Assembly (NCBI GenBank): GCA_012519195.1
Contig: JAAYQP010000099.1
Location: forward strand, 1,318 to 65,317
Source of the DNA: Clostridiales bacterium
GTDB taxonomy: Bacteria; Bacillota; Clostridia; Lachnospirales; Lachnospiraceae
Length of the DNA: 64,000 nt
Reading direction: 5' to 3'
Position numbers and translations under genes: made by a program. Under the pieces are notes generated by a model that saw nothing but the letters and a program-made list of their open reading frames with translations, did no database searches and was not told the origin of the DNA. Each line of letters opens with the position of its first letter. Position 1 is the stretch's first letter. Positions 1 through 64,000 of the stretch are shown here, piece by piece.

Positions 1-2
1 AA

Positions 3-203
3 GAGGCTCTTAAGGTTACCAATAAATCGGTTATGGAAGCCTTGGAGGGACTACCTCCGGTTAAAGTGCACTGTTCCCTATTAGCAGAGGAAGCGATTCA
101 TGCTGCTCTCTGGGACTATGCTCAAAAGAACAATATTAAGATTGAAGGCCTATCCAAACCCAAGGATGATATTAGTGAGGAAGAGCAAGAGCCAGAATAT
201 TAA
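3..203 (+). CDS. nifU: Fe-S cluster assembly scaffold NifU/IscU, C-terminal fragment (5' end outside window)
   Basis: Frame 3 is open from the window edge. The translation ...LPPVKVHCSLLAEEAIHAALWDYAQKN... matches the conserved third-cysteine region of IscU/NifU scaffolds. Stop TAA at 201-203. It lies directly upstream of mnmA, as in many Firmicutes. Confidence 0.75.
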   Translation, partial: EALKVTNKSVMEALEGLPPVKVHCSLLAEEAIHAALWDYAQKNNIKIEGLSKPKDDISEEEQEPEY

Positions 204-284
204 AATGCGAATAGCATTGTCATGAACTGAAAGAAACAATCGATATATGTGACAAAATAGGAAGGATATACAAAGGTGATTACC

Positions 285-1427
285 ATGGAAAAAGTAGTTG
301 TAGGAATGTCTGGAGGCGTTGACTCCTCAGTAGCAGCATATCTCTTAAAAAAACAAGGGTATGATGTTATTGGTGTTACGATGCAGATATGGCAAGACGA
401 GGATGTCTGCACCTTGGAGGAAAACGGAGGGTGTTGCGGACTCAGTGCTGTAGAGGATGCTAGAAGAGTTGCAGCAGTCCTGGATATCCCCTACTACGTA
501 ATGAACTTCAAGCAGGAATTTAAAGAGAATGTAATGGATTATTTTGTATCGGAGTATTTGCAAGCGAGGACTCCGAATCCTTGTATAGCCTGCAACCGTT
601 ATGTTAAGTGGGAATCCCTATTGAGACGTTCCATGAACATTGGTGCTTCCTATATAGCCACAGGGCATTATGCAAGGATAATAAAATTGCCCAATGGTAG
701 ATATACCATAAAGAAATCGGTCACACAGGCCAAGGATCAAACCTATGCATTATATAATCTGACTCAGCATCAGCTGGCTCATACCCTTATGCCCGTTGGA
801 GAGTATAGTAAGGAAGAGATCCGCATGCTTGCGAATGAAAGTAAACTACCGGTAGCAAATAAGCCGGATAGTCAGGAGATTTGCTTTGTATCGGATAACG
901 ATTATGCTGGATTTATAGAAACTTACCTTAAGGATAAGGGGACGAAGGAGCTAGGGGCTCAGCCTTTAAATAATAAGGATGGATTAGATGGAGTCGTTGG
1001 ATTGACGCCCGGTAACTTTGTAAATACTGACGGAGAAGTGATAGGAAAACATAAAGGACTTATACATTATACCGTCGGACAAAGGAAAGGTTTAAATCTA
1101 GCAATGGGACATCCAGTATTTGTCCTAGAACTTAGACCAGAAACCAATGAAGTTGTTATAGGAAATGCTGATGACGTATTTTCAGACCATCTGTATGCGA
1201 CTCAATTGAACTTCATGGCGATTGAAGATCTAGAAGGAGAAATGACCGTTGATGCAAAGATACGCTATAGTCATAAGGGAGCTCGTGCTATCATAAAGAG
1301 AACCGGTAAGGATGAAATTCTATGTATCTTTGAGGAACCACAGCGAGCCATTACTCCCGGACAAGCAGTAGTATTATATCAGGATGATATAATCATCGGT
1401 GGTGGAACAATTACAAATAAGCACTAA
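285..1427 (+). CDS. mnmA: tRNA 2-thiouridine(34) synthase MnmA
   Basis: PP-loop motif VVGMSGGVDSS at the N-terminus, with length and overall sequence typical of MnmA. ATG 285 follows AAGGTG. The ORF track starts 9 nt earlier at GTG 276. Confidence 0.93.
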   Translation: MEKVVVGMSGGVDSSVAAYLLKKQGYDVIGVTMQIWQDEDVCTLEENGGCCGLSAVEDARRVAAVLDIPYYVMNFKQEFKENVMDYFVSEYLQARTPNPCIACNRYVKWESLLRRSMNIGASYIATGHYARIIKLPNGRYTIKKSVTQAKDQTYALYNLTQHQLAHTLMPVGEYSKEEIRMLANESKLPVANKPDSQEICFVSDNDYAGFIETYLKDKGTKELGAQPLNNKDGLDGVVGLTPGNFVNTDGEVIGKHKGLIHYTVGQRKGLNLAMGHPVFVLELRPETNEVVIGNADDVFSDHLYATQLNFMAIEDLEGEMTVDAKIRYSHKGARAIIKRTGKDEILCIFEEPQRAITPGQAVVLYQDDIIIGGGTITNKH

Positions 1428-1460
1428 TGCATAGTTAAAGAATGCTTAAGAAAAGAATAA

Positions 1461-1495
1461 AAAATCAGGTTCTTATCTAGGAACCTGATTTTTTG
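1461..1495 (+). terminator. Rho-independent terminator of mnmA
   Basis: aaaatcaggttc / gaacctgatttt perfect 12-bp stem with an 8-nt loop, followed by a T-run. Confidence 0.8.
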
Positions 1496-1525
1496 GTGAA
1501 GGGATAAAATATCCTATTTAATAAA

Positions 1526-1810
1526 GGGTTGTCGGAGCAATGATAAATTTCAGCGCCTTCATAAAACTGCAATGTTTATCTTAACCGAAAAAAATAGCGA
1601 ATGATTTTTATCCATAAGAAGATCGTTTCTCGCCATCGGTACTTAGGTTGTGGCAGATTTATAGTCTGCTGCAACCTTATGTACCGCTATGTGCGAGAAC
1701 CGAGCGAGAGCGTATCTACGATGGATAAAAATCATTCGCTATTTAAAATAATATATATGCGATAAACATTAGTTTCTTGATAATAGGCGCTGAACAAAAT
1801 GCGACAGCCC
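1526..1810. repeat. Long nested imperfect palindrome (family A, copy 1), core 1626-1699
   Basis: Successive complementary arm segments surround a centre near 1660 (listed in findings). The core is homologous to 37458-37532. Confidence 0.8.
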
Positions 1811-1842
1811 ATTAGGGAAGTACTCTATTATTTGCCTTCTAA

Positions 1843-2661
1843 TTATAGCTTTTCGTATATTGGTTTACCCTGTTTAAATACAGCATAGTAGCGGAAACCA
1901 ATATCTTTAAGTAAATCCGGTATCACTCCAAAGTCATAGCAAAGATGCTCTGGTTTATGGGCATCGGATCCAATGGTGATCAGTTCCCCACCTAGTTCAC
2001 GGTATCGCTTTAATACCTTTGGCTCTGGATGGGGACGGCCTAAGCCGTATTTATATCCAGAGGTGTTAACTTCAATCCCTTTTCCGCAAGAGAGAATGGT
2101 CTTAAGGACTTCATCCAAAATATCGGAGTAATCCTCATACCGATAGGTGAAGTTTTTCTTTAAGTGCTCTGGTACATAACGGACGATATAATCTATATGT
2201 CCATATACATGGAAGCAATCAATTGCTTTACAGCTTTCGATAATGGATTCATAGTACCTGTGGATTCCTTCCTTTGCGGTTTTATCCATCCAATATTCGG
2301 GATAATAGGGATCCATATGGTCAACGACATGGGTGGAACCTATGATAAAGTCATGAGGATAGCTTTGTACTAAAGCATCCACCTGTGACTTTAGGTGGGG
2401 CTGCAGACCAAGTTCAACTCCGGTTAATATCTCTATTTTATCTTTATATTGCTCTTTTAATTCCTCTAGTTTACGATAGTACCCCTCTGGTTCAAATATA
2501 AAAGTATAACTATTTTTCTGAACAGGATAATCATAATCCATATGATCGGTAAAGCAAAGCTTCTTTAGACCTAATTGGATTGCCCTGTCAATCATTTGCT
2601 CCATGGGGGCTTCGGAATCGCTGGAAAATGCTGAATGTAGATGGTAATCTGCTATAATCAA
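1843..2661 (-). CDS. Histidinol-phosphatase HisJ-family / PHP-domain phosphoesterase
   Basis: N-terminal DYHLHSxFSxDS and internal DH/GHxD metal-binding motifs of the PHP family. TTG start preceded by GAGGAG. Confidence 0.85.
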   Translation of the reverse strand: MIIADYHLHSAFSSDSEAPMEQMIDRAIQLGLKKLCFTDHMDYDYPVQKNSYTFIFEPEGYYRKLEELKEQYKDKIEILTGVELGLQPHLKSQVDALVQSYPHDFIIGSTHVVDHMDPYYPEYWMDKTAKEGIHRYYESIIESCKAIDCFHVYGHIDYIVRYVPEHLKKNFTYRYEDYSDILDEVLKTILSCGKGIEVNTSGYKYGLGRPHPEPKVLKRYRELGGELITIGSDAHKPEHLCYDFGVIPDLLKDIGFRYYAVFKQGKPIYEKL

Positions 2662-2681
2662 TTGAAATCTCCTCTCTATTC

Positions 2682-4454
2682 TTATGGAATCATTTCTATG
2701 CCTGATATGTCCGTTGAGGCAATCATGGAATAGTTTGTGTAGTATACCACAAACCCAGGTTTTCCACCACTGGGTTTTTTGATATTTTTTCTTAAAGTAT
2801 AATCGATTTCTACTTTATCTGAGTCCCTTGCGCTGGAATAATAGGCAGCAAGCCTTGCAGCTTCCTCAAAGGTTCGGTCAGGGAGTTCTTGTCCGCCGGC
2901 TTTAACAATGACATGGGAACCAGCTATCTTTTTTGCATGAAACCACCAGTCCCCACCTTCCGCAAACTGGAAGGTTAATTCATCATTCTGGAAATTATTC
3001 TTTCCGACATAGATATGATAACCGTCGGAGGAAATATAATGGAATGGCTTGCTTTTACCAGTAGCAGATTTCTTAAACTTCATTCGATTGGATTGTTCCG
3101 CTTTGCCGGAAAGCTTTCGCTTCATATAGCCATATTCCATAAGCTCCTGTTTTAAAACAGCCAAATCCTCCTCATCTGTAGCGATTTCTAATGAAGTGCG
3201 AATCGATTCCAGATGGGTAAGTTCATCCGCAGTATCCTGAATTAACTTTGTAAGGGCCTCATAGGTCCTTTTTAATTTATTATATTTTTCGAAATAGCGC
3301 TTGGCATTTTCTATGGGAGATAGGGTAGGATCCAGGGGAATACAAATCTCTTCGTTGTTGTAATAGTTAATTGACTTTAATTCTTTAGCTCCTGGTTCCA
3401 ATTCATAACCGTAGGTTGTGATTAACTCACCATAGACTTTATACTTGTCTCTCTTCTCAGTATCCTTTAGCTGTTTTAACTGTAAGTCATATTTTTTGCT
3501 TTCCCGGTCAATGGCATTGGATACAACTTTACGAAGATCGGCTGATTTTTGATGCATTCTTGTCAAGGTGCTTTTGGTAGCATAGTAGCTTTCCAGCATC
3601 TTAGATGCTGAAGGATATTGTACGATTTCATAATTTTCATAACATTTTAAGGGAAGGCTGGAAAATTCAATAGGAGCTCCATTCTGATAGATGATATGGG
3701 GCATGAATTGTTCATCCTTAATATCCTCCATCATTCGCTCAAAATTACGAAATAGATGGAGCCCAGCGGCTTCCCCTAAGGCTACAGCGGACATGGAAGA
3801 ATCTAGGGATGCCCTACAGCAAAGTTCATTGGCCAGCAATGGACTGATTCCAGTAATACTGGTGTAGATTGCCTTGCTAATAGGCATGGGCTTCTTTAAT
3901 ATGGTATCCTGAAAGCTGTTAAAGGGAATGGAGAAAGGATCTAATTTTTTCGTGGTTTCAGGGATAAAGTAATCTCTACCCGGAAGAACCTCCCGGATTG
4001 AGCTGATAAACTGATTGACACGTTTAATACTATCAATGATTTTCATATCTTCATCACAAAAGATGATGTTGCTATGTTTCCCCATTAGTTCAATAATCAG
4101 ATATTTAATCCGAAGGTCTCCAAGTTCATCTAGGTGTTCCAGCTTGAAATTTATAATACGTTCCATACTAGGCTGTGTGATATCAAGTATTCGGGCACTA
4201 GAAAGATGCTTACGTAATAGCATACAAAAATTTGGTGCCGTCAGCGGGCTTGGCTTATTAGTTTCAGTAAGATAGACCAGTGGTAAGCCGGCTGCTGCAG
4301 ATAGAAGTAACTTGTATTGTTCTTTTGTCTGTCCTTTTATTGTTAATATTAACTCATCCTTTTCTGGCTGGGCGATCTTGTTAATTCTCCCACCAAGAAG
4401 GGCATTTTTTAATTCATATACTATATTTGCTACGACAACTCCATCAAAAGCCAT
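2682..4454 (-). CDS. rqcH: Ribosome quality-control protein RqcH (NFACT / FbpA family)
   Basis: 590 aa. N-terminal MAFDGVVVxxxxxELxxxLxGGRIxKIxQP and C-terminal DxWFHAKxxxGSHVI motifs are typical of the NFACT family. Good RBS (AAAGGAG). Confidence 0.9.
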   Translation of the reverse strand: MAFDGVVVANIVYELKNALLGGRINKIAQPEKDELILTIKGQTKEQYKLLLSAAAGLPLVYLTETNKPSPLTAPNFCMLLRKHLSSARILDITQPSMERIINFKLEHLDELGDLRIKYLIIELMGKHSNIIFCDEDMKIIDSIKRVNQFISSIREVLPGRDYFIPETTKKLDPFSIPFNSFQDTILKKPMPISKAIYTSITGISPLLANELCCRASLDSSMSAVALGEAAGLHLFRNFERMMEDIKDEQFMPHIIYQNGAPIEFSSLPLKCYENYEIVQYPSASKMLESYYATKSTLTRMHQKSADLRKVVSNAIDRESKKYDLQLKQLKDTEKRDKYKVYGELITTYGYELEPGAKELKSINYYNNEEICIPLDPTLSPIENAKRYFEKYNKLKRTYEALTKLIQDTADELTHLESIRTSLEIATDEEDLAVLKQELMEYGYMKRKLSGKAEQSNRMKFKKSATGKSKPFHYISSDGYHIYVGKNNFQNDELTFQFAEGGDWWFHAKKIAGSHVIVKAGGQELPDRTFEEAARLAAYYSSARDSDKVEIDYTLRKNIKKPSGGKPGFVVYYTNYSMIASTDISGIEMIP

Positions 4455-4723
4455 GTTTCATCTCCTTTATCAAAAGCATTTACTTAAATTGATAATGCTG
4501 ACTGATACATTACAAGATTATAGCATACTATGAGCAAAAAGTTAAAACAAATAATAGGAAGATTTAATCTGTATCAAATGATAAGAAAAATATTTACTCA
4601 TACGATTATTATGATTTATAAAAATGAAGGAAATAGATAGGCTATAACTTCTTGTTATGATGAATATAATTAATAATTATATAGCAATCATGAATATTTA
4701 TTTATAAAAATTAAAAAAAAATA

Positions 4724-4752
4724 TTGCAATCGAATTTATCGATCTATATAAT
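4724..4752 (+). promoter_or_regulatory. Sigma-A type promoter for gdhA
   Basis: TTGCAA (4724-4729), a 17-nt spacer, then TATAAT (4747-4752), lying 75 nt upstream of the gdhA start in an AT-rich region. Confidence 0.5.
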
Positions 4753-4823
4753 AAAAAACATATTAAAATTCATATTAAATTTACACTTGCTTCTTTTGGT
4801 TTAGTCTGGATTAAAGGAGATAA

Positions 4824-6161
<1,338 letters not shown>

Positions 6162-6346
6162 AAAATCTAGTTTCTCCATATAATTTTCATGATTTAGTTC
6201 AGGAAGGAGAGACTTTAACAACCATTATCTTTGGCAATTGGAAAAATTAAATGAGATTCCTAGATTTCTATTGATTTTATGGTGAAATAAGGTAATATTA
6301 AGTTAGGCGATAAGTTATAATAGGAGGTAGAAAAGGAGGTAGCAAG

Positions 6347-6532
6347 TTGGAACAGAAAAAATTGTACCGGTCTTCTATGAATAAGATGATATGTGGTGTA
6401 TGTGGAGGAATCGCAGAATATATCAATATTGATCCTACGATTGTTCGATTGCTATGGGCGATCTCTATTTTTGCAGGAGGTTTCGGAGTTCTATTATACA
6501 TTATAGCGGCAATTATCATGCCGGTTCACTAA
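6347..6532 (+). CDS. PspC-domain membrane protein
   Basis: The 61-aa product contains LYRSxxxKMIxGVCGGIAEYxxIDPTIVRLLW followed by a TM helix, which is a canonical PspC domain. TTG start after AGGAGGTAGCAAG. Confidence 0.8.
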   Translation: MEQKKLYRSSMNKMICGVCGGIAEYINIDPTIVRLLWAISIFAGGFGVLLYIIAAIIMPVH

Positions 6533-6599
6533 GAATATCATCATTTTCATTCAAGAAATGTTTAAGATTAATAGTAAATAGAAATTGTTACAAATTTAA

Positions 6600-6651
6600 G
6601 GAAACAGGCTGCAACAGAACTTATTATGGATCGTTCTGTGACAGTCTGTTT
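6600..6651. terminator. Bidirectional hairpin terminator between pspC-like and cheY-like genes
   Basis: gaaacaggctgcaacagaac / gttctgtgacagtctgtttc forms a roughly 20-bp stem with 2-3 mismatches, flanked by A/T-rich runs on both sides. Confidence 0.55.
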
Positions 6652-6746
6652 CTTAATAATTAAGTGGATTGATTATTCATCTAGGTTTTTCATGGGTGCT
6701 TAGAACGAACAGTTTGCTTCATTAAGATATGGGTAATATAAAATAT

Positions 6747-7109
6747 TTATGAATTTAGCACCTTGTTTAAAATTCCAATAATCTGGGAAGCTTCAAATGG
6801 TTTAGCTAAGAATTCCACGGCACCATATTTAATGGCATCTACCATCTTGGTCTTCTGTCCAGCAGCAGTAACCATGATTACCTTAGCATTATTATCAAAT
6901 TCTATTATCTTTTTTAATGCCTCCAAACCGTCCATTACTGGCATGGTGATATCCATTGTTGTAATATCCGGGCGTAATTCCTTATATTTTTCGAAGCCTT
7001 CCTTACCATTCACAGCTTCTCCAATAATCTCATGTCCTTCTTCTTCCAAAATACCTCTTAGGATTTTACGTGATGTTTTCGAATCGTCAACCATCAGAAT
7101 TTTTGCCAT
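6747..7109 (-). CDS. cheY: Single-domain CheY-like response regulator
   Basis: 120 aa. Receiver residues MVDDS...DITMPxMDG...T...KP are all present. RBS AGGGGG. Confidence 0.9.
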   Translation of the reverse strand: MAKILMVDDSKTSRKILRGILEEEGHEIIGEAVNGKEGFEKYKELRPDITTMDITMPVMDGLEALKKIIEFDNNAKVIMVTAAGQKTKMVDAIKYGAVEFLAKPFEASQIIGILNKVLNS

Positions 7110-7120
7110 TGTTATACCCC

Positions 7121-8008
7121 CTAATTAATTCTTACTGGATTATTTACAGCAACAAGAAGATCAACTTGTTCTCCATTAATGAGAATTGGTAAAACATAGA
7201 TGTCTCCATCCGATATTAATTTTTGATTTATAACAAAAAATGGAGGAGTCATATCGATATGGATATCTTCCATACTTAGTTTCGAGGCATATAATCCATT
7301 CGTGCAATTAATAAATTCACAAACAGAATCAAATGCATCCTCATCCATTTCTGTAAAGTTTTCTTTTGCAAATGGTTCTGCAATATGTAAAAGCTCTTTC
7401 CCTTTCGCTGCAAAGCCAACAAAGAATTGTTGGTCACCTACCATTTGTTGAAAGGCAAGATTTCCAAAGGAATATTCCTTAGTCTTGTAGGATTTTTTAA
7501 GAACAATTGAACTATTAATGAAGCGGATAATGTTTCGAATGGCTAAGCCAATACAATCGCCGGTATAGGGAATATCTGTATCTACAAAAATAGGAATAAT
7601 ACGATCAATATCTCCGGATTTTAATGCATCAATATCACAATCGGATAAATCGTTATCAGCTTTATATTCCTCCAAACAAACTTCAATCTGTTCGAGGGTT
7701 AAAATATTATGATCCGTTACCGCTTGCACAAATTTGATATAGGGGTTTCCTTGCATATTGAGAAGGTAGGTAACTTCCTCTGCCAGAAGATAACCCTTTT
7801 CAATTGCTATATCACCAAAGCGCATATCCATCTTTTTCTGAAGTTCATTAATATCATCTGCCTGCTTGGTAGTTAATAATTTCTCTGCTACAGCAATGTC
7901 CCCTAATTTTACTGGTTTGTTTTCAAAATCCATCATTATTTTGTCAAGTTCTGCTTGAGAAATCTTATTATTCTCAACCAAGTAGCGTCCAAAATATTGC
8001 CCGAACAT
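7121..8008 (-). CDS. Fusion protein: three tandem MshEN/T2SSE_N-like motifs plus a C-terminal CheX/CheC-like phosphatase domain
   Basis: ATG at 8008 follows AAAGGAGAAAG; the ORF track extends 8 codons further upstream. The N-terminus has three 24-residue xxGxxLVxxxxIxxxxL motifs separated by 5-residue spacers. The C-terminus has DSVCEFIN (D-x3-E-x2-N) followed about 21-22 residues later by PP, as in CheC/CheX/FliY phosphatases. Confidence 0.7.
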   Translation of the reverse strand: MFGQYFGRYLVENNKISQAELDKIMMDFENKPVKLGDIAVAEKLLTTKQADDINELQKKMDMRFGDIAIEKGYLLAEEVTYLLNMQGNPYIKFVQAVTDHNILTLEQIEVCLEEYKADNDLSDCDIDALKSGDIDRIIPIFVDTDIPYTGDCIGLAIRNIIRFINSSIVLKKSYKTKEYSFGNLAFQQMVGDQQFFVGFAAKGKELLHIAEPFAKENFTEMDEDAFDSVCEFINCTNGLYASKLSMEDIHIDMTPPFFVINQKLISDGDIYVLPILINGEQVDLLVAVNNPVRIN

Positions 8009-8421
8009 GATCTTTCTCCTTTCGTGTTTCAAGATTTTTCCTATTACCTTTTTTGTATACTTGATGATGTAAAATTATGTGGCTATTGTAAAGATAGAAT
8101 AATAGCCATGAATAATTTCGCTGTTAAAAAAGAAAAATCTGATTAAGATGCAACCCCAATACAATCATTAATCAAACATTTTTAACAAACTCATATTTAT
8201 AATATACAACATTATATGTGAAAATAATAGTCTTTATTTGAAAAAAGTATCCAATTTTGTTGTATACTACAAAATTGTCATAAATATTAAGGGAATATGA
8301 CTTAATTTGTTATCCAAAAGCTAATAATGAATATTTATAAGAAAACTTTTCTATGGCTAATGACATTTTTTAAATGGTATGTTAAAGTATTGTTTAAGTT
8401 ATAGAAGAACTGGAGGTAACT

Positions 8422-10191
8422 ATGAGAAAAATTATTGAACGAATTGAAGAAGAAGTAAAACAAGCCTTTGTTGAAAATGGCTTTGATGAAAAATATGGAA
8501 TGGTTACGGTCTCAAATCGCCCGGACCTGTGTCAATTTCAATGCAATGGGGCATTAGCCGCAGCAAAACAATATAAGACTGCGCCAATGAATATTGCACA
8601 GCCTATTGTAGAGCAATTAAAGGGCAATAAAAAGTTTAAAGAAATCACAGCAATTATGCCGGGATTTATAAATATTACTTTAAGTGGTGAATTCCTTGCT
8701 GATTACCTGAATGAAATGAATCAATCCGATCATTTTGGCTGTGAAAAGGAAGCGAATCCGAAAACCATCATTATCGACTATGGTGGACCCAATATTGCAA
8801 AGCCTCTCCATGTAGGCCATATGCGTTCTGCTATCATTGGTGAAAGTATTAAAAGAATTTTACGCTTCATGGGCAATAAGGTGATTGGAGATGCCCATCT
8901 AGGCGATTGGGGAACCCAGATGGGACTTGTAATCGCTGGATTAAAGCAGAGAAAGCCAGATTTGGTTTATTTTGATGAAAGCTATGAAGGGGAGTATCCT
9001 CAGGAAGCTCCATTTACCATAGCGGAACTGGAGGAAATCTATCCCGCAGCTAGCGAATACTCCAAAAGCAATCCTGAATTTCGGGAGGAAGCAAAGCATA
9101 TCACCTATTTATTACAGAATGGACATAGGGGGTATACTGCACTATGGAACCATATTCTTAATGTGTCCGTTACAGATCTTAAGAAGGTATATGAGAAGTT
9201 AGGTGTCACCTTCGATCTTTGGAAGAAGGAAAGTGATGCTCAGCCTTATATACCTGATATGGTACAGTATTTCAAAGATAATAATTATGCAAGAATTAGT
9301 GAGGGTGCCTTGGTAGTCGATGTGAAAGAGGAAACAGATACCAAGGAAATACCTCCTTGCATGATATTAAAATCCGATGGTGCTACTCTTTATAATACAA
9401 CCGACTTAGCTACGATCGTAGAACGAATGAAACTATTTTCTCCGGATCGTATTATCTATATTACGGATAAACGGCAGGAGCTTTATTTTGAAACTGTTTT
9501 CCGTTGTGCTCGAAAGACCAAACTGGTTTCTGAGGATACCGTACTTAACTTCATCGGCTTTGGAACCATGAATGGAAAGGATGGGAAGCCCTTCAAGACT
9601 AGGGAAGGTGGGGTTATGCGTCTGGAGCACTTAATTAAAAGTGTAACGGATGAGGTATATGGCAAGATCATAGAGAACCGTAACATGGATCAAGAAGAGG
9701 CAAAGGATGTTGCCGAGAAGGTCGGTATCGCAGCATTAAAATACGGAGATCTTTCGAATCAGGTATCGAAGGATTATATCTTTGATGTAGAACGATTTAC
9801 CTCCTTTGAAGGTAATACAGGCCCATATATTCTGTATACGATTGTTCGTATTAAATCCATCCTTACAAAATATCAAGAACTAGGGAAGAAGCTTCCTGAC
9901 AAGTCGGTGATCCTGCCAGCTGCATCAACCAACGAGCAAAACCTGATGCTGTCATTAGCAAAATTCAATGAGGTTATCTATACCGCTTATGAAGAAACCG
10001 CCCCAAATAGGATTTGTCAATACATCTATGAGCTGTCCGATGCCTTTAACAGCTTCTATCATGAGACCAAGATCATCGCAGAAGAAGACGATATACGTCA
10101 GGCATCCTGGATAACCTTAATTACTTTGGTACAATCAATATTAATGATCTGCATCGACCTGATCGGTATTGAAGCTCCGGAAAGGATGTAA
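8422..10191 (+). CDS. argS: Arginine--tRNA ligase
   Basis: 589 aa. Class I HIGH-type motif PLHVGHMRS, GDWGTQMG, and the overall ArgRS layout. RBS GGAGGT. Confidence 0.93.
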   Translation: MRKIIERIEEEVKQAFVENGFDEKYGMVTVSNRPDLCQFQCNGALAAAKQYKTAPMNIAQPIVEQLKGNKKFKEITAIMPGFINITLSGEFLADYLNEMNQSDHFGCEKEANPKTIIIDYGGPNIAKPLHVGHMRSAIIGESIKRILRFMGNKVIGDAHLGDWGTQMGLVIAGLKQRKPDLVYFDESYEGEYPQEAPFTIAELEEIYPAASEYSKSNPEFREEAKHITYLLQNGHRGYTALWNHILNVSVTDLKKVYEKLGVTFDLWKKESDAQPYIPDMVQYFKDNNYARISEGALVVDVKEETDTKEIPPCMILKSDGATLYNTTDLATIVERMKLFSPDRIIYITDKRQELYFETVFRCARKTKLVSEDTVLNFIGFGTMNGKDGKPFKTREGGVMRLEHLIKSVTDEVYGKIIENRNMDQEEAKDVAEKVGIAALKYGDLSNQVSKDYIFDVERFTSFEGNTGPYILYTIVRIKSILTKYQELGKKLPDKSVILPAASTNEQNLMLSLAKFNEVIYTAYEETAPNRICQYIYELSDAFNSFYHETKIIAEEDDIRQASWITLITLVQSILMICIDLIGIEAPERM

Positions 10192-10255
10192 TCACTAGGA
10201 TAGAATTGTCTATATAGATGCTTTTCATAGAAAGTTTTAGGGAAGAAGGAACAAA

Positions 10256-11581
10256 ATGTACCGTTTGATATCGAAACTTGTAATTTATAAGAATCTGAAG
10301 GAGGATTGCCTGCTTGTAGCATTAGCAGAATTAATGAAAGAATATGATAGTTTAGCAGGCAAGGAAAACACGGCGATCCAAAAGGAGAATATTACAAGCA
10401 GAATCTATACTTTAATCAATAAGCTCTTGGAGATTGCTACAAAGAATGGCTTTGATCATAATCTTTGGCATAATTATCTTGCTTATCTACTAGTGGCCAA
10501 TGAGAATCCATTTAGCATCATCTGTGAAAAGACGGGGGCTCAGGATGGAACCGTCAATGAATTTGCAAAGAATGATTTTAAAATCATTAAGGACTTGTTT
10601 GATTATGATTTTAAACTATTGGAAGAGGATCTCAATATTAATTGCTTTTCCATAATCAGTAACTATAAAGCGGTTCAAAAGAGTAGCCTTAGTTATAATC
10701 AAAATGTCAGCGAAAAAGTACAAGTGCTCAGTGACCGGATCGCCAAGGCATCGGATGAGAGTGAAGTATTTAAAGTAGTAACGGATTTCTATCGGGATTA
10801 CGGAGTTGGTATATTTGGGATTCATAAAGCCTTTCGAATTCGCAGGAGTAGCGATCAATTAGAGATCTTACCGATTATGAATACCCAGGAGGTATTACTG
10901 TCAGATCTGGTGGGTTATGAAATCCAGAAGAAGAAGCTGATTGATAATACCAAAGCCTTTGTAAAAGGACAGAAGGCCAATAATGTGCTTCTATTTGGTG
11001 ATAGCGGCACCGGTAAATCAACTTCTGTGAAAGCTATTTTGAATGAATTTTATAAAGATGGACTACGTATGATCGAAATCTATAAGCATCAATTCGAAGA
11101 TCTATCCGATCTTATTGCTAAAATTAAGAATCGGAATTATAAATTCATTATCTATATGGATGATCTATCATTTGAAGAATTTGAAACTGACTATAAATAC
11201 CTAAAGGCAGTTATTGAAGGTGGATTGGAAATAAGACCGGAGAATGTACTAATCTATGCTACCTCCAATCGTAGACATCTCATCAGGGAAACCTGGAAGG
11301 ATCGAAACGATATGGAGAAAACAGAGGAAATCCATCGTTCGGATACAATGCAAGAAAAATTATCCTTGGTTAGCCGATTTGGAATAACGATTAATTTTTC
11401 GGCACCTGCTAAGAAAGAGTACTTGGAAATTGTTAAAAACCTTGCATGTCGACAGGGGCTTAATATTCCAGAAGAGAAGCTCTTTGCTGAAGCGAATAAA
11501 TGGGAGCTATCCCATGGGGGAATGTCCGGCCGAACAGCCCAGCAGTTTATTAATTATTTGGCAGGGCAGAGCCAATTATGA
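10256..11581 (+). CDS. AAA-type ATP-binding protein, DUF815 family
   Basis: Walker A GDSGTGKST, Walker B IIYMDDLSFEE, and TSNRRHLI are typical of DUF815 ATPases. Confidence 0.8.
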   Translation: MYRLISKLVIYKNLKEDCLLVALAELMKEYDSLAGKENTAIQKENITSRIYTLINKLLEIATKNGFDHNLWHNYLAYLLVANENPFSIICEKTGAQDGTVNEFAKNDFKIIKDLFDYDFKLLEEDLNINCFSIISNYKAVQKSSLSYNQNVSEKVQVLSDRIAKASDESEVFKVVTDFYRDYGVGIFGIHKAFRIRRSSDQLEILPIMNTQEVLLSDLVGYEIQKKKLIDNTKAFVKGQKANNVLLFGDSGTGKSTSVKAILNEFYKDGLRMIEIYKHQFEDLSDLIAKIKNRNYKFIIYMDDLSFEEFETDYKYLKAVIEGGLEIRPENVLIYATSNRRHLIRETWKDRNDMEKTEEIHRSDTMQEKLSLVSRFGITINFSAPAKKEYLEIVKNLACRQGLNIPEEKLFAEANKWELSHGGMSGRTAQQFINYLAGQSQL

Positions 11582-11668
11582 TATGGTAGCCTAAGGATAT
11601 CGATTTCGCTTTGTTAAGTTGCACTTCTTTAAGTAGTAATAGATCACGCTTACGAAATGGGGGATAAG

Positions 11669-12061
11669 ATGGATAAGTATAGGATTATAGTAAAGGGTAT
11701 TGTAAAAATGGAGGATAAATACCTGATTGTTAGCAAATGGTATGACGATCGGGTAGCCCAGCCTTATCAGTGGGGATTTATTGACGGTCCCATTGAATTT
11801 GGCGAGAGTCCGGACAAAGCAGTATTGCGACTGATACATGAACAGACACAGATAACGGCAATCGTTGATCGAATTCTCTATACTTGGACTTTCAAGACAG
11901 GAGATGTGTTCAACATCGGTATCAGCTATTTATGCGCAACTACAATGGATAATGTCATTCTATCGGAAGATCTTGTGGAGTATCAGTGGATTGAGCGAGA
12001 AGAGTTTGAACAGTATATTGATAGAGTTATTTTGGATGATATAGAACGAGCTGAATTATAA
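11669..12061 (+). CDS. NUDIX-family hydrolase (degenerate Nudix box)
   Basis: GxIDGPIEFGESPDKAVLRLIHEQTQI resembles the Nudix box GX5EX7REUXEEXGU. ATG 11669 follows GGGGGA; the ORF track starts at 11657. Confidence 0.6.
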   Translation: MDKYRIIVKGIVKMEDKYLIVSKWYDDRVAQPYQWGFIDGPIEFGESPDKAVLRLIHEQTQITAIVDRILYTWTFKTGDVFNIGISYLCATTMDNVILSEDLVEYQWIEREEFEQYIDRVILDDIERAEL

Positions 12062-12063
12062 CA

Positions 12064-12202
12064 TAAGCCATTAGGTGCTGGGAAGTTTTATCCTGGCTTC
12101 AACCTCCCCTTTGGGATATCATGTATTGGAATAATTCTATCTTTGTACAAAGGGAGAGCTAAGGCGCCCAGATAAAACTTCCCAGCACCCTGATGGGGCT
12201 AT
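12064..12202 (+). repeat. Structured GC-rich intergenic element (family C, copy 1) just upstream of pyrC
   Basis: ggtgctgggaagttttatcctgg (12074-12096) is complementary to cccagataaaacttcccagcacc (12167-12189). There is an inner helix ctcccctttg / caaagggagag. The motif gctaaggcgcc..gataaaac..cccagca recurs at 42563-42596. Confidence 0.7.
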
Positions 12203-12229
12203 TGTTATAATGTTGAAAGGAGAATCCGA

Positions 12230-13540
12230 TTGCTGACTCTTATTAAAAATGGGTATGTCATTGATCCTGAATCTAATAGGGAAGGATATTATGATATTCT
12301 AATCGAAGGGGATAGGATAAAACGGGTAGAAGCAAGTTTATCTGATAAAATCCCTCGGTATCAGGAGTTGTATGATGAGTTTACGGTGATTGATGCCAAG
12401 GGGAAATATGTTATGCCAGGCTTTATTGACCTCCATGTCCATCTTCGAGAACCTGGTTATGAATATAAGGAAACGATAAAAACCGGTGCTATGGCGGCAG
12501 CTGCAGGAGGGTATACTACCATCTGTCCTATGCCGAATACATTACCGGTAACAGATTCTGAGGATAGAATTAGCTATATTAAGGATAAGTCGGGTAAGGA
12601 AGCGGTGGTTAATATCCTCCCAATCGGTTCCATTACCTTAGGACAGAAGGGGGAGGACCTAGCCGATATTCCTGCTATGGCAGCGGCAGGGGCAGTAGCT
12701 TTTAGTGAGGATGGCAAATCTGTAATGGATAGTGCCCTTTATGCTAAGGGAATGGAGCTGGCAGCCAAGGCGGGAAGGCCAATTTTTGCCCACTGCGAGG
12801 ATAAAAGTCTTGCCGGTCAAGGCGTGATGAATGCAGGGAAAAAGGCAGAAGCACTCAACCTTCAAGGGATTAGCAATGCGGTTGAAGATATCATCACCGC
12901 TAGAGATATTCTTCTGGCAAAGGAAATTGGAGTAAGGCTTCATATCTGCCATTGCTCTACAGCGGATAGTGTTAAGATGATCGGATTAGCTAAGGAAGAG
13001 GGGCTCCCGGTCACCGGTGAGGTCTGTCCACATCATTTCACCCTAAGTGATGAGGATATCCCCTCTGACGATGGTAATTATAAGATGAATCCACCTTTAC
13101 GTTCAAAGAAGGATGTTCAGGCTATCAAGCAAGCGATTAAGAATGATATCATTGATGTGATTGCTACTGACCATGCTCCCCATTCCAAGGATGAAAAGGC
13201 AGGAGGCATGAAGGAGGCACCGTTTGGAATCGTTGGTTTGGAAACAGCATTTGCGCTTGTTATTACCGAGCTTGTGAAACCTAAGATCATAACTCTTAAG
13301 CAAATGGTTGAAAAAATGTCCCTTAATCCGGCAAAAATTCTTGGAATTCAGAGAGGATGTATCGGAGAAGGCTGGGTTGCAGATCTGGTAATCGCTGATC
13401 CAGAGGTGGTATATACCATTGATAAAAACAAATTCTATTCCTTAGGTAAGAATACACCATTTGATCAAAAAAAGGTGATTGGTAGGGTAGAATATACTTT
13501 TGTTGCAGGTAAGTTGGTTTATCAAAATGAGCTCAATTAA
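12230..13540 (+). CDS. pyrC: Dihydroorotase
   Basis: 436 aa with DLHVHLREPG, the metal-binding histidines and ATDHAPH of amidohydrolase-type PyrC. TTG start after AAAGGAGA. Confidence 0.92.
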   Translation: MLTLIKNGYVIDPESNREGYYDILIEGDRIKRVEASLSDKIPRYQELYDEFTVIDAKGKYVMPGFIDLHVHLREPGYEYKETIKTGAMAAAAGGYTTICPMPNTLPVTDSEDRISYIKDKSGKEAVVNILPIGSITLGQKGEDLADIPAMAAAGAVAFSEDGKSVMDSALYAKGMELAAKAGRPIFAHCEDKSLAGQGVMNAGKKAEALNLQGISNAVEDIITARDILLAKEIGVRLHICHCSTADSVKMIGLAKEEGLPVTGEVCPHHFTLSDEDIPSDDGNYKMNPPLRSKKDVQAIKQAIKNDIIDVIATDHAPHSKDEKAGGMKEAPFGIVGLETAFALVITELVKPKIITLKQMVEKMSLNPAKILGIQRGCIGEGWVADLVIADPEVVYTIDKNKFYSLGKNTPFDQKKVIGRVEYTFVAGKLVYQNELN

Positions 13541-13561
13541 GCTTAAGAAATGGGGAGAATC

Positions 13562-14488
13562 ATGATTAATAAACTAATTAAGAAAATTGAAGAAAGTAAG
13601 GCACCGATTGTAGTAGGATTGGATCCTATGTTGGATTATATACCGGAACAGATCCTTAAGGAGGCTTATCAGGATAAAGGTGAAAATCTGGAAGGAGCTG
13701 CAGAAGCAATTTGGAGATATAATAAGGGAATCATAGATGCAGTCTATGACCTTATTCCGGCGGTGAAGCCTCAGATCGCAATGTATGAGCAATTCGGTTT
13801 AGAAGGCCTAAGGGTATATAAGCAGACCATTGATTATTGTAAAGAGAAAGATCTTCTTGTGATCGGTGATATAAAACGGGGTGATATTGGCTCTACTTCT
13901 ATGGCTTATGCCACAGGACATCTTGGGAAAGTAAGGATTGGTGGTAGGGAATATCGAGGCTTTGATGAAGATTTTATTACCGTGAATCCCTATCTTGGGT
14001 CGGATGGTATTCTACCATTTATAGAAGTAGGCAAGGAAGAGAAGAAGGGGATGTTCATCCTAGTTAAGACTTCCAACCCTTCTAGCGGTGAATTTCAGGA
14101 TCAGCGAGTAGGGGATAAATCCTTATATGAATTGGTAGGACATAAGGTGGCAGAATGGGGAGAACTCCATATGGGTGATTCCTATAGCTATGTCGGTGCT
14201 GTCGTTGGTGCCACATATCCAGAGGTTGGTAAGATGTTACGCCGTATTATGCCTAAAGCTTATATCTTAGTTCCTGGTTATGGGGCTCAAGGAGGTAAGG
14301 CTGAGGATTTGGTGCATTACTTTAATAAGGATGGACTTGGGGCGATCGTGAATTCCTCTAGGGGAATCATAGCAGCCTATAAGCAGAAGGGATATGAAAA
14401 GTTTGGTCCCCTAAATTTTGCGGATGCATCAAGGCAGGCGGTACTTAATATGAAGGAAGATCTAAAGAATGCTTGGTCCACAAGATAG
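13562..14488 (+). CDS. pyrF: Orotidine-5'-phosphate decarboxylase (long, type 2)
   Basis: VVGLDP...DIKRGDIGST motifs. ATG 13562 follows GGGGAGA; the ORF track begins at 13550. Confidence 0.9.
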   Translation: MINKLIKKIEESKAPIVVGLDPMLDYIPEQILKEAYQDKGENLEGAAEAIWRYNKGIIDAVYDLIPAVKPQIAMYEQFGLEGLRVYKQTIDYCKEKDLLVIGDIKRGDIGSTSMAYATGHLGKVRIGGREYRGFDEDFITVNPYLGSDGILPFIEVGKEEKKGMFILVKTSNPSSGEFQDQRVGDKSLYELVGHKVAEWGELHMGDSYSYVGAVVGATYPEVGKMLRRIMPKAYILVPGYGAQGGKAEDLVHYFNKDGLGAIVNSSRGIIAAYKQKGYEKFGPLNFADASRQAVLNMKEDLKNAWSTR

Positions 14489-14544
14489 ACATACGATGAA
14501 AATTAGGGCGTATTATAATAGTCTCTATAATTTGTCTTTGGGTA

Positions 14545-14577
14545 AACAAGATGAATTGGCTTGCTAATTCATTTGTT
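14545..14577. repeat. 32-bp palindromic repeat, copy 1
   Basis: aacaagatgaattggcttgctaattcatttgtt is itself a hairpin and is nearly identical to 53635-53667. Confidence 0.65.
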
Positions 14578-14589
14578 ATGAATAATAAT

Positions 14590-14632
14590 AAAAGCTTCGA
14601 TTGGTAGCTAAGCACCAAAAGAAGCTTTTTTC
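14590..14632. terminator. Bidirectional terminator (pyrF / ppiB)
   Basis: aaaagcttc ... gaagctttttt with an inner ttggt..accaa helix, an A-run upstream and a T-run downstream. Confidence 0.7.
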
Positions 14633-14662
14633 TTAAATTAATTTATAATATTTACATACTAG

Positions 14663-15187
14663 TTAGAATTTTTCCGGTTCGTCATAGGTTTTATCGAAGG
14701 TATCTACGGTAACCTTCTTCATGATCTGTGGTTCTAATGGCATATCTGCATAATCGGTCTTTACTTCAGCAATTTTATTGACAACGTCCATGCCCTCGAT
14801 TACGCGCCCAAATGCAGCATAGGAACCATCTAAATGAGGAGAATCCTTGTGCATGATAAAAAACTGAGAACCGGCAGAATTGGGATGCTGTGATCTAGCC
14901 ATGGAAATTACGCCCGCTTCGTGTTTTAAATCATTTTTGAAATTATTATAGGTGAATTCACCCTTGATAGAATAACCGGGACCTCCCATTCCATTTCCAT
15001 CCGGATCTCCACCCTGGATCATGAAGCCACGGATGACTCGGTGAAAGGTTAGGCCATCATAGAAGCCCTTACTTACTAATGAGATGAAGTTATTAACCGT
15101 ATTGGGAGCGACATCCGGATAAAGTTCAACCTTGATGATATCGCCATTTTGCATTTCAAATGTAATGATTGGGTTTTTCTCTGCCAT
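14663..15187 (-). CDS. ppiB: Peptidyl-prolyl cis-trans isomerase, cyclophilin type
   Basis: 174 aa with cyclophilin motifs FHRVIxGFMIQGGDP and SQFFI. Confidence 0.93.
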   Translation of the reverse strand: MAEKNPIITFEMQNGDIIKVELYPDVAPNTVNNFISLVSKGFYDGLTFHRVIRGFMIQGGDPDGNGMGGPGYSIKGEFTYNNFKNDLKHEAGVISMARSQHPNSAGSQFFIMHKDSPHLDGSYAAFGRVIEGMDVVNKIAEVKTDYADMPLEPQIMKKVTVDTFDKTYDEPEKF

Positions 15188-15521
15188 GTTAATTTCCTTT
15201 CGATTGATAGATTCGATACTAAGGCTTTAGCCCTAATAATATGCTTTTGTTGGTAACTATAACATAAGCAGGATTATCATGTCAAGGGAGGCGTTCTGTT
15301 TTTTGGATTTTATCTTATTCCCTTGTCATAATATCCAAATTATGTTATAGTCATCAAGAAAAGTTGCGTAATAAACAACACATAGAAACACTTAATTTTG
15401 AACTCTAGTAATCAATCATCTGAATAAGATCGTAAACATGTTATCATACTCAATTTACACAATGAAATAACACTAAAAATGAGATTAATACCTTAACAAG
15501 AATCATATAGGAGATTATAGG

Positions 15522-16289
15522 ATGACATCTACAGTAAGAAAAAAAGGAATTGTAATACAGAATACAAAACTTGCAAAGGATATTTATAGTCTGTGGCTAG
15601 AGGCTCCATTCATTGCAGATTCTGCTCGTCCGGGACAATTTGTTTCCTTATACTGTAAGGATGGTAGTAGATTACTTCCCAGGCCGATTAGTATCTGTGA
15701 GATTAACAAGGAAAAGGGAAGGATACGCCTTGTTTTCCGGGTTGTTGGCAAAGGAACCGAAGAATTCTCTTATTTGCAGGAAAAAGACACCCTTGATCTT
15801 ATGGGCCCTTTGGGAAATGGCTTTAACCTTGAGGGGAAGAAGGCTCTTATTATCGGAGGAGGAATTGGAATACCACCCTTGCTTGAACTGGCAAAGAAGT
15901 TAAATTGTGAGAAACAAGTGGTTCTTGGTTTTCGAGATGACATCTATATGGAAGAGGAATTTGAAGCATTTGGTAAGGTGTACATTTCCACGGAGGATGG
16001 CAGTAAGGGTGTAAAGGGAAATGTATTAGATGCCATTCGCTATCATCAACTTGAAGCAGATATCATCTATGCCTGCGGACCAAAACCGATGCTAAAGGGA
16101 ATTAAGGATTATGCAATAGAGCATGGTATCAAAGCACAATTATCCTTAGAGGAACGAATGGCCTGTGGTGTTGGTGCTTGCCTTGGCTGTGTATGTCAAT
16201 CAAGAGAGACGGATATGCATACCCATGTTAAGAATAAAAGGATTTGCAAGGATGGGCCTGTATTTTATGCGGAAGAGGTGGAACTATGA
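15522..16289 (+). CDS. pyrK: Dihydroorotate dehydrogenase electron-transfer subunit
   Basis: FAD/NAD ferredoxin-reductase fold (RPISI, GGGIGIPP) and a C-terminal 2Fe-2S cysteine cluster CGxGxCxGC...C. Confidence 0.92.
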   Translation: MTSTVRKKGIVIQNTKLAKDIYSLWLEAPFIADSARPGQFVSLYCKDGSRLLPRPISICEINKEKGRIRLVFRVVGKGTEEFSYLQEKDTLDLMGPLGNGFNLEGKKALIIGGGIGIPPLLELAKKLNCEKQVVLGFRDDIYMEEEFEAFGKVYISTEDGSKGVKGNVLDAIRYHQLEADIIYACGPKPMLKGIKDYAIEHGIKAQLSLEERMACGVGACLGCVCQSRETDMHTHVKNKRICKDGPVFYAEEVEL

Positions 16290-17194
16290 ATACATCTGTA
16301 AATATCGCAGGAATTACCTTTCAGAACCCAGTAACAACAGCATCCGGGACCTTTGGTTCCGGTATGGAATACAGCGACTATGTAGATTTATCTCGTTTGG
16401 GTGCTGTAACAACGAAAGGTGTGGCAAGTGTTCCCTGGCCTGGTAATCCAACACCCAGAATCGCGGAGACTCATGGAGGAATGCTCAATGCAATCGGCTT
16501 GCAAAATCCGGGAGTAGAGGTATTCATAAAACGTGATATTCCGTTTCTGCGGCAGTTTGATACAAAAATCATTGTTAATATTGTTGGAAGAACCATTGAG
16601 GATTATTGTGAAGTAGTAGATCGACTGGCTGATTGTGATGTGGATATGCTAGAAATCAACATTTCCTGTCCCAATGTAAAAGAAGGAGGCATTGCCTTTG
16701 GTCAGGATCCCAGACTTGTGGAAGAAATTACATCTAAGATAAAAGTAAGAGCAAAGCAGCCGGTTATTATGAAATTAAGTCCGAATGTTGCAGATATAGC
16801 GGAGATGGCAAGGGCTGCACAGGCTGGAGGGGCAGATGCCCTTTCCTTAATAAATACTTTAACTGGTATGAAGATCGATATCAACCGCAGAACTTTCGCG
16901 TTGGCAAATAAGACTGGTGGTTTATCGGGACCTGCCATAAAACCGATCGCAGTGCGAATGGTTTATCAGGTTGCCAATGCAGTGGATCTCCCAATCATTG
17001 GTATGGGTGGGATTACTACGGCTGAGGATGCACTGGAATTTATCATGGCAGGTGCAACTATGATAGCTGTGGGTACTGCGAATTTCATAAATCCAACTGC
17101 CACTATTGAGGTACTTGAAGGTATTAAACATTTTATGATCCAGCAAGGAGTTCATGATATTCATGAACTGATTGGTTGCATCAAAGAAAAATAA
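16286..17194 (+). CDS. pyrD: Dihydroorotate dehydrogenase B catalytic subunit
   Basis: MNTSVNIAGITFQNPV... is a class 1B DHODH. ATG 16286 follows GAGGTGG and overlaps the pyrK stop (ATGA). The ORF track extends 14 codons upstream into pyrK. Confidence 0.92.
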   Translation: MNTSVNIAGITFQNPVTTASGTFGSGMEYSDYVDLSRLGAVTTKGVASVPWPGNPTPRIAETHGGMLNAIGLQNPGVEVFIKRDIPFLRQFDTKIIVNIVGRTIEDYCEVVDRLADCDVDMLEINISCPNVKEGGIAFGQDPRLVEEITSKIKVRAKQPVIMKLSPNVADIAEMARAAQAGGADALSLINTLTGMKIDINRRTFALANKTGGLSGPAIKPIAVRMVYQVANAVDLPIIGMGGITTAEDALEFIMAGATMIAVGTANFINPTATIEVLEGIKHFMIQQGVHDIHELIGCIKEK

Positions 17195-17286
17195 GGCCGT
17201 GGAACAAAGACACTAGAATATCATGTATACAAAATGATATACTAGATTTGCAATGAGCTATAAATCTATAAGCATAGGAGGAAAAG

Positions 17287-17976
17287 ATGGAGCAATATAA
17301 GAAGGAATTTATTGAGTTCATGGTGGATTGTGGTGTTCTTAGATTTGGTGATTTTACTACGAAAAGTGGAAGAAAGACACCATTTTTTATAAACACCGGA
17401 TTTTATCGAACTGGTTCACAGCTAAGAAAGCTAGGCGAATTTTATGCTAAGGCCATAAAGGATAAGTATGGTCTGAATTTTGACTTAATCTTTGGACCCG
17501 CATATAAGGGGATACCCCTTAGCGTAGCTACTGCAATGGCAATCAGTGAGCACTATGATAAGGAAATTAAATATTGCTCTAATCGAAAGGAAATAAAGGA
17601 TCATGGGGATACCGGAATTCTTTTGGGTTCTCCCATTGAAGATGGAGATCGAATCGTAATTATTGAAGATGTTACGACTGCAGGGACCTCCATTGAAGAG
17701 ACCTTTCCAATTCTTAAGGCCCAGGGAGATGTTAAGGTAATCGGCCTTGTGGTTTCTGTAGATCGAATGGAACGGGGGAAAGGTAGCAAGAGTGCACTTA
17801 CAGAGATTGAGGAGAAATATTCTATTGGAACGACTGCCATTGTTACAATGCAGGAAGTGGTCGAACACCTTTATAACAGACCATACCAAGGAAAAATTGT
17901 AATCGATGACGATTTAAAGCAAGCAATTGATAGATATTACCAGAGTTATGGTGTAAAGAAGGAAGATCTAAATTAA
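17287..17976 (+). CDS. pyrE: Orotate phosphoribosyltransferase
   Basis: PRPP-binding motif VIIEDVTTAGTS, 229 aa, RBS AGGAGG. Confidence 0.9.
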   Translation: MEQYKKEFIEFMVDCGVLRFGDFTTKSGRKTPFFINTGFYRTGSQLRKLGEFYAKAIKDKYGLNFDLIFGPAYKGIPLSVATAMAISEHYDKEIKYCSNRKEIKDHGDTGILLGSPIEDGDRIVIIEDVTTAGTSIEETFPILKAQGDVKVIGLVVSVDRMERGKGSKSALTEIEEKYSIGTTAIVTMQEVVEHLYNRPYQGKIVIDDDLKQAIDRYYQSYGVKKEDLN

Positions 17977-17988
17977 GGAGGGTGCGAA

Positions 17989-18141
17989 ATGATGGAGAAA
18001 ATTTATCACACGATGAAATCCGTTGGTGTCTGGAATCTGGTTATGGGAATACTTCTCATTGTTACTGGTACAATTGCCGGTGTTTTTATGATTGTCAATG
18101 GGGCTAAACTTCTTAAGAAAAAGTCAGATCTATTATTTTAG
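17989..18141 (+). CDS. Small hydrophobic protein (50 aa), not in the ORF track
   Basis: ATG 17989 lies 7 nt after AAGGAGGGTG. Translation is MMEKIYHTMKSVGVWNLVMGILLIVTGTIAGVFMIVNGAKLLKKKSDLLF, with one clear TM helix and a basic tail. Stop TAG at 18139-18141. Confidence 0.55.
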   Translation: MMEKIYHTMKSVGVWNLVMGILLIVTGTIAGVFMIVNGAKLLKKKSDLLF

Positions 18142-18320
18142 AAAATTATAAAACTTAATCAAGATATAATGATAGCATAGTGAGGATAAGCAAGCTTGTT
18201 TGTATTATCCGAGCGGAGCAACAAGATCATGAACATGTTTTCTTCATGATATAATATTTTTGATTAGTCTATGCCAATATGATTAGGCAATGGGTATATT
18301 TCATATGATCTGATGCGATG

Positions 18321-18369
18321 ATGTCCCAAATGTTTTTGCATAAGCAAGACGTTTGGGACATGCTTTTAT
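18321..18369 (+). terminator. Terminator-like hairpin downstream of the pyrKDE unit
   Basis: atgtcccaaatgt / acgtttgggacat 13-bp stem followed by gcttttatt. Confidence 0.5.
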
Positions 18370-18525
18370 TATATAGACTTGTTATCCAATTTTTAATAAA
18401 ATCAGCTATAATCTATTTTTAATTAAATTGTAAGGAAATTTTCACTTATTAATCACAGAATGTTCACTGTTAAAGAATAGAATAATATGGTAATTATGCT
18501 AGAATAATCGAAAAGGAGAGTTACA

Positions 18526-20412
18526 ATGGGAAAAAAATCAATCGCCCTGATCGTAATTGTTGTTACCATACTAACGACGATTGTTAGCCCAATTACAACA
18601 ATGCAGGCGTCTGCAGCACAGAGCGAAGCAGAGAAAATTATGAGATCAACAGGAATTATGAAAACGGACCAAGGATATTTAGATAATAAAACCGCTATTG
18701 TGACCCGAGCACAATTTGCTCAGTTGTTGGTGAATGCGTCTTTTTATAAAGGAAAGACAACAAATGAAAGCAATGTTTCACTTTATCATGATGTGCCCAA
18801 GAAGCACTGGGCTGCAGGATACATACAAACAGCAATCAATATGGGATGGATGTCCGGTTATCTCAATGGAACCTTTAAACCGGAACAGGGGATTACCCTT
18901 CAAGAAGCAGTCCGAGGGGTAGTTTCATTATTGGGATATACCAGCAGTGATTTTACAGGGAATGTCATCGGTGGTCAGATGACCCTCTATGAATCGAAAG
19001 AGCTGGATAAAAATATTAATAAGTTAAGAACACAAAAATTAAACGTAGAGGATTGTACCAACTTATTCTACAATTTGCTCAATGCCACAACAAAGGAAGG
19101 CCTTGTGTATGCACAAACCCTAGGTTATACACTGGATATGAATGGGAATCCAGATTACCTTGCCATTGTAAGTGAAAATACACAGGGACCGATAATGGCT
19201 GATGCACAATGGAAGTCAAAGATACCTTTCTCTCTTAGTACCGCCTCCTATTACCGAGATGGGATAAAGTGTGGTCAATACGATATCAATGATTATGATG
19301 TTATCTATTATTCCAAGGATCTTCAGACGATATGGGCCTATGACGATAAGGTTACTGGAACGGTAGATTCCATCTACCCGGATCTATTATCTCCTCAGTC
19401 TGTAGTCATAGCAGGCAAGGAATATTATTTTGAAACCTCAGAAATGGCATATGAATTTTCCACTTTAGGAAGTGTGAAGGAAGGGGACAGGGTAACCCTG
19501 CTATTGGGTAAGAATGGTAAAGTTGCATTCGTATTAGATACCTATGAATATGATGTCACTATAACTGGAGTTGTTATTGATACCGGTACCCATGTTGTGG
19601 AAAATGATAAGGGAAAAGTTGTTTCTAGTGATTATGTGATTTTTGTAGATGCTGCAGGAAATGAATATCTGCAGGATTATGACCTAGGAACAATAACCTT
19701 TCACAAAGGGGAACTCGTTAGAATTACCTATGAAAACGGTTCCGTAATTGTTAGCGAATATGAGCAGGGCAGTGCAGCTTTCAGTGGTTATACATTTAGT
19801 GAAGATGGTAGATCTCTGGGAGACCAACCCTTAGCTTCCAATGTAAAAATTCTGGATCTCTATGAGGACAGCTATGTAAGCGTGTATCCGTCAAGACTGG
19901 CAAATGTATCGATCAATAGTAAAGCAATTAAATACTATGAAAGAAATGACAAGGGAGCCATTACTCAATTAATCCTCCAGAATGTAACCGGGGATCAGTT
20001 TGATTATGGCATATTAGAAGAGGTGGAAACTCCTAGAAGCAGTATGTCCAATCTATTTACCTATCATTATATTATTGATGGTAATAAAGGTAGCGTTATA
20101 GGTGATTATGAAACTCCGGATATTGCAGATGTAGGTCCGAAAGGCTTTTTGATTAAAGATAACGAGTTGGTTGTGATCAAATATCTATCGAAGTTCAAAG
20201 TTACCTCTATTACTGGATCAACCGTACAGGATATGACAAGCAAGTGGCCAATGGCAGATGATTGTGATGTTTATTTCTATGTAGATGGTGAATATGTAGC
20301 TACTACCCTTGAGGAGTTAAAGGATTTGTCCAGATTTGATGTAACTGCATATTATGATCGTCAACCGAATATTGGTGGTAGAGTTAGAATAATTATTGCA
20401 GAAAATAAATAG
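18526..20412 (+). CDS. Secreted SLH-domain protein
   Basis: Signal peptide ending MQASA-AQ. SLH repeat YHDVPKKHWAAGYIQTAINMGWMSGYLNGTFKPEQGITLQEA. The remaining roughly 450 aa have no motif I recognise. Confidence 0.8.
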   Translation: MGKKSIALIVIVVTILTTIVSPITTMQASAAQSEAEKIMRSTGIMKTDQGYLDNKTAIVTRAQFAQLLVNASFYKGKTTNESNVSLYHDVPKKHWAAGYIQTAINMGWMSGYLNGTFKPEQGITLQEAVRGVVSLLGYTSSDFTGNVIGGQMTLYESKELDKNINKLRTQKLNVEDCTNLFYNLLNATTKEGLVYAQTLGYTLDMNGNPDYLAIVSENTQGPIMADAQWKSKIPFSLSTASYYRDGIKCGQYDINDYDVIYYSKDLQTIWAYDDKVTGTVDSIYPDLLSPQSVVIAGKEYYFETSEMAYEFSTLGSVKEGDRVTLLLGKNGKVAFVLDTYEYDVTITGVVIDTGTHVVENDKGKVVSSDYVIFVDAAGNEYLQDYDLGTITFHKGELVRITYENGSVIVSEYEQGSAAFSGYTFSEDGRSLGDQPLASNVKILDLYEDSYVSVYPSRLANVSINSKAIKYYERNDKGAITQLILQNVTGDQFDYGILEEVETPRSSMSNLFTYHYIIDGNKGSVIGDYETPDIADVGPKGFLIKDNELVVIKYLSKFKVTSITGSTVQDMTSKWPMADDCDVYFYVDGEYVATTLEELKDLSRFDVTAYYDRQPNIGGRVRIIIAENK

Positions 20413-20450
20413 TGAAACGGTAAATAGATTATGAAACGAGGTATGAGTAC

Positions 20451-22232
20451 ATGAAACAATTGGCCAAGAAGGTGAAATGGAAGAAATTAATCATCTTTGT
20501 TGTAATTGCTACGATTGTAGTGGTAGCCGTTAGGTTCGCATTAAACCGTGCGAAGGCATCCTTCACAGCAGCTATATTGGAGGCGAATGCTCCCACAACA
20601 GCGAAGGCAGAGATTCGTGATATTGAGAGTATCCTTTCCTCCTCAGGAATTATTGAGCCTCTTAATACCTATCAAGTTACAACACTAGTGGAAGGCGAAG
20701 TAATAAGTGCCAACTTCGAGGAAGGCGACTATGTAGAGGAAGGTCAAGTTTTATATCAGATCGACTCCGATAACCTTGACAATCAGATTGAGAAGGCGGA
20801 GACGGCTGTAACTAGAGCAAAAAAGAATTATGAGAAAGCACAAGAGAAACTGAATGATGCAATTGAAGATTATAATGAGGTATTAGAAGATTATAATGAA
20901 GCAAAGGAAGACTATGGCGATGTCAATATAAGGTCAGAGGAAAGGGGCATCATCCGAAAACTTTTTGTAGAAGAAGGGGATACACTTCAGATTGGAAGCC
21001 AGATAGCTGAAGTTTATGATAACAGCTCCATGATGCTTAAGGTACCCTTTAATGCAATGGAAGCAGATCAAAGTCTAGTTGGAAAGCGAGCTGTCGTAAC
21101 CATGTCAGATAGCTATGAGACCTTAGAAGGAACCGTTACGGAAGTAAGTGAAATAGACGAGGTTTTATCCGGAAATCGTCTGGTGAATACCGTCACAATT
21201 ACTGTTGAGAATCCAGGAGGCCTGTCTGCTGAGAGTACTGCTACCGCATCCATTGGTAAATTATTCAGTAGCGGGGAGGGTAGCTTTGAGCCTCTGACAG
21301 AAACGATATTAATTGCCGAAAAGGCAGGTGAAATTGCAAGTCTTAAGATAAAAGAAGGTAGTAAAATAACCGAGGGATATCTTATCCTTACTTTGGATGA
21401 TAAATCGCTAGAAGATTACCTAGATTCCTTTAAAAAGCAATTGGAGAGCGCCGAGGATATGGTAAAGAATGCCAAGGATAATCTTGAAAATGCCCAAGAT
21501 CAGATCGAGGATGCGGAGAGATCCTTAAAAGAAGTGATTGATAACATGGCTGATTATAGCATTACTGCACCTATCTCAGGTCAAATAATAAGCAAAGATG
21601 CATTGGAAGGAGACACGATAACTTATAAATCTGTTCTTTGTGTCATCTATGATTTATCGGCAGCAATCTTTGAAATGAATATCGATGAACTGGATGTTAC
21701 CAGTGTTAAGGTGGGTCAGGAGGTTAAAATAACCGCCGATGCTTTTGAGGATAAGATATTTAAAGGGATGGTAACCAATATTAGCCTGCAGAGTACTGCC
21801 AGTGGTGGGGTAACACAGTATCCGGTTACGGTAAGAATTGATGAGGTTGGTGATCTTCTACCTGGTATGAATGTAACCGGTGAAATCGTATTGGATAAAG
21901 TAGAGAATGTAATCGCTGTACCTTCTGATGCCTTAATGCGTGGAGATGTTGTTTATGTGGCAGATTCAACCGTTACAGAAGCAGTTGATGATGTCCCGGC
22001 AGGTTTTCGTAAAGTTCCAGTTGAAACAGGATTAACCGATGGGGATTATATTGAAATCAAGAGTGGCTTAACCGGTGAGGAAGAGGTATATGTGAAACGT
22101 AATACTGGTATGAATGATCTCATTTACATGATGCCTGCAGGAGGAGGTCCTGGTAATAATGCTTCCGGGGAAGTGCGAGTGCAGCGAGCGGAACCTGCAA
22201 CAAGACAGGGTGGCGGACCTGAAAGAAGATAA
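20451..22232 (+). CDS. Efflux transporter periplasmic-adaptor (HlyD/MacA-like) protein
   Basis: N-terminal TM anchor, a biotinyl-lipoyl-like hairpin (GEVISANFEEGDYVEEGQVLYQID), a long coiled coil, and a beta-barrel region (APISGQIISK). Confidence 0.85.
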   Translation: MKQLAKKVKWKKLIIFVVIATIVVVAVRFALNRAKASFTAAILEANAPTTAKAEIRDIESILSSSGIIEPLNTYQVTTLVEGEVISANFEEGDYVEEGQVLYQIDSDNLDNQIEKAETAVTRAKKNYEKAQEKLNDAIEDYNEVLEDYNEAKEDYGDVNIRSEERGIIRKLFVEEGDTLQIGSQIAEVYDNSSMMLKVPFNAMEADQSLVGKRAVVTMSDSYETLEGTVTEVSEIDEVLSGNRLVNTVTITVENPGGLSAESTATASIGKLFSSGEGSFEPLTETILIAEKAGEIASLKIKEGSKITEGYLILTLDDKSLEDYLDSFKKQLESAEDMVKNAKDNLENAQDQIEDAERSLKEVIDNMADYSITAPISGQIISKDALEGDTITYKSVLCVIYDLSAAIFEMNIDELDVTSVKVGQEVKITADAFEDKIFKGMVTNISLQSTASGGVTQYPVTVRIDEVGDLLPGMNVTGEIVLDKVENVIAVPSDALMRGDVVYVADSTVTEAVDDVPAGFRKVPVETGLTDGDYIEIKSGLTGEEEVYVKRNTGMNDLIYMMPAGGGPGNNASGEVRVQRAEPATRQGGGPERR

Positions 22233-22248
22233 GAGGAGGTGTGCTTAA

Positions 22249-22986
22249 ATGAGTATGCAGATGGATGAGAAACAAGCAACACCTCTGATTCAGCTAATCG
22301 ATATCAAGAAGATTTATCAAATGGGAGATACTGAGGTTCGAGCTAACGATGGTATTAACCTGGAAATCTATGAAGGTGAATTTGTGGCCATCGTCGGTAA
22401 ATCCGGAAGTGGAAAATCTACAATCATGAATATTATCGGTGCCTTGGATATCCCTACTTCAGGGCAGTATATTCTGAAGGGACAGGATGTAAGTAAAATG
22501 AAGGGGGATGCCCTTGCAGAGGTTCGAAATCGTATGATCGGATTTATATTTCAGCAATACAACCTTCTTAGCAAGCAAAATCTACTGGAAAATGTAGAAT
22601 TGCCCCTTTTATATGCCGGTGTTGGTAAAAAACAGCGGAGAACTCAGGCAATGGAAGCTCTGAAGCTGGTTGGATTGGAGGATAAGTGGAGGAACTATCC
22701 GAACCAGTTATCCGGTGGACAACAGCAGAGAGGTGCAGTAGCAAGGGCTTTGGCTGGAAATCCTTCTCTAATCTTGGCGGATGAGCCGACCGGTGCCTTG
22801 GATTCAAAGACAAGTGGAGATTTATTGGAATTTCTGAAGAAATTGAATGAGCAAGGAAATACCATTGTCTTAATCACCCATGATCGCAATGTAGCTGAAC
22901 AGGCAAGACGTGTTGTTGGTCTACATGACGGTAAGATCATATTTGATCAAAGTGTAGAAGAATATAGGAAGCAGGTAGTAGTATGA
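22249..22986 (+). CDS. ABC transporter ATP-binding protein (MacB/LolD type)
   Basis: Walker A GKSGSGKST, signature LSGGQQQR, Walker B LILADEPTGALD. Confidence 0.93.
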   Translation: MSMQMDEKQATPLIQLIDIKKIYQMGDTEVRANDGINLEIYEGEFVAIVGKSGSGKSTIMNIIGALDIPTSGQYILKGQDVSKMKGDALAEVRNRMIGFIFQQYNLLSKQNLLENVELPLLYAGVGKKQRRTQAMEALKLVGLEDKWRNYPNQLSGGQQQRGAVARALAGNPSLILADEPTGALDSKTSGDLLEFLKKLNEQGNTIVLITHDRNVAEQARRVVGLHDGKIIFDQSVEEYRKQVVV

Positions 22987-24155
22987 AAGTAAGCCAAGCC
23001 TTTAAATTAGCAATAAGAAGTATCTTTGGAAGTAAGATGCGTTCCTTTCTTACCATGCTGGGTATGATTATCGGTGTTGGTTCCGTAATTACTTTGATCG
23101 GATTGATGAATGGGGCCACAAACTATATTCTGGATTCCTTTGATGATTTAGGTACAAACTTAATCAATGTAAATATCACCAATACTGATACTAGAAAAGT
23201 AGATGTTGATGAGATGTATGAGTTTGTAGAAGAAAATCGCCATCTATTCCAAGGGGTTACTCCTAAGATAAGTTCCAGATATACGATAAAGAACGGCAGT
23301 ACATCGATGACAACTGCTGTAAATGGAGTTGGCGAAGATTATCTGGAGATCAACAATTTGGAACTGTCTTCCGGTCGTTTCATTCAATATGCGGATATAA
23401 AGAATAGATATAATGCCTGCGTCATTGGAACTTATATCGTTCAGGAACTATTCGATGGAAAGGTGTCTTTAGGAGATACTTTAAAAATAAACGGACAGCT
23501 GTTTGAAATTGTTGGTATCCAAGAAGAAAAAGCTGATTCCAAGGAAAATTCAGCCGATGATTGTATCTACATACCTTATTCCAATGCTGCAAGATTGGCT
23601 GGTTCTACCAATATCTCGACCTATGTCATTGCGGCCAATAATGCAGATGTAGTGGAACAGGGAGAAGATATCTTAGACCATTATCTCTATGGTATTTTGA
23701 AAAATGAGGATTTATACTACATTATGAGTATGACAGAACTCTTAGATATGATCAATGAAATGAACACGATGATGTCTTCTATTCTGGGAGGGATCGCCGG
23801 AATATCCTTATTAGTAGCAGGAATCGGCATTATGAATATCATGCTGGTATCTGTTGTAGAAAGGACGAAGGAGATTGGTATCCGTAAAGCAATTGGAGCG
23901 AAAAAGAAGGATATTATGCGTCAGTTTGTAATAGAAGCAACCCTGATTAGTTGCTTGGGAGGTATTCTGGGAATTATATTTGGATATTTCCTAACCAAAC
24001 TATTAGGAGGAGCCTTAGGACTTGATGCAGCACCGACTATGAATTCCATCCTAATGGCCTTCGGTATCTCTGCGGCAATTGGTATCGGTTTTGGATATAT
24101 GCCAGCTAATAAAGCTGCAAAGCTAAACCCAATCGATGCCTTAAGAAGTGAATAA
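22983..24155 (+). CDS. ABC transporter permease (MacB_PCD + FtsX domains)
   Basis: 390 aa: N-terminal TM, extracytoplasmic domain, then a C-terminal FtsX 3-TM bundle with the ERTKEIGIRKAIGA motif. ATGA overlap with the upstream ATPase gene. Confidence 0.9.
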   Translation: MKVSQAFKLAIRSIFGSKMRSFLTMLGMIIGVGSVITLIGLMNGATNYILDSFDDLGTNLINVNITNTDTRKVDVDEMYEFVEENRHLFQGVTPKISSRYTIKNGSTSMTTAVNGVGEDYLEINNLELSSGRFIQYADIKNRYNACVIGTYIVQELFDGKVSLGDTLKINGQLFEIVGIQEEKADSKENSADDCIYIPYSNAARLAGSTNISTYVIAANNADVVEQGEDILDHYLYGILKNEDLYYIMSMTELLDMINEMNTMMSSILGGIAGISLLVAGIGIMNIMLVSVVERTKEIGIRKAIGAKKKDIMRQFVIEATLISCLGGILGIIFGYFLTKLLGGALGLDAAPTMNSILMAFGISAAIGIGFGYMPANKAAKLNPIDALRSE

Positions 24156-24177
24156 AACTAATCGATCGAAATAAGAT

Positions 24178-24246
24178 GTCGGAATTATTTTCTATGGATG
24201 AACTAGTATTTCTATCCCTAGAAAATAATCCGGCATTCATTTTTGT
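24178..24246 (+). terminator. Terminator of the ABC exporter operon
   Basis: gtcggaattattttcta ... tagaaaataatccggc stem followed by attcattttt. Confidence 0.6.
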
Positions 24247-24394
24247 ATATATAAAAGAAATTTAATCACCTTTTAGCTAAGCAAGTGATAAGGTTTTTGT
24301 ATAAAAGCATGGATTTTTCCAAGGAAAAACAGTATAATAAATCAGTAAATTCATTAATTTTGTTCTACAATATTTAGGAAAGAAGTACGTGATT

Positions 24395-25468
24395 ATGAAT
24401 AAAGAAAAAATACTATCAAAACATGATTTTTATTATGATCTGCCAGAGGAACTGATCGCACAGGATCCCCTTGAGGATCGCTCCAGTTCAAGGCTATTAG
24501 TACTGGATAAAGAGACCGGAGCTACCCAACATACGATCTTTAAGAATATCAAAGAGTATTTAAAAAAGGGAGATTGCCTGGTTCTAAATAATACAAAGGT
24601 AATTCCAGCCCGGTTAATTGGTGAGAAAATCCATGATAATAGCGGTGACAAGGATGAGATTGTCCGAGGAGCAAAGATAGAAATTCTGCTCTTGAAAAGA
24701 AAAGAGAATGATATCTGGGAGGCCTTAGTCAAACCCGGTAAAAAAGCAAAGCCTGGTACCAAGGTTAGTTTTGGTGATGGTCTGCTGGTTGGTGAAATTA
24801 TGGAAGTAATTGAGGATGGTAACCGATTAATTAAATTCTACTATCAGGGAATCTTTGAGGAGATCCTAGACCGCCTAGGTGAGATTCCCCTACCACCTTA
24901 TATTACCCATGAGCTTAGGGACAGAGACCGTTATCAGACTGTTTATGCAAAATATGAGGGTTCGGCAGCAGCGCCAACAGCAGGTCTTCATTTTACAAGG
25001 GATTTGTTAAAAGAAATTGAAGAAATGGGGATAGGTATTGTAAATGTAACTCTTCATGTTGGTCTTGGTACCTTCCGTCCAGTTAAAGTAGATAATATTC
25101 TAGAGCACCATATGCATTCCGAATTTTATCAGGTGTCGAAGGAAGCTGCAGATACAATCAATAGCTATAAAAATAATGGAGGAAGGATTATCTGTGTAGG
25201 AACCACTAGTTGTAGAACCATAGAATCAGCGGCAGATGATAAGGGAATCGTACATTCAGGAAGCGGAGATACCTCCATATTTATCTATCCAGGATATCAA
25301 TTTAAGGTTATGGATGCATTGATTACAAATTTCCATCTACCAGAATCAACCTTAATGATGCTAGTATCCGCTCTAGCTGGTAGAGAGCATATTATGTCAG
25401 CCTATGAGGAAGCCGTTAAAGAACGATATCGCTTCTTCAGCTTTGGGGATGCAATGTTTATTCAGTAA
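24395..25468 (+). CDS. queA: S-adenosylmethionine:tRNA ribosyltransferase-isomerase
   Basis: [24 protein letters not shown] and C-terminal [11 protein letters not shown] are typical of QueA. ATG 24395; the ORF track starts at GTG 24389. Confidence 0.93.
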
Positions 25469-25691
25469 AAATAGGAGCAGTTGCAAAATCATATAAGGGT
25501 ACACAGATATAATCGTAATGCACCGTTAGAAGAACTCCTGCTGTGATTTGTGTTGTCATAAGCGAACATTTTATGTTCGATATGTGACAATACAAATCAC
25601 AGTAGGTGTACTTCTGTCGGTGTATAAACACACAAAGTGTGTTGGATATATCTGTGTACCCGATTCAATTTTGCAACTGCTCCTTTATTTT
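25469..25691. repeat. About 220-bp imperfect palindrome (family B) filling the queA / oxidoreductase junction
   Basis: Paired arm segments: aggagcagttgcaaaat / attttgcaactgctcct, gggtacacagatata / tatatctgtgtaccc, and a 27-nt inner helix around a centre near 25570. Confidence 0.75.
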
Positions 25692-25711
25692 ATATGCTAC
25701 ATAAACAGTTA

Positions 25712-27109
25712 CTAAGCGAATTTTGCCAGAATACTTCTTGCCACACTAATTCCATTGGCAGACGCTTGCTGCAATCCTCTTGTAATGCCGGCACCATCAC
25801 CGATTGCCCTTAATCCCTTTACACTGGTTTCAAAATCATCATTAACGACGACCTTATTCGAATAGAACTTTACCTCAACGCCATAAAGTAGGGTTTCGTC
25901 GCTGGCAATACCTGGTGTGACCTTATCAAGTGCTAGAAGCATTTCCTTGATATCTACCAAGATACGATGAGGGAATACTAGGGAGAGATCACCGGGAACG
26001 GCATCCTTTAGGGTTGGTATCAAGTTATTACGGCAGAGACGTTCCTCCGTTGTTCTTCTACCTCTCTGAAAATCACCAAAGGTCTGAACAAGGATTTTGC
26101 CACCGCAAAGCATGTTACTAAGCTGAGCGATTGATTTACCATATTCAATAGGTGTTTTAAATGGTTTCGTAAAGTTCTTGGATACTAAAATTGCAAAGTT
26201 TGTATTATTGGTTTTAAACTCCTTGGATTTATAGGCATGTCCATTTACCACGGCCAGATTATTCTCATAATATTCCGTTGCTACTTCCCCGGATGGATTG
26301 GTACAGAAGGTTCTTACCTTATCATCGAAGGTTGGGGTATAGTATACAAGCTTAGCCTCGTATAAGTTTTTATTAAGGAAATCCATTACCTCATCACGAA
26401 CTTCAACACGGACACCTATATCAACGGTTCCCACCTTAGTTTCAATGCCATGTGATTCGCAGATATGGCTAAACCAATCAGAACCTTCGCGGCCAATGGC
26501 GGCTACGATTTCATCTGCATAGTATGTATTACCTTTGGAAGTTGTAATTCCTTTTACCTTTTGATCCTCTATAATAATGTCTTCAACCATAGTATTGAAA
26601 ATAATCTCAATACCTTCCTTCAGTAGATGCTCCTGTAAGCGGGTATAGATTTTATAACCTTCCTCCGTACCTAGATGACGGATCGGACATTCGATTAATT
26701 TTAAGTTTGCATTAATAGCCCGTCTTCTGATTTCACGGATTTCGTTTTCTTTATCGATACCATAAACGTTGGTATCAGCGCCGAATTTTAAATAGATATC
26801 ATCGGATTCCTTTATTAGTTCAACCGCTCTATCGTAGCCTAAAATATCTGGAAGGTTACCTCCTACATCTGGGGAGAGGGAGAGCTTACCATCCGAAAAG
26901 GCTCCTGCTCCAGCAAAACCGGTGGTTATTGAGCAAGGTTTACATCCGATACATTGCTTGGTTTTTCTCTTCGGACAATTTCTTTTTTCAATGGATCGAC
27001 CCTTTTCAACCATTAGGATCTTAAGATTTTTATTCTCTTTAATCAATTCATAAGCACAAAAAATACCGGAAGGACCGGCCCCTATTATAATCACATCATA
27101 TTTTTGCAT
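25712..27109 (-). CDS. NAD(P)/FAD-dependent oxidoreductase (COG2509-like)
   Basis: N-terminal YDVIIIGAGPSGIFCAYEL dinucleotide-binding motif, 465 aa. ATG 27109 follows AAAGGAG; the ORF track adds 3 codons. Confidence 0.8.
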   Translation of the reverse strand: MQKYDVIIIGAGPSGIFCAYELIKENKNLKILMVEKGRSIEKRNCPKRKTKQCIGCKPCSITTGFAGAGAFSDGKLSLSPDVGGNLPDILGYDRAVELIKESDDIYLKFGADTNVYGIDKENEIREIRRRAINANLKLIECPIRHLGTEEGYKIYTRLQEHLLKEGIEIIFNTMVEDIIIEDQKVKGITTSKGNTYYADEIVAAIGREGSDWFSHICESHGIETKVGTVDIGVRVEVRDEVMDFLNKNLYEAKLVYYTPTFDDKVRTFCTNPSGEVATEYYENNLAVVNGHAYKSKEFKTNNTNFAILVSKNFTKPFKTPIEYGKSIAQLSNMLCGGKILVQTFGDFQRGRRTTEERLCRNNLIPTLKDAVPGDLSLVFPHRILVDIKEMLLALDKVTPGIASDETLLYGVEVKFYSNKVVVNDDFETSVKGLRAIGDGAGITRGLQQASANGISVARSILAKFA

Positions 27110-27435
27110 TGCCAACACTCCTTTACGTGTGTTTATAGCTTTTGTAATAACCTTGCTTATTCTACCATGAATTCCTATTTAATGCAAGATAAGACAACAT
27201 GCAATTACCAAAAAATGGGTAGCAATTAAGGCGATAATATGTAAGCAATACTGTAACAATATGAAATAGTAAAGTAGGCAAATAATGGTTGATAATAAAT
27301 GATAGAAGTGATACTTTAAAAATAGTAATGCACTTAAACTTTGTCCGGAAACTGTATCGGTTGTTTATTCGTTTTGCGCGTAAGCATAGTTTCGTAATAA
27401 TCTTTTGTATTATATTATTATTAAGGAGGGTCAAT

Positions 27436-28356
27436 ATGAAAAGATTTCTTAACTGTACTTCAAGCGAATTGCTTCAAATGAAAGCGCGAGAACTTTTAGA
27501 GGCAATCCGTGGATCAGAAGGAAGAGTGTTGGTTTGCGAAACCATCGGCAATCGTTCTCCTCTAATGGAGCCAATTACCAATGCTGAATTAGCGGCAGCT
27601 ATGGGAGCTGATATGATAATCTTGAATCTGTTTGATGTGGATCAACCCGAAGTAAGAGGACTCCCTAAGGTTTCTTCTGCGGATACGATTCGTGAGGTAA
27701 AACGACTCACCGGTCGACCAGTTGGAATTAACCTAGAGCCGACTTTGGTGAAGGATGATCCTAAGGATATGGATGGTTGGACTATGACGAAAGGTCGTAC
27801 AGCGACAACGGAGAATGCTGTAAAAGCCCATGAAATGGGGGCCGATTTTATTGTACTAACTGGGAATCCTGGAACTGGAGTAACCAATGATGCGATTACT
27901 GATTCTTTACAACGAATCCGGCAGGCTTTAGCTGATGATATCATTCTTATTGCAGGAAAAATGCATGCGTCAGGGATCCCATCGGAATCTGGTGAAAATA
28001 TTATTACTCCGGAAGATATCACCCGTTTCCATAAGGCTGGTGCTGACATTATACTTTTACCGGCACCAGGCACAATTCCAGGAATAACCGTTGAATATAT
28101 CCGTGAATTAGTTACCTATTCCCATTCACTGGGGATGCTTACAATAACTGCGATTGGTACTTCTCAAGAAGGTGCCGATAAGGAAACCATCAAAAGAATC
28201 GCCCTATATTGCAAGATGACAGGAACGGATCTGCACCATCTGGGAGATGCCGGTTATTTGGGAATGACAGTACCAGAAAACATAACTGCATATAGCATTG
28301 CAATTCGTGGAATTCGCCATACTTATCTTAGAATGGCGGCATCAATTCTACGATAA
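27436..28356 (+). CDS. Conserved hypothetical protein, alternating beta/alpha (TIM-barrel-like) pattern
   Basis: ATG 27436 lies 7 nt after AAGGAGGG. The 49 upstream codons in the ORF track are AT-rich, with no coding character. I cannot assign a family. Confidence 0.65.
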   Translation: MKRFLNCTSSELLQMKARELLEAIRGSEGRVLVCETIGNRSPLMEPITNAELAAAMGADMIILNLFDVDQPEVRGLPKVSSADTIREVKRLTGRPVGINLEPTLVKDDPKDMDGWTMTKGRTATTENAVKAHEMGADFIVLTGNPGTGVTNDAITDSLQRIRQALADDIILIAGKMHASGIPSESGENIITPEDITRFHKAGADIILLPAPGTIPGITVEYIRELVTYSHSLGMLTITAIGTSQEGADKETIKRIALYCKMTGTDLHHLGDAGYLGMTVPENITAYSIAIRGIRHTYLRMAASILR

Positions 28357-28448
28357 GATGGGTTTATTTTACAGATCGGAGTAGCTGGTTATTATTAAAT
28401 CATTAAGAAGGGATTAAGGGTAATTTGAAGAATATTATTTTCAAGCAC

Positions 28449-28477
28449 TTGACAATCCGGAATTAGTCGGCTAAGAT
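28449..28477 (+). promoter_or_regulatory. Sigma-A promoter of the pheST leader
   Basis: TTGACA (28449-28454), a 17-nt spacer, then TAAGAT (28472-28477). Confidence 0.55.
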
Positions 28478-28484
28478 AGGATAA

Positions 28485-28790
28485 ATAAAGTGAGTTCAGA
28501 CTATAAAACTCTTATATAAAGATTAATAACGATGAAGGTGAGTTAGTAGCGTATATTTTCCTGCCAGAGAGAACAGGTCACCGGCTGAAAGCCTGTTTCA
28601 GGTTCCTATATATTGCGAAGTTCGGCACCGGAGTTGCCTTTAAGATACTTACTGTTAGAGATTGATGAATGGAAGTAGAAGAGAGGCCGGTTCAGTTCCG
28701 TTATGACTGTTGAGGAGCCAGCTGTTTGGCTTGAAATTGGGTGGTACCACGAAGCTTTCGTCCCTTTGGAGACGAAGGCTTTTTTTATTC
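28485..28790 (+). promoter_or_regulatory. T-box riboswitch leader, Phe (UUC) specifier
   Basis: Stem I AGAGA motif (ccagagaga). Specifier-loop context gcGAAgUUCg, with UUC at 28610-28612. Conserved T-box sequence AATTGGGTGGTACCACG at 28735-28751. Terminator gctttcgtc / gacgaaggc plus a T-run at 28754-28787. Lies directly upstream of pheS. Confidence 0.88.
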
Positions 28791-28903
28791 TTAAAATTAA
28801 TATTTATCAATAAGCTAATCTGCTTATGAAAGTATAGCAAAAGCCTATTACTGATTTTGTCAATTATTTATAGTAACTATATTTTGATTAGGAGGAATCG
28901 ATC

Positions 28904-29944
28904 ATGTTAGAAAACCTTGCAAAAATTAAAGAGCAATTTTCCAAGGAGCTGAATGCAGTAAATTCAAAGGATGAATTGGAAAAAATCAGAGTTGCATTTT
29001 TGGGAAAGAAAGGCTTGGTAACGGAAGAATTAAAGAATCTTCGAAATCTTTCTGCTGATGAAAAAAAGACTGCCGGTATGCAGGTTAACAAATTAAAACA
29101 AGAAATCGAGCAGGCAATCATAGACCACCAAAAGATCTTGGAAGAAAGAGAATATCAGAAAGAAATTGAGAATGCAGAAGTCTACGATTATTCAATCCCA
29201 TCTGAGAAACCGGTTGGAACTCTTCATCCGATTACCATTGTTCAGAAGCAAATTGAGGATATCTTTAAAACCATGGGATTTATTATCGAGGATGGTCTTG
29301 AGATTCAAACCGAATACAATAACTTCGAGGCAGTTAACATTCCCAAGAATCACCCAGCAAGGGATATGCAGGATACCTACTATTTGGAGAATGGTCAGAT
29401 ATTAAAGACCCACACTTCCGCAGCCCAGAATACTATTATGAGAAAATATGGTGCACCTAATTCTGGAGAAACACTTAAGGTGCTATTCCCAGGTAGATGT
29501 TTCCGTAATGAGAATATCGATGCTAGTCATGAGAATACCTTCTTTCAACTAGAGGGTATGATGATTGGTGAAGATATCTCTATTTCCAACCTGATATATT
29601 TCATGAAAGTTCTATTAACGGAAGTGTTCGAAAGGGATGTAAAGGTTAGGTTACGTCCAGGTTTCTTCCCATTTGTGGAGCCGGGCTTTGAACTTGATAT
29701 CAACTGTGCAATTTGCGGTGGTAGCGGATGCCCTACCTGTAAGCAATCTGGATGGCTTGAGTTACTACCCTGTGGTATGATCCATCCGAATGTTCTTCGT
29801 ATGGGAGGAATTGATCCTGATAAATACACAGGCTTTGCCTTCGGACTGGGTCTAACAAGACTTGCCATGATGAAATATAACATTAAGGATATTCGTCTGT
29901 TCAATAGCGGTAATTTAAAGCAGCTTAAGCAGTTCGTAAGATAA
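28904..29944 (+). CDS. pheS: Phenylalanine--tRNA ligase alpha subunit
   Basis: 346 aa with class II motifs (FPGRCFRNE, GFAFGLGLTRLAM). RBS AGGAGG. Confidence 0.95.
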   Translation: MLENLAKIKEQFSKELNAVNSKDELEKIRVAFLGKKGLVTEELKNLRNLSADEKKTAGMQVNKLKQEIEQAIIDHQKILEEREYQKEIENAEVYDYSIPSEKPVGTLHPITIVQKQIEDIFKTMGFIIEDGLEIQTEYNNFEAVNIPKNHPARDMQDTYYLENGQILKTHTSAAQNTIMRKYGAPNSGETLKVLFPGRCFRNENIDASHENTFFQLEGMMIGEDISISNLIYFMKVLLTEVFERDVKVRLRPGFFPFVEPGFELDINCAICGGSGCPTCKQSGWLELLPCGMIHPNVLRMGGIDPDKYTGFAFGLGLTRLAMMKYNIKDIRLFNSGNLKQLKQFVR

Positions 29945-30046
29945 ATTTATATAATTAAGCATCGATGAATTTACAATTTTGTATGAGAAAATATATTGAA
30001 TAATCGATGCATAGATGTATGGAAGGCATGTAGAAGGAGGTAAATT

Positions 30047-32428
30047 ATGCTAATATCAATGAATTGGATTTCAGAATTTACGGATTTGTCCGGTGTAGAT
30101 AAAAAGGAATTAATCAATCGCTTTACCCTATCCACAGCTGAGGTTGAAGATATCTATGAAATGGGTAAAAATATTCGAGATGTTGTTGTCGGTAAAATTG
30201 TTGAGATAAAAGATCATCCAAACTCCAAGAAGCTTCATCTGGTGAAGGTGGATATTGGATCAGAAGTGGTAGACTGTGTATGTGGCGCTCCAAATATCTT
30301 TGTAGGTGCTGTAGTACCCTTTGCAAAGTTTGGGGGCCAGGTTGGTGACCTGGAGATCAAGGAGACCAAAATTGCAGGAGAAATTAGCCGAGGAATGTGC
30401 TGTTCAGAGAAAGAATTGGGAATTAGCGAGGACCATTCCGGTCTTATGATCCTAGATGACAGCTATCCCTTGGGTACCGATATTAAAGAGTTTATGCAAT
30501 TGGATGATATTATCTTTGAAGTAGATAATAAATCCTTAACGAATCGCCCGGATCTTTGGGGACATTATGGAATTGCAAGGGAGATATCTGTTCTCACTAA
30601 GCGTCCATTAAAGCCTTTGGATGTAGTTGATACCAGCGTATTTAAGGAGCTCTCACCCATTGATGTTAAGGTGGAGGACACGGATAAATGTTATCGCTAT
30701 AGTTGTATAGCAGTTAAGAATATTAAAGAGAAGAAATCTCCAATCAACATGAAAATTCGTCTCACCTACTGTGGTATGAGACCGATCAATCTTCTGGCCG
30801 ATTTAACCAACTATCTTATGATGGAACTGGGTCAGCCGATGCATGCTTTTGACTATGGTAATGTTTCCAAGATTCGTGTAAAGACCTTCTCCGAACCAAT
30901 CGAATTTCTTACCCTAGATGGTAATATGAGAAAGGTAGATACCGATACCTTGATGATCTGTGATGATAAGGAACCCAATGGAATTGCGGGTATCATGGGC
31001 GGTGAGTTATCCGAGATTACAGACCATACAGACTCTGTATTGCTAGAATCAGCAAACTTCGATGCAACGACTATAAGGAAATCATCCGTTCGTTTGGGAT
31101 TACGTACCGATGCCAGTGCAAGATATGAAAAAACATTGGATCCGGAGCTTACAGTTCCTGCTATTGAGCGTTTCCTTAAACTTCTCTTAGACATCGATCC
31201 CGGTGCAGAGGTGTTCTCTTCCCTTACCGATTGCTATGTAAAGCGCTATGACACTATTTCCATTGAATTTGACAAAGCTTATGTCGATAAATATACGGGT
31301 ATTGATATTTCTTCCGATCAAATCGAGGAGACCTTAACCGCATTGGGCTTTGAGCTGACTCGTAACCAAGATTCCTTCAAAGTTACGGTTCCTTCTTGGA
31401 GAGCAACTAAGGATGTCACTATGAAAGCGGATATTATTGAGGAGATTACCCGTATCTATGGCTATGACAATTTTGAGGTGAAATCGACCAAGAGTCTTTT
31501 AACTCCGGTAAGACATAGCATCGAAAGAAATGATGAGTATCGTATGAAACTTCTACTGGCAGAGCGTTATGCCATGAACGAGGTACACAGCTATATCTGG
31601 TATGAGAGCAAGTTAAATAAGGAAATGGGTATACAAACTGAGAAGAATATCCGTATCATCAACTCGGTAACAGCAGAAAATGATACCATCCGTTCCACAA
31701 TAATCCCTAGCCTCCTTGGCTTTGTATACAAGAATGTGGATACCAATCCTGAGATGGGAATGTTTGAAATTGGCCGGGTAGCCAATGGGTTAAAAGAGGA
31801 CGGTCTTTGCGATGAAAGAAAGCGTCTAGGTCTCGTTCTTGCAAGTAAGAAAATGAGTGAGAAAGAGGTTTATTTCAAAGTCAAAGAAATCCTTGAGCAA
31901 TTAATCTTCGTTGTTAAGAATATAAAACCTTCCTTTAGCCCTAATCCAGAATTAACCAAGTACAACTATGTACACCCAGTAAATTCTGCTAGCATTAACT
32001 TGGAGGGCTGTGAGATTGGTTACTTCTCTGTTCTAAACCCTAGAGTAAGAAATAATATAGATAAGAAGCTTAATGTTGTATTTGCTGAAATTGATATTGA
32101 GTTAATGGAGCAGATCGATGTGAAGCCGCTTAGCTATAAGGAAGTATCCAAATATCCTGGCGTTACGGTTGATCTTAGTTTGCTTGCAGATAAATCTATG
32201 CGTTATGAAAATATTGCAGCAGCAATCAATGAGTATCAATGTGAATACCTGCAGAGCTATCATTTAGTTGATATCTTTGAGGATGAAAAATTATTGCCAG
32301 GTAAGAAGAGTGTTACGATTCGTTTTGATTTTGTATCCATGGATCGGACCTTGGAAGGTCAGGAGATCTCTACAATGGTGGATGAGTTGCTAGCAATTCT
32401 TAAGGGTAAAGGAATTGAATTAAGATAG
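30047..32428 (+). CDS. pheT: Phenylalanine--tRNA ligase beta subunit
   Basis: 793 aa with the N-terminal MLISMNWISEF... tRNA-binding domain and the B3/4, B5 and FDX-ACB layout. Confidence 0.95.
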   Translation: MLISMNWISEFTDLSGVDKKELINRFTLSTAEVEDIYEMGKNIRDVVVGKIVEIKDHPNSKKLHLVKVDIGSEVVDCVCGAPNIFVGAVVPFAKFGGQVGDLEIKETKIAGEISRGMCCSEKELGISEDHSGLMILDDSYPLGTDIKEFMQLDDIIFEVDNKSLTNRPDLWGHYGIAREISVLTKRPLKPLDVVDTSVFKELSPIDVKVEDTDKCYRYSCIAVKNIKEKKSPINMKIRLTYCGMRPINLLADLTNYLMMELGQPMHAFDYGNVSKIRVKTFSEPIEFLTLDGNMRKVDTDTLMICDDKEPNGIAGIMGGELSEITDHTDSVLLESANFDATTIRKSSVRLGLRTDASARYEKTLDPELTVPAIERFLKLLLDIDPGAEVFSSLTDCYVKRYDTISIEFDKAYVDKYTGIDISSDQIEETLTALGFELTRNQDSFKVTVPSWRATKDVTMKADIIEEITRIYGYDNFEVKSTKSLLTPVRHSIERNDEYRMKLLLAERYAMNEVHSYIWYESKLNKEMGIQTEKNIRIINSVTAENDTIRSTIIPSLLGFVYKNVDTNPEMGMFEIGRVANGLKEDGLCDERKRLGLVLASKKMSEKEVYFKVKEILEQLIFVVKNIKPSFSPNPELTKYNYVHPVNSASINLEGCEIGYFSVLNPRVRNNIDKKLNVVFAEIDIELMEQIDVKPLSYKEVSKYPGVTVDLSLLADKSMRYENIAAAINEYQCEYLQSYHLVDIFEDEKLLPGKKSVTIRFDFVSMDRTLEGQEISTMVDELLAILKGKGIELR

Positions 32429-32486
32429 CTTATTTATTTTAATATTATATTATTATCGAATTGGTGATTGCTTATAAAAAATAAAG

Positions 32487-32545
32487 GAAAACAGTTCTAT
32501 TATTCATAAATCGATGTATCATGAATATAGAACTGTTTTCTTACA
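32487..32545 (+). terminator. Terminator of pheST
   Basis: gaaaacagttctat / atagaactgttttc 14-bp stem (with an inner tattcat..atgaata helix) followed by ttac. It overlaps the ORF-track extension of the next gene, which argues for the later start at 32577. Confidence 0.65.
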
Positions 32546-32576
32546 TTGTTACCTATCCTTTGAAAGGGTGAGATCT

Positions 32577-33131
32577 ATGATACAGCATTTAGGAACCAAT
32601 TCGATTGAAACGATCCGATTACTTTTAAGAAGATTTGAACGAAAGGATACAAAAGATATGTTTCATAACTGGGCTGGTGATCCTGAGGTATGCAAATACC
32701 TTTCCTGGGGACCTCACAGTGATATCTCAGTTACAAGAACACGGATTGAGAGTTGGATTAACCAATACAATTTTGAGAATACCTATGTATGGGCGATTGA
32801 GCTAAAAAGTAAAAAACAAGTTATTGGGTCTATTAGTGTTGAAATTCATGATGATTTAAAGAAAACTTGTGAAATAGGATACTGTTTGGGAAAGGAATAT
32901 TGGAATCAGGGCATCATGACAGAAGCGCTTCGTGCAGTTATGCAATATCTATTTTTTGAGATTGGCTATGAGAGAATCGTTGCAAAACATGATATCTTAA
33001 ATCCAGCTTCAGGAAGAGTAATGCAAAAGGTGGGGATGCAGTTTGAAAAAATGCTGTATAATGTCAGTAGGCGTAGGGATGGCACATTATGTGATTGCGC
33101 CCTTTATGGAAAGAATGTAGGGGACGATTAG
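32577..33131 (+). CDS. GNAT family N-acetyltransferase (RimJ/RimL-like)
   Basis: Typical LETxRLxLRxFxxxDxxxxxxWxxDPEVxKYL start and acetyl-CoA motif WNQGIMTEA. ATG 32577 follows AAAGGGTGAG. Confidence 0.85.
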   Translation: MIQHLGTNSIETIRLLLRRFERKDTKDMFHNWAGDPEVCKYLSWGPHSDISVTRTRIESWINQYNFENTYVWAIELKSKKQVIGSISVEIHDDLKKTCEIGYCLGKEYWNQGIMTEALRAVMQYLFFEIGYERIVAKHDILNPASGRVMQKVGMQFEKMLYNVSRRRDGTLCDCALYGKNVGDD

Positions 33132-33144
33132 AAATGAAATCACT

Positions 33145-33172
33145 TTGCAAAAGGTAAAGCTTATATTATAAT
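33145..33172 (+). promoter_or_regulatory. Sigma-A promoter upstream of mscL
   Basis: TTGCAA (33145-33150), a 16-nt spacer, then TATAAT (33167-33172). Confidence 0.45.
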
Positions 33173-33338
33173 AAATTTATCGAATATAATCGGGTATTTA
33201 TTTAATAATATTGCTTATGATAATATACGAATGATAGGTGGTATCTAAATGAGTAGGAAAGAGAAAAAGGCCAAAGATTTCATTAATCAGGTTAACGAGA
33301 AAACACTAGACCTCATAGATTACGAAGGAGGTAGTAAA

Positions 33339-33827
33339 TTGCTAAAGGAATTTAAAAAATTTGCTTTAAAGGGTAATATGATTGATCTAGCAGTAGGTAT
33401 CATTATTGGTGGTGCATTTACTTCCATTGTAAACTCGCTGGTTAATGATATTATTATGCCTATCTTAAGTATTTTTACGAAGAATATCAATTTTACAAAT
33501 CTGTTTATCTCATTAGATGGTAAGAAATATGAAACCTTGGAAGCAGCTAAGGCAGCAGAGGCAGCAACCTTAAATTATGGTGCCTTTCTTACTGGAGTCT
33601 TAAATTTTTTAATTATGGCTTTTGTAGTTTTTCTATTGGTTCGATGGATTAATAAGTTTAAGAAACCAGATGCGCCGGCAGCGCCAGCAACGAAGCAATG
33701 TCCTTATTGCATTACGGATATTAATATAAATGCTACCAAATGTCCTCATTGTACTGCGGATATCGATACAGCAGATAATGATGAAGCAGATAAAGATAAA
33801 GCGGATACGAAACAAGAGCAGAAGTAG
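33339..33827 (+). CDS. mscL: Large-conductance mechanosensitive channel MscL with C-terminal CxxC...CxxC tail
   Basis: TTG 33339 lies 7 nt after GAAGGAGG and gives the canonical MscL start M-LKEFKKFALKGNMIDLAVGIIIGGAF. The ORF track starts 30 codons upstream at ATG 33249. The tail contains CPYC(x13)CPHC. Confidence 0.85.
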   Translation: MLKEFKKFALKGNMIDLAVGIIIGGAFTSIVNSLVNDIIMPILSIFTKNINFTNLFISLDGKKYETLEAAKAAEAATLNYGAFLTGVLNFLIMAFVVFLLVRWINKFKKPDAPAAPATKQCPYCITDININATKCPHCTADIDTADNDEADKDKADTKQEQK

Positions 33828-33928
33828 AAGTATCATCCATGGTTACTTTATGTGAGGATAGTAGATAGGATTACCTTAACATGATATCCTATGGTAAAAA
33901 GTGAATTAGACAGGTTAGGAGTAGAAAT

Positions 33929-34447
33929 ATGTTACGCAGATTTTATCCAAAGAGAATTTCTGATTCGGCTTATAAAATTAATTATGAGAAATTATATGAA
34001 GAAGGCTATCGGGGAATCCTGTTTGATATTGACAATACCTTGGTAGAGCATGGTGCAGATGCAAGTGAAAGGGCGATTAAATTATTTGACCGTTTGAAAA
34101 AAATAGGATTTCAAGTCTGCCTGATTTCGAACAATAAAAAAGAGCGGGTCATGTCATTTAACCGTGATATTCAGGTAAATTATATCTATAATGCCCGTAA
34201 ACCATCTAGGAAGAATTATATCGCGGCCACAAAGATGATGGGAACCAAGATCGAGAATACAGTGTTTGTCGGAGATCAGCTATTTACCGATGTATATGGC
34301 GCCAATCGGATCGGTATGATGACTTATTGGGTAAAACCGATCCATCCTAAGGAAGAAATTCAAATCGTTTTTAAGCGTAAACTAGAAAGGATTGTTCTTC
34401 ATTTTTATCGTAAAGATCTAAAAAGAGGCAAGATTAAAGCAGAATAA
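33929..34447 (+). CDS. yqeG: YqeG-family HAD-IIIA phosphatase
   Basis: GILFDIDNTL (DxDxT), SNN, and GDQLFTDVYGANRIG are typical of the YqeG family. Confidence 0.88.
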   Translation: MLRRFYPKRISDSAYKINYEKLYEEGYRGILFDIDNTLVEHGADASERAIKLFDRLKKIGFQVCLISNNKKERVMSFNRDIQVNYIYNARKPSRKNYIAATKMMGTKIENTVFVGDQLFTDVYGANRIGMMTYWVKPIHPKEEIQIVFKRKLERIVLHFYRKDLKRGKIKAE

Positions 34448-34473
34448 ATATTAAATTCTAGATGAGGGATACA

Positions 34474-35061
34474 ATGAAATATAAAATAAATCAAAACATT
34501 GTGCTAATAGGTTTTATGGGAGCGGGCAAGACCTGTATCGGTAGACGATTGGCAAGACGCTTAAAGCTTCCATTTGAAGATACGGATTCTTTCATTGAGA
34601 AGAAGGAGCAATGCAGCATTCGTCAGATCTTTGAAACTCATGGAGAAGAGTACTTTCGTGATCTGGAGACAGAACTTTTACTGGAATTAAAGAAATCCAA
34701 TCAGCTAAGGATCCTTTCCACCGGAGGAGGATTACCGATGAGGGAGCAGAATCGATTACTTCTTCGAGAGATTGGACATGTGGTTTACTTGCAGGCTTAT
34801 AAGGACACCATTATCCAAAGGCTTGCCGGTGATACAAGTAGGCCGCTATTACAGGGAGAAGAGCTTGCTATTAAAGTGGATAAGCTGTTGGCTATCCGAG
34901 CTCCGTTTTATGAAGCAACAGCCCATACAATCATTTCTACTGATGGTAAAACAATTGATGAGGTTACGCAGATCATCATAGATCGAATGATAAGCGGAGA
35001 GGAGGTTGAAAATGAAAATCTTAGTAGTGAACGGACCCAATCTGAATTTCCTTGGAATTAG
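34474..35061 (+). CDS. aroK: Shikimate kinase
   Basis: IVLIGFMGAGKTCIGRRLA Walker A and DTD shikimate-binding motif. ATG 34474 follows GAGGGA. The 3' end overlaps aroQ by 50 nt. Confidence 0.85.
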   Translation: MKYKINQNIVLIGFMGAGKTCIGRRLARRLKLPFEDTDSFIEKKEQCSIRQIFETHGEEYFRDLETELLLELKKSNQLRILSTGGGLPMREQNRLLLREIGHVVYLQAYKDTIIQRLAGDTSRPLLQGEELAIKVDKLLAIRAPFYEATAHTIISTDGKTIDEVTQIIIDRMISGEEVENENLSSERTQSEFPWN

Positions 35062-35479
35062 GGAAAAAGGTATCTATGGCAGTCAGGATTATAATTATCT
35101 TCTAGGATTATTGGAGCAAAAAGCTATCGCTTGTAATATTACAATCGAAACCTTTCAAAGCAATAGCGAGGGTGAGCTTATCGATCGTATTCAAAAGGCA
35201 TATTTTGATGAAGTAGATGGAATTATCATAAATCCGGGGGCTTTTACTCATTATAGCTATGCGATACGTGATGCTTTGGCTTCCATAACTGTTCCAAAGA
35301 TTGAGGTACATATCTCCAATATCCATCAAAGGGAAGAATTTCGCCAAACATCCGTTACAGCGGCGAGCTGCAGTGGACAAATTGCAGGACTGGGGCTTCA
35401 GGGATATCTTCTGGCCGTTGATGCTATAATAAATATGACCGAAGAAAATCATATAAGTAGTGAGCAATCGAAGCCGTAA
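35012..35479 (+). CDS. aroQ: Type II 3-dehydroquinate dehydratase
   Basis: MKILVVNGPNLNFLGIRE...INPGAFTHYS...EVHISNIHQRE are type II DHQase motifs. ATG 35012 follows GAGGAGG. Confidence 0.93.
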   Translation: MKILVVNGPNLNFLGIREKGIYGSQDYNYLLGLLEQKAIACNITIETFQSNSEGELIDRIQKAYFDEVDGIIINPGAFTHYSYAIRDALASITVPKIEVHISNIHQREEFRQTSVTAASCSGQIAGLGLQGYLLAVDAIINMTEENHISSEQSKP

Positions 35480-35574
35480 ATGCTGGTAAGATATAGGGAG
35501 AATTCCCTTTCCGGTTCTGCACAGTATAGCTTTAAAAAATAATAGAATGAATATGTATAGGAATGGAGATTAGA

Positions 35575-36642
35575 ATGAATAACTATAGAAAAGTACAAGA
35601 AATATTACAAAAACTTGATATTGATGCGGTATTGATATCTAATGGAAACAATATGTATTATGTCAGTGGCTTTGCCGGTGAAACTGGTTATGTTTATATA
35701 TCTCAAAAAACACATGCTGTCATTACGGATTTCCGTTATACCATTCAAGCAGAAATGGAGGCGGAAGGTTATGAAATCATTACCATTGGAAACGGTGGAT
35801 ATGAGGAAGCCATCAATGACATGCTAACATCAGAGCAAATTAATCGATTAGGCTTTGAAGCTGAGGACATGCTTTATGCAACCTACCACAAACTGAAAGA
35901 AGGCCTTAATGTTAAAGAATTAGTTCCTCTTGGAGATGAAATTACCCGCCTAAGAAGAATTAAGACACCTCAGGAATTAGAGTATATTAAAAAAGCAGAA
36001 TCTATCGGTGACGAGGTATTTCGTGAGATCCTTGACTTTATCAAACCTGGAATGACGGAGCTGGAGATTGCTGCAAAAATTGAATATCTCTTAAAAATGA
36101 AGGGAGCTCAAAAAAGTAGCTTTCCTGCTATCGTAGCTTCTGGAATCAATTCCTCCATGCCCCATGCGGTTCCATCCCAGAAGAAGATTGAGAAAGGTGA
36201 TTTCCTTACCTTGGATTTTGGTTGTGTCTATGAGGGATATTGTTCTGATATGACAAGAACTATTGTTATAGGAAAAGCCAGTGATCAACAGAAGGAAGTA
36301 TATAACACCGTATTAAAAGCACAATTGGCGGTATTAGATTTTATAAAGGCCGGATATCAAGGCAAAGAGATTGATAAAGTTGCTAGGGATATTATTTATA
36401 AGGCAGGCTATGAGGGTTGCTTTGGTCATGGACTTGGGCATAGTGTTGGTCTCTTCATTCATGAAAATCCAAGACTATCTCCAACGGAGGAAGAAGTGAT
36501 TTTAGCTGGAATGACGGAAACGATAGAACCCGGTATTTACATCAAAGGATTTGGTGGTGTAAGAATCGAAGATCTGGTAGTTGTGACTGAAACCGGCTGT
36601 GAGAACTTCACTCATTCAGAGAAGAACCTAATCGAATTATAA
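35575..36642 (+). CDS. pepP: M24-family Xaa-Pro aminopeptidase
   Basis: Creatinase-like N-domain plus pita-bread metal ligands (DFGCVYEGYCSDMTR, HGLGHSVG, IEPG, RIED). Confidence 0.9.
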   Translation: MNNYRKVQEILQKLDIDAVLISNGNNMYYVSGFAGETGYVYISQKTHAVITDFRYTIQAEMEAEGYEIITIGNGGYEEAINDMLTSEQINRLGFEAEDMLYATYHKLKEGLNVKELVPLGDEITRLRRIKTPQELEYIKKAESIGDEVFREILDFIKPGMTELEIAAKIEYLLKMKGAQKSSFPAIVASGINSSMPHAVPSQKKIEKGDFLTLDFGCVYEGYCSDMTRTIVIGKASDQQKEVYNTVLKAQLAVLDFIKAGYQGKEIDKVARDIIYKAGYEGCFGHGLGHSVGLFIHENPRLSPTEEEVILAGMTETIEPGIYIKGFGGVRIEDLVVVTETGCENFTHSEKNLIEL

Positions 36643-36776
36643 AAGTTGAGTCAATGGATATAGTTTCTTGAAGGTTTACTTTATTTTCAATAAATACAGC
36701 CAGAAAAAAACTGTTGCAAAAATTGTCAGTTTATTATACACTAAGGTGTGATTAATGTTAAGGAGGAGTTATAATT

Positions 36777-37334
36777 ATGGTTTCAGCAGGCGATTTTAGA
36801 AACGGCTTAACGGTTGAAATAGAAGGTATCGTATATCAGATCATAGAGTTTCAGCATGTAAAACCGGGGAAAGGTGCTGCATTTGTTAGAACAAAATTAA
36901 AAGATATTAAGAACGGTGGTGTAGTTGAAAAAACATTCCGCCCTACTGAGAAATATCCTCAGGCACATATTGATCGAAATGATATGCAATATCTTTATAA
37001 TGATGGTGATCTTTATTACTTTATGAATACTGAAACATACGATCAAATTGCTATGTCCAAAGATGATATTGGTGATACTCTTACCTTTGTGAAGGAAAAT
37101 GAAATGGTTAAGATGCTATCCCATAAGGGACAGGTATTTGCAATTGAGCCTCCACTATTTGTTGAACTTGTGGTTACCGATACAGAGCCTGGCTTTAAGG
37201 GCGATACTGCTACTGGAGCATCTAAGCCAGCAGTAGTAGAGACTGGAGCAACTGTATATGTTCCTTTATTTGTTGAGCAAGGCGATACGATCAGTATTGA
37301 TACAAGAACCGGAGAGTATATGAAGAGAGTTTAA
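36777..37334 (+). CDS. efp: Translation elongation factor P
   Basis: 185 aa with ...[18 protein letters not shown]..., the conserved KPGKG loop. Confidence 0.96.
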
Positions 37335-37344
37335 TGCCTGGCAT

Positions 37345-37384
37345 AAAAGGGTGTCGCACGAAATATGCGACTCCCCTTTTTTTG
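37345..37384 (+). terminator. Terminator of efp
   Basis: aaaagggtgtcgca / tgcgactcccctttt stem followed by a T-run. Confidence 0.7.
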
Positions 37385-37420
37385 TAAATATATAAAAGTA
37401 GCATATGATATGCTGTTCAT

Positions 37421-37578
37421 AAAAGTAGGGTGTGATTATTGTTCCATAAGTAGACCATTTGTCGCCATTGGTACTTAGCTTGTGGCAGATATACTTATCT
37501 GGCACAAGCTTATGTACCGTTATGTGCGACAATCAATTTAAACGTGTCTACGTTGGATAATAATCACACCCTATTTTT
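37421..37578. repeat. Long hairpin element (family A, copy 2), core 37458-37532
   Basis: Homologous to 1591-1744. Internal arms are tagggtgtgattatt / aataatcacacccta, ttgtcgc / gcgacaa and agcttgtggcagata / tatctggcacaagct. Confidence 0.8.
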
Positions 37579-37588
37579 TTAAGACTCC

Positions 37589-38011
37589 TTAAAATTCCAT
37601 CAAATTAAGCCCTATTTCATCACTGAATCCTCGATTAACCTTTCCGTCTATTATAGTTACAATAATTTCACCAGTTGCGCTAATCGTTGCGCTGCTTAGA
37701 TGCCCCGCATAGGTTTCATTGGTTTCAACATTTCCTAATACGATATGCAAATGAAGATAAGGTTCCTCACCCATAAGGGTTAGATTGCCGGTAAGGGAAG
37801 CGATTTCATAATCACCGGTATATTCCTTACTGTAATATGTTTTGGAAGCAGTATGAAAGATCCCCACAACTGCCTTATTAACAGCACCTATTCCGCTGAC
37901 ACTCCCGAGTCTTATTCCTTCTGAAATACATAACTGCTTTAATCCGGAGATGATTTCTTCTCCTTTCTCCATACGTAGAACAATCGTATTCCCAAATCTC
38001 TTATATTCCAT
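37589..38011 (-). CDS. PPC-domain (DUF296) DNA-binding protein
   Basis: 140 aa. The pattern ...SGIGAV..., LTGNL and HLHIVLG is typical of DUF296/PPC. Confidence 0.8.
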   Translation of the reverse strand: MEYKRFGNTIVLRMEKGEEIISGLKQLCISEGIRLGSVSGIGAVNKAVVGIFHTASKTYYSKEYTGDYEIASLTGNLTLMGEEPYLHLHIVLGNVETNETYAGHLSSATISATGEIIVTIIDGKVNRGFSDEIGLNLMEF

Positions 38012-38055
38012 AAGTATACCTGCCTTTCTGTATATTTATCTTTTCTATAGATCCA

Positions 38056-38820
38056 TTATTTTATTTGTGCAATAAGTTCTTGATAGATCGGTTCAATGAC
38101 AGAATCATCGATCTTACAATCCAAGAAATATTCAACGGCTTGCTTAGCTTGAGCAATCAGCATTAACAAACCAGTTACTGCATTGATCCCAAGTGCCTCT
38201 GCCTGTAATGCTAGTTTTGTTTTTGTAGGATTATAAATCAGGTCTAGCACAGCTTCACAATTGGTAAATGCAGCTAGATCAATGGGTGAGGCGTCAATAT
38301 TCGGATACATTCCAAGAGGAGTTGTATTTACAATAATCTCGGCATCCTTATGCTCTAGGTAGCAATCCTTATAGGAAATGGTATCTTCCGATGGTGTTCG
38401 GCTGACGACAAATAGTTTACCGGCATTTAGATGTTTTAATACTGCAATTACAGCCTTGGCTGCACCTCCATTACCCAGTATGAGGCATTTCTTGCCCTCG
38501 ATAGCAATATGATTCTTCTTGATCATATACTCAAAGCCATAAAAATCGGTATTATATCCGGTTAATTTTCCTTTCCTGTTGACGATGGTATTAACTGCAC
38601 CAATTGATTTTGCAACCGGATCTAATTCATTAAGATATGGAATTACTTTTTGCTTATATGGAATCGTTACATTAATTGCAGTAAAATGCTTTTCTTCCAT
38701 AAACTTTTTGAATTCCTCTTGTGTTAAGGGGATAAGGTCATATTGATAATCCGCAAGCTTTTCATGTATGACTTTGGAATAGCTATGTCCTAATTTTTCT
38801 CCAATCAATCCGTATATCAT
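38056..38820 (-). CDS. aroE: Shikimate dehydrogenase
   Basis: YGLIGEKLGHSYSKxIH, NVTIPYK, and the GNGGAAKA Rossmann motif. ATG 38820 follows AGGAGTGG; the ORF track adds 10 codons. Confidence 0.9.
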   Translation of the reverse strand: MIYGLIGEKLGHSYSKVIHEKLADYQYDLIPLTQEEFKKFMEEKHFTAINVTIPYKQKVIPYLNELDPVAKSIGAVNTIVNRKGKLTGYNTDFYGFEYMIKKNHIAIEGKKCLILGNGGAAKAVIAVLKHLNAGKLFVVSRTPSEDTISYKDCYLEHKDAEIIVNTTPLGMYPNIDASPIDLAAFTNCEAVLDLIYNPTKTKLALQAEALGINAVTGLLMLIAQAKQAVEYFLDCKIDDSVIEPIYQELIAQIK

Positions 38821-39093
38821 GGTATCCACTCCTATAACATAATTTAACATATTTAATCTTGTATATGAATACTTTTCATTAATCTAAAGAATTTTCTACT
38901 GTTGGGAATCCTATTTTATATGCTTGTTAAACAGAATAATATAACTTTATCATTAATGCAATCGATTCTTGGGTTTTATCCTTCTTTTAATTCTTTCTAC
39001 TTGTCTGCATAAAATTAGTTTGCAAGAATATATTGTTTTAGAAAGCAAAGTGGATAAGCATAAGGTTTATAAGATTAGAGAGGAGAGTGGCGG

Positions 39094-40047
39094 ATGGGCG
39101 TCAGGGAGGAGCTTTTAAAAATATTTTCATTAAAGCTTAGAATGATCTTCGCAAAACTCGCCGTTGATTACAACAAGCTTCAGGAAATCAGGCTTCGAAT
39201 AAACGCACCTCTACTTGTTATCTATGGCAGTCGGGAATATTTTGTATCAGAAGATGCAAAATTAGTAGACAACCCTGTTCAAGCGATTATTATAACTAAG
39301 AATGAAATCAGAGAAACCATGGAATACATAAGCAATTATTCTCTTTATGCTTTTGAAGAAGAGATTAAGCAGGGATTTATCACAATAAATGGTGGGCACC
39401 GAATTGGTATCGCTGGAAAAACAATAATTGAAGATTATTCGATTAAAGGAATTAAACACATCTCTTTTATCAATATCCGACTAGCTCATCAAATTAAGGG
39501 CTGCGCGAAACCAGTGCTTCCCTATTTGATTAACGAAAATGGAGACGGAATTTATCATACTTTAATTATTTCTCCTCCCCGATGTGGTAAAACAACTATG
39601 CTAAGGGATCTTATCCGAATGCTTTCGGACGGTAGTACATATCTTCCTGGAATGTCCGTTGGTGTAGTGGATGAACGGTCTGAAATTGGTGCTTGCTATA
39701 TGGGTACACCACAAAATGAAGTGGGTATCCGAACAGATATTTTGGATTGTTGCCCCAAGGCAAAGGGTATGATGATGTTGATACGTTCCATGTCACCACA
39801 AATCATTGCGGTAGATGAAATTGGATCAAATGAGGACCTAGAGGCAATTGATTATGTTATGGGGTGTGGATGTAAGTTGATTGCTACGGTACATGGCAGT
39901 TCGATAGAGGATATCCGCTGTAAACCAATTTTAGGAGAGTTGGTAAAGAAGAAGTTATTTGAACGATATGTTATCCTGAGCAATCAGCAAGGGATAGGAT
40001 ATTTGGAGGAAATCTATGATTCCGATGGGAGAAAAATTCATGGATAG
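39094..40047 (+). CDS. spoIIIAA: Stage III sporulation protein AA (ATPase)
   Basis: Walker A SPPRCGKTTMLRD and Walker B IAVDEIG. First gene of an eight-gene spoIIIA-ordered operon. Confidence 0.93.
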   Translation: MGVREELLKIFSLKLRMIFAKLAVDYNKLQEIRLRINAPLLVIYGSREYFVSEDAKLVDNPVQAIIITKNEIRETMEYISNYSLYAFEEEIKQGFITINGGHRIGIAGKTIIEDYSIKGIKHISFINIRLAHQIKGCAKPVLPYLINENGDGIYHTLIISPPRCGKTTMLRDLIRMLSDGSTYLPGMSVGVVDERSEIGACYMGTPQNEVGIRTDILDCCPKAKGMMMLIRSMSPQIIAVDEIGSNEDLEAIDYVMGCGCKLIATVHGSSIEDIRCKPILGELVKKKLFERYVILSNQQGIGYLEEIYDSDGRKIHG

Positions 40048-40079
40048 AAAATGATTTTAGTAAAGGAGGACAAACTATT

Positions 40080-40604
40080 ATGCTCGTTGTAAAGATCATT
40101 GGCTGCATCCTTGTTATTGCTTCTTCAACGGCAATGGGGTTCTTTTTTAGCAATGAGATGAAACTTAGGGTGGAAAATCTCAAAGAGCTTAAAAAATTGA
40201 TAGTTTTGCTCCGTGGTGATATACGGTATGCGAACACTCCATTACCGGAAGCCATTAGTGCAATAGCAAGAAGAAATCCTGGAACTTTTGAGTCTTTCTT
40301 TAAGAATACGGCAAGTAAGCTACATGAATTTTCTGGACATACCTTTGCAGAGATCTGGAAAGAAGCTGTGAATAAAGAATTGGGGGATACGTCCTTGACG
40401 AAAAAGGATAAGGAGCATTTGATTGAATTTGGTGAAAACTTAGGATATCTGGATAAGGATATGCAACTAAATACCTTAGATCTTTATATTATTCAGCTGG
40501 AGGAAGAAGTGGCAGAGCTTTCTAAAACAGTGAAAGAGAAAGCCTATTTATGTAACAGTCTTGGTATTATGGCAGGGATTTTTATATCAATAATTATGTT
40601 TTAA
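40080..40604 (+). CDS. spoIIIAB: Stage III sporulation protein AB
   Basis: 174 aa with N- and C-terminal TM helices and the LRGDIRYANTPLPEA motif. Second position in the operon. Confidence 0.9.
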   Translation: MLVVKIIGCILVIASSTAMGFFFSNEMKLRVENLKELKKLIVLLRGDIRYANTPLPEAISAIARRNPGTFESFFKNTASKLHEFSGHTFAEIWKEAVNKELGDTSLTKKDKEHLIEFGENLGYLDKDMQLNTLDLYIIQLEEEVAELSKTVKEKAYLCNSLGIMAGIFISIIMF

Positions 40605-40656
40605 CATTCCTTAAGGCAGAAACAAATAGTACTCGCGAGAGTAGTTGGGGGTTAGT

Positions 40657-40854
40657 ATGGATTTCGGATTAATTTTACGAATAGCAGTGGTAGGAATCAT
40701 AATATCTATCTTAAATCAAATATTAAAACAGACGGGAAAGGATGATCTGGCTTTCCTCTCAAGCCTAGCTGGACTAGTATTGGTCTTATTCTGGCTTCTG
40801 CCCCATCTTACCGAACTGTTTATAAAAATAGAGCAGTTATTTAGCATGCTTTAG
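40657..40854 (+). CDS. spoIIIAC: Stage III sporulation protein AC
   Basis: 65-aa two-TM protein. ATG 40657 follows GGGGG. Third position in the operon. Confidence 0.88.
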   Translation: MDFGLILRIAVVGIIISILNQILKQTGKDDLAFLSSLAGLVLVLFWLLPHLTELFIKIEQLFSML

Positions 40855-40920
40855 ATTGAAGCTTACAATCCGGCATGCTTTATAAGGAAGCGAAATTGGT
40901 ACATGCATTAGGAGGAGTTT

Positions 40921-41319
40921 ATGGAAGTTGATAGAATCGTCAAGATCGCAGCCGGAGGTATACTAGCTGTGATGTTAGCAGTCATATTTAAAAAGGAGAA
41001 AGAGGCATTTTCCGTTTATATAAACATTATAACCTGTATCATGATTTTATTTTGGGGGCTTAGTAAAATCGATGTAATCCTTGACACAATTAATAAATTG
41101 CAGTCCCATATTAAAATTAATCCAGCATATGTGGGGATTTTAATTAAAATTATTGGAATTACCTATATCACAGAATTCTCCGCCTCCCTCTGTAAGGACT
41201 CTGGATATCATGCGATTGGTGAACAGATAGAATTGGCTGGAAAATTATCTATTTTGGCAATAAGTATGCCGATTATGTTAGCTCTTTTAGATACGATCAG
41301 TGGTTTTCTTACCACATAG
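40921..41319 (+). CDS. spoIIIAD: Stage III sporulation protein AD
   Basis: 132-aa polytopic membrane protein with ITEFSASLCKDSG. Fourth position in the operon. Confidence 0.9.
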   Translation: MEVDRIVKIAAGGILAVMLAVIFKKEKEAFSVYINIITCIMILFWGLSKIDVILDTINKLQSHIKINPAYVGILIKIIGITYITEFSASLCKDSGYHAIGEQIELAGKLSILAISMPIMLALLDTISGFLTT

Positions 41320-41373
41320 ATAATAGGAAGGAGGAAAGCAGTCTTCTCCTGTGATATAAGTCTGGAGATTCTG

Positions 41374-42552
41374 ATGATCCATATGAAAGAATTTAGGAAA
41401 TGCCCTTATAAACGATGCTACATAAAAACAATCATCTGCATACTTCTTCTACTATTAACCTTTCTATTGAATGCGAAGGAAGCAAAGGCTGCCTCAGGTG
41501 GTATTGGTTCTGAAAATATTGACTACTCTGACATCCAAGATGTAATTGATGACATGATGGCATATGGTAATGAGTTTGATTTTGGAGCCTATGTTGAAGG
41601 TCTGATGAATGGGGAAAAACGCTTCTCAATTACTGATATAGGGCTTCAGTTGATACAATCGATTAAAGGTGAAATAAAAGCAAATATAGGAACCTTCGGT
41701 AGACTGATTTCGATTGCATTAATTGCTGCTTTATTTACTAATATCTCGATGGCTTTTAAAAATAGCCAAGTCTCGGAGACTGGCTACTATGTTACCTATC
41801 TTTTGCTCTTCGGTTTACTAGTTAGCACCTTTGTTACTGCTTCTAAGATAGCAGCGGCTGCAATTGAATCCATTCTTGAATTTATGAAAGTACTGGTTCC
41901 AGCCTATTTTATCTCGGTTGGCCTCAGTAGTGGAACTACAACGTCCATGGTTTATTATGAGGCTGCATTAATGCTGATTTCCCTTGTTGATTATATGATT
42001 ATAAAAATTATAATTCCTTTGATTAACTTTTACTTAATAATTTCTCTCTCAAATAACCTATCAAAAGAGGATATGCTATCCAAGTTAGCAGGTTTGTTTG
42101 CATCAATCATTAACTGGTTACTGAAAAGCTTACTTACCGCAGTAGTTGGATTTGGGGCTATTCAAGGATTGATTGTACCGGTTTCAGATAGAGTTAAGCG
42201 CTCCGCTTTTTTAAAAGCTTCAGAGGCGATCCCCGGAATCGGGAATACAATCGGAGGGGTTACCGAAACGATCCTAGGTGCTGGAATACTGTTAAAAAAT
42301 GCGATAGGAGTGGCCGGGCTAGTAGTTATCATAATTCTATGTGCTGCACCTTTTCTTAAGCTTTTGATGATAACCGTAGTCTATAAAGCTGGAAGCGCCA
42401 TCTTACAGCCGATCTCAGATAAACGAATTATTGAATGTATCAGTGCCTCAGCCAAATCATCCGAAATGCTTCTGCAATCGGTCTTTGTAGGAGCTGTTTT
42501 GTTTTTATTGTCAATCACCATTGTAGCGGTCACTACGGGCAGTGCAGGATAG
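41374..42552 (+). CDS. spoIIIAE: Stage III sporulation protein AE
   Basis: 392 aa with a signal sequence plus multiple TM helices. Fifth position in the operon. Confidence 0.9.
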   Translation: MIHMKEFRKCPYKRCYIKTIICILLLLLTFLLNAKEAKAASGGIGSENIDYSDIQDVIDDMMAYGNEFDFGAYVEGLMNGEKRFSITDIGLQLIQSIKGEIKANIGTFGRLISIALIAALFTNISMAFKNSQVSETGYYVTYLLLFGLLVSTFVTASKIAAAAIESILEFMKVLVPAYFISVGLSSGTTTSMVYYEAALMLISLVDYMIIKIIIPLINFYLIISLSNNLSKEDMLSKLAGLFASIINWLLKSLLTAVVGFGAIQGLIVPVSDRVKRSAFLKASEAIPGIGNTIGGVTETILGAGILLKNAIGVAGLVVIIILCAAPFLKLLMITVVYKAGSAILQPISDKRIIECISASAKSSEMLLQSVFVGAVLFLLSITIVAVTTGSAG

Positions 42553-42554
42553 AA

Positions 42555-42630
42555 AACAGGAGGCTAAGGCGCCTGGATAAAACGATCCCAGCATCCAGAT
42601 GAACTGAATGAGTAATGCTGGTTTTATAAT
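42555..42630 (+). repeat. GC-rich intergenic element (family C, copy 2) between spoIIIAE and spoIIIAF
   Basis: gctaaggcgcctggataaaacgatcccagcatcc (42563-42596) matches 12158-12190. ataaaac..ccagcat pairs with the downstream atgctggttttat (42615-42627). Confidence 0.65.
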
Positions 42631-42670
42631 GTATAAGTTTTTTTATAAATTCAATAGTGGGAGGTGTCGG

Positions 42671-43303
42671 ATGGACAAGATCTATGATTGGATCAGAAGT
42701 ATCGTTATCTATATGATTATGAATACAATTATCATGAATTTACTGGGGAATAGTAGTTACAAAAAGTATATCAGCGTTATCTCCGGTATGATACTAGTAT
42801 TGATTGTAATCTCACCATTGCTAGAATTGCTTCATCTTGATCTTAATCTGGATTACTATTTGGCTTCTAATGATTTTGCCATTGAAACCTCCGATTTTGA
42901 GAACCGACTTCGGCGTATGGAGCAAAAGCAAATGAATGAGATTTTTGGTGAATACCAAGAAAAGCTAAAGGCGAGTATTCAGGATTTACTGGCATCGGAA
43001 GAGGTATTCCTTGATGAATTCCACCTAGAGTTTGATAAAGATCAGAAAAGTCCCTCCTTTGGAGTGATTAAAGGGATGGACATTAAGGCATCTATAAAGA
43101 ATGAGGAAAATACAAAAGAAAATGATGCTAAGGATAAAATCCTAATTGAGAGGGTTATAATTGATCGAATCGCCAAAAGGGATAAAGAGGAAAGTAAGCT
43201 GGACCAGCTTCCGACACCCTTAGAAATTAAAATAAAAAATAAACTCTCAGACTTCTATAATATAGAACCGGATAATATAAATATTAGTATACAGGGAGGG
43301 TAA
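42671..43303 (+). CDS. spoIIIAF: Stage III sporulation protein AF
   Basis: ATG 42671 follows GGGAGGTG. N-terminal MDKIYDWIRSIVIYMIM... has two TM helices, as in SpoIIIAF. The ORF track adds 21 codons that cover the repeat element. Confidence 0.88.
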   Translation: MDKIYDWIRSIVIYMIMNTIIMNLLGNSSYKKYISVISGMILVLIVISPLLELLHLDLNLDYYLASNDFAIETSDFENRLRRMEQKQMNEIFGEYQEKLKASIQDLLASEEVFLDEFHLEFDKDQKSPSFGVIKGMDIKASIKNEENTKENDAKDKILIERVIIDRIAKRDKEESKLDQLPTPLEIKIKNKLSDFYNIEPDNINISIQGG

Positions 43304-43305
43304 CG

Positions 43306-43950
43306 ATGGATAAGAAAAGCTTCTCCAAGGAAATAGAGAATACATCCACGGAAAAAAAGAAATTTTCCCTGAAGGATATAGGATTACCTAAACTAATCAT
43401 GCTGATGGTGGCAGGTATCCTACTCATATTATTATCATTTCCAGGAATGTTTGATTCAAAGGAGATAGAAAAAGATAACTTACCTATAGATAATCGTCAG
43501 ACGAGTAAAAATGATATGAATACGACAAGCTATGATTCGAATACCTATATAACAGAAATGGAAAATAAACTGGAGAGCATCCTTAGAAAAGTTTCCGGGA
43601 TCGGTGATGTCGAGGTTATGATCACGTTAAAGAACTCGAGGGAGCTGATTCCGTTAAAGGATCGTCCGTACACACAGGAAGGCGTAAATGAAGAAGACGG
43701 GGAGGGCGGAAGCAGAACAAATAATAGTATCCAGCGGGAAGAGAGTACCGTTCTTATCACCAATGAGGATGGGAAGGAAGTGCCTTACATAATACAGGAA
43801 ATAGAACCTGAAATAGAGGGTGTTGTGGTTATCGCAGAAGGTGGAGATGATGCTAAAATAATAATGGATATTATGGAAGCGGCAGAGGTATTATTTAATG
43901 TGCCTGCCCATAAAGTGAAAGTGATGAAAATGAAAAATGAAATAAATTGA
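43306..43950 (+). CDS. spoIIIAG: Stage III sporulation protein AG
   Basis: 214 aa with a single TM and a C-terminal ring-building domain (GVGDVEVMITL..., IEGVVVIAEG). Seventh position in the operon. Confidence 0.9.
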   Translation: MDKKSFSKEIENTSTEKKKFSLKDIGLPKLIMLMVAGILLILLSFPGMFDSKEIEKDNLPIDNRQTSKNDMNTTSYDSNTYITEMENKLESILRKVSGIGDVEVMITLKNSRELIPLKDRPYTQEGVNEEDGEGGSRTNNSIQREESTVLITNEDGKEVPYIIQEIEPEIEGVVVIAEGGDDAKIIMDIMEAAEVLFNVPAHKVKVMKMKNEIN

Positions 43951-43964
43951 TCAGGAGGTAAGGA

Positions 43965-44798
43965 ATGAAGGTAAAAAATATTTTCAAAAAAAATCAAATC
44001 ATAATTACCGCATTAGCAATTATGATTGCGATTGCAGGCTATTTGAGTTTTACAAATAAAGATAAACCAACCGACGAATTGGATGCCATACAAACAGCAA
44101 ATCCAGATGAAAATGAATATGATGTTTTCTCTGAGTTGGAGGGCATGGATGTAGTGACTGATACCAATAATGGAGATGGTACCGTTGCCGATGATATAAC
44201 GAATGATAATAACGATGTATTAGATAATGATGAAGAAGCAGATGTTACTGCAGATGAAACAGATGATGTGGATGCAACGGAGGACGAGGATACCGTTCCT
44301 GTGAGGACCCAAGATAATGAGCTTGGTGAAATAAGTGATGATGAGTTACTTGCAAATGCACAGAATGTAACGGACAATGGCGAACTGGATCTTGACGATG
44401 GTATACCAGGAGAAGCCGTACTGGCCAGCAACACAATAAATGCTAGTTACTTCATGGATTCCAAATTAAAGAGGGAGCAGGTTAGGGCTAAGAATAAAGC
44501 AACCTACTAGCAGATTATTGAGAGCCCGGATATCTCTGAGGAAGCTAAGAATCAGGCGATTAATGGATTAATCGAACTGATTTCGATTCAGGAGAAGGAA
44601 GATGCAACGGAGATGCTTTTAGGAGCAAAAGGCTTTGAGGATTCCATCGTTAGAATAACCGATGGTAAAGTAGAAGTCGTCATCAATGCGGCAAACCTTA
44701 CAGAGCAACAGCTTGCAATCATCGAAGATGTTGTAAAGAGTAAGACGGAAATTCCGATAGAAAATATTGGCATCATTCCAGTTGTAATGGAAGAGTAA
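43965..44798 (+). pseudogene. spoIIIAH: Stage III sporulation protein AH interrupted by an in-frame TAG at 44508-44510
   Basis: ORFs 43965-44510 and 44613-44798 are in the same frame. Codons 44511-44612 are also open, so one amber codon separates the N-terminal TM, acidic linker and FxxxKLxREQxRAKN part from the C-terminal LLGAKGFEDSIVRITDGKVEVVINA YscJ/FliF-like domain. Confidence 0.75.
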
Positions 44799-44836
44799 AC
44801 AAAATCATAATAAATTACATAGGTAGGTATAATTGG

Positions 44837-44884
44837 TATCCTGTAATGGTAATTATAATAGTTACCATTACAGGGTATTTTTCA
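44837..44884 (+). terminator. Terminator of the spoIIIA operon
   Basis: tatcctgtaatggtaa / ttaccattacagggta 16-bp stem (one mismatch) followed by tttttc. Confidence 0.75.
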
Positions 44885-44949
44885 CTTATAGAGAAAATTG
44901 TTAAATTTATAGAAAAATTGGAAGAATAATCAAAAAAGATTATTTATAA

Positions 44950-44977
44950 TTGCAAAAGTTATGAAGTTTGGTATAAT
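44950..44977 (+). promoter_or_regulatory. Sigma-A promoter (extended -10) for the asp23-nusB unit
   Basis: TTGCAA (44950-44955), a 16-nt spacer ending TGg, then TATAAT (44972-44977). Confidence 0.5.
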
Positions 44978-45051
44978 ACTATATATGAAAGGGCAGTGGA
45001 AGTCAAAAGCGTTAGGGAATGCCAACGTATGAAACTTAGGAGGTAATCATT

Positions 45052-45438
45052 GTGAATAAAGAACCGGAGATCAGAAACACATATAAAATACATGAAAATG
45101 GCAAGGTTGGAGAGGTGCAGATTGCAGATGAAGTTGTTGCAGTCATCGCCGGACTTGCAGCAACCGAAGTAAAGGGTGTGTCTGCAACATCCGGTAATGT
45201 CACCAATGAGCTTGTAGGTAAACTGGGTAAGAAGAATTTATCCAAGGGTGTCAAGGTTTTTGTAAATGAAGATACGGTATCCGTGGATATGGCACTTACA
45301 CTGGACTATGGATATGGAATCCCTGAGATTGCAAAACAAGTACAGGAAAAGGTGAAGCTGGCAATCGAGAATATGACAGGCTTACAGGTTCAGGATGTAA
45401 ATATTCGTATTGCTGGAGTTAATATTGTAAAGGAATGA
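45052..45438 (+). CDS. Asp23/Gls24-family envelope stress protein
   Basis: 128 aa with IADEVVAVIAGLAATEVKGV, typical of Asp23. GTG start 7 nt after AGGAGGT. Confidence 0.88.
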   Translation: MNKEPEIRNTYKIHENGKVGEVQIADEVVAVIAGLAATEVKGVSATSGNVTNELVGKLGKKNLSKGVKVFVNEDTVSVDMALTLDYGYGIPEIAKQVQEKVKLAIENMTGLQVQDVNIRIAGVNIVKE

Positions 45439-45472
45439 TTTAGAACTGTTGCATAAATACTATAAGTGGGGA

Positions 45473-45502
45473 GGGGCGCATTCTTTTAATGCGCCTTTGC
45501 TT
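45473..45502 (+). terminator. Weak hairpin terminator after the asp23-like gene
   Basis: ggcgcatt / aatgcgcc 8-bp stem followed by tttgctt. Confidence 0.4.
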
Positions 45503-45604
45503 ACTCTGGAAAGATTGGCATTCCTCATGTGAGTTTCTTGTGCAGCAGTTTTTTAATGTTTAACGAATACTAAGTTTAAGGTTTGTTAGGAGGAATATCG
45601 AAAC

Positions 45605-46000
45605 GTGACTAGAAGAGAAATCAGAGAACACATTTTCCTTATGTTGTTTCGCAAGGACTTTTATAATATAGAAGAGCTAAATGAACAAATGAAGCTATAT
45701 ATGGAAGAACTGGTAGAGCCGGAAACTAAGGAAAATTTGTATATTACCGAACGGTTCCAATCCATTGTTGATAAGCTAGAGGAAATTGATCAGATTATTT
45801 CGGAAATATCCAGTGGCTGGAGATTGAACCGAATGGGAAAGGTAGACCTTACAATTCTTCGTCTAGCAGTCTTTGAGATCAAGTTTGATGAAGAGATGCC
45901 AATTAAGGTGGCAATCAATGAGGCGGTTGAGCTGGCAAAGAAATTCGGCGGTGATGACTCGCCGGGATTTGTAAATGGTGTTTTAGCTAAATTAGCATAG
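45605..46000 (+). CDS. nusB: Transcription antitermination factor NusB
   Basis: 131 aa. The pattern RRxxRExxFxxLF ... LRLAVFEI ... INEAVELAKKFG is NusB. GTG start after AGGAGGA. Confidence 0.92.
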   Translation: MTRREIREHIFLMLFRKDFYNIEELNEQMKLYMEELVEPETKENLYITERFQSIVDKLEEIDQIISEISSGWRLNRMGKVDLTILRLAVFEIKFDEEMPIKVAINEAVELAKKFGGDDSPGFVNGVLAKLA

Positions 46001-46028
46001 ATACCATACTAATCTGCAAGGAGGAAAG

Positions 46029-47240
46029 ATGGTAAAAGCTTATTCTGTTACCCAGATCAATCAATACATTAAAAATTTGTTTATTAGGGATCGGATACTC
46101 AATCATATTTACATCAAGGGAGAGGTATCCAATTGTAAATATCACACCTCTGGGCATATTTATTTTACATTAAAGGATGCTCAGGGGCAGTTAGCTTGTG
46201 TAATGTTTGCTGGACAGAGGAGGGGACTGACCTTTCGTCTTGAGGAAGGCCAAAGTGTTATTGTTCTCGGCAATATCAGTGTCTATGAGAGAGATGGAAA
46301 ATATCAACTTTATGCCAATGAGATTGTTTTGGATGGTTTGGGTAAGCTCTATGAGCGCTATGAAAAATTAAAAGAGGATTTAAAAAAGGAAGGCCTCTTT
46401 GATCCTAGCCATAAGAAACCAATCCCTCCCTATCCAAGGAAGATCGGAATTGTAACCGCCTCAACCGGTGCTGCAATTCAGGATATTATTAATATATCCA
46501 AAAGGAGAAATCCCTATGTTCAGCTGATACTTTATCCTGCACAGGTGCAGGGTGTTGGTGCTGCAGAAAGTATAGCCAGAGGCATTAAAGCATTGGACAA
46601 GCTTGGAGTTGATACCATAATCGCTGGACGGGGCGGCGGTTCCATTGAAGATCTATGGGCTTTTAATGAGGAAATTGTAGCGAGGGCAATTTATGATTGT
46701 AAAACCCCGGTGATCTCGGCTGTTGGCCATGAAACCGATGTTACAATAGCCGATTTTGTAGCGGATTTACGAGCTCCAACTCCTTCCGCTGCAGCTGAGC
46801 TGGCAGTAAATGATTATATGAGCTTTATCAATACACTAAGGGAATATCATCAAAAGATATCCAAAGCAATGTCCCAAAAGATTACCGCTTACCGAACAAG
46901 AACAAAGGAGATTAAGCTTCGTCTGTACTATGTTAGCCCCATGTATCAAATTAAGCAAAAGCGTCAGTATTTGATTGATATGGAGCAAAAGCTTCAACAA
47001 AGGATGAAACAGATCCTTAAGGAGAAACGACATAAATTTGAGATCTACATAGCGAAGCTTGAAACGCTATCTCCTCTTTCTAAATTAAGTAAGGGGTATG
47101 CACTTGTTGCCAAAGAGGATGGCAGCCCGGTACGAAGTGTTGATCATGTAACCAAGAATGAAGTCCTTACCATATCCCTACTGGATGGGGATATTAAAAC
47201 CAGAGTAGAGGAACTTAGCAAAATAGATCGAAATAAATAG
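46029..47240 (+). CDS. xseA: Exodeoxyribonuclease VII large subunit
   Basis: 403 aa with an N-terminal OB fold (YSVTQINQYIKNLF...GEVSN), a catalytic core (GRGGGSIEDLWAFN) and a coiled-coil tail. Confidence 0.93.
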   Translation: MVKAYSVTQINQYIKNLFIRDRILNHIYIKGEVSNCKYHTSGHIYFTLKDAQGQLACVMFAGQRRGLTFRLEEGQSVIVLGNISVYERDGKYQLYANEIVLDGLGKLYERYEKLKEDLKKEGLFDPSHKKPIPPYPRKIGIVTASTGAAIQDIINISKRRNPYVQLILYPAQVQGVGAAESIARGIKALDKLGVDTIIAGRGGGSIEDLWAFNEEIVARAIYDCKTPVISAVGHETDVTIADFVADLRAPTPSAAAELAVNDYMSFINTLREYHQKISKAMSQKITAYRTRTKEIKLRLYYVSPMYQIKQKRQYLIDMEQKLQQRMKQILKEKRHKFEIYIAKLETLSPLSKLSKGYALVAKEDGSPVRSVDHVTKNEVLTISLLDGDIKTRVEELSKIDRNK

Positions 47241-47249
47241 GAGGGTAAA

Positions 47250-47459
47250 ATGGCGGATAAGGAAATGAAATTGGAAGAATCATTTGAAAGATTGGATCAA
47301 ATCATGAAAGACCTAGAAAAACCAGATGTCAGCCTAGAAGATTCCTTCGCCCTATATCAGGAAGGTGTAAAACTACTCAAGCAATGTAATGATTCGATCG
47401 ACAAAGTAGAAAAGGAATTAATTATATTAAGTGAGAACGGAGAACAAGATGAACTTTGA
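47250..47459 (+). CDS. xseB: Exodeoxyribonuclease VII small subunit
   Basis: 69 aa with the FEESxxxLxxIxxxLE...LEDSxxxYxEG pattern. Follows xseA. Confidence 0.9.
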   Translation: MADKEMKLEESFERLDQIMKDLEKPDVSLEDSFALYQEGVKLLKQCNDSIDKVEKELIILSENGEQDEL

Positions 47460-48366
47460 GGTAGAGAGAAAAGCTAGAGTTGAAAAAATTGAAGAAATAA
47501 TCCATAGATTTCTACCAGAAGAAGTCGGATATCAGAAAACGGTTATGGAGGCAATGAACTACAGTATTCTTGCAGGGGGAAAACGCCTTAGACCAATGCT
47601 GATGGAGGAAACTTTTCATTTGTTTGGGGGACAGGATCATGAACTTTTAGAACCTTTTATGGTTGCAATCGAGATGATCCACACTTATTCCTTAGTGCAT
47701 GATGATCTTCCGGCAATGGATAATGATGAGTACCGGAGAGGTAGAAAAACAACCCATGTAGTCTACGGGGAAGCTATGGCAATTCTGGCGGGTGATGGAT
47801 TATTAAATCTTGCTTTCGAGACGGCTGCGAAAGCTTTTCAATCTATATCCGCTAAGACGGAAGTAGAGGAACTAAAGCAATATAAAAGAGTTGCAAAGGC
47901 GATCAAGACAATGGCAGAGAAAGCTGGCATTTACGGGATGATCGGTGGCCAAGTAGTCGATATACAGATGAACTCAGCATTAAAAGACCGGGAACAATTG
48001 GATTTTATGTATCGTCTAAAGACCGGAGCACTTATCGAAGCCTCAATGATGATTGGTGCAATTATTGCCGGAGCAAATGAGGATGAAATATCGAGAATTG
48101 AAGAAATTGCCGGAGATATCGGTTTGGCATTTCAAATCAGAGATGATATTTTAGATGTTATCAGCAGTCAAGAGGTTCTAGGTAAACCGGTTCATAGTGA
48201 CGAGAAAAATAGGAAAACCACATATGTAAGTATTATGGATTTGAATGGTGCTGATAATGAAGTCATGGCGATATCAAAACATGCGCTAAATATCTTTGAA
48301 ACACTTCCTTATAGGAACGAATATTTAAAGGTATTAATCAACACCTTAATTACGAGAAAGAATTAA
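47449..48366 (+). CDS. ispA: Polyprenyl (farnesyl/geranylgeranyl) diphosphate synthase
   Basis: FARM motif LVHDDLPAMDNDEYRRG and SARM motif FQIRDDILD. ATG 47449 follows ACGGAGAA and overlaps xseB by 11 nt. Confidence 0.9.
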   Translation: MNFEVERKARVEKIEEIIHRFLPEEVGYQKTVMEAMNYSILAGGKRLRPMLMEETFHLFGGQDHELLEPFMVAIEMIHTYSLVHDDLPAMDNDEYRRGRKTTHVVYGEAMAILAGDGLLNLAFETAAKAFQSISAKTEVEELKQYKRVAKAIKTMAEKAGIYGMIGGQVVDIQMNSALKDREQLDFMYRLKTGALIEASMMIGAIIAGANEDEISRIEEIAGDIGLAFQIRDDILDVISSQEVLGKPVHSDEKNRKTTYVSIMDLNGADNEVMAISKHALNIFETLPYRNEYLKVLINTLITRKN

Positions 48367-48472
48367 ACTTAATGTAGGTGTTCCTTAGAACTTAAAGCCA
48401 ATGGATTGATGAGAAGTAAAGTTTTATATCTTCTTAAAATTTGGCCTTATATAAAAATGAGGTGTATGAAAG

Positions 48473-50344
48473 TTGTCAAAAATATTGGATTATATAAACA
48501 AAGCAAACGATATTAAGAAGATAAAGCCACAGGATTATGGACAACTAGCGGAGGAAATCCGTGATTTTTTGATTCAGAATATCAGCAAGACGGGTGGGCA
48601 TTTGGCATCAAATCTAGGTGTCGTGGAATTAACAATTGCCCTTCATTTGTTTCTTAATTTTCCTGAGGACAAATTGGTCTGGGATGTCGGTCATCAAGCT
48701 TATACCCATAAGATTTTGACTGGCCGAAAGCAGCAGTTTTCAAGCTTAAGACAGCTTGGAGGCATCAGCGGCTTCCCTAGTTATAATGAGAGCGTCTATG
48801 ATTCCTTTGATACCGGTCACAGTTCGACTGCTATTTCAGCAGCACTTGGTTTAGTAAAGGCTAGGGAACTAAAGGGAGAAAGTAATAAGATTGTGGCTGT
48901 GCTTGGAGATGGAGCATTGACCGGTGGTATGGCCTTTGAGGCTCTAAATAACGCCGGAAGACTAAAATCGAATATGATCATTATTTTAAATGACAACAAC
49001 ATGTCCATCTCAGAGAATGTAGGCGGTATGGCTAATTATTTAGCTAAGCTTAGAACAAATTCTAAGTATACCGGCTTTAAAGAGAATATGGAAAATGCCC
49101 TGAACCAGATGCCGGGCGTTGGTAAGGTACTGGTTGATAAACTAAAACGCTCCAAGGATGCCATCAAGTATTTTATGCTTCCTAGCATGTTCTTTGAGGA
49201 TATGGGACTGACCTATATCGGTCCGATCGACGGACATAGTATTCCAAAGATGAGGGCTGCCTTGGAGTTCGCTTCAAAAGCCAAGAAAGCAGTCGTAATC
49301 CATGTTGTTACCAAGAAAGGCAAGGGTTATCGGTGGGCAGAAAAGTTCCCAAGTAGATTCCATGGAGTCGGTTGCTTTGATATAGCCAGTGGGCAACAGG
49401 ATATGGAAGGTACGGGATTATCCTACACCAAGGTATTTTCCAATGCCTTGATAAGGATAGCGCAAACCAATGAAAAGGTTGTAGCGATTACCGCTGCTAT
49501 GCCCTATGGAACGGGGCTATCTGCCTTTAAAAAGAAGTTTCCGGAGCGGTTCTTTGATGTAGGAATTGCAGAACAGCATGCAGTAACCTTTGCTGCCGGA
49601 CTTGCCAGGGGTGGTTTTAAACCTGTGGTGGCTATCTATTCAACTTTCCTGCAGAGAGCCTATGATCAAATTGTCCATGATGTATGTATTAATAACCTTC
49701 CGGTTGTGTTTATCTTAGACAGGGCAGGAATTACGGGGAGGGATGGAAAAACTCACCAAGGAATCTTTGATCTATCCTTCCTATCCCATATTCCGAATCT
49801 CACCGTAATGTCGCCTAAGAATCAGTATGAATTGGAAGCTATGCTTGCCTATGCTATCGATTTCCAGGGACCGGTAGCAATTCGTTATCCCAAAGGGGAT
49901 GCCTATAAGGGATTAGCACAATATCAGGAACCGATACGTCGGGGAAAGAGTGAAATACTGCTTAAGGGTGAACAGCTTGCGATCCTTGCGGTTGGCAGTA
50001 TGGTGAAGACTGGCCAGGAAGTTGCAATGAAACTAGCCAATGCAGGAAAAAAAGTATCCCTGATTAATGTGAGATTTGTTTCACCTATCGATGAAGAAAT
50101 CTTAGAGGAATTATCCAGGGATCATTCCATTATTGTTACTCTGGAGGAAAATGTTCGGAGTGGCGGATACGGGCAGAAGGTATCGGATTATCTCTGTGCA
50201 AAGCAGAAACAGAACATCAGACATCTTAATATTTCTGTTCCCGATGAATTCGTGGAGCATGGAGGTGTTGGTGAACTGCACAAAAAATATGGGCTGGATG
50301 CAGAGGGAATCTATATAAGAATTAACAACTTATTAAGTAACTAG
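48473..50344 (+). CDS. dxs: 1-deoxy-D-xylulose-5-phosphate synthase
   Basis: 623 aa with GGHLASNLGVVELTIALH, the thiamine-diphosphate motif GDGALTGGMAFEALNNA, and a transketolase-like C-terminus. TTG start after GAGGTG. Confidence 0.94.
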   Translation: MSKILDYINKANDIKKIKPQDYGQLAEEIRDFLIQNISKTGGHLASNLGVVELTIALHLFLNFPEDKLVWDVGHQAYTHKILTGRKQQFSSLRQLGGISGFPSYNESVYDSFDTGHSSTAISAALGLVKARELKGESNKIVAVLGDGALTGGMAFEALNNAGRLKSNMIIILNDNNMSISENVGGMANYLAKLRTNSKYTGFKENMENALNQMPGVGKVLVDKLKRSKDAIKYFMLPSMFFEDMGLTYIGPIDGHSIPKMRAALEFASKAKKAVVIHVVTKKGKGYRWAEKFPSRFHGVGCFDIASGQQDMEGTGLSYTKVFSNALIRIAQTNEKVVAITAAMPYGTGLSAFKKKFPERFFDVGIAEQHAVTFAAGLARGGFKPVVAIYSTFLQRAYDQIVHDVCINNLPVVFILDRAGITGRDGKTHQGIFDLSFLSHIPNLTVMSPKNQYELEAMLAYAIDFQGPVAIRYPKGDAYKGLAQYQEPIRRGKSEILLKGEQLAILAVGSMVKTGQEVAMKLANAGKKVSLINVRFVSPIDEEILEELSRDHSIIVTLEENVRSGGYGQKVSDYLCAKQKQNIRHLNISVPDEFVEHGGVGELHKKYGLDAEGIYIRINNLLSN

Positions 50345-50369
50345 TCGTTCGGAAAGTGAGTTATGCAAA

Positions 50370-51203
50370 ATGAAACAAAGGTTGGATGTATTATTAGTTA
50401 ATCGGAATCTGGCTCAATCTAGGGAAAAGGCCAAGGCTATTATCATGTCAGGAGATGTCTTTGTAAATGGACAAAGGGAGGATAAAGCAGGAAGCACTTT
50501 CCCAGAGGATGTTTTGATCGAGATTAAGGGAACTCATTTAAAATATGTAAGCCGCGGTGGCTATAAATTAGAAAAGGCGATAGAGCAGTATGCAATTGAT
50601 TTAAAGGGAAAGATCTGCATGGATGTTGGATCATCAACAGGAGGCTTTACCGATTGTATGCTTCAAAATGGCGCTTCCAAGGTATATGCCGTAGATGTAG
50701 GAACCAATCAATTGGCTTGGAAGCTTCGTCAGGATGAGCGAGTAGTTTCAATGGAGAAGACTAATATTCGCTATCTAACTGCAGATCAAATTGATGATCC
50801 TATTACCTTTGCCTCGATTGACGTTGCCTTCATTTCCTTGACCAAGGTATTAATACCGGTTCGCGATCTTTTAATGAAGGAAGGTGAAGTGGTCTGTCTT
50901 ATTAAACCACAATTCGAGGCTGGAAGAGAAAAGGTAGGTAAGAAAGGCGTAGTCCGGGATCCAAAGATTCATGTCGAGGTAATTGAAATGGTGAATAGCT
51001 ATGCTGCCTCCATCGGTTTTGATTGTTTGAATCTGGATTTCTCACCAATCAAAGGGCCGGAGGGGAATATCGAATATCTACTATATCTTAAGTTGAAATC
51101 AAAAAATGAGGAAACGGGCGAGTATTCGATCGGTGAGATGATAGAAGGTGATCGAATAAGAAGTATTGTTGAAGGAGCCCACCGTGAACTTTCAGAGGCA
51201 TAA
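50370..51203 (+). CDS. tlyA: TlyA-family rRNA (cytidine-2'-O)-methyltransferase
   Basis: S4 domain (RLDVLLVxRxLAxSREKAK) plus FtsJ-like MTase (DVGSSTGGFTDC). Confidence 0.9.
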   Translation: MKQRLDVLLVNRNLAQSREKAKAIIMSGDVFVNGQREDKAGSTFPEDVLIEIKGTHLKYVSRGGYKLEKAIEQYAIDLKGKICMDVGSSTGGFTDCMLQNGASKVYAVDVGTNQLAWKLRQDERVVSMEKTNIRYLTADQIDDPITFASIDVAFISLTKVLIPVRDLLMKEGEVVCLIKPQFEAGREKVGKKGVVRDPKIHVEVIEMVNSYAASIGFDCLNLDFSPIKGPEGNIEYLLYLKLKSKNEETGEYSIGEMIEGDRIRSIVEGAHRELSEA

Positions 51204-51358
51204 AAGAGGTAAAATAATTGTATAATTATTCTGAAATATGTTGGAATCATGCTTAATTATAAGGAAGATATCTTGAAAATAATAGAATTATATGATAAAC
51301 TTATTAAGTGTGCACAGGATTCATTGGATTGGAAACAGATTAGGGGAGTTATAGGTGA

Positions 51359-52231
51359 ATGGATCGATTTTTAATTATTACAAATGTTGAAAAAGATGAA
51401 GATTTATCATTAACGAATAGGATTGTATCCTATATCAATAAAGCTGGTAAACGGGCAGTTCTTTCTAAGTTATCTTCATTACCGGAAGATATCCGTCCCA
51501 TAATTGTTTCTGAAGGGATCGAATGTGCTATCGTTTTGGGCGGTGATGGAACTATAATTCAGGCAGCTACGAATCTTATATCCTATGATATTCCAATTCT
51601 TGGTGTCAACCTTGGGACAGTAGGATTCCTGGCTGAGATTGAGGAACATCACTTTAAGGAAGCTTTGGATAGTATCTTTGATAATAAGTATCGTTTGGAA
51701 AATCGTTTGATGATAAGTGGTAAAGTAATTTATCATAATCATCATCAATTAGAGATAGAGGAGAATAAGGGGATTTCACTGAATGACATTGTTATTACCA
51801 GAAAGGGTTTCTCTAGAATAATCAGCCTAAGTATCTATGTAAATGATCAATTGGTTGATAATTTTCGTGGAGATGGTGTGATAATATCTACACCTACGGG
51901 GTCTACGGCATATAACCTATCTGCCGGTGGTCCCATTGTAATGCCAAGTGCGAGTGTCATGGTTATTACACCGATTTGCCCTCATTCCCTAAGTCCTAGA
52001 AGCATCGTTGTCTCGGCGGAAGATACCATAAAAGTAATTATCGGAAAAAGTAAAAAAACACAAGAGGCTGAAGCATTTGTATCCTTTGATGGTAATAAAG
52101 AATTCGAACTAGGTACAGATGATATTTTATTAATAAAAAAGGCAGACTATGATACGAAATTAATAAAATTAAACCACGATGGCATTTTCCAAGTTCTGCA
52201 GTCCAAGCTTGGGAATAATGGTGGTTTATGA
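51359..52231 (+). CDS. nadK: NAD(+) kinase
   Basis: GGDGT motif (VLGGDGTIIQAA), NLGTVGFL, and GDGVIISTPTGSTAYNLSAGGPIV. Confidence 0.93.
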   Translation: MDRFLIITNVEKDEDLSLTNRIVSYINKAGKRAVLSKLSSLPEDIRPIIVSEGIECAIVLGGDGTIIQAATNLISYDIPILGVNLGTVGFLAEIEEHHFKEALDSIFDNKYRLENRLMISGKVIYHNHHQLEIEENKGISLNDIVITRKGFSRIISLSIYVNDQLVDNFRGDGVIISTPTGSTAYNLSAGGPIVMPSASVMVITPICPHSLSPRSIVVSAEDTIKVIIGKSKKTQEAEAFVSFDGNKEFELGTDDILLIKKADYDTKLIKLNHDGIFQVLQSKLGNNGGL

Positions 52232-52265
52232 ATTAATAAATTAAAGAAAGGCACTGGTGTATGAT

Positions 52266-52724
52266 ATGAAAATCAGCAGACAGGCTAAGATCATCGAGCT
52301 TATTAATAAATATGATATTGAGACACAAGAAGAGCTAGCAGATCGTTTGATGCAGGATGGCTATAATGTAACACAAGCCACGGTTTCTAGGGACATTCGG
52401 GAACTCAAACTTAGCAAAGTTGCAATGGATGATGGTAGGCAAAAATATATCGTACTTCAAAAGACAGAACAAGGCTTAAGTGAGAAATATACCCGTGTTT
52501 TACGGGATGGTTTTGTTTCAATGGATATGGCTCAGAATATCTTAGTTATAAAAACAATTTCCGGTATGGCTATGGCTGTAGCGGCTGCTTTAGATGCCCT
52601 TCAGATTAGTAGTATTGTAGGTTGTATAGCCGGTGACGATACGATTATGTGTGCAATACGTTCGAAGGAAGAAACTTACTCGGTTATAGAGAAGCTGAAT
52701 AAAATAATTCATAATATTGAATAG
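52266..52724 (+). CDS. argR: Arginine repressor
   Basis: Winged-helix N-domain (RQAKIIELINKYDIETQEELADRL...VTQATVSRDIRELKL) and C-terminal GTIAGDDT-type motif (GCIAGDDTIM). The ORF track starts 3 codons upstream at GTG 52257. Confidence 0.9.
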   Translation: MKISRQAKIIELINKYDIETQEELADRLMQDGYNVTQATVSRDIRELKLSKVAMDDGRQKYIVLQKTEQGLSEKYTRVLRDGFVSMDMAQNILVIKTISGMAMAVAAALDALQISSIVGCIAGDDTIMCAIRSKEETYSVIEKLNKIIHNIE

Positions 52725-52825
52725 GAGCGGTCGTGTTTACATAATTGTTTCAAACGCGGTCTTGCTTCTTTCATATCGATTTTGGTACGATAGATTGATA
52801 ATGAGAAAGATAAGGAGATAGCATA

Positions 52826-53554
52826 ATGGCAGGACATTCTAAGTTTGCGAATATTAAACATAAAAAAGAGAAAAATGATGCTGCAAAAGGTAAAATTTTC
52901 ACCAAGATTGGGCGTGAAATTGCAGTAGCGGTTAAAGCGGGTGGACCAGATCCCAATAACAATAGTGCACTTAAGGACGTTATTGCGAAAGCAAAAGCGA
53001 ATAATATGCCGAATGATACTATTGAACGTAGCATTAAAAAGGCAGCTGGTGATGTAAATGCAGTAGACTACGAAGCAGTTACCTATGAAGGTTATGGTCC
53101 AAACGGAACAGCAATTATAGTTAATGCTCTTACAGATAACAAAAATAGAACTGCAGCAAATGTACGAAATGCTTTTACTAAGGGAAATGGTAATGTAGGT
53201 ACCCAAGGTTGCGTATCCTTCCAGTTCGATAAGAAAGGCCAGATCATTATTGATAAGGAAGAATACAATGGAACGGCGGATGATCTGATGCTACTAGTAC
53301 TAGACGCTGGAGCCGAGGATTTTATAGAGGAAGAAGACAGCTTTGAAATCCTTACGGAGCCAGAAGCATTTAGTGCAGTTAGAGAATGCCTTGAAAATGC
53401 AAATATACCAATGGCGCAGGCAGAGGTGACTATGATCCCTCAGACATGGGTTGAATTAACCGATGAACAGGATCTTAAGAACATGCAAAAAATCCTTGAT
53501 CTTCTTGATGAGGATGATGATGTGCAAGAGGTATATCATAACTGGGATGAGTAA
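52826..53554 (+). CDS. yebC: YebC/PmpR-family DNA-binding transcriptional regulator
   Basis: MAGHSKFANIKHKKEKNDAAKGKIFTK... is the canonical YebC N-terminus. 242 aa. Confidence 0.93.
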   Translation: MAGHSKFANIKHKKEKNDAAKGKIFTKIGREIAVAVKAGGPDPNNNSALKDVIAKAKANNMPNDTIERSIKKAAGDVNAVDYEAVTYEGYGPNGTAIIVNALTDNKNRTAANVRNAFTKGNGNVGTQGCVSFQFDKKGQIIIDKEEYNGTADDLMLLVLDAGAEDFIEEEDSFEILTEPEAFSAVRECLENANIPMAQAEVTMIPQTWVELTDEQDLKNMQKILDLLDEDDDVQEVYHNWDE

Positions 53555-53578
53555 TCTAACGAATTGAAAATATTAGTG

Positions 53579-53629
53579 GTCCTCCTAGATTAATGTTTTT
53601 TTTAACATTAATCTAGGAGGACTTTTTAT
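53579..53629 (+). terminator. Terminator of yebC
   Basis: gtcctcctagattaatgtt / aacattaatctaggaggac perfect 19-bp stem followed by tttttatt. Confidence 0.85.
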
Positions 53630-53634
53630 TCATG

Positions 53635-53667
53635 ACAAGTGAATTGGCTTGCCAATTCATCTTGTTT
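53635..53667. repeat. 32-bp palindromic repeat, copy 2
   Basis: acaagtgaattggcttgccaattcatcttgttt has perfect 9-bp half-sites tgaattggc / gccaattca, and is near-identical to 14545-14577. Confidence 0.65.
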
Positions 53668-53911
53668 AAATATAATCTTGCTATGTTTAACAGAGGATGC
53701 AATAAAAGACTATACGAATAAGTTAAATATGGCACAGGATAATGAAGAAAAATAACAGATTAGTGACATATTCGATTGTTTGTCAAGAGAAGGATATTTA
53801 TATTATGGGAGTAATTTTTTTTACATCTTTTGTTCACAAACTTCTTGATGAACCATATAAGGTAAGATATATTTAAGTAGATAAGGATACAATGGGGAGG
53901 ACTAATAAATT

Positions 53912-55462
53912 ATGGTAAAGCAAAAAGTATTCATAAGTATTTTATTGATATGTTGTATGTTTTTTATTACTTTTGATTCGTTAGAAGCAAGTTCAGCGGA
54001 GATAAATAAATCTTATAATAAGAATTCGGATGAAGTGACAGAAGAAGCAAAATCTGTAGAAAAACAGGAGTTTATAATACAGGATGAGACTAAACCGGAA
54101 GATACCAGGCAGGAAGATGTAAAACAAGAAGAGATAAAGCAGGAAGATATAAAGAAAGAAGAGACAGATCTCGTAGATACAAAGCAGGAAACTTCTACAC
54201 AGCAGGATACAAGGCAAGAAGAAACGACAGCAGAGAAAGAGAAGGCACAGGACCCGAAGCCGATATATGCTGGCAGTATCAAATTAAAAAAGAAGGTTTC
54301 CATGAAGGTGGGAGAAGAATATAAGCTTAAGGTAACCTTATCAGAAAAGAATCTTTCCGGTGATAAGGTGAGCTTTACTAGTAGTGATAAGAATATTGTT
54401 CGAGTAACAAAAGATGGTTTGCTCAAGGCGAAACACTGGGGAGAGGCAACCGTAACCGCTTCCCTCGGTAAAGCGAAAGCAAGTTGTAAGGTAACTGTAA
54501 CCAAGGAGGTGCAAATCACAATCAGTGCAGCCGGTGATGTTACCCTTTCCAGTGATATCAAGCAACCTAAGGCAGTTAACTTCTTTTCGGTATATGATAA
54601 GGAAAAAGACAATGATTACTTTTTTAAGAATGTCAAATCAATCTTTGAAAAGGACGATATGACCATTGTGAATTTTGAAGGAACACTCAGCAATAGAGGA
54701 AGCAGAGTTGATAAAAAATGGGCCTTCCGTGGAAAACCCTCTTACATCGATATATTAACACAAGGCTCCGTAGAAGCAGTTGCTTTTGCCAACAATCATG
54801 TGAAAGACTATGGTGAAGTCAGTTATACCGATACAATTGAAAGCTTTAAAAAAGCCGGTATTGCCTATTCTTCCTACAGTACCGTAGGAGTTTATGAGGT
54901 CAAAGGAATTAAGATTGGTATGATTTCGATCCAAGAATGTGGAGTCCCTAAGAAGACCTATGAGGATACCCTTCACAAGGCAATTAAATCCGTGAATAAG
55001 AAAAAGCCAGATTTATTAATCGTAAGTTTTCATTGGGGAATTGAATATACCTTTAAGCCGAACAAAGCTCAGATAGAGCTTAGTCGTATGGCAATCGATG
55101 AAGGAGCTGATTTAGTATTGGGGCATCATCCCCATGTTCTCCAACCAATTGAAAAATATAAGGACTCTTATATCGTATATAGTCTTGGTAATTTCTGTTT
55201 TGGAGGAAATACTAATCCACCAGATAAGGATACCATTATATATCAACAGACCTTTACCTTCCGTAACGATAAATTGGTACCCGATGATAATGTTCGAATT
55301 ATTCCTTGTTCGGTATCCTCTGTCAAAACAAAAAATAATTATCAGCCAACCCCCAGCAAAGGAAGTGAAAAGGAAGGTATTATAAAACGAATGAACGGTT
55401 ACTGCAAGCCCTACGGCATAAGCTTTGACAAAGAAGGTAAGTTAATGAAAAAAAGCAAATAA
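53912..55462 (+). CDS. Secreted CapA-family (PGA_cap metallophosphatase-like) protein with K/Q/E-rich linker and one Big_2 domain
   Basis: Signal/TM segment, then a QEDVKQEEIKQEDIKKEE low-complexity region, then a Big_2 module (VSFTSSDKNIVRVTKDGLLKAKHWGEATVTAS). The CapA core shows FANNHVKDYG, VSFHWGIEY, GHHPHVLQP and YSLGNFCFGG. Confidence 0.85.
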   Translation: MVKQKVFISILLICCMFFITFDSLEASSAEINKSYNKNSDEVTEEAKSVEKQEFIIQDETKPEDTRQEDVKQEEIKQEDIKKEETDLVDTKQETSTQQDTRQEETTAEKEKAQDPKPIYAGSIKLKKKVSMKVGEEYKLKVTLSEKNLSGDKVSFTSSDKNIVRVTKDGLLKAKHWGEATVTASLGKAKASCKVTVTKEVQITISAAGDVTLSSDIKQPKAVNFFSVYDKEKDNDYFFKNVKSIFEKDDMTIVNFEGTLSNRGSRVDKKWAFRGKPSYIDILTQGSVEAVAFANNHVKDYGEVSYTDTIESFKKAGIAYSSYSTVGVYEVKGIKIGMISIQECGVPKKTYEDTLHKAIKSVNKKKPDLLIVSFHWGIEYTFKPNKAQIELSRMAIDEGADLVLGHHPHVLQPIEKYKDSYIVYSLGNFCFGGNTNPPDKDTIIYQQTFTFRNDKLVPDDNVRIIPCSVSSVKTKNNYQPTPSKGSEKEGIIKRMNGYCKPYGISFDKEGKLMKKSK

Positions 55463-55472
55463 GAAGATCTAT

Positions 55473-55518
55473 CATTCACTCCTGTATATCGTAACAGATA
55501 AGGGAGTGAATTTTTCTT
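55473..55518 (+). terminator. Terminator after the capA-like gene
   Basis: attcactcc ... ggagtgaat stem (inner ctgt..acag) followed by ttttcttc. Confidence 0.6.
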
Positions 55519-55745
55519 CTAGGTAATAAATATCATGAAAACAATGATATAATCATTATTATTGTCGAGCAATTCACTTGAAACTAATAATTATCTATGA
55601 TAGAATTGTCAGAAGTAAAGAATACAGTAGTAAGAATAGGGTCCGCCTGCGAAAACAGGAAGACCCATTTTCTATTACCAACGAACAAAGAATTAAGCAA
55701 GAGCAGGCTATTGGACAACTTATTACAATTAGAATCGTGAGGCGA

Positions 55746-57077
55746 ATGAAAATGTTTACTAAGAAAGATTTGATCAGACTTATAATTCCTTTGGTTATTG
55801 AGCAGATCCTTGCTGTAACTGTGGGTATGGCGGATAGTATGATGGTTGCTAGGGTAGGTGAGGCAGCTGTTTCCGGTGTATCCTTAGTTGATAGCATTAA
55901 TGTATTGCTTATCGGATTATTTGGTGCTTTAGCTACCGGAGGAGCGGTAGTAACTTCTCAATATCTTGGACGGAAAGATGAGAAAAATGCCTGTACATCA
56001 GCTGAACAGTTAATTGCGGCAATTCTTGTGGTATCCCTTGCTGTAATGGCAATCGCATTAGTTTTTAGAAAGCCTATTCTTACACTACTATTTGGTAATG
56101 TTGAAGCCGATGTTATGATGAATGCACAGATCTATATGATCATTACATCCTTATCATTTCCTTTTTTAGCTGTCTATAATGCCTGTGCTGCGCTATTTCG
56201 TTCCATGGGCAATTCTAAGGTATCAATGACGATATCTCTTGCCATGAATCTAATCAACATAATGGGTAATGCGATATTAATTTTTGGATTTGGAATGGGT
56301 GTGGCTGGTGCTGCAATTCCTACCTTAGTTTCTAGAATATTTGCAGCTGTGACTATGTTTATTCTAATTAGTAACAGGAAATATATCATACATATTGAAT
56401 CAATTCGAAACTTTAAACTGAATATGAGCATGATCAAGAGGATCCTGCGAATTGGAGTACCGAATGGATTAGAGAATAGTGTGTTTCAAATAGGCAAGAT
56501 CCTTGTTCAGGGAATCATTGCAGGCCTTGGAACTTCGGCTATTACAGCAAATGCTATAGCTGGTAATATTGGAGGTTTAGGAGTTCTTCCGGGCAGTGCT
56601 ATGGGCCTTGCTTTTATTACAGTAATCGGCCAATGTGTTGGTGCTGCTGATTATGATGGTGTGAAATATTATACCCGTAAGTTAATGAAGGTGACTTATT
56701 TAGGAATGGTATTAATTAATGTCGGTATCTTGTTTTTAATCCCGGCAATTGTTAAGCTATATAATCTGACGGATGTCACCAGTGAAATTACTAGGCAGTT
56801 GATCGCCTACCATTGTGTACTGGCTATGATCCTATGGCCCAGCTCCTTTGCCTTACCTAACGTATTACGAGCAGCCAATGATGTTAAATTTACCATGGTC
56901 GTATCTATGATTTCTATGTGGGTATGGCGAATCGGCTTTAGTAAGCTTCTGGTTGATCTATTTGGGTTGGGAGTACTAGGTGTGTGGATCGCTATGACGA
57001 TTGACTGGCTATTTCGGTCGATATGTTTTATTGTAAGATTCCTTAAAGAAAAGTATAGGACGATGGCCTCATTATAA
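55746..57077 (+). CDS. MATE-family efflux transporter
   Basis: ATG 55746 follows GTGAGG. IPLVIEQILAVTVGMADSMMVARVGEAAVSGVSLV is typical of MATE TM1-2, with 12 predicted TM helices. The 56 upstream codons in the ORF track are non-hydrophobic and cover a leader hairpin. Confidence 0.88.
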   Translation: MKMFTKKDLIRLIIPLVIEQILAVTVGMADSMMVARVGEAAVSGVSLVDSINVLLIGLFGALATGGAVVTSQYLGRKDEKNACTSAEQLIAAILVVSLAVMAIALVFRKPILTLLFGNVEADVMMNAQIYMIITSLSFPFLAVYNACAALFRSMGNSKVSMTISLAMNLINIMGNAILIFGFGMGVAGAAIPTLVSRIFAAVTMFILISNRKYIIHIESIRNFKLNMSMIKRILRIGVPNGLENSVFQIGKILVQGIIAGLGTSAITANAIAGNIGGLGVLPGSAMGLAFITVIGQCVGAADYDGVKYYTRKLMKVTYLGMVLINVGILFLIPAIVKLYNLTDVTSEITRQLIAYHCVLAMILWPSSFALPNVLRAANDVKFTMVVSMISMWVWRIGFSKLLVDLFGLGVLGVWIAMTIDWLFRSICFIVRFLKEKYRTMASL

Positions 57078-57227
57078 TGTGACACAAAAATGCCAAATAT
57101 TACATTTACAATATCACTGAAAATGCTAAACAATGGTACTTAATTAGCCGATATGTTTTAAGGATAGTTTCTTTGTGTGCTTAAGATTTTAAATTACTTT
57201 GGATAAGGCTTCGGGGAGGTATTACGA

Positions 57228-60200
57228 ATGAATAAGTTAAGAAACATTACGAAATTGATCATATGTCTGCTATTTGTAACTGGAGTGTTTTATCATACAA
57301 AAGGCAGTGAGAAAGTACTCGCAGCAGAAGGCGATATTAAATATTATCTGACGATAGAAGATAGTGGAACCAGTACAGCCGTTGGTGCAGAATATAATCT
57401 TGAAGAACCATCGGTAACTATGGGGGTTCGATCCTTCGATGATCGTGAGCTGGCTACAGGTGTAGATATTCTTTGGGAAACTTCTAGTACCAATGTAATA
57501 GAGATCAGTGGAAGCCCTTCCAAAACGGTTACACTGAATCGAAAGGCCCCCGGATATTCGATGATACAGGTTACCATTATGAATGGGGACGAAATTATTG
57601 AAACAATCAGCTGCCTAGTAAAGGTAGATTTTTTAATTGATTACTCTGCTATGCATCTACCCGAACTTGGTTTTATAGAAATGGATTTAAATACCTTACC
57701 TACGACTCAAATTCTTTTTAAATATGTCAATGGTGATAAGATTAGCTCCGGAGATCCGATCTATAACAATTTAATTCAATGGGAAAGTAATCACACAGAA
57801 GTGGCAACGGTAGTTGATGGTAAGCTAACTGCATTAGGTGCAGGTAATGCAAGCATTATCATAACCACTAATAAAGGGGCAACGGAGAATGGTTTTATCA
57901 GTAAAACCTTAAATGTATATGTGAAACCGGACTTCCTTATGGTCTATGACAATACGATTGTGTCAAGCTCCGTCAAAGGCAATACCTTGCCAGACAGTCC
58001 AGTTGAAAATGTACCTACAGAGTTTACCATTCGTTCCAATGCTACCCCTGCGGAAAACTTAACTTGGGTAATTAAAGAAACCTATAGCGGTAGAAAAATA
58101 GCACCTACTGGATCTGGGAAGATGGAGTATCTTGTCAGTCCCAGTGGGAAAAGTGTTACTTTTACTGATGTAAAAGCAGGTACCTACGATATCTTTGCTT
58201 ATACTGACGGGGAGAATAACAGCGCTGGGGCAACCTATGCATTTATGAGAATCGTAGTTCCAATCAAGTTCTTTGGTGATATTAACAATATCCTGATGTC
58301 AGTTGATGACACCTATAATATAATAGAAAATTCTAATATCCCAACAGTCGCTTTGATTGACCGTTGCCTAATGGAACCAGCAGATGTTGTAACTTATCAT
58401 CAGTCGACAGGAACCTTGGAAGCTGAGATGAAGGGAGCGACAACAGTAACCATTAAGTTTGCAGCACTCCCGAGAATATTTAAAAACACACCGGATAATA
58501 TTAGTTTAAATATTAAGGTGATTGACGCAATTACCTTAAGTATGTCGGAAGCGACCTTGTATACCAATGGGAAATTACAATTATATGCTACCGTGACAAA
58601 TCCTGATTTAATAGTTAATTGGAGCAGTAGTAAACCGCAAGTGGCTACAGTGGATGAGAATGGTATGGTCACAGCGGTAGGCGTTGGTCAAGCGAACATC
58701 GTAGCTTCGGTAAATGATCATGGTATCATTAAGTCTGTAATTTGTAAGATAACCGTAAAACAGGCAGTATCGGAAATAACGATAGAGCCATCGAATATTA
58801 CGATATCAAGAGACGAGATTAAAGAATTAACGGCAGTGATTCGTCCTGCCAATGCAGAGGATGTAGATCTGGTATGGAAGTCTTCTGATGAAAGTAAAGT
58901 AGTAATCGATAGTCCCAGATCCTCAAGTACCTATATTATCGGTAAAAATTCCGGTAATGCTGTTATAACAGCGATAGATCAAAGTAATGTCATCGTAGGT
59001 TATTGTCATGTAACAGTAAGAGAGCCGGTGCAAAGGATTGAATTATCGGAGACCGAACTAACGGTAGGCCTTAATACAGGCTACCTTCAGTTAAAGGCAA
59101 CGGTATATCCGGATACAGCGACAGAAAAGGGTGTTACATGGTCAACCTCGGATCCTGCCGTTGCGACGGTGAATCAATATGGTGAAATTACCATCAAAGG
59201 AGCAGGAAAGGTTGCAATTATCGCAACTTCTGTAGATAATCCAACCATTGAGGCAATCTGTAACATTACCGTGGATACACCGGTGATGATGCTAGAACTT
59301 GATAAAACTGAACTTACGATGAAAGTAGGACAAACGGAAACCTTATCCTACACACTTCTTCCTGTGGATGCCACGAATAAAGCGGTACTCTGGATGTCTT
59401 CCAACCCTTCTGTTGCAGAGGTGAATGCAAATGGTAAGGTTACAGCCAAAGCAAAGGGAACTGCAATTATTATATTAAGGTCACCAGAGAATGGCTTAAC
59501 AGCATATTGTACAGTAAAGGTGAATCAAACTTCTTCCGCCTCAGAGGCAAACTTTAAATTTGATAAAAATGAATTAACACTGATGACAGGTGATGAATAT
59601 GAGTTAAAAGTTACCTTTGAAGATAGTGGTATGGATGTTACGGACTTAATATGGAGATCATCAGATACCAAGCTGGCTAAGGTAGACCGGTATGGTAAAA
59701 TAACAGCTCTAGAGGGCGGCGTGGTTACAATTTATGCGACTAATGATGAAGACGAAACGGTAAAATGTAAGGTAACAATCATTAAGCCGGTTGAGAGTAT
59801 ATTACTAAACTTCTCAAAAAAATCAATTCAGATTGGTGATAAATTCAATTTAATTGGCACCGTTATTCCTTCCGATGCAACGAATACTAAAATAACATGG
59901 AAAAGTGAGAATACAGAGATTGCCACTGTATCAAAGAATGGTCTAGTGGAAGGTTTAAAAGGCGGTATTGTTAAAATTACTGCAACCGTAGAGGGAGAAG
60001 GAGTTTCTGCTTCTTGTGTTGTTACAGTGCATGACGATGCCACTGGAATTTCCTTAAATCATGAAAGTTATACCCTTGGTTTAGGAGAAAAATTAAATCT
60101 TAAGGCTACGGTCTTCCCTGAATATGCTAACCAGAATGTAAAATGGGTAAGCAGTAATGAAGATGTTGCAACCGTCAATGCAAAGGGTAGGGTAGTTGGA

Positions 60201-61025
60201 GTTTCCTATGGCTTTGCAACTATAACAGCCATCACGATGGATGGTGCACAACTGGAAGCGAGCTGTGAGATTGAGGTATTAAAACCGGTAACCAGAGTAA
60301 CTCTGAACAAAGGAAATCTTTTTATGATGGTTGGTGAAAGTGAAAAACTGATAGCAACCGTACAACCCAAAAACGCTACCTATAATAAAGTAAAATGGAC
60401 ATCCAGTAATGATGATATTGCTATGGTTGATGAAAATGGTAAGGTAATTGCTCTTGCTGCGGGCAAAGTAACAATCACGGCTTCCGCACAGGATGGAAGT
60501 GGGAAGAAGTCTGTTTGTATGGTTACCGTTCGAGCAGGCATCCCAACGACCAGCATTACCGTAGCGGAAAAGAAAGTTGTCATGGTTCCTGGTGAGACAA
60601 AAAATGTGAAAGCTGTTCTGAATCCAACGAATTCAACGGACGGTATTACTTGGAGTTCTGACAACTCAGCCGTTGCAAAAGTTGATAGCAAGACAGGCAA
60701 GATCACGGCAAGAGCTACCGGTACGGCCAATATTACTGTTATGTCAGATAGCGGTAAGACAGCTGTGATTCAGGTTAATGTAATTGGTTTGAATATGACA
60801 GAGCTTACACTAGAACAATATACAACCTCTTATAATAATCTTACTGTAGAAGGAACCAATTCCACAGTAAATTGGAGCATTGATAATCAACAGATCGCTG
60901 AAACAAGAAGAGTAGGAAATAATAGCTTAAGAATAAGTGCTAGAGCGATTGGAAAAGCTACCATAACTGCCACTGTGGACGGTAGAAAACTTCGCTGTAG
61001 ACTAACCGTTACTTCTATACGTTAA
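57228..61025 (+). CDS. Large secreted protein with at least ten tandem Big_2 (bacterial Ig-like group 2) domains
   Basis: Signal peptide ending VLA-AEG. A recurring module of roughly 85-90 aa reads L..T(V/I)xPxxA(T/D)NKxVxW(S/T)SS(D/N)xxVA(T/K)V(D/N)xxGx(V/I)TAxxxGxAxItA. No LPXTG, SLH or choline-binding anchor is visible. Confidence 0.88.
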   Translation: MNKLRNITKLIICLLFVTGVFYHTKGSEKVLAAEGDIKYYLTIEDSGTSTAVGAEYNLEEPSVTMGVRSFDDRELATGVDILWETSSTNVIEISGSPSKTVTLNRKAPGYSMIQVTIMNGDEIIETISCLVKVDFLIDYSAMHLPELGFIEMDLNTLPTTQILFKYVNGDKISSGDPIYNNLIQWESNHTEVATVVDGKLTALGAGNASIIITTNKGATENGFISKTLNVYVKPDFLMVYDNTIVSSSVKGNTLPDSPVENVPTEFTIRSNATPAENLTWVIKETYSGRKIAPTGSGKMEYLVSPSGKSVTFTDVKAGTYDIFAYTDGENNSAGATYAFMRIVVPIKFFGDINNILMSVDDTYNIIENSNIPTVALIDRCLMEPADVVTYHQSTGTLEAEMKGATTVTIKFAALPRIFKNTPDNISLNIKVIDAITLSMSEATLYTNGKLQLYATVTNPDLIVNWSSSKPQVATVDENGMVTAVGVGQANIVASVNDHGIIKSVICKITVKQAVSEITIEPSNITISRDEIKELTAVIRPANAEDVDLVWKSSDESKVVIDSPRSSSTYIIGKNSGNAVITAIDQSNVIVGYCHVTVREPVQRIELSETELTVGLNTGYLQLKATVYPDTATEKGVTWSTSDPAVATVNQYGEITIKGAGKVAIIATSVDNPTIEAICNITVDTPVMMLELDKTELTMKVGQTETLSYTLLPVDATNKAVLWMSSNPSVAEVNANGKVTAKAKGTAIIILRSPENGLTAYCTVKVNQTSSASEANFKFDKNELTLMTGDEYELKVTFEDSGMDVTDLIWRSSDTKLAKVDRYGKITALEGGVVTIYATNDEDETVKCKVTIIKPVESILLNFSKKSIQIGDKFNLIGTVIPSDATNTKITWKSENTEIATVSKNGLVEGLKGGIVKITATVEGEGVSASCVVTVHDDATGISLNHESYTLGLGEKLNLKATVFPEYANQNVKWVSSNEDVATVNAKGRVVGVSYGFATITAITMDGAQLEASCEIEVLKPVTRVTLNKGNLFMMVGESEKLIATVQPKNATYNKVKWTSSNDDIAMVDENGKVIALAAGKVTITASAQDGSGKKSVCMVTVRAGIPTTSITVAEKKVVMVPGETKNVKAVLNPTNSTDGITWSSDNSAVAKVDSKTGKITARATGTANITVMSDSGKTAVIQVNVIGLNMTELTLEQYTTSYNNLTVEGTNSTVNWSIDNQQIAETRRVGNNSLRISARAIGKATITATVDGRKLRCRLTVTSIR

Positions 61026-61030
61026 TATAC

Positions 61031-61083
61031 AAGCATTTACATTACGAGTGTTAAAATACTCGTTTTGTAAATGCTTTTTTATT
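61031..61083 (+). terminator. Terminator of the Big_2 protein gene
   Basis: aagcatttaca / tgtaaatgctt stem (inner acgagt..actcgt helix) followed by ttttttatt. Confidence 0.75.
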
Positions 61084-61217
61084 GAATAGGAAATTCCTCA
61101 GTAAATTTTATTAATTTTATCAGGCAAATTTGATAATTAATGAAGTAAATCTTGTAGTTTCTTCCAAGATTGAAAGAAAAGATTGATTCTATAATTTTGA
61201 TATGCTACAATTGACAC

Positions 61218-61231
61218 AGAACATATGTTTT
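61218..61231 (+). promoter_or_regulatory. Candidate LexA (Cheo/SOS) box upstream of recN
   Basis: aGAACatatGTTtt resembles the Firmicute consensus CGAAC-N4-GTTCG. It immediately follows a TTGACA hexamer at 61211-61216, 44 nt upstream of the recN start. Confidence 0.5.
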
Positions 61232-61274
61232 TGCAGTACGAATATTTATCACTTAATCAGTGGGGGGATAAGAA

Positions 61275-62960
61275 TTGTTAGTAAGTCTGCACGTAAAGAA
61301 TTTTGCAATAATTGATGAATTAGAAGTTTATTTTAAGGATCATTTGAATATCTTGACCGGTGAAACAGGAGCAGGTAAATCCATCATAATTGGATCCATT
61401 AATGCGGCGCTTGGTGCCAAAGTCAGTAAGGATATCCTTAGAAGCGGTGCAGATTATGCTCTAATTGAACTGGTATTTGAGACAAAGGATGAGGGAATCC
61501 AACGAACCATGGAAGAGATGGATTTACCCTGGGAAGATGGTATGATCATCGTATCTAGGAAAATAAAAGCAGGCAAAAGTATCTTTAAGATCAATGGAGA
61601 GACTGTTACAATTGCTACAGTATCATTTATTGCAGGTTTATTAATTGATATCCATGGCCAGCATGAACATCAATCCCTTCTCCATAAGGCAAAGCATTTA
61701 GAGATTGTAGATCGTTTTGCAAAAGATGAGATCGGAACCCTTAAGGAGGAACTTGAGCAAAGTTACCACCTTTATAGTAGGTTAAAGCAGGAATATGAAG
61801 ATGCAATTATAGATGAAGATAGACGCTTACGAGAAATTTCATTTTTAGAATATGAAGTAAATGAGATTCAGAATGCTCAGCTGGTACTAGGCGAAGATGA
61901 AGAACTTGAAGCTGCCTATAAAAAGTTGTCCAATGCCAATACGATTGCGGAAGGAATGCAGGCGGTTCATCAGTTAACGGGATATGAAGCTTCAGCTGCC
62001 GGTGATACTATGGGCCGTGCACTTAAGCAGCTTATGAAGATTGTTGAATATGATGAAAGATTACAAGGTATCCTAAATCAAGCTACTGATATTGAAAATT
62101 TATTAAATGATTTTAATAAAGATTTATCTCAATATATCTCAGATATGGATAACCCTGAGGAAGAATTGGATGAGGTAGCAAAACGTCTGGACTTAATTAA
62201 TCACTTAAAATCTAAATATGGTGGTTCTATCGATCATATTATAAAATATAAAGAAGAATGTGAAATTAAATTAGAAAAATATCAAGATTATGACGCATAC
62301 CTAAGAAAGCTTAAAGCTTCATTAAAGGATGCAGAAGAACAGCTTAAGGAGTTGTGTGAGCGATTATCAAAAATTCGTAAAAAGGAAGCGAAGACGTTAA
62401 CAAAAGAGATTCGGGAAGCCCTGATTTCATTGAATTTCCTTGATGTTCGCTTTGAAATGATCTTTGAACAAAATAAAAATTATACATCCAATGGATACGA
62501 TGATGCAGAATTTATAATATCTACCAATCCTGGTGAACCTCTAAGACCTCTGGCCAAGGTGGCTTCAGGAGGTGAATTATCCAGAATTATGCTGGGGATC
62601 AAATCGATCTTAGCTCAAAAGGATGATATCGCTACTATGATCTTTGATGAAATTGATACTGGTATTAGTGGTAGAACAGCCCAAAAAGTATCAGAGCAAC
62701 TTGCTAAAATTGCAAAACATCATCAAATTATATGCATTACTCACCTAGCCCAGATTGCAGCTATGGCGGATTCCCATTATCGAATAGAAAAAAATACAGA
62801 CGGACACTCAACACAGACCCAGATAAAAGAATTGAGTAAAGAAGAATCGATTGAGGAGTTATCTAGAATTCTCGGTGGTGCAGAGATAACAGAACGTGTT
62901 ATTGAAAGTGCAAAGGAAATGAAAGAATTGGCAAATTCAGCAAAAAAACACATGCTTTAA
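61275..62960 (+). CDS. recN: DNA repair protein RecN
   Basis: 561 aa with Walker A GETGAGKS, a long coiled coil, the C-terminal signature SGGELSRIML, and Walker B IFDEIDTGISG. TTG start after GGGGGGATAAG. Confidence 0.94.
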   Translation: MLVSLHVKNFAIIDELEVYFKDHLNILTGETGAGKSIIIGSINAALGAKVSKDILRSGADYALIELVFETKDEGIQRTMEEMDLPWEDGMIIVSRKIKAGKSIFKINGETVTIATVSFIAGLLIDIHGQHEHQSLLHKAKHLEIVDRFAKDEIGTLKEELEQSYHLYSRLKQEYEDAIIDEDRRLREISFLEYEVNEIQNAQLVLGEDEELEAAYKKLSNANTIAEGMQAVHQLTGYEASAAGDTMGRALKQLMKIVEYDERLQGILNQATDIENLLNDFNKDLSQYISDMDNPEEELDEVAKRLDLINHLKSKYGGSIDHIIKYKEECEIKLEKYQDYDAYLRKLKASLKDAEEQLKELCERLSKIRKKEAKTLTKEIREALISLNFLDVRFEMIFEQNKNYTSNGYDDAEFIISTNPGEPLRPLAKVASGGELSRIMLGIKSILAQKDDIATMIFDEIDTGISGRTAQKVSEQLAKIAKHHQIICITHLAQIAAMADSHYRIEKNTDGHSTQTQIKELSKEESIEELSRILGGAEITERVIESAKEMKELANSAKKHML

Positions 62961-62987
62961 AAGCTATAAAAAGCGAATACTTAATGT

Positions 62988-63019
62988 AAGGATATACAAT
63001 ACTATGTATATCCTTTTTT
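62988..63019 (+). terminator. Terminator of recN
   Basis: aaggatataca / tgtatatcctt stem followed by tttttg. Confidence 0.8.
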
Positions 63020-63218
63020 GATTCATATTTTTGAGGAAAGTATTTAACCTAGGTAGATACGGACATATTTCATTTGTACATTTTAATACTGGTTATCAAA
63101 AGATCTCAATTGTTTCTATTTAGAAAAAGAGAGTTCATAGGTATTCGCCATTGGTGATAAGTATTGCTTTTGTATGACTGAAAAAGGACTGAACAGAATA
63201 ATTGCATGAGGTGAAAGG

Positions 63219-64000
63219 ATGAGGAGCAAAAGAATTTACAGAAGAGTCTTTTTCTATTTACTGATTCTTAATATTTTGGGACTATCAATATTTTTATATC
63301 TTAATATCATTAAAAAAATCCCAGATGAAATAAAAATTTTGGTTGGAACAGAAGAACGCTTTGATTTTAACATGCCAATAAAGGCGAAAATTGAAACAGA
63401 AGATATTGGGGTTATCAGCGTTAACGACTTGAGTGTTCCATCAAATCAGATTAGTATCGATTTAAATAAGCCTTTTACTTTAGAATCTTCTAAGACAGGC
63501 AAATATAATATCAATCTAAAGCTATTTGGATTGTTTGATTTTAAGAACATATCATTAGATGTAATAGAAACAGTTGAATTAATTCCCTGTGGTTTACCCA
63601 TCGGAATCTATGTAGAAACAGATGGTATTCTAGTGTTAGGTAGTGGTAGAATTACCGGTGAGGATGGACTAAACTATGAACCTATCAACAATAAACTAAA
63701 ATCCGGGGATTATATACTTAAGATTAATGGGGAAGAGGTAGAAGATAAAGAAGATTTAATTGAAGAAATACAGGAAAGCGAGGGGAAAGATCTTAGACTG
63801 CTAATTCGAAGAAATGATGAAGAGATTACTGTTCGTATTACACCAGTTAAAGCCACGGATGGCAAATACAAAATTGGTGCTTGGATTCGAGATAATACAC
63901 AGGGAATTGGCACCCTAACCTTTACTTCTACCAATGGACATTTTGGAGCTTTGGGACATGGAATAACCGATATTGATACCGGTTTACTGATGGAAATTAA
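63219..64000 (+). CDS. spoIVB: SpoIVB peptidase (S55), N-terminal part; 3' end outside window
   Basis: Not in the ORF track because no stop lies within the window. ATG 63219 follows GAGGTGAAAGG. The product has a TM anchor, a PDZ-like segment (LKSGDYILKINGEEV), then AWIRDNTQGIGTLTF...FGALGHGI, typical of SpoIVB. The position after recN is the conserved one. Confidence 0.88.
   Translation, partial: MRSKRIYRRVFFYLLILNILGLSIFLYLNIIKKIPDEIKILVGTEERFDFNMPIKAKIETEDIGVISVNDLSVPSNQISIDLNKPFTLESSKTGKYNINLKLFGLFDFKNISLDVIETVELIPCGLPIGIYVETDGILVLGSGRITGEDGLNYEPINNKLKSGDYILKINGEEVEDKEDLIEEIQESEGKDLRLLIRRNDEEITVRITPVKATDGKYKIGAWIRDNTQGIGTLTFTSTNGHFGALGHGITDIDTGLLMEI

Follow-up and report, generated by a model that had tools for sequence, protein, structure and literature searches.

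Why should a single stretch of a Clostridiales genome carry two long and similar intergenic hairpins, one behind mnmA and one behind efp, when each of these translation-related genes already has a terminator of its own? In the window, by which we mean the whole 64,000-nt stretch of DNA that was analysed, the preliminary description had noticed both hairpins, read their differences as the mark of a selected fold and implied a discrete structured RNA tied to translation-related genes. Our analysis bears out the hairpins and the fold and leads to another origin. The two hairpins belong to a dispersed repeat family, here called Family A, which is probably a non-autonomous, MITE-like mobile hairpin repeat widespread in Lachnospiraceae, with old copies fixed at gene 3' ends. 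The features of the two sites are as follows.

1459-1494, plus strand: hairpin of the mnmA gene's own terminator, outside the repeat
1526-1810, plus strand: copy 1, full layered rod of 285 nt (fold of 1524-1812: -124.8 kcal/mol, z = -12.4)
1526-1535 with 1801-1810, plus strand: outer stem GGGTTGTCGG/GCGACAGCCC of copy 1, from the fold
1551-1557 with 1786-1792, plus strand: outer stem CAGCGCC/GGCGCTG of copy 1, from the fold
1571-1580 with 1761-1770, plus strand: outer stem AATGTTTATC/GATAAACATT of copy 1, from the fold
1595-1741, plus strand: inner hairpin of copy 1, homologous to copy 2 (fold; 126.8 bits with covariance model R1)
1704-1711, plus strand: mini-hairpin GC-GAGA-GC with a GNRA loop, confined to the 3' arm of copy 1, from the fold
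37349-37383, plus strand: efp's own intrinsic terminator, GGGTGTCGCAC..GCGACTCCCC and T7, outside the repeat and terminator-like on both strands
37382-37409, plus strand: weak sigma-70-like match, TTGTAA-16-TATGAT (9 of 12 positions), 17 nt upstream of copy 2
37426-37573, plus strand: copy 2, the inner hairpin of the repeat, TAGGGTGTGATT...AATCACACCCTA (fold; 111.3 bits with R1 at 37436-37573)
37426-37446, plus strand: 5' arm of the copy 2 outer stem, pairing with 37554-37573 in the predicted fold
37470-37478, plus strand: core strand GGTACTTAG, which supplies the 5' strand of the GGUAC/GUACC helix, the UU in the internal loop and the first part of the apical helix
37479-37508, plus strand: apical helix and loop, free in sequence and constant in pairing
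37509-37519, plus strand: core strand CTTATGTACCG, the 3' half, then the YU bulge, from the family alignment
37534-37544, plus strand: CAATTTAAACG, degenerate remnant of the GNRA mini-hairpin on the 3' arm, lost in copy 2, from the family alignment
37554-37573, plus strand: 3' arm of the copy 2 outer stem, from the predicted fold
37574-37580, plus strand: T7 run abutting the copy 2 hairpin, from the sequence

The two hairpins are indeed similar, with a mean column identity of 84% when the regions are aligned with their flanks by MAFFT and 114 of 150 columns identical in a global alignment of the hairpins alone. A covariance-model search of the window returned only these two copies, at 126.8 and 111.3 bits, and nothing else significant. 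As for the extent of copy 1, the hairpin that had been compared stands, but the copy is far longer, reaching from 1526 to 1810, and its stem layers recur in canonical copies of many genomes. The inner hairpin of copy 1 folds at -76.0 kcal/mol (z = -11.9) and copy 2, as one long hairpin, at -76.8 kcal/mol (z = -12.3); 0 of 200 shuffles were as stable in either case, and the minus strands of both copies fold 6-9 kcal/mol worse. In the joint structure of 54 pairs, 41 are identical, 8 have double changes that keep the pair, 5 have single G-U changes and 0 are broken, a zero that is partly built in because RNAalifold, run on two sequences, favours pairs fitting both; the 8 double changes are unaffected by this. 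They include all five compensatory pairs claimed at the outset and three more. All of the differing paired columns keep pairing (21 of 21), and 15 of 42 unpaired columns differ. The alignments also confirm that the apical loops are unequal in length, so that the copies have no reading frame in common.

The genomic setting agrees with the preliminary description as well: each copy stands between two convergent genes, mnmA and efp possess terminators of their own, and the flanks are A-rich and T-rich. On the minus strand the copy 2 hairpin is followed by CTTTTAT (37425-37419); the PCC gene of that strand has its stop codon at 37589-37591, 15 nt from the hairpin base. Copy 2 is without the conserved GNRA mini-hairpin, CAATTTAAACG (37534-37544) standing opposite GCGAGAGC (1704-1711) of copy 1, and its sequence is unchanged in 5 further assemblies of the same species. 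The sigma-70-like match upstream of it is probably due to chance; by eye, the matching stretch of locus L128 has no such promoter. The efp terminator resembles an outer stem of the GGGGCTGTCGCAC type, and no solo outer-stem hairpins of this type were found in the homologous loci.

Beyond the window, the repeat family comprises at least 113 loci, preset by the search pattern to contain the core strand GGTACTTAG, in at least 50 genomes, nearly all from Lachnospiraceae; among the matches listed, a genome has as many as 12 loci. The covariance model adds about 20 divergent copies within the same loci. Cultured carriers include Anaerocolumna sedimenticola CBA3638, with at least 4 copies, and Anaeromicropila herbilytica TB5, besides isolates of Roseburia/Agathobacter. 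None of 84 copies lies inside an ORF. Convergent genes flank 28 of these 84 copies, tandem genes 47 and divergent genes 9, and 18 copies have sense tandem contexts away from gene ends. An opposite-strand gene usually has its 3' end about 100 nt away from the 3' side of the element. The copies are oriented at random to their neighbour genes, and relative to the majority gene strand, used as a proxy for replication, no orientation bias was seen (35 vs 45). When 946 ORFs from the 113 loci listed were clustered all against all, no recurrent transposase or reverse transcriptase gene emerged beside the copies; the only recurring ORF families near them are response regulators and ABC transporters, and the neighbours have no common theme. 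The 1 kb of DNA separating two copies in locus L048 is a pilin gene and no transposase. No conserved promoter appeared as a positional peak within 300 nt on either side of 99 copies. By blastn with the canonical and the Roseburia-type element, no plasmid or phage relatives were found, and a single pattern match in a viral contig is a chance match inside a coding region with no hairpin.

That the motif belongs to no named RNA family has also held up. Rfam 15 gave 0 hits at gathering thresholds in the whole window and only unrelated cobalamin and M-box riboswitches in 12 homologous loci, and when both copies were searched at E <= 10 the best sub-threshold score was 20 bits, against thresholds of 50-100. 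A literature search found no Lachnospiraceae MITE or RNA motif of such kind. The family is uncatalogued as far as Rfam and the searchable literature show. Lachnospiraceae are dominant in gut, rumen and biogas communities and their intergenic DNA is poorly charted. Many of the sampled contigs end inside copies; the repeat family breaks MAG assemblies, seeds false calls of 'novel ncRNA' and probably shapes the transcript 3' ends of many genes.

What do these dispersed copies have in common? A unit spans about 150-330 bp and forms a single imperfect palindrome, capable of folding over its whole length. The conserved core, close to the tip, contains helix P1 and a variable helix, a CGGUAC/GUACCG helix that has a YU bulge, an internal UU/UAU loop and an apical helix of free sequence; a 2-bp GNRA mini-hairpin, confined to the 3' arm, turns the core into a three-way junction. 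The preliminary description had taken the fold to be under selection, and 80 non-redundant homologues do covary far above shuffles: their covariation score is 0.484 vs 0.179, which 0 of 500 shuffles match, and 82.8% of their cells are paired, vs 64.4% when shuffled and 33-45% when partners are slid. The RNAalifold structure of the family has compensatory changes in 28 of 36 pairs. In the alignment of 80 copies, the apical helix (helix 4) shows both-side changes in 11 of 13 pairs with 87% of cells paired, and the mini-hairpin position (helix 5) forms G[Y-GNRA-R]C in 78 of 80 copies; its closing pair covaries family-wide (C-G 44, U-A 34), and its loops, namely GAGA, GCAA, GGAA, GAAA, GGGA and GCGA, fit GNRA. 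Even the GGUAC/GUACC helix covaries in 15 divergent copies found by the model, as GGUGC/GCACC, CAGUAC/GUACUG and UGGUAC/GUACCA. The fold is also strand-specific, since the plus strand is stabler in 96 of 110 copies (mean -7.3 kcal/mol), and wobble pairs are biased, with 189 G-U and U-G cells vs 115 A-C and C-A. Strand-specific wobble pairs and a GNRA loop are unexpected in a purely double-stranded DNA element. By inspection we rejected K-turn, loop E and hammerhead cores, and TTATCACA as a DnaA box. The preliminary description had allowed that homologues might turn out to be plain terminators without a conserved core; the core is conserved in the homologues, which are therefore not ordinary terminators.

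Direct evidence for movement comes from the young Roseburia/Agathobacter subfamily, whose units of 221-224 bp have the ends TAGATAATTGTGAAAC...GTTTCGCAATTACCTA and are flanked by direct repeats of 8-12 bp in 6 of 6 copies. An empty site was found in contig L135, which has a single ATAAAACATAT where locus L063 has the 11-mer, the element and the 11-mer again, with matching flanks; the inserted L063 unit folds as one rod and has the same core. Direct repeats together with a matched empty site thus show that at least one subfamily moved as an insertion. An empty-site scan with the flanks of locus L112 gave no match, and a generic scan for direct repeats with inverted ends was uninformative outside one subfamily. 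Other subfamilies have terminal inverted repeats of their own, TAAATTCTTGTTTATC/GATAAACAAGAATTTA and GGGGCTGTCGCAC/GTGCGACAGCCCC, and flanking direct repeats were found neither in canonical copies, the window lineage included, nor in 690-nt composites. The composites, found in the SC0352/MGBC129221 genomes, consist of two units placed head to head with a conserved spacer of 150-170 nt between them. Since the termini differ wholly between recently active subfamilies (TAGATAATTGTGAAAC; TAAATTCTTGTTTATC; GGGGCTGTCGCAC) while the internal core is conserved, one sequence-specific transposase cannot account for the family. The insertion targets are AT-rich intergenic DNA, and units nest and pair with one another. 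As the repeat is dispersed and mobile, the differences between copy 1 and copy 2 mostly come from separate repeat lineages, not from local co-evolution. The likeness of the two window hairpins is then uninformative on the biology of mnmA or efp, and the presence of two long intergenic hairpins is explained.

Orthologous sites tell of both absence and erosion. In the Herbinix locus L081, where MnmA is 78% identical and gene order is the same, the spacer between mnmA and the PHP gene is 66 nt with an ordinary terminator, compared with 415 nt in the window. At the efp site of L128, from a sister species, where the PCC protein is 84% identical and gene order is again the same, there is an outer stem only, TAGCGTTTGACTATTCATCCA-AAGT-TGGTAAATAATTAAACGCTA, with A and T runs. 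The copy in locus L059 has lost its 3' core, and fixed units erode by deletions at the hairpin base. No strain polymorphism of the window copies was seen, the copies being present in 5 of 5 efp loci and 9 of 9 PHP loci. Between species, orthologous copies differ by 5-6 compensatory pairs, which could reflect host-level selection on the fold in place; conversion between copies is seen too. In the orthologous loci L110 and L113 the whole outer stem is swapped as a block with 14 paired changes, which favours conversion over stepwise compensation.

These observations have to be weighed against other explanations. The discrete structured RNA tied to translation-related genes that had been implied does not fit a dispersed repeat that lies beside unrelated genes in at least 50 genomes, has one subfamily flanked by direct repeats with a matched empty site, is oriented at random to neighbour genes, shows no fixed-position promoter and has its core gone at the efp site of a sister species. 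More broadly, it seems to us unlikely that the copies are structured small RNAs about 150-300 nt long, each transcribed on its own, that act in trans or as cis-antisense to the convergent neighbour and were multiplied by duplication or hitch-hiking. Such RNAs would suit the strong covariation, which extends to the most conserved helix in divergent copies, the strand-specific stability and wobble bias, the GNRA tetraloop with its covarying closing pair, the promoter-like match 17 nt upstream of copy 2 with the T7 run downstream, and the 3' side of the element facing, typically, the 3' end of an opposite-strand gene. They are hard to reconcile with the lack of a fixed-position promoter in 99 copies, a promoter-like site at copy 2 for which inspection by eye found no match in the sister species, insertion as shown by direct repeats and an empty site, neighbour genes with no common theme, and copies that decay (the GNRA hairpin lost in copy 2, the core deleted in L128 and L059). 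A purely DNA-level palindrome, in which a single-stranded fold has no part and which is either a protein-binding or cruciform site or a pair of arms kept matched through repair or conversion within the molecule, could draw on the GGTAC/GTACC half-sites on both arms and on the block swap between L110 and L113. We consider it quite unlikely, given that arm-to-arm repair would erase conserved asymmetries which have in fact survived (YU bulge, UU/UAU loop, GNRA hairpin on one arm), that G-T exceeds A-C on one strand and that the plus strand is the stabler one in most copies (96 of 110).

The core might be the working part of mobility, SINE-like or hairpin-templated and dependent on RNA or ssDNA, or a catalytic or ligand-binding cargo RNA such as a small self-cleaving ribozyme. 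A core conserved between active subfamilies with different termini, flanking repeats varying in length from 8 to 12 bp, the strand-specific fold, the compact three-way junction with its GNRA loop and invariant internal-loop nucleotides, and an orientation random to host genes, which means that host read-through transcripts cannot select one strand, all point this way. The precise ends, with terminal inverted repeats and no A-tail, are those of a DNA transposon, no reverse transcriptase or HUH enzyme gene lies nearby and no known ribozyme model matched, which leaves this explanation improbable. As for the view that convergence has made long but ordinary bidirectional intrinsic terminators look alike, both window copies do lie between convergent genes with A and T runs, and the L128 remnant has the look of a plain terminator. 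Against it stand the clear sequence homology over at least 50 genomes, in which the core is invariant and accompanied by a side hairpin, and stems of 60-140 bp, far above terminator size. Besides, mnmA and efp are each served by a terminator of their own, divergent genes flank 9 copies, another 18 stand in sense tandem surroundings and not at gene ends, and the empty site demonstrates insertion directly. This explanation is therefore extremely unlikely, and as a full account it is refuted by the homology and the empty site; a secondary role as terminator is possible.

We thus favour a mobile hairpin repeat, of which both window copies would be old, fixed insertions. Copy 2 appears to have shed both the outer layers and the GNRA hairpin. 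Judging by sequence, namely the T7 run and the CUUUUAU of the opposite strand, copy 2 is now most likely used, or tolerated, as a hairpin at which transcripts end from both directions in the gap that separates efp from the PCC-domain gene. The strand-specific core fold may be kept mainly by selection on the element's own propagation, in which the plus strand would be recognised in single-stranded form, as RNA or as ssDNA, by the factor that mobilises or protects the element. A host need for the core is unlikely because the core is dispensable at the orthologous site of the sister species. Somewhat speculatively, the three-way-junction core, whose GNRA mini-hairpin is of the docking type, might be a functional nucleic-acid module, serving structure-guided mobilisation through RNA or ssDNA, or as a small ribozyme or a protein-binding RNA cargo; this would account for a core conserved across Lachnospiraceae while the termini are free to change, and, if true, would define a new class of structured mobile element. 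A proven insertion footprint and RNA-grade covariation in one family raise the question of what selects a strand-specific fold inside mobile DNA.

Comparison with known systems helps to place Family A. An intrinsic terminator has a short G+C-rich stem of about 5-15 bp, a small loop and a U-tract immediately 3'. Bidirectional terminators resemble the repeat in that a hairpin with an A-run and a T-run stands between convergent genes, and the L128 remnant is exactly of this kind; they differ from Family A in size, cross-genome homology, conserved core and mobility. Copy 2 has a stem of about 60 bp and copy 1 about 140 nt per arm; a terminator consensus scan called neither copy, only the efp and mnmA terminators, and in the terminator test the T7 run was the only terminator-like feature of copy 2. 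With the structured RNAs of Rfam 15, long rod-like ones such as 6S RNA and the transposon-associated HEARO/IscB omega RNA included, the family shares covariation, a GNRA tetraloop and conserved internal loops, traits usual in functional RNAs; unlike them, it has no adjacent protein partner, many copies per genome and flanking direct repeats. A possible lead are IS4-family elements and their cassettes, such as the IS231 group, which occurs in Firmicutes and typically makes target duplications of about 10-12 bp, a length like that in Family A; the IS231 termini seem unlike, no transposase was found beside the copies listed, and other Family A subfamilies have no duplication. REP/BIME and PATE are G+C-rich palindromes of about 20-40 nt that make no target duplication and depend on a Y1 (HUH) transposase; with units of 150-330 nt, an 11-bp duplication and no associated gene, we rejected a REP/BIME-RAYT or IS200/IS605-type PATE assignment. 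Integron attC sites have RYYYAAC ... GTTRRRY ends, cassette arrays and a nearby or distant IntI; these were rejected too, the canonical ends being by eye unlike the R''/R' consensus and the copies being single or in head-to-head pairs without cassette arrays. A retron msr-msd occupies a single locus with an adjacent reverse transcriptase gene, and this or another RT-linked RNA was dismissed, there being no recurrent neighbour ORF family beyond common regulators and transporters.

SPRITE, a Firmicute repeat enriched near the 3' ends of convergent genes, has been proposed to be a co-opted terminator (PMC3049150). Copy 2, followed by a T7 run and with its hairpin base 15 nt from a stop codon, is similar; SPRITE is an 18-bp duplex with a U-rich tract, whereas Family A is a rod of 150-330 nt with a structured core and mostly no clear U-tract. 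Prokaryotic MITEs and small repeats in general have terminal inverted repeats, direct repeats that fade, AT-rich targets, stable stem-loops, a preference for gene 3' ends or the space separating convergent genes, nesting and possible co-option as terminators (PMC10969869; PMC3049150). Like Correia, ERIC, RUP, BOX of pneumococcus and QMITE of Coxiella, Family A is small, ORF-less, multi-copy, intergenic and enriched at 3' ends and between convergent genes, and it shares with them pairing terminal inverted repeats, a duplication of AT-rich targets that grows fainter in older copies, nested or clustered copies and predicted stable stem-loops. Its units are below about 500 bp, have no coding capacity, are multi-copy and carry terminal inverted repeats, with target duplication and an empty site in one subfamily only; no candidate parent insertion sequence was found in the flanks of the 113 loci listed. 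Family A differs from these named elements in its flanking repeats, which are 8-12 bp where theirs are TA or 7-9 bp, in spanning many genera instead of a single species group, and above all in conserving an internal three-way-junction core with a strand-specific GNRA loop while its termini vary. The usual MITE architecture is thus reversed, conserved inside and variable at the ends.

Copy 1 (1595-1741, beyond mnmA) and copy 2 (37426-37573, beyond efp) are as similar as the preliminary description had claimed, with a mean column identity of 84% when aligned with their flanks, and 114 of 150 columns are identical in a global alignment of the hairpins without flanks. Each copy is predicted to form a single long hairpin (-76.0 kcal/mol for copy 1 and -76.8 kcal/mol for copy 2; z about -12) whose stability none of 200 shuffles reaches in either case, and the reverse strands of both fold 6-9 kcal/mol weaker. 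The differences between them had been described as paired and helix-preserving. In their joint structure of 54 pairs, 41 are identical, 8 are changed on both sides yet still paired, 5 carry one-sided changes through G-U and none is broken, and pairing is preserved at 21 of 21 differing paired columns; RNAalifold on two sequences prefers mutually compatible pairs, so the lack of broken pairs is in part a product of the method, unlike the eight double changes. The observation is therefore confirmed. So is the setting, in which convergent genes surround both copies, mnmA and efp each come with a separate terminator, and A and T runs lie at the hairpins. The hairpin of copy 1 is real but far larger than had been noted:

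1526-1810, full rod of copy 1, 285 nt, with three further helices outside the inner hairpin

The fold of 1524-1812 reaches -124.8 kcal/mol (z -12.4). No further family copy besides these two was found within the window.

An exact-pattern scan (GGTACTTAG-N20-45-CTTATGTACCG) against species-representative genomes shows a large dispersed family: it reveals at least 113 loci in at least 50 genomes, and a single genome contains as many as 12 of the loci among the matches listed. Carriers among these listed matches are nearly all Lachnospiraceae or unclassified Bacillota MAGs, with a few Selenomonadaceae, and the genera include Roseburia, Agathobacter, Anaerocolumna, Herbinix, Lachnotalea, Anaeromicropila and Eubacterium. 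The lone MAG labelled Bacteroidales among them has a Firmicute-like efp on its contig (L070, JAMPFJ010000001.1): alongside three family copies there is an efp fragment that matches the Firmicute efp of the window at 70% identity. The label or the binning of this MAG is probably wrong. A covariance model trained on 80 non-redundant copies recovers the known copies at 50-138 bits and adds about 20 divergent ones in which the exact pattern is absent. As had been suspected, no named RNA family accounts for the motif: Rfam 15 gives no matching family at gathering thresholds for the window and 12 loci, and none at E <= 10 for copy 1 or copy 2. Searches by blastn against plasmids and phages returned no matches, and the sole pattern match in a viral contig, inside a gene, was rejected as chance. 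MAG contigs start or end in or beside a copy at ten loci (L017, L024, L029, L033, L038, L043, L052, L067, L090 and L106); the repeat is likely a frequent source of assembly breaks in Lachnospiraceae MAGs.

The conserved part of family A, the core, is located near the hairpin tip and consists of the following elements:

helix P1, outermost core element, GAGAC/GUCUC type
variable helix of 8-10 bp, inward of P1
CRY/RYG helix and CGGUAC/GUACCG, split by a YU bulge on the 3' side
UU/UAU internal loop, inward of CGGUAC/GUACCG
apical helix, innermost, free in sequence
2-bp side hairpin with a GNRA loop, G[Y-GNRA-R]C, on the 3' arm only, giving a three-way junction

The GNRA loop is found as GAGA, GCAA, GGAA, GAAA, GGGA and GCGA, and its closing pair is C-G in 44 and U-A in 34 sequences of the 80-copy alignment. 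This side hairpin is missing from copy 2, which has CAATTTAAACG at 37534-37544 against GCGAGAGC at 1704-1711 in copy 1. With more homologues covariation persists, at a score of 0.484 versus 0.179 for shuffled alignments and with 0 of 500 shuffles reaching it. Across 80 sequences and 50 pairs, paired cells make up 82.8% versus 64.4% in column shuffles and drop to 33-45% when partners are slid by 1-3 columns, and 41 of the 50 pairs show changes on both sides. The helix fixed by the search pattern also covaries in divergent copies found by the model (GGUGC/GCACC, CAGUAC/GUACUG, UGGUAC/GUACCA). The fold is strand-specific: the plus strand folds more stably in 96 of 110 copies (mean difference 7.3 kcal/mol), and G-U plus U-G exceed A-C plus C-A by 189 to 115 overall and by 102 to 47 in the inner helices, counts that are phylogenetically non-independent, so that their p-values are overstated, though consistent in direction. 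Beyond the core the rod extends a further 60-140 nt per arm, and the outer helices differ fully among subfamilies with complementarity kept. Extra sequence occurs at fixed points, as a hairpin GTCATTAAGTT...AACTTAATGAC in the core 3' arm at a position common to three genomes (L046, L051, L093) and as a module of about 35 nt, GAAACACGCTTTGCGAGTTTC, in the 3' outer arm in opposite orientations in two genomes (L010, L030), which suggests nested mini-elements or expansion segments.

Family A is mobile. Units of the Roseburia/Agathobacter subfamily are 221-224 bp long with ends TAGATAATTGTGAAAC...GTTTCGCAATTACCTA, and AT-rich direct repeats of 8-12 bp flank 6 of 6 copies, for example CATAGATGATAT (12/12 match) and ATAAAACATAT. 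A scan for the predicted empty allele of one of these copies found metagenome contig L135, which reads ...GACTTTGAAAAGT-ATAAAACATAT-ATGAGGAAGGGTAAG... with one 11-mer; the filled site, L063, has the 11-mer, a 224-bp element and the 11-mer again between flanks that otherwise match L135, and the unit inserted there folds over its whole length and contains the family core. In agreement with this, near-identical copies occupy unrelated loci within one genome, as in A. sedimenticola. The mnmA-PHP spacer of Herbinix L081 is 66 nt with a plain terminator, versus 415 nt with copy 1 in the window (MnmA 78% identical, mnmA-PHP-NFACT order kept), and in the more distant genome L011 mnmA is followed by a copy in reverse orientation. 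No recurrent gene, be it transposase, reverse transcriptase or other, was found beside copies in the flanking loci. At L021 (2886-2915) a complete unit is followed, about 10-11 bp beyond its end, by a second TAGGTACTTGCGAAAC terminus, which suggests that another member of this subfamily inserted beside it or in nested fashion.

Of the 84 copies whose neighbours on both sides were called, none falls within an ORF; 28 lie between convergent genes, 47 between tandem genes and 9 between divergent genes, and for 57 the 3' side of the element is some 100 nt away from an opposite-strand gene's 3' end. Orientation is unbiased, with 29 antisense versus 18 sense copies in tandem contexts and 35 same versus 45 opposite relative to the locus majority gene strand (p = 0.31), and no promoter was found at a conserved position relative to copies. 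Two copies precede riboswitches (L012 1188-1349 and L013 6771-6950), a divergent copy being closely followed by an M-box riboswitch and another copy having a cobalamin riboswitch about 130 nt beyond it, so copies also land in 5' leader regions. Copies cluster: head-to-head pairs spaced 270-430 nt apart recur in a dozen loci and tandem pairs occur in two. A composite of about 690 nt, made of a reversed unit, a conserved 150-170-nt spacer and a forward unit, is repeated at least 10 times in two related MAGs, with ends TAAATTCTTGTTTATC...GATAAACAAGAATTTA and no visible target duplication. Composite loci are L006, L040, L047, L054, L062, L069, L074, L094, L101, L107, L110 and L113; the spacer is G+C-ended (TTGCCTCCGGCGGGGCAG...CCGCCCGCAGGGCAG), and within one genome the units have outer stems of two wholly different versions, each self-complementary.

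Both window copies are fixed in the species: copy 2 is present in five other assemblies, identical save a 2-column difference in L114, and the 415-nt copy 1 spacer in nine, all from biogas or fermenter metagenomes. In L128, a sister species, the sole remnant in the orthologous spacer between efp and PCC is the outer stem, aaaag-TAGCGTTTGACTATTCATCCA-AAGT-TGGTAAATAATTAAACGCTA-cttttt, and about 105 nt from P1 inward are absent (PCC protein 84% identical, flanks 86-87% identical, gene order kept). Such a site could reflect insertion in the window lineage, but a hairpin-base deletion in L128 is more likely, because the outer stem belongs to the family consensus; another locus, L059, is an asymmetric deletion derivative of a family copy. 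On this reading, occupation of the site predates the divergence of the two species, and the host would need there at most a terminator-like hairpin, not the core. The loss of the GNRA hairpin and outer layers from copy 2 fits slow erosion. It is plausible from its sequence that copy 2 acts as a bidirectional transcript-end hairpin, since it is followed by a T7 run on the plus strand and by CTTTTAT on the minus strand, and its base lies 15 nt from a stop codon. The efp terminator (37349-37376, GGGTGTCGCAC..GCGACTCCCC) resembles both the canonical outermost stem GGGGCTGTCGCAC/GTGCGACAGCCCC and that of copy 1, GGGTTGTCGG/GCGACAGCCC, a likeness that may be accidental or may mark what is left of an eroded outer layer; the other loci yielded no solo stems of that kind. 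At 37589-37609, CCTTAAAATTCCATCAAAT, which resembles the canonical 3' outer layer CCTAAAATGTGATAAACAT, overlaps the final codons and the stop of the minus-strand PCC-domain gene, and the repeat may have supplied the present C-terminus and stop of this gene. An unrelated long hairpin at 25518-25625 (41-nt arms, 83% complementary; -68.8 kcal/mol, z -11.2), between convergent ORFs 24389-25468 (plus) and 25712-27118 (minus), is not matched by covariance model R1 and could represent either a different repeat family or a long terminator acting in both directions.

What keeps the fold? Between orthologous copies of different species (L050/L089, L082/L083, L095/L079) there are 5-6 compensatory pairs and 4-11 wobble changes, and in L110/L113 the entire outer stem is swapped as a block with 14 paired changes, indicating that conversion between copies also operates. 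The earlier reading of a selected fold in an unnamed family is supported, with covariation above shuffles and Rfam 15 without a match, but the local RNA gene tied to translation genes that it implied is not. For the core we favour selection on the element's propagation or persistence, which would act through a single-stranded plus-strand form, over a host function, because orientation is random to host transcription and the core is dispensable at one orthologous site. What most needs explaining in family A is a conserved core with unrelated termini: it is kept across subfamilies with TAGATAATTGTGAAAC, TAAATTCTTGTTTATC, GGGGCTGTCGCAC and TTGAGTTTTTGCATTTT-type ends, only one of which shows flanking duplication. 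A sequence-specific transposase acting on the termini fails to explain this conservation. Machinery that reads structure would account for it, as would a functional RNA that several carriers transport as cargo; that the core is a novel kind of functional module, as RNA or ssDNA, seems to us unlikely.

We consider it probable that family A is a new family of MITE-like hairpin repeats with an unusual structure, and hold the terminator role of copy 2 with less confidence. Bacterial MITEs and the pneumococcal BOX, RUP and SPRITE repeats have AT-rich targets, fading direct repeats and tightly folded transcripts, are enriched downstream of convergent genes, show nesting and may be co-opted as terminators (PMC10969869, PMC3049150), and the genomic ecology of family A agrees with theirs.
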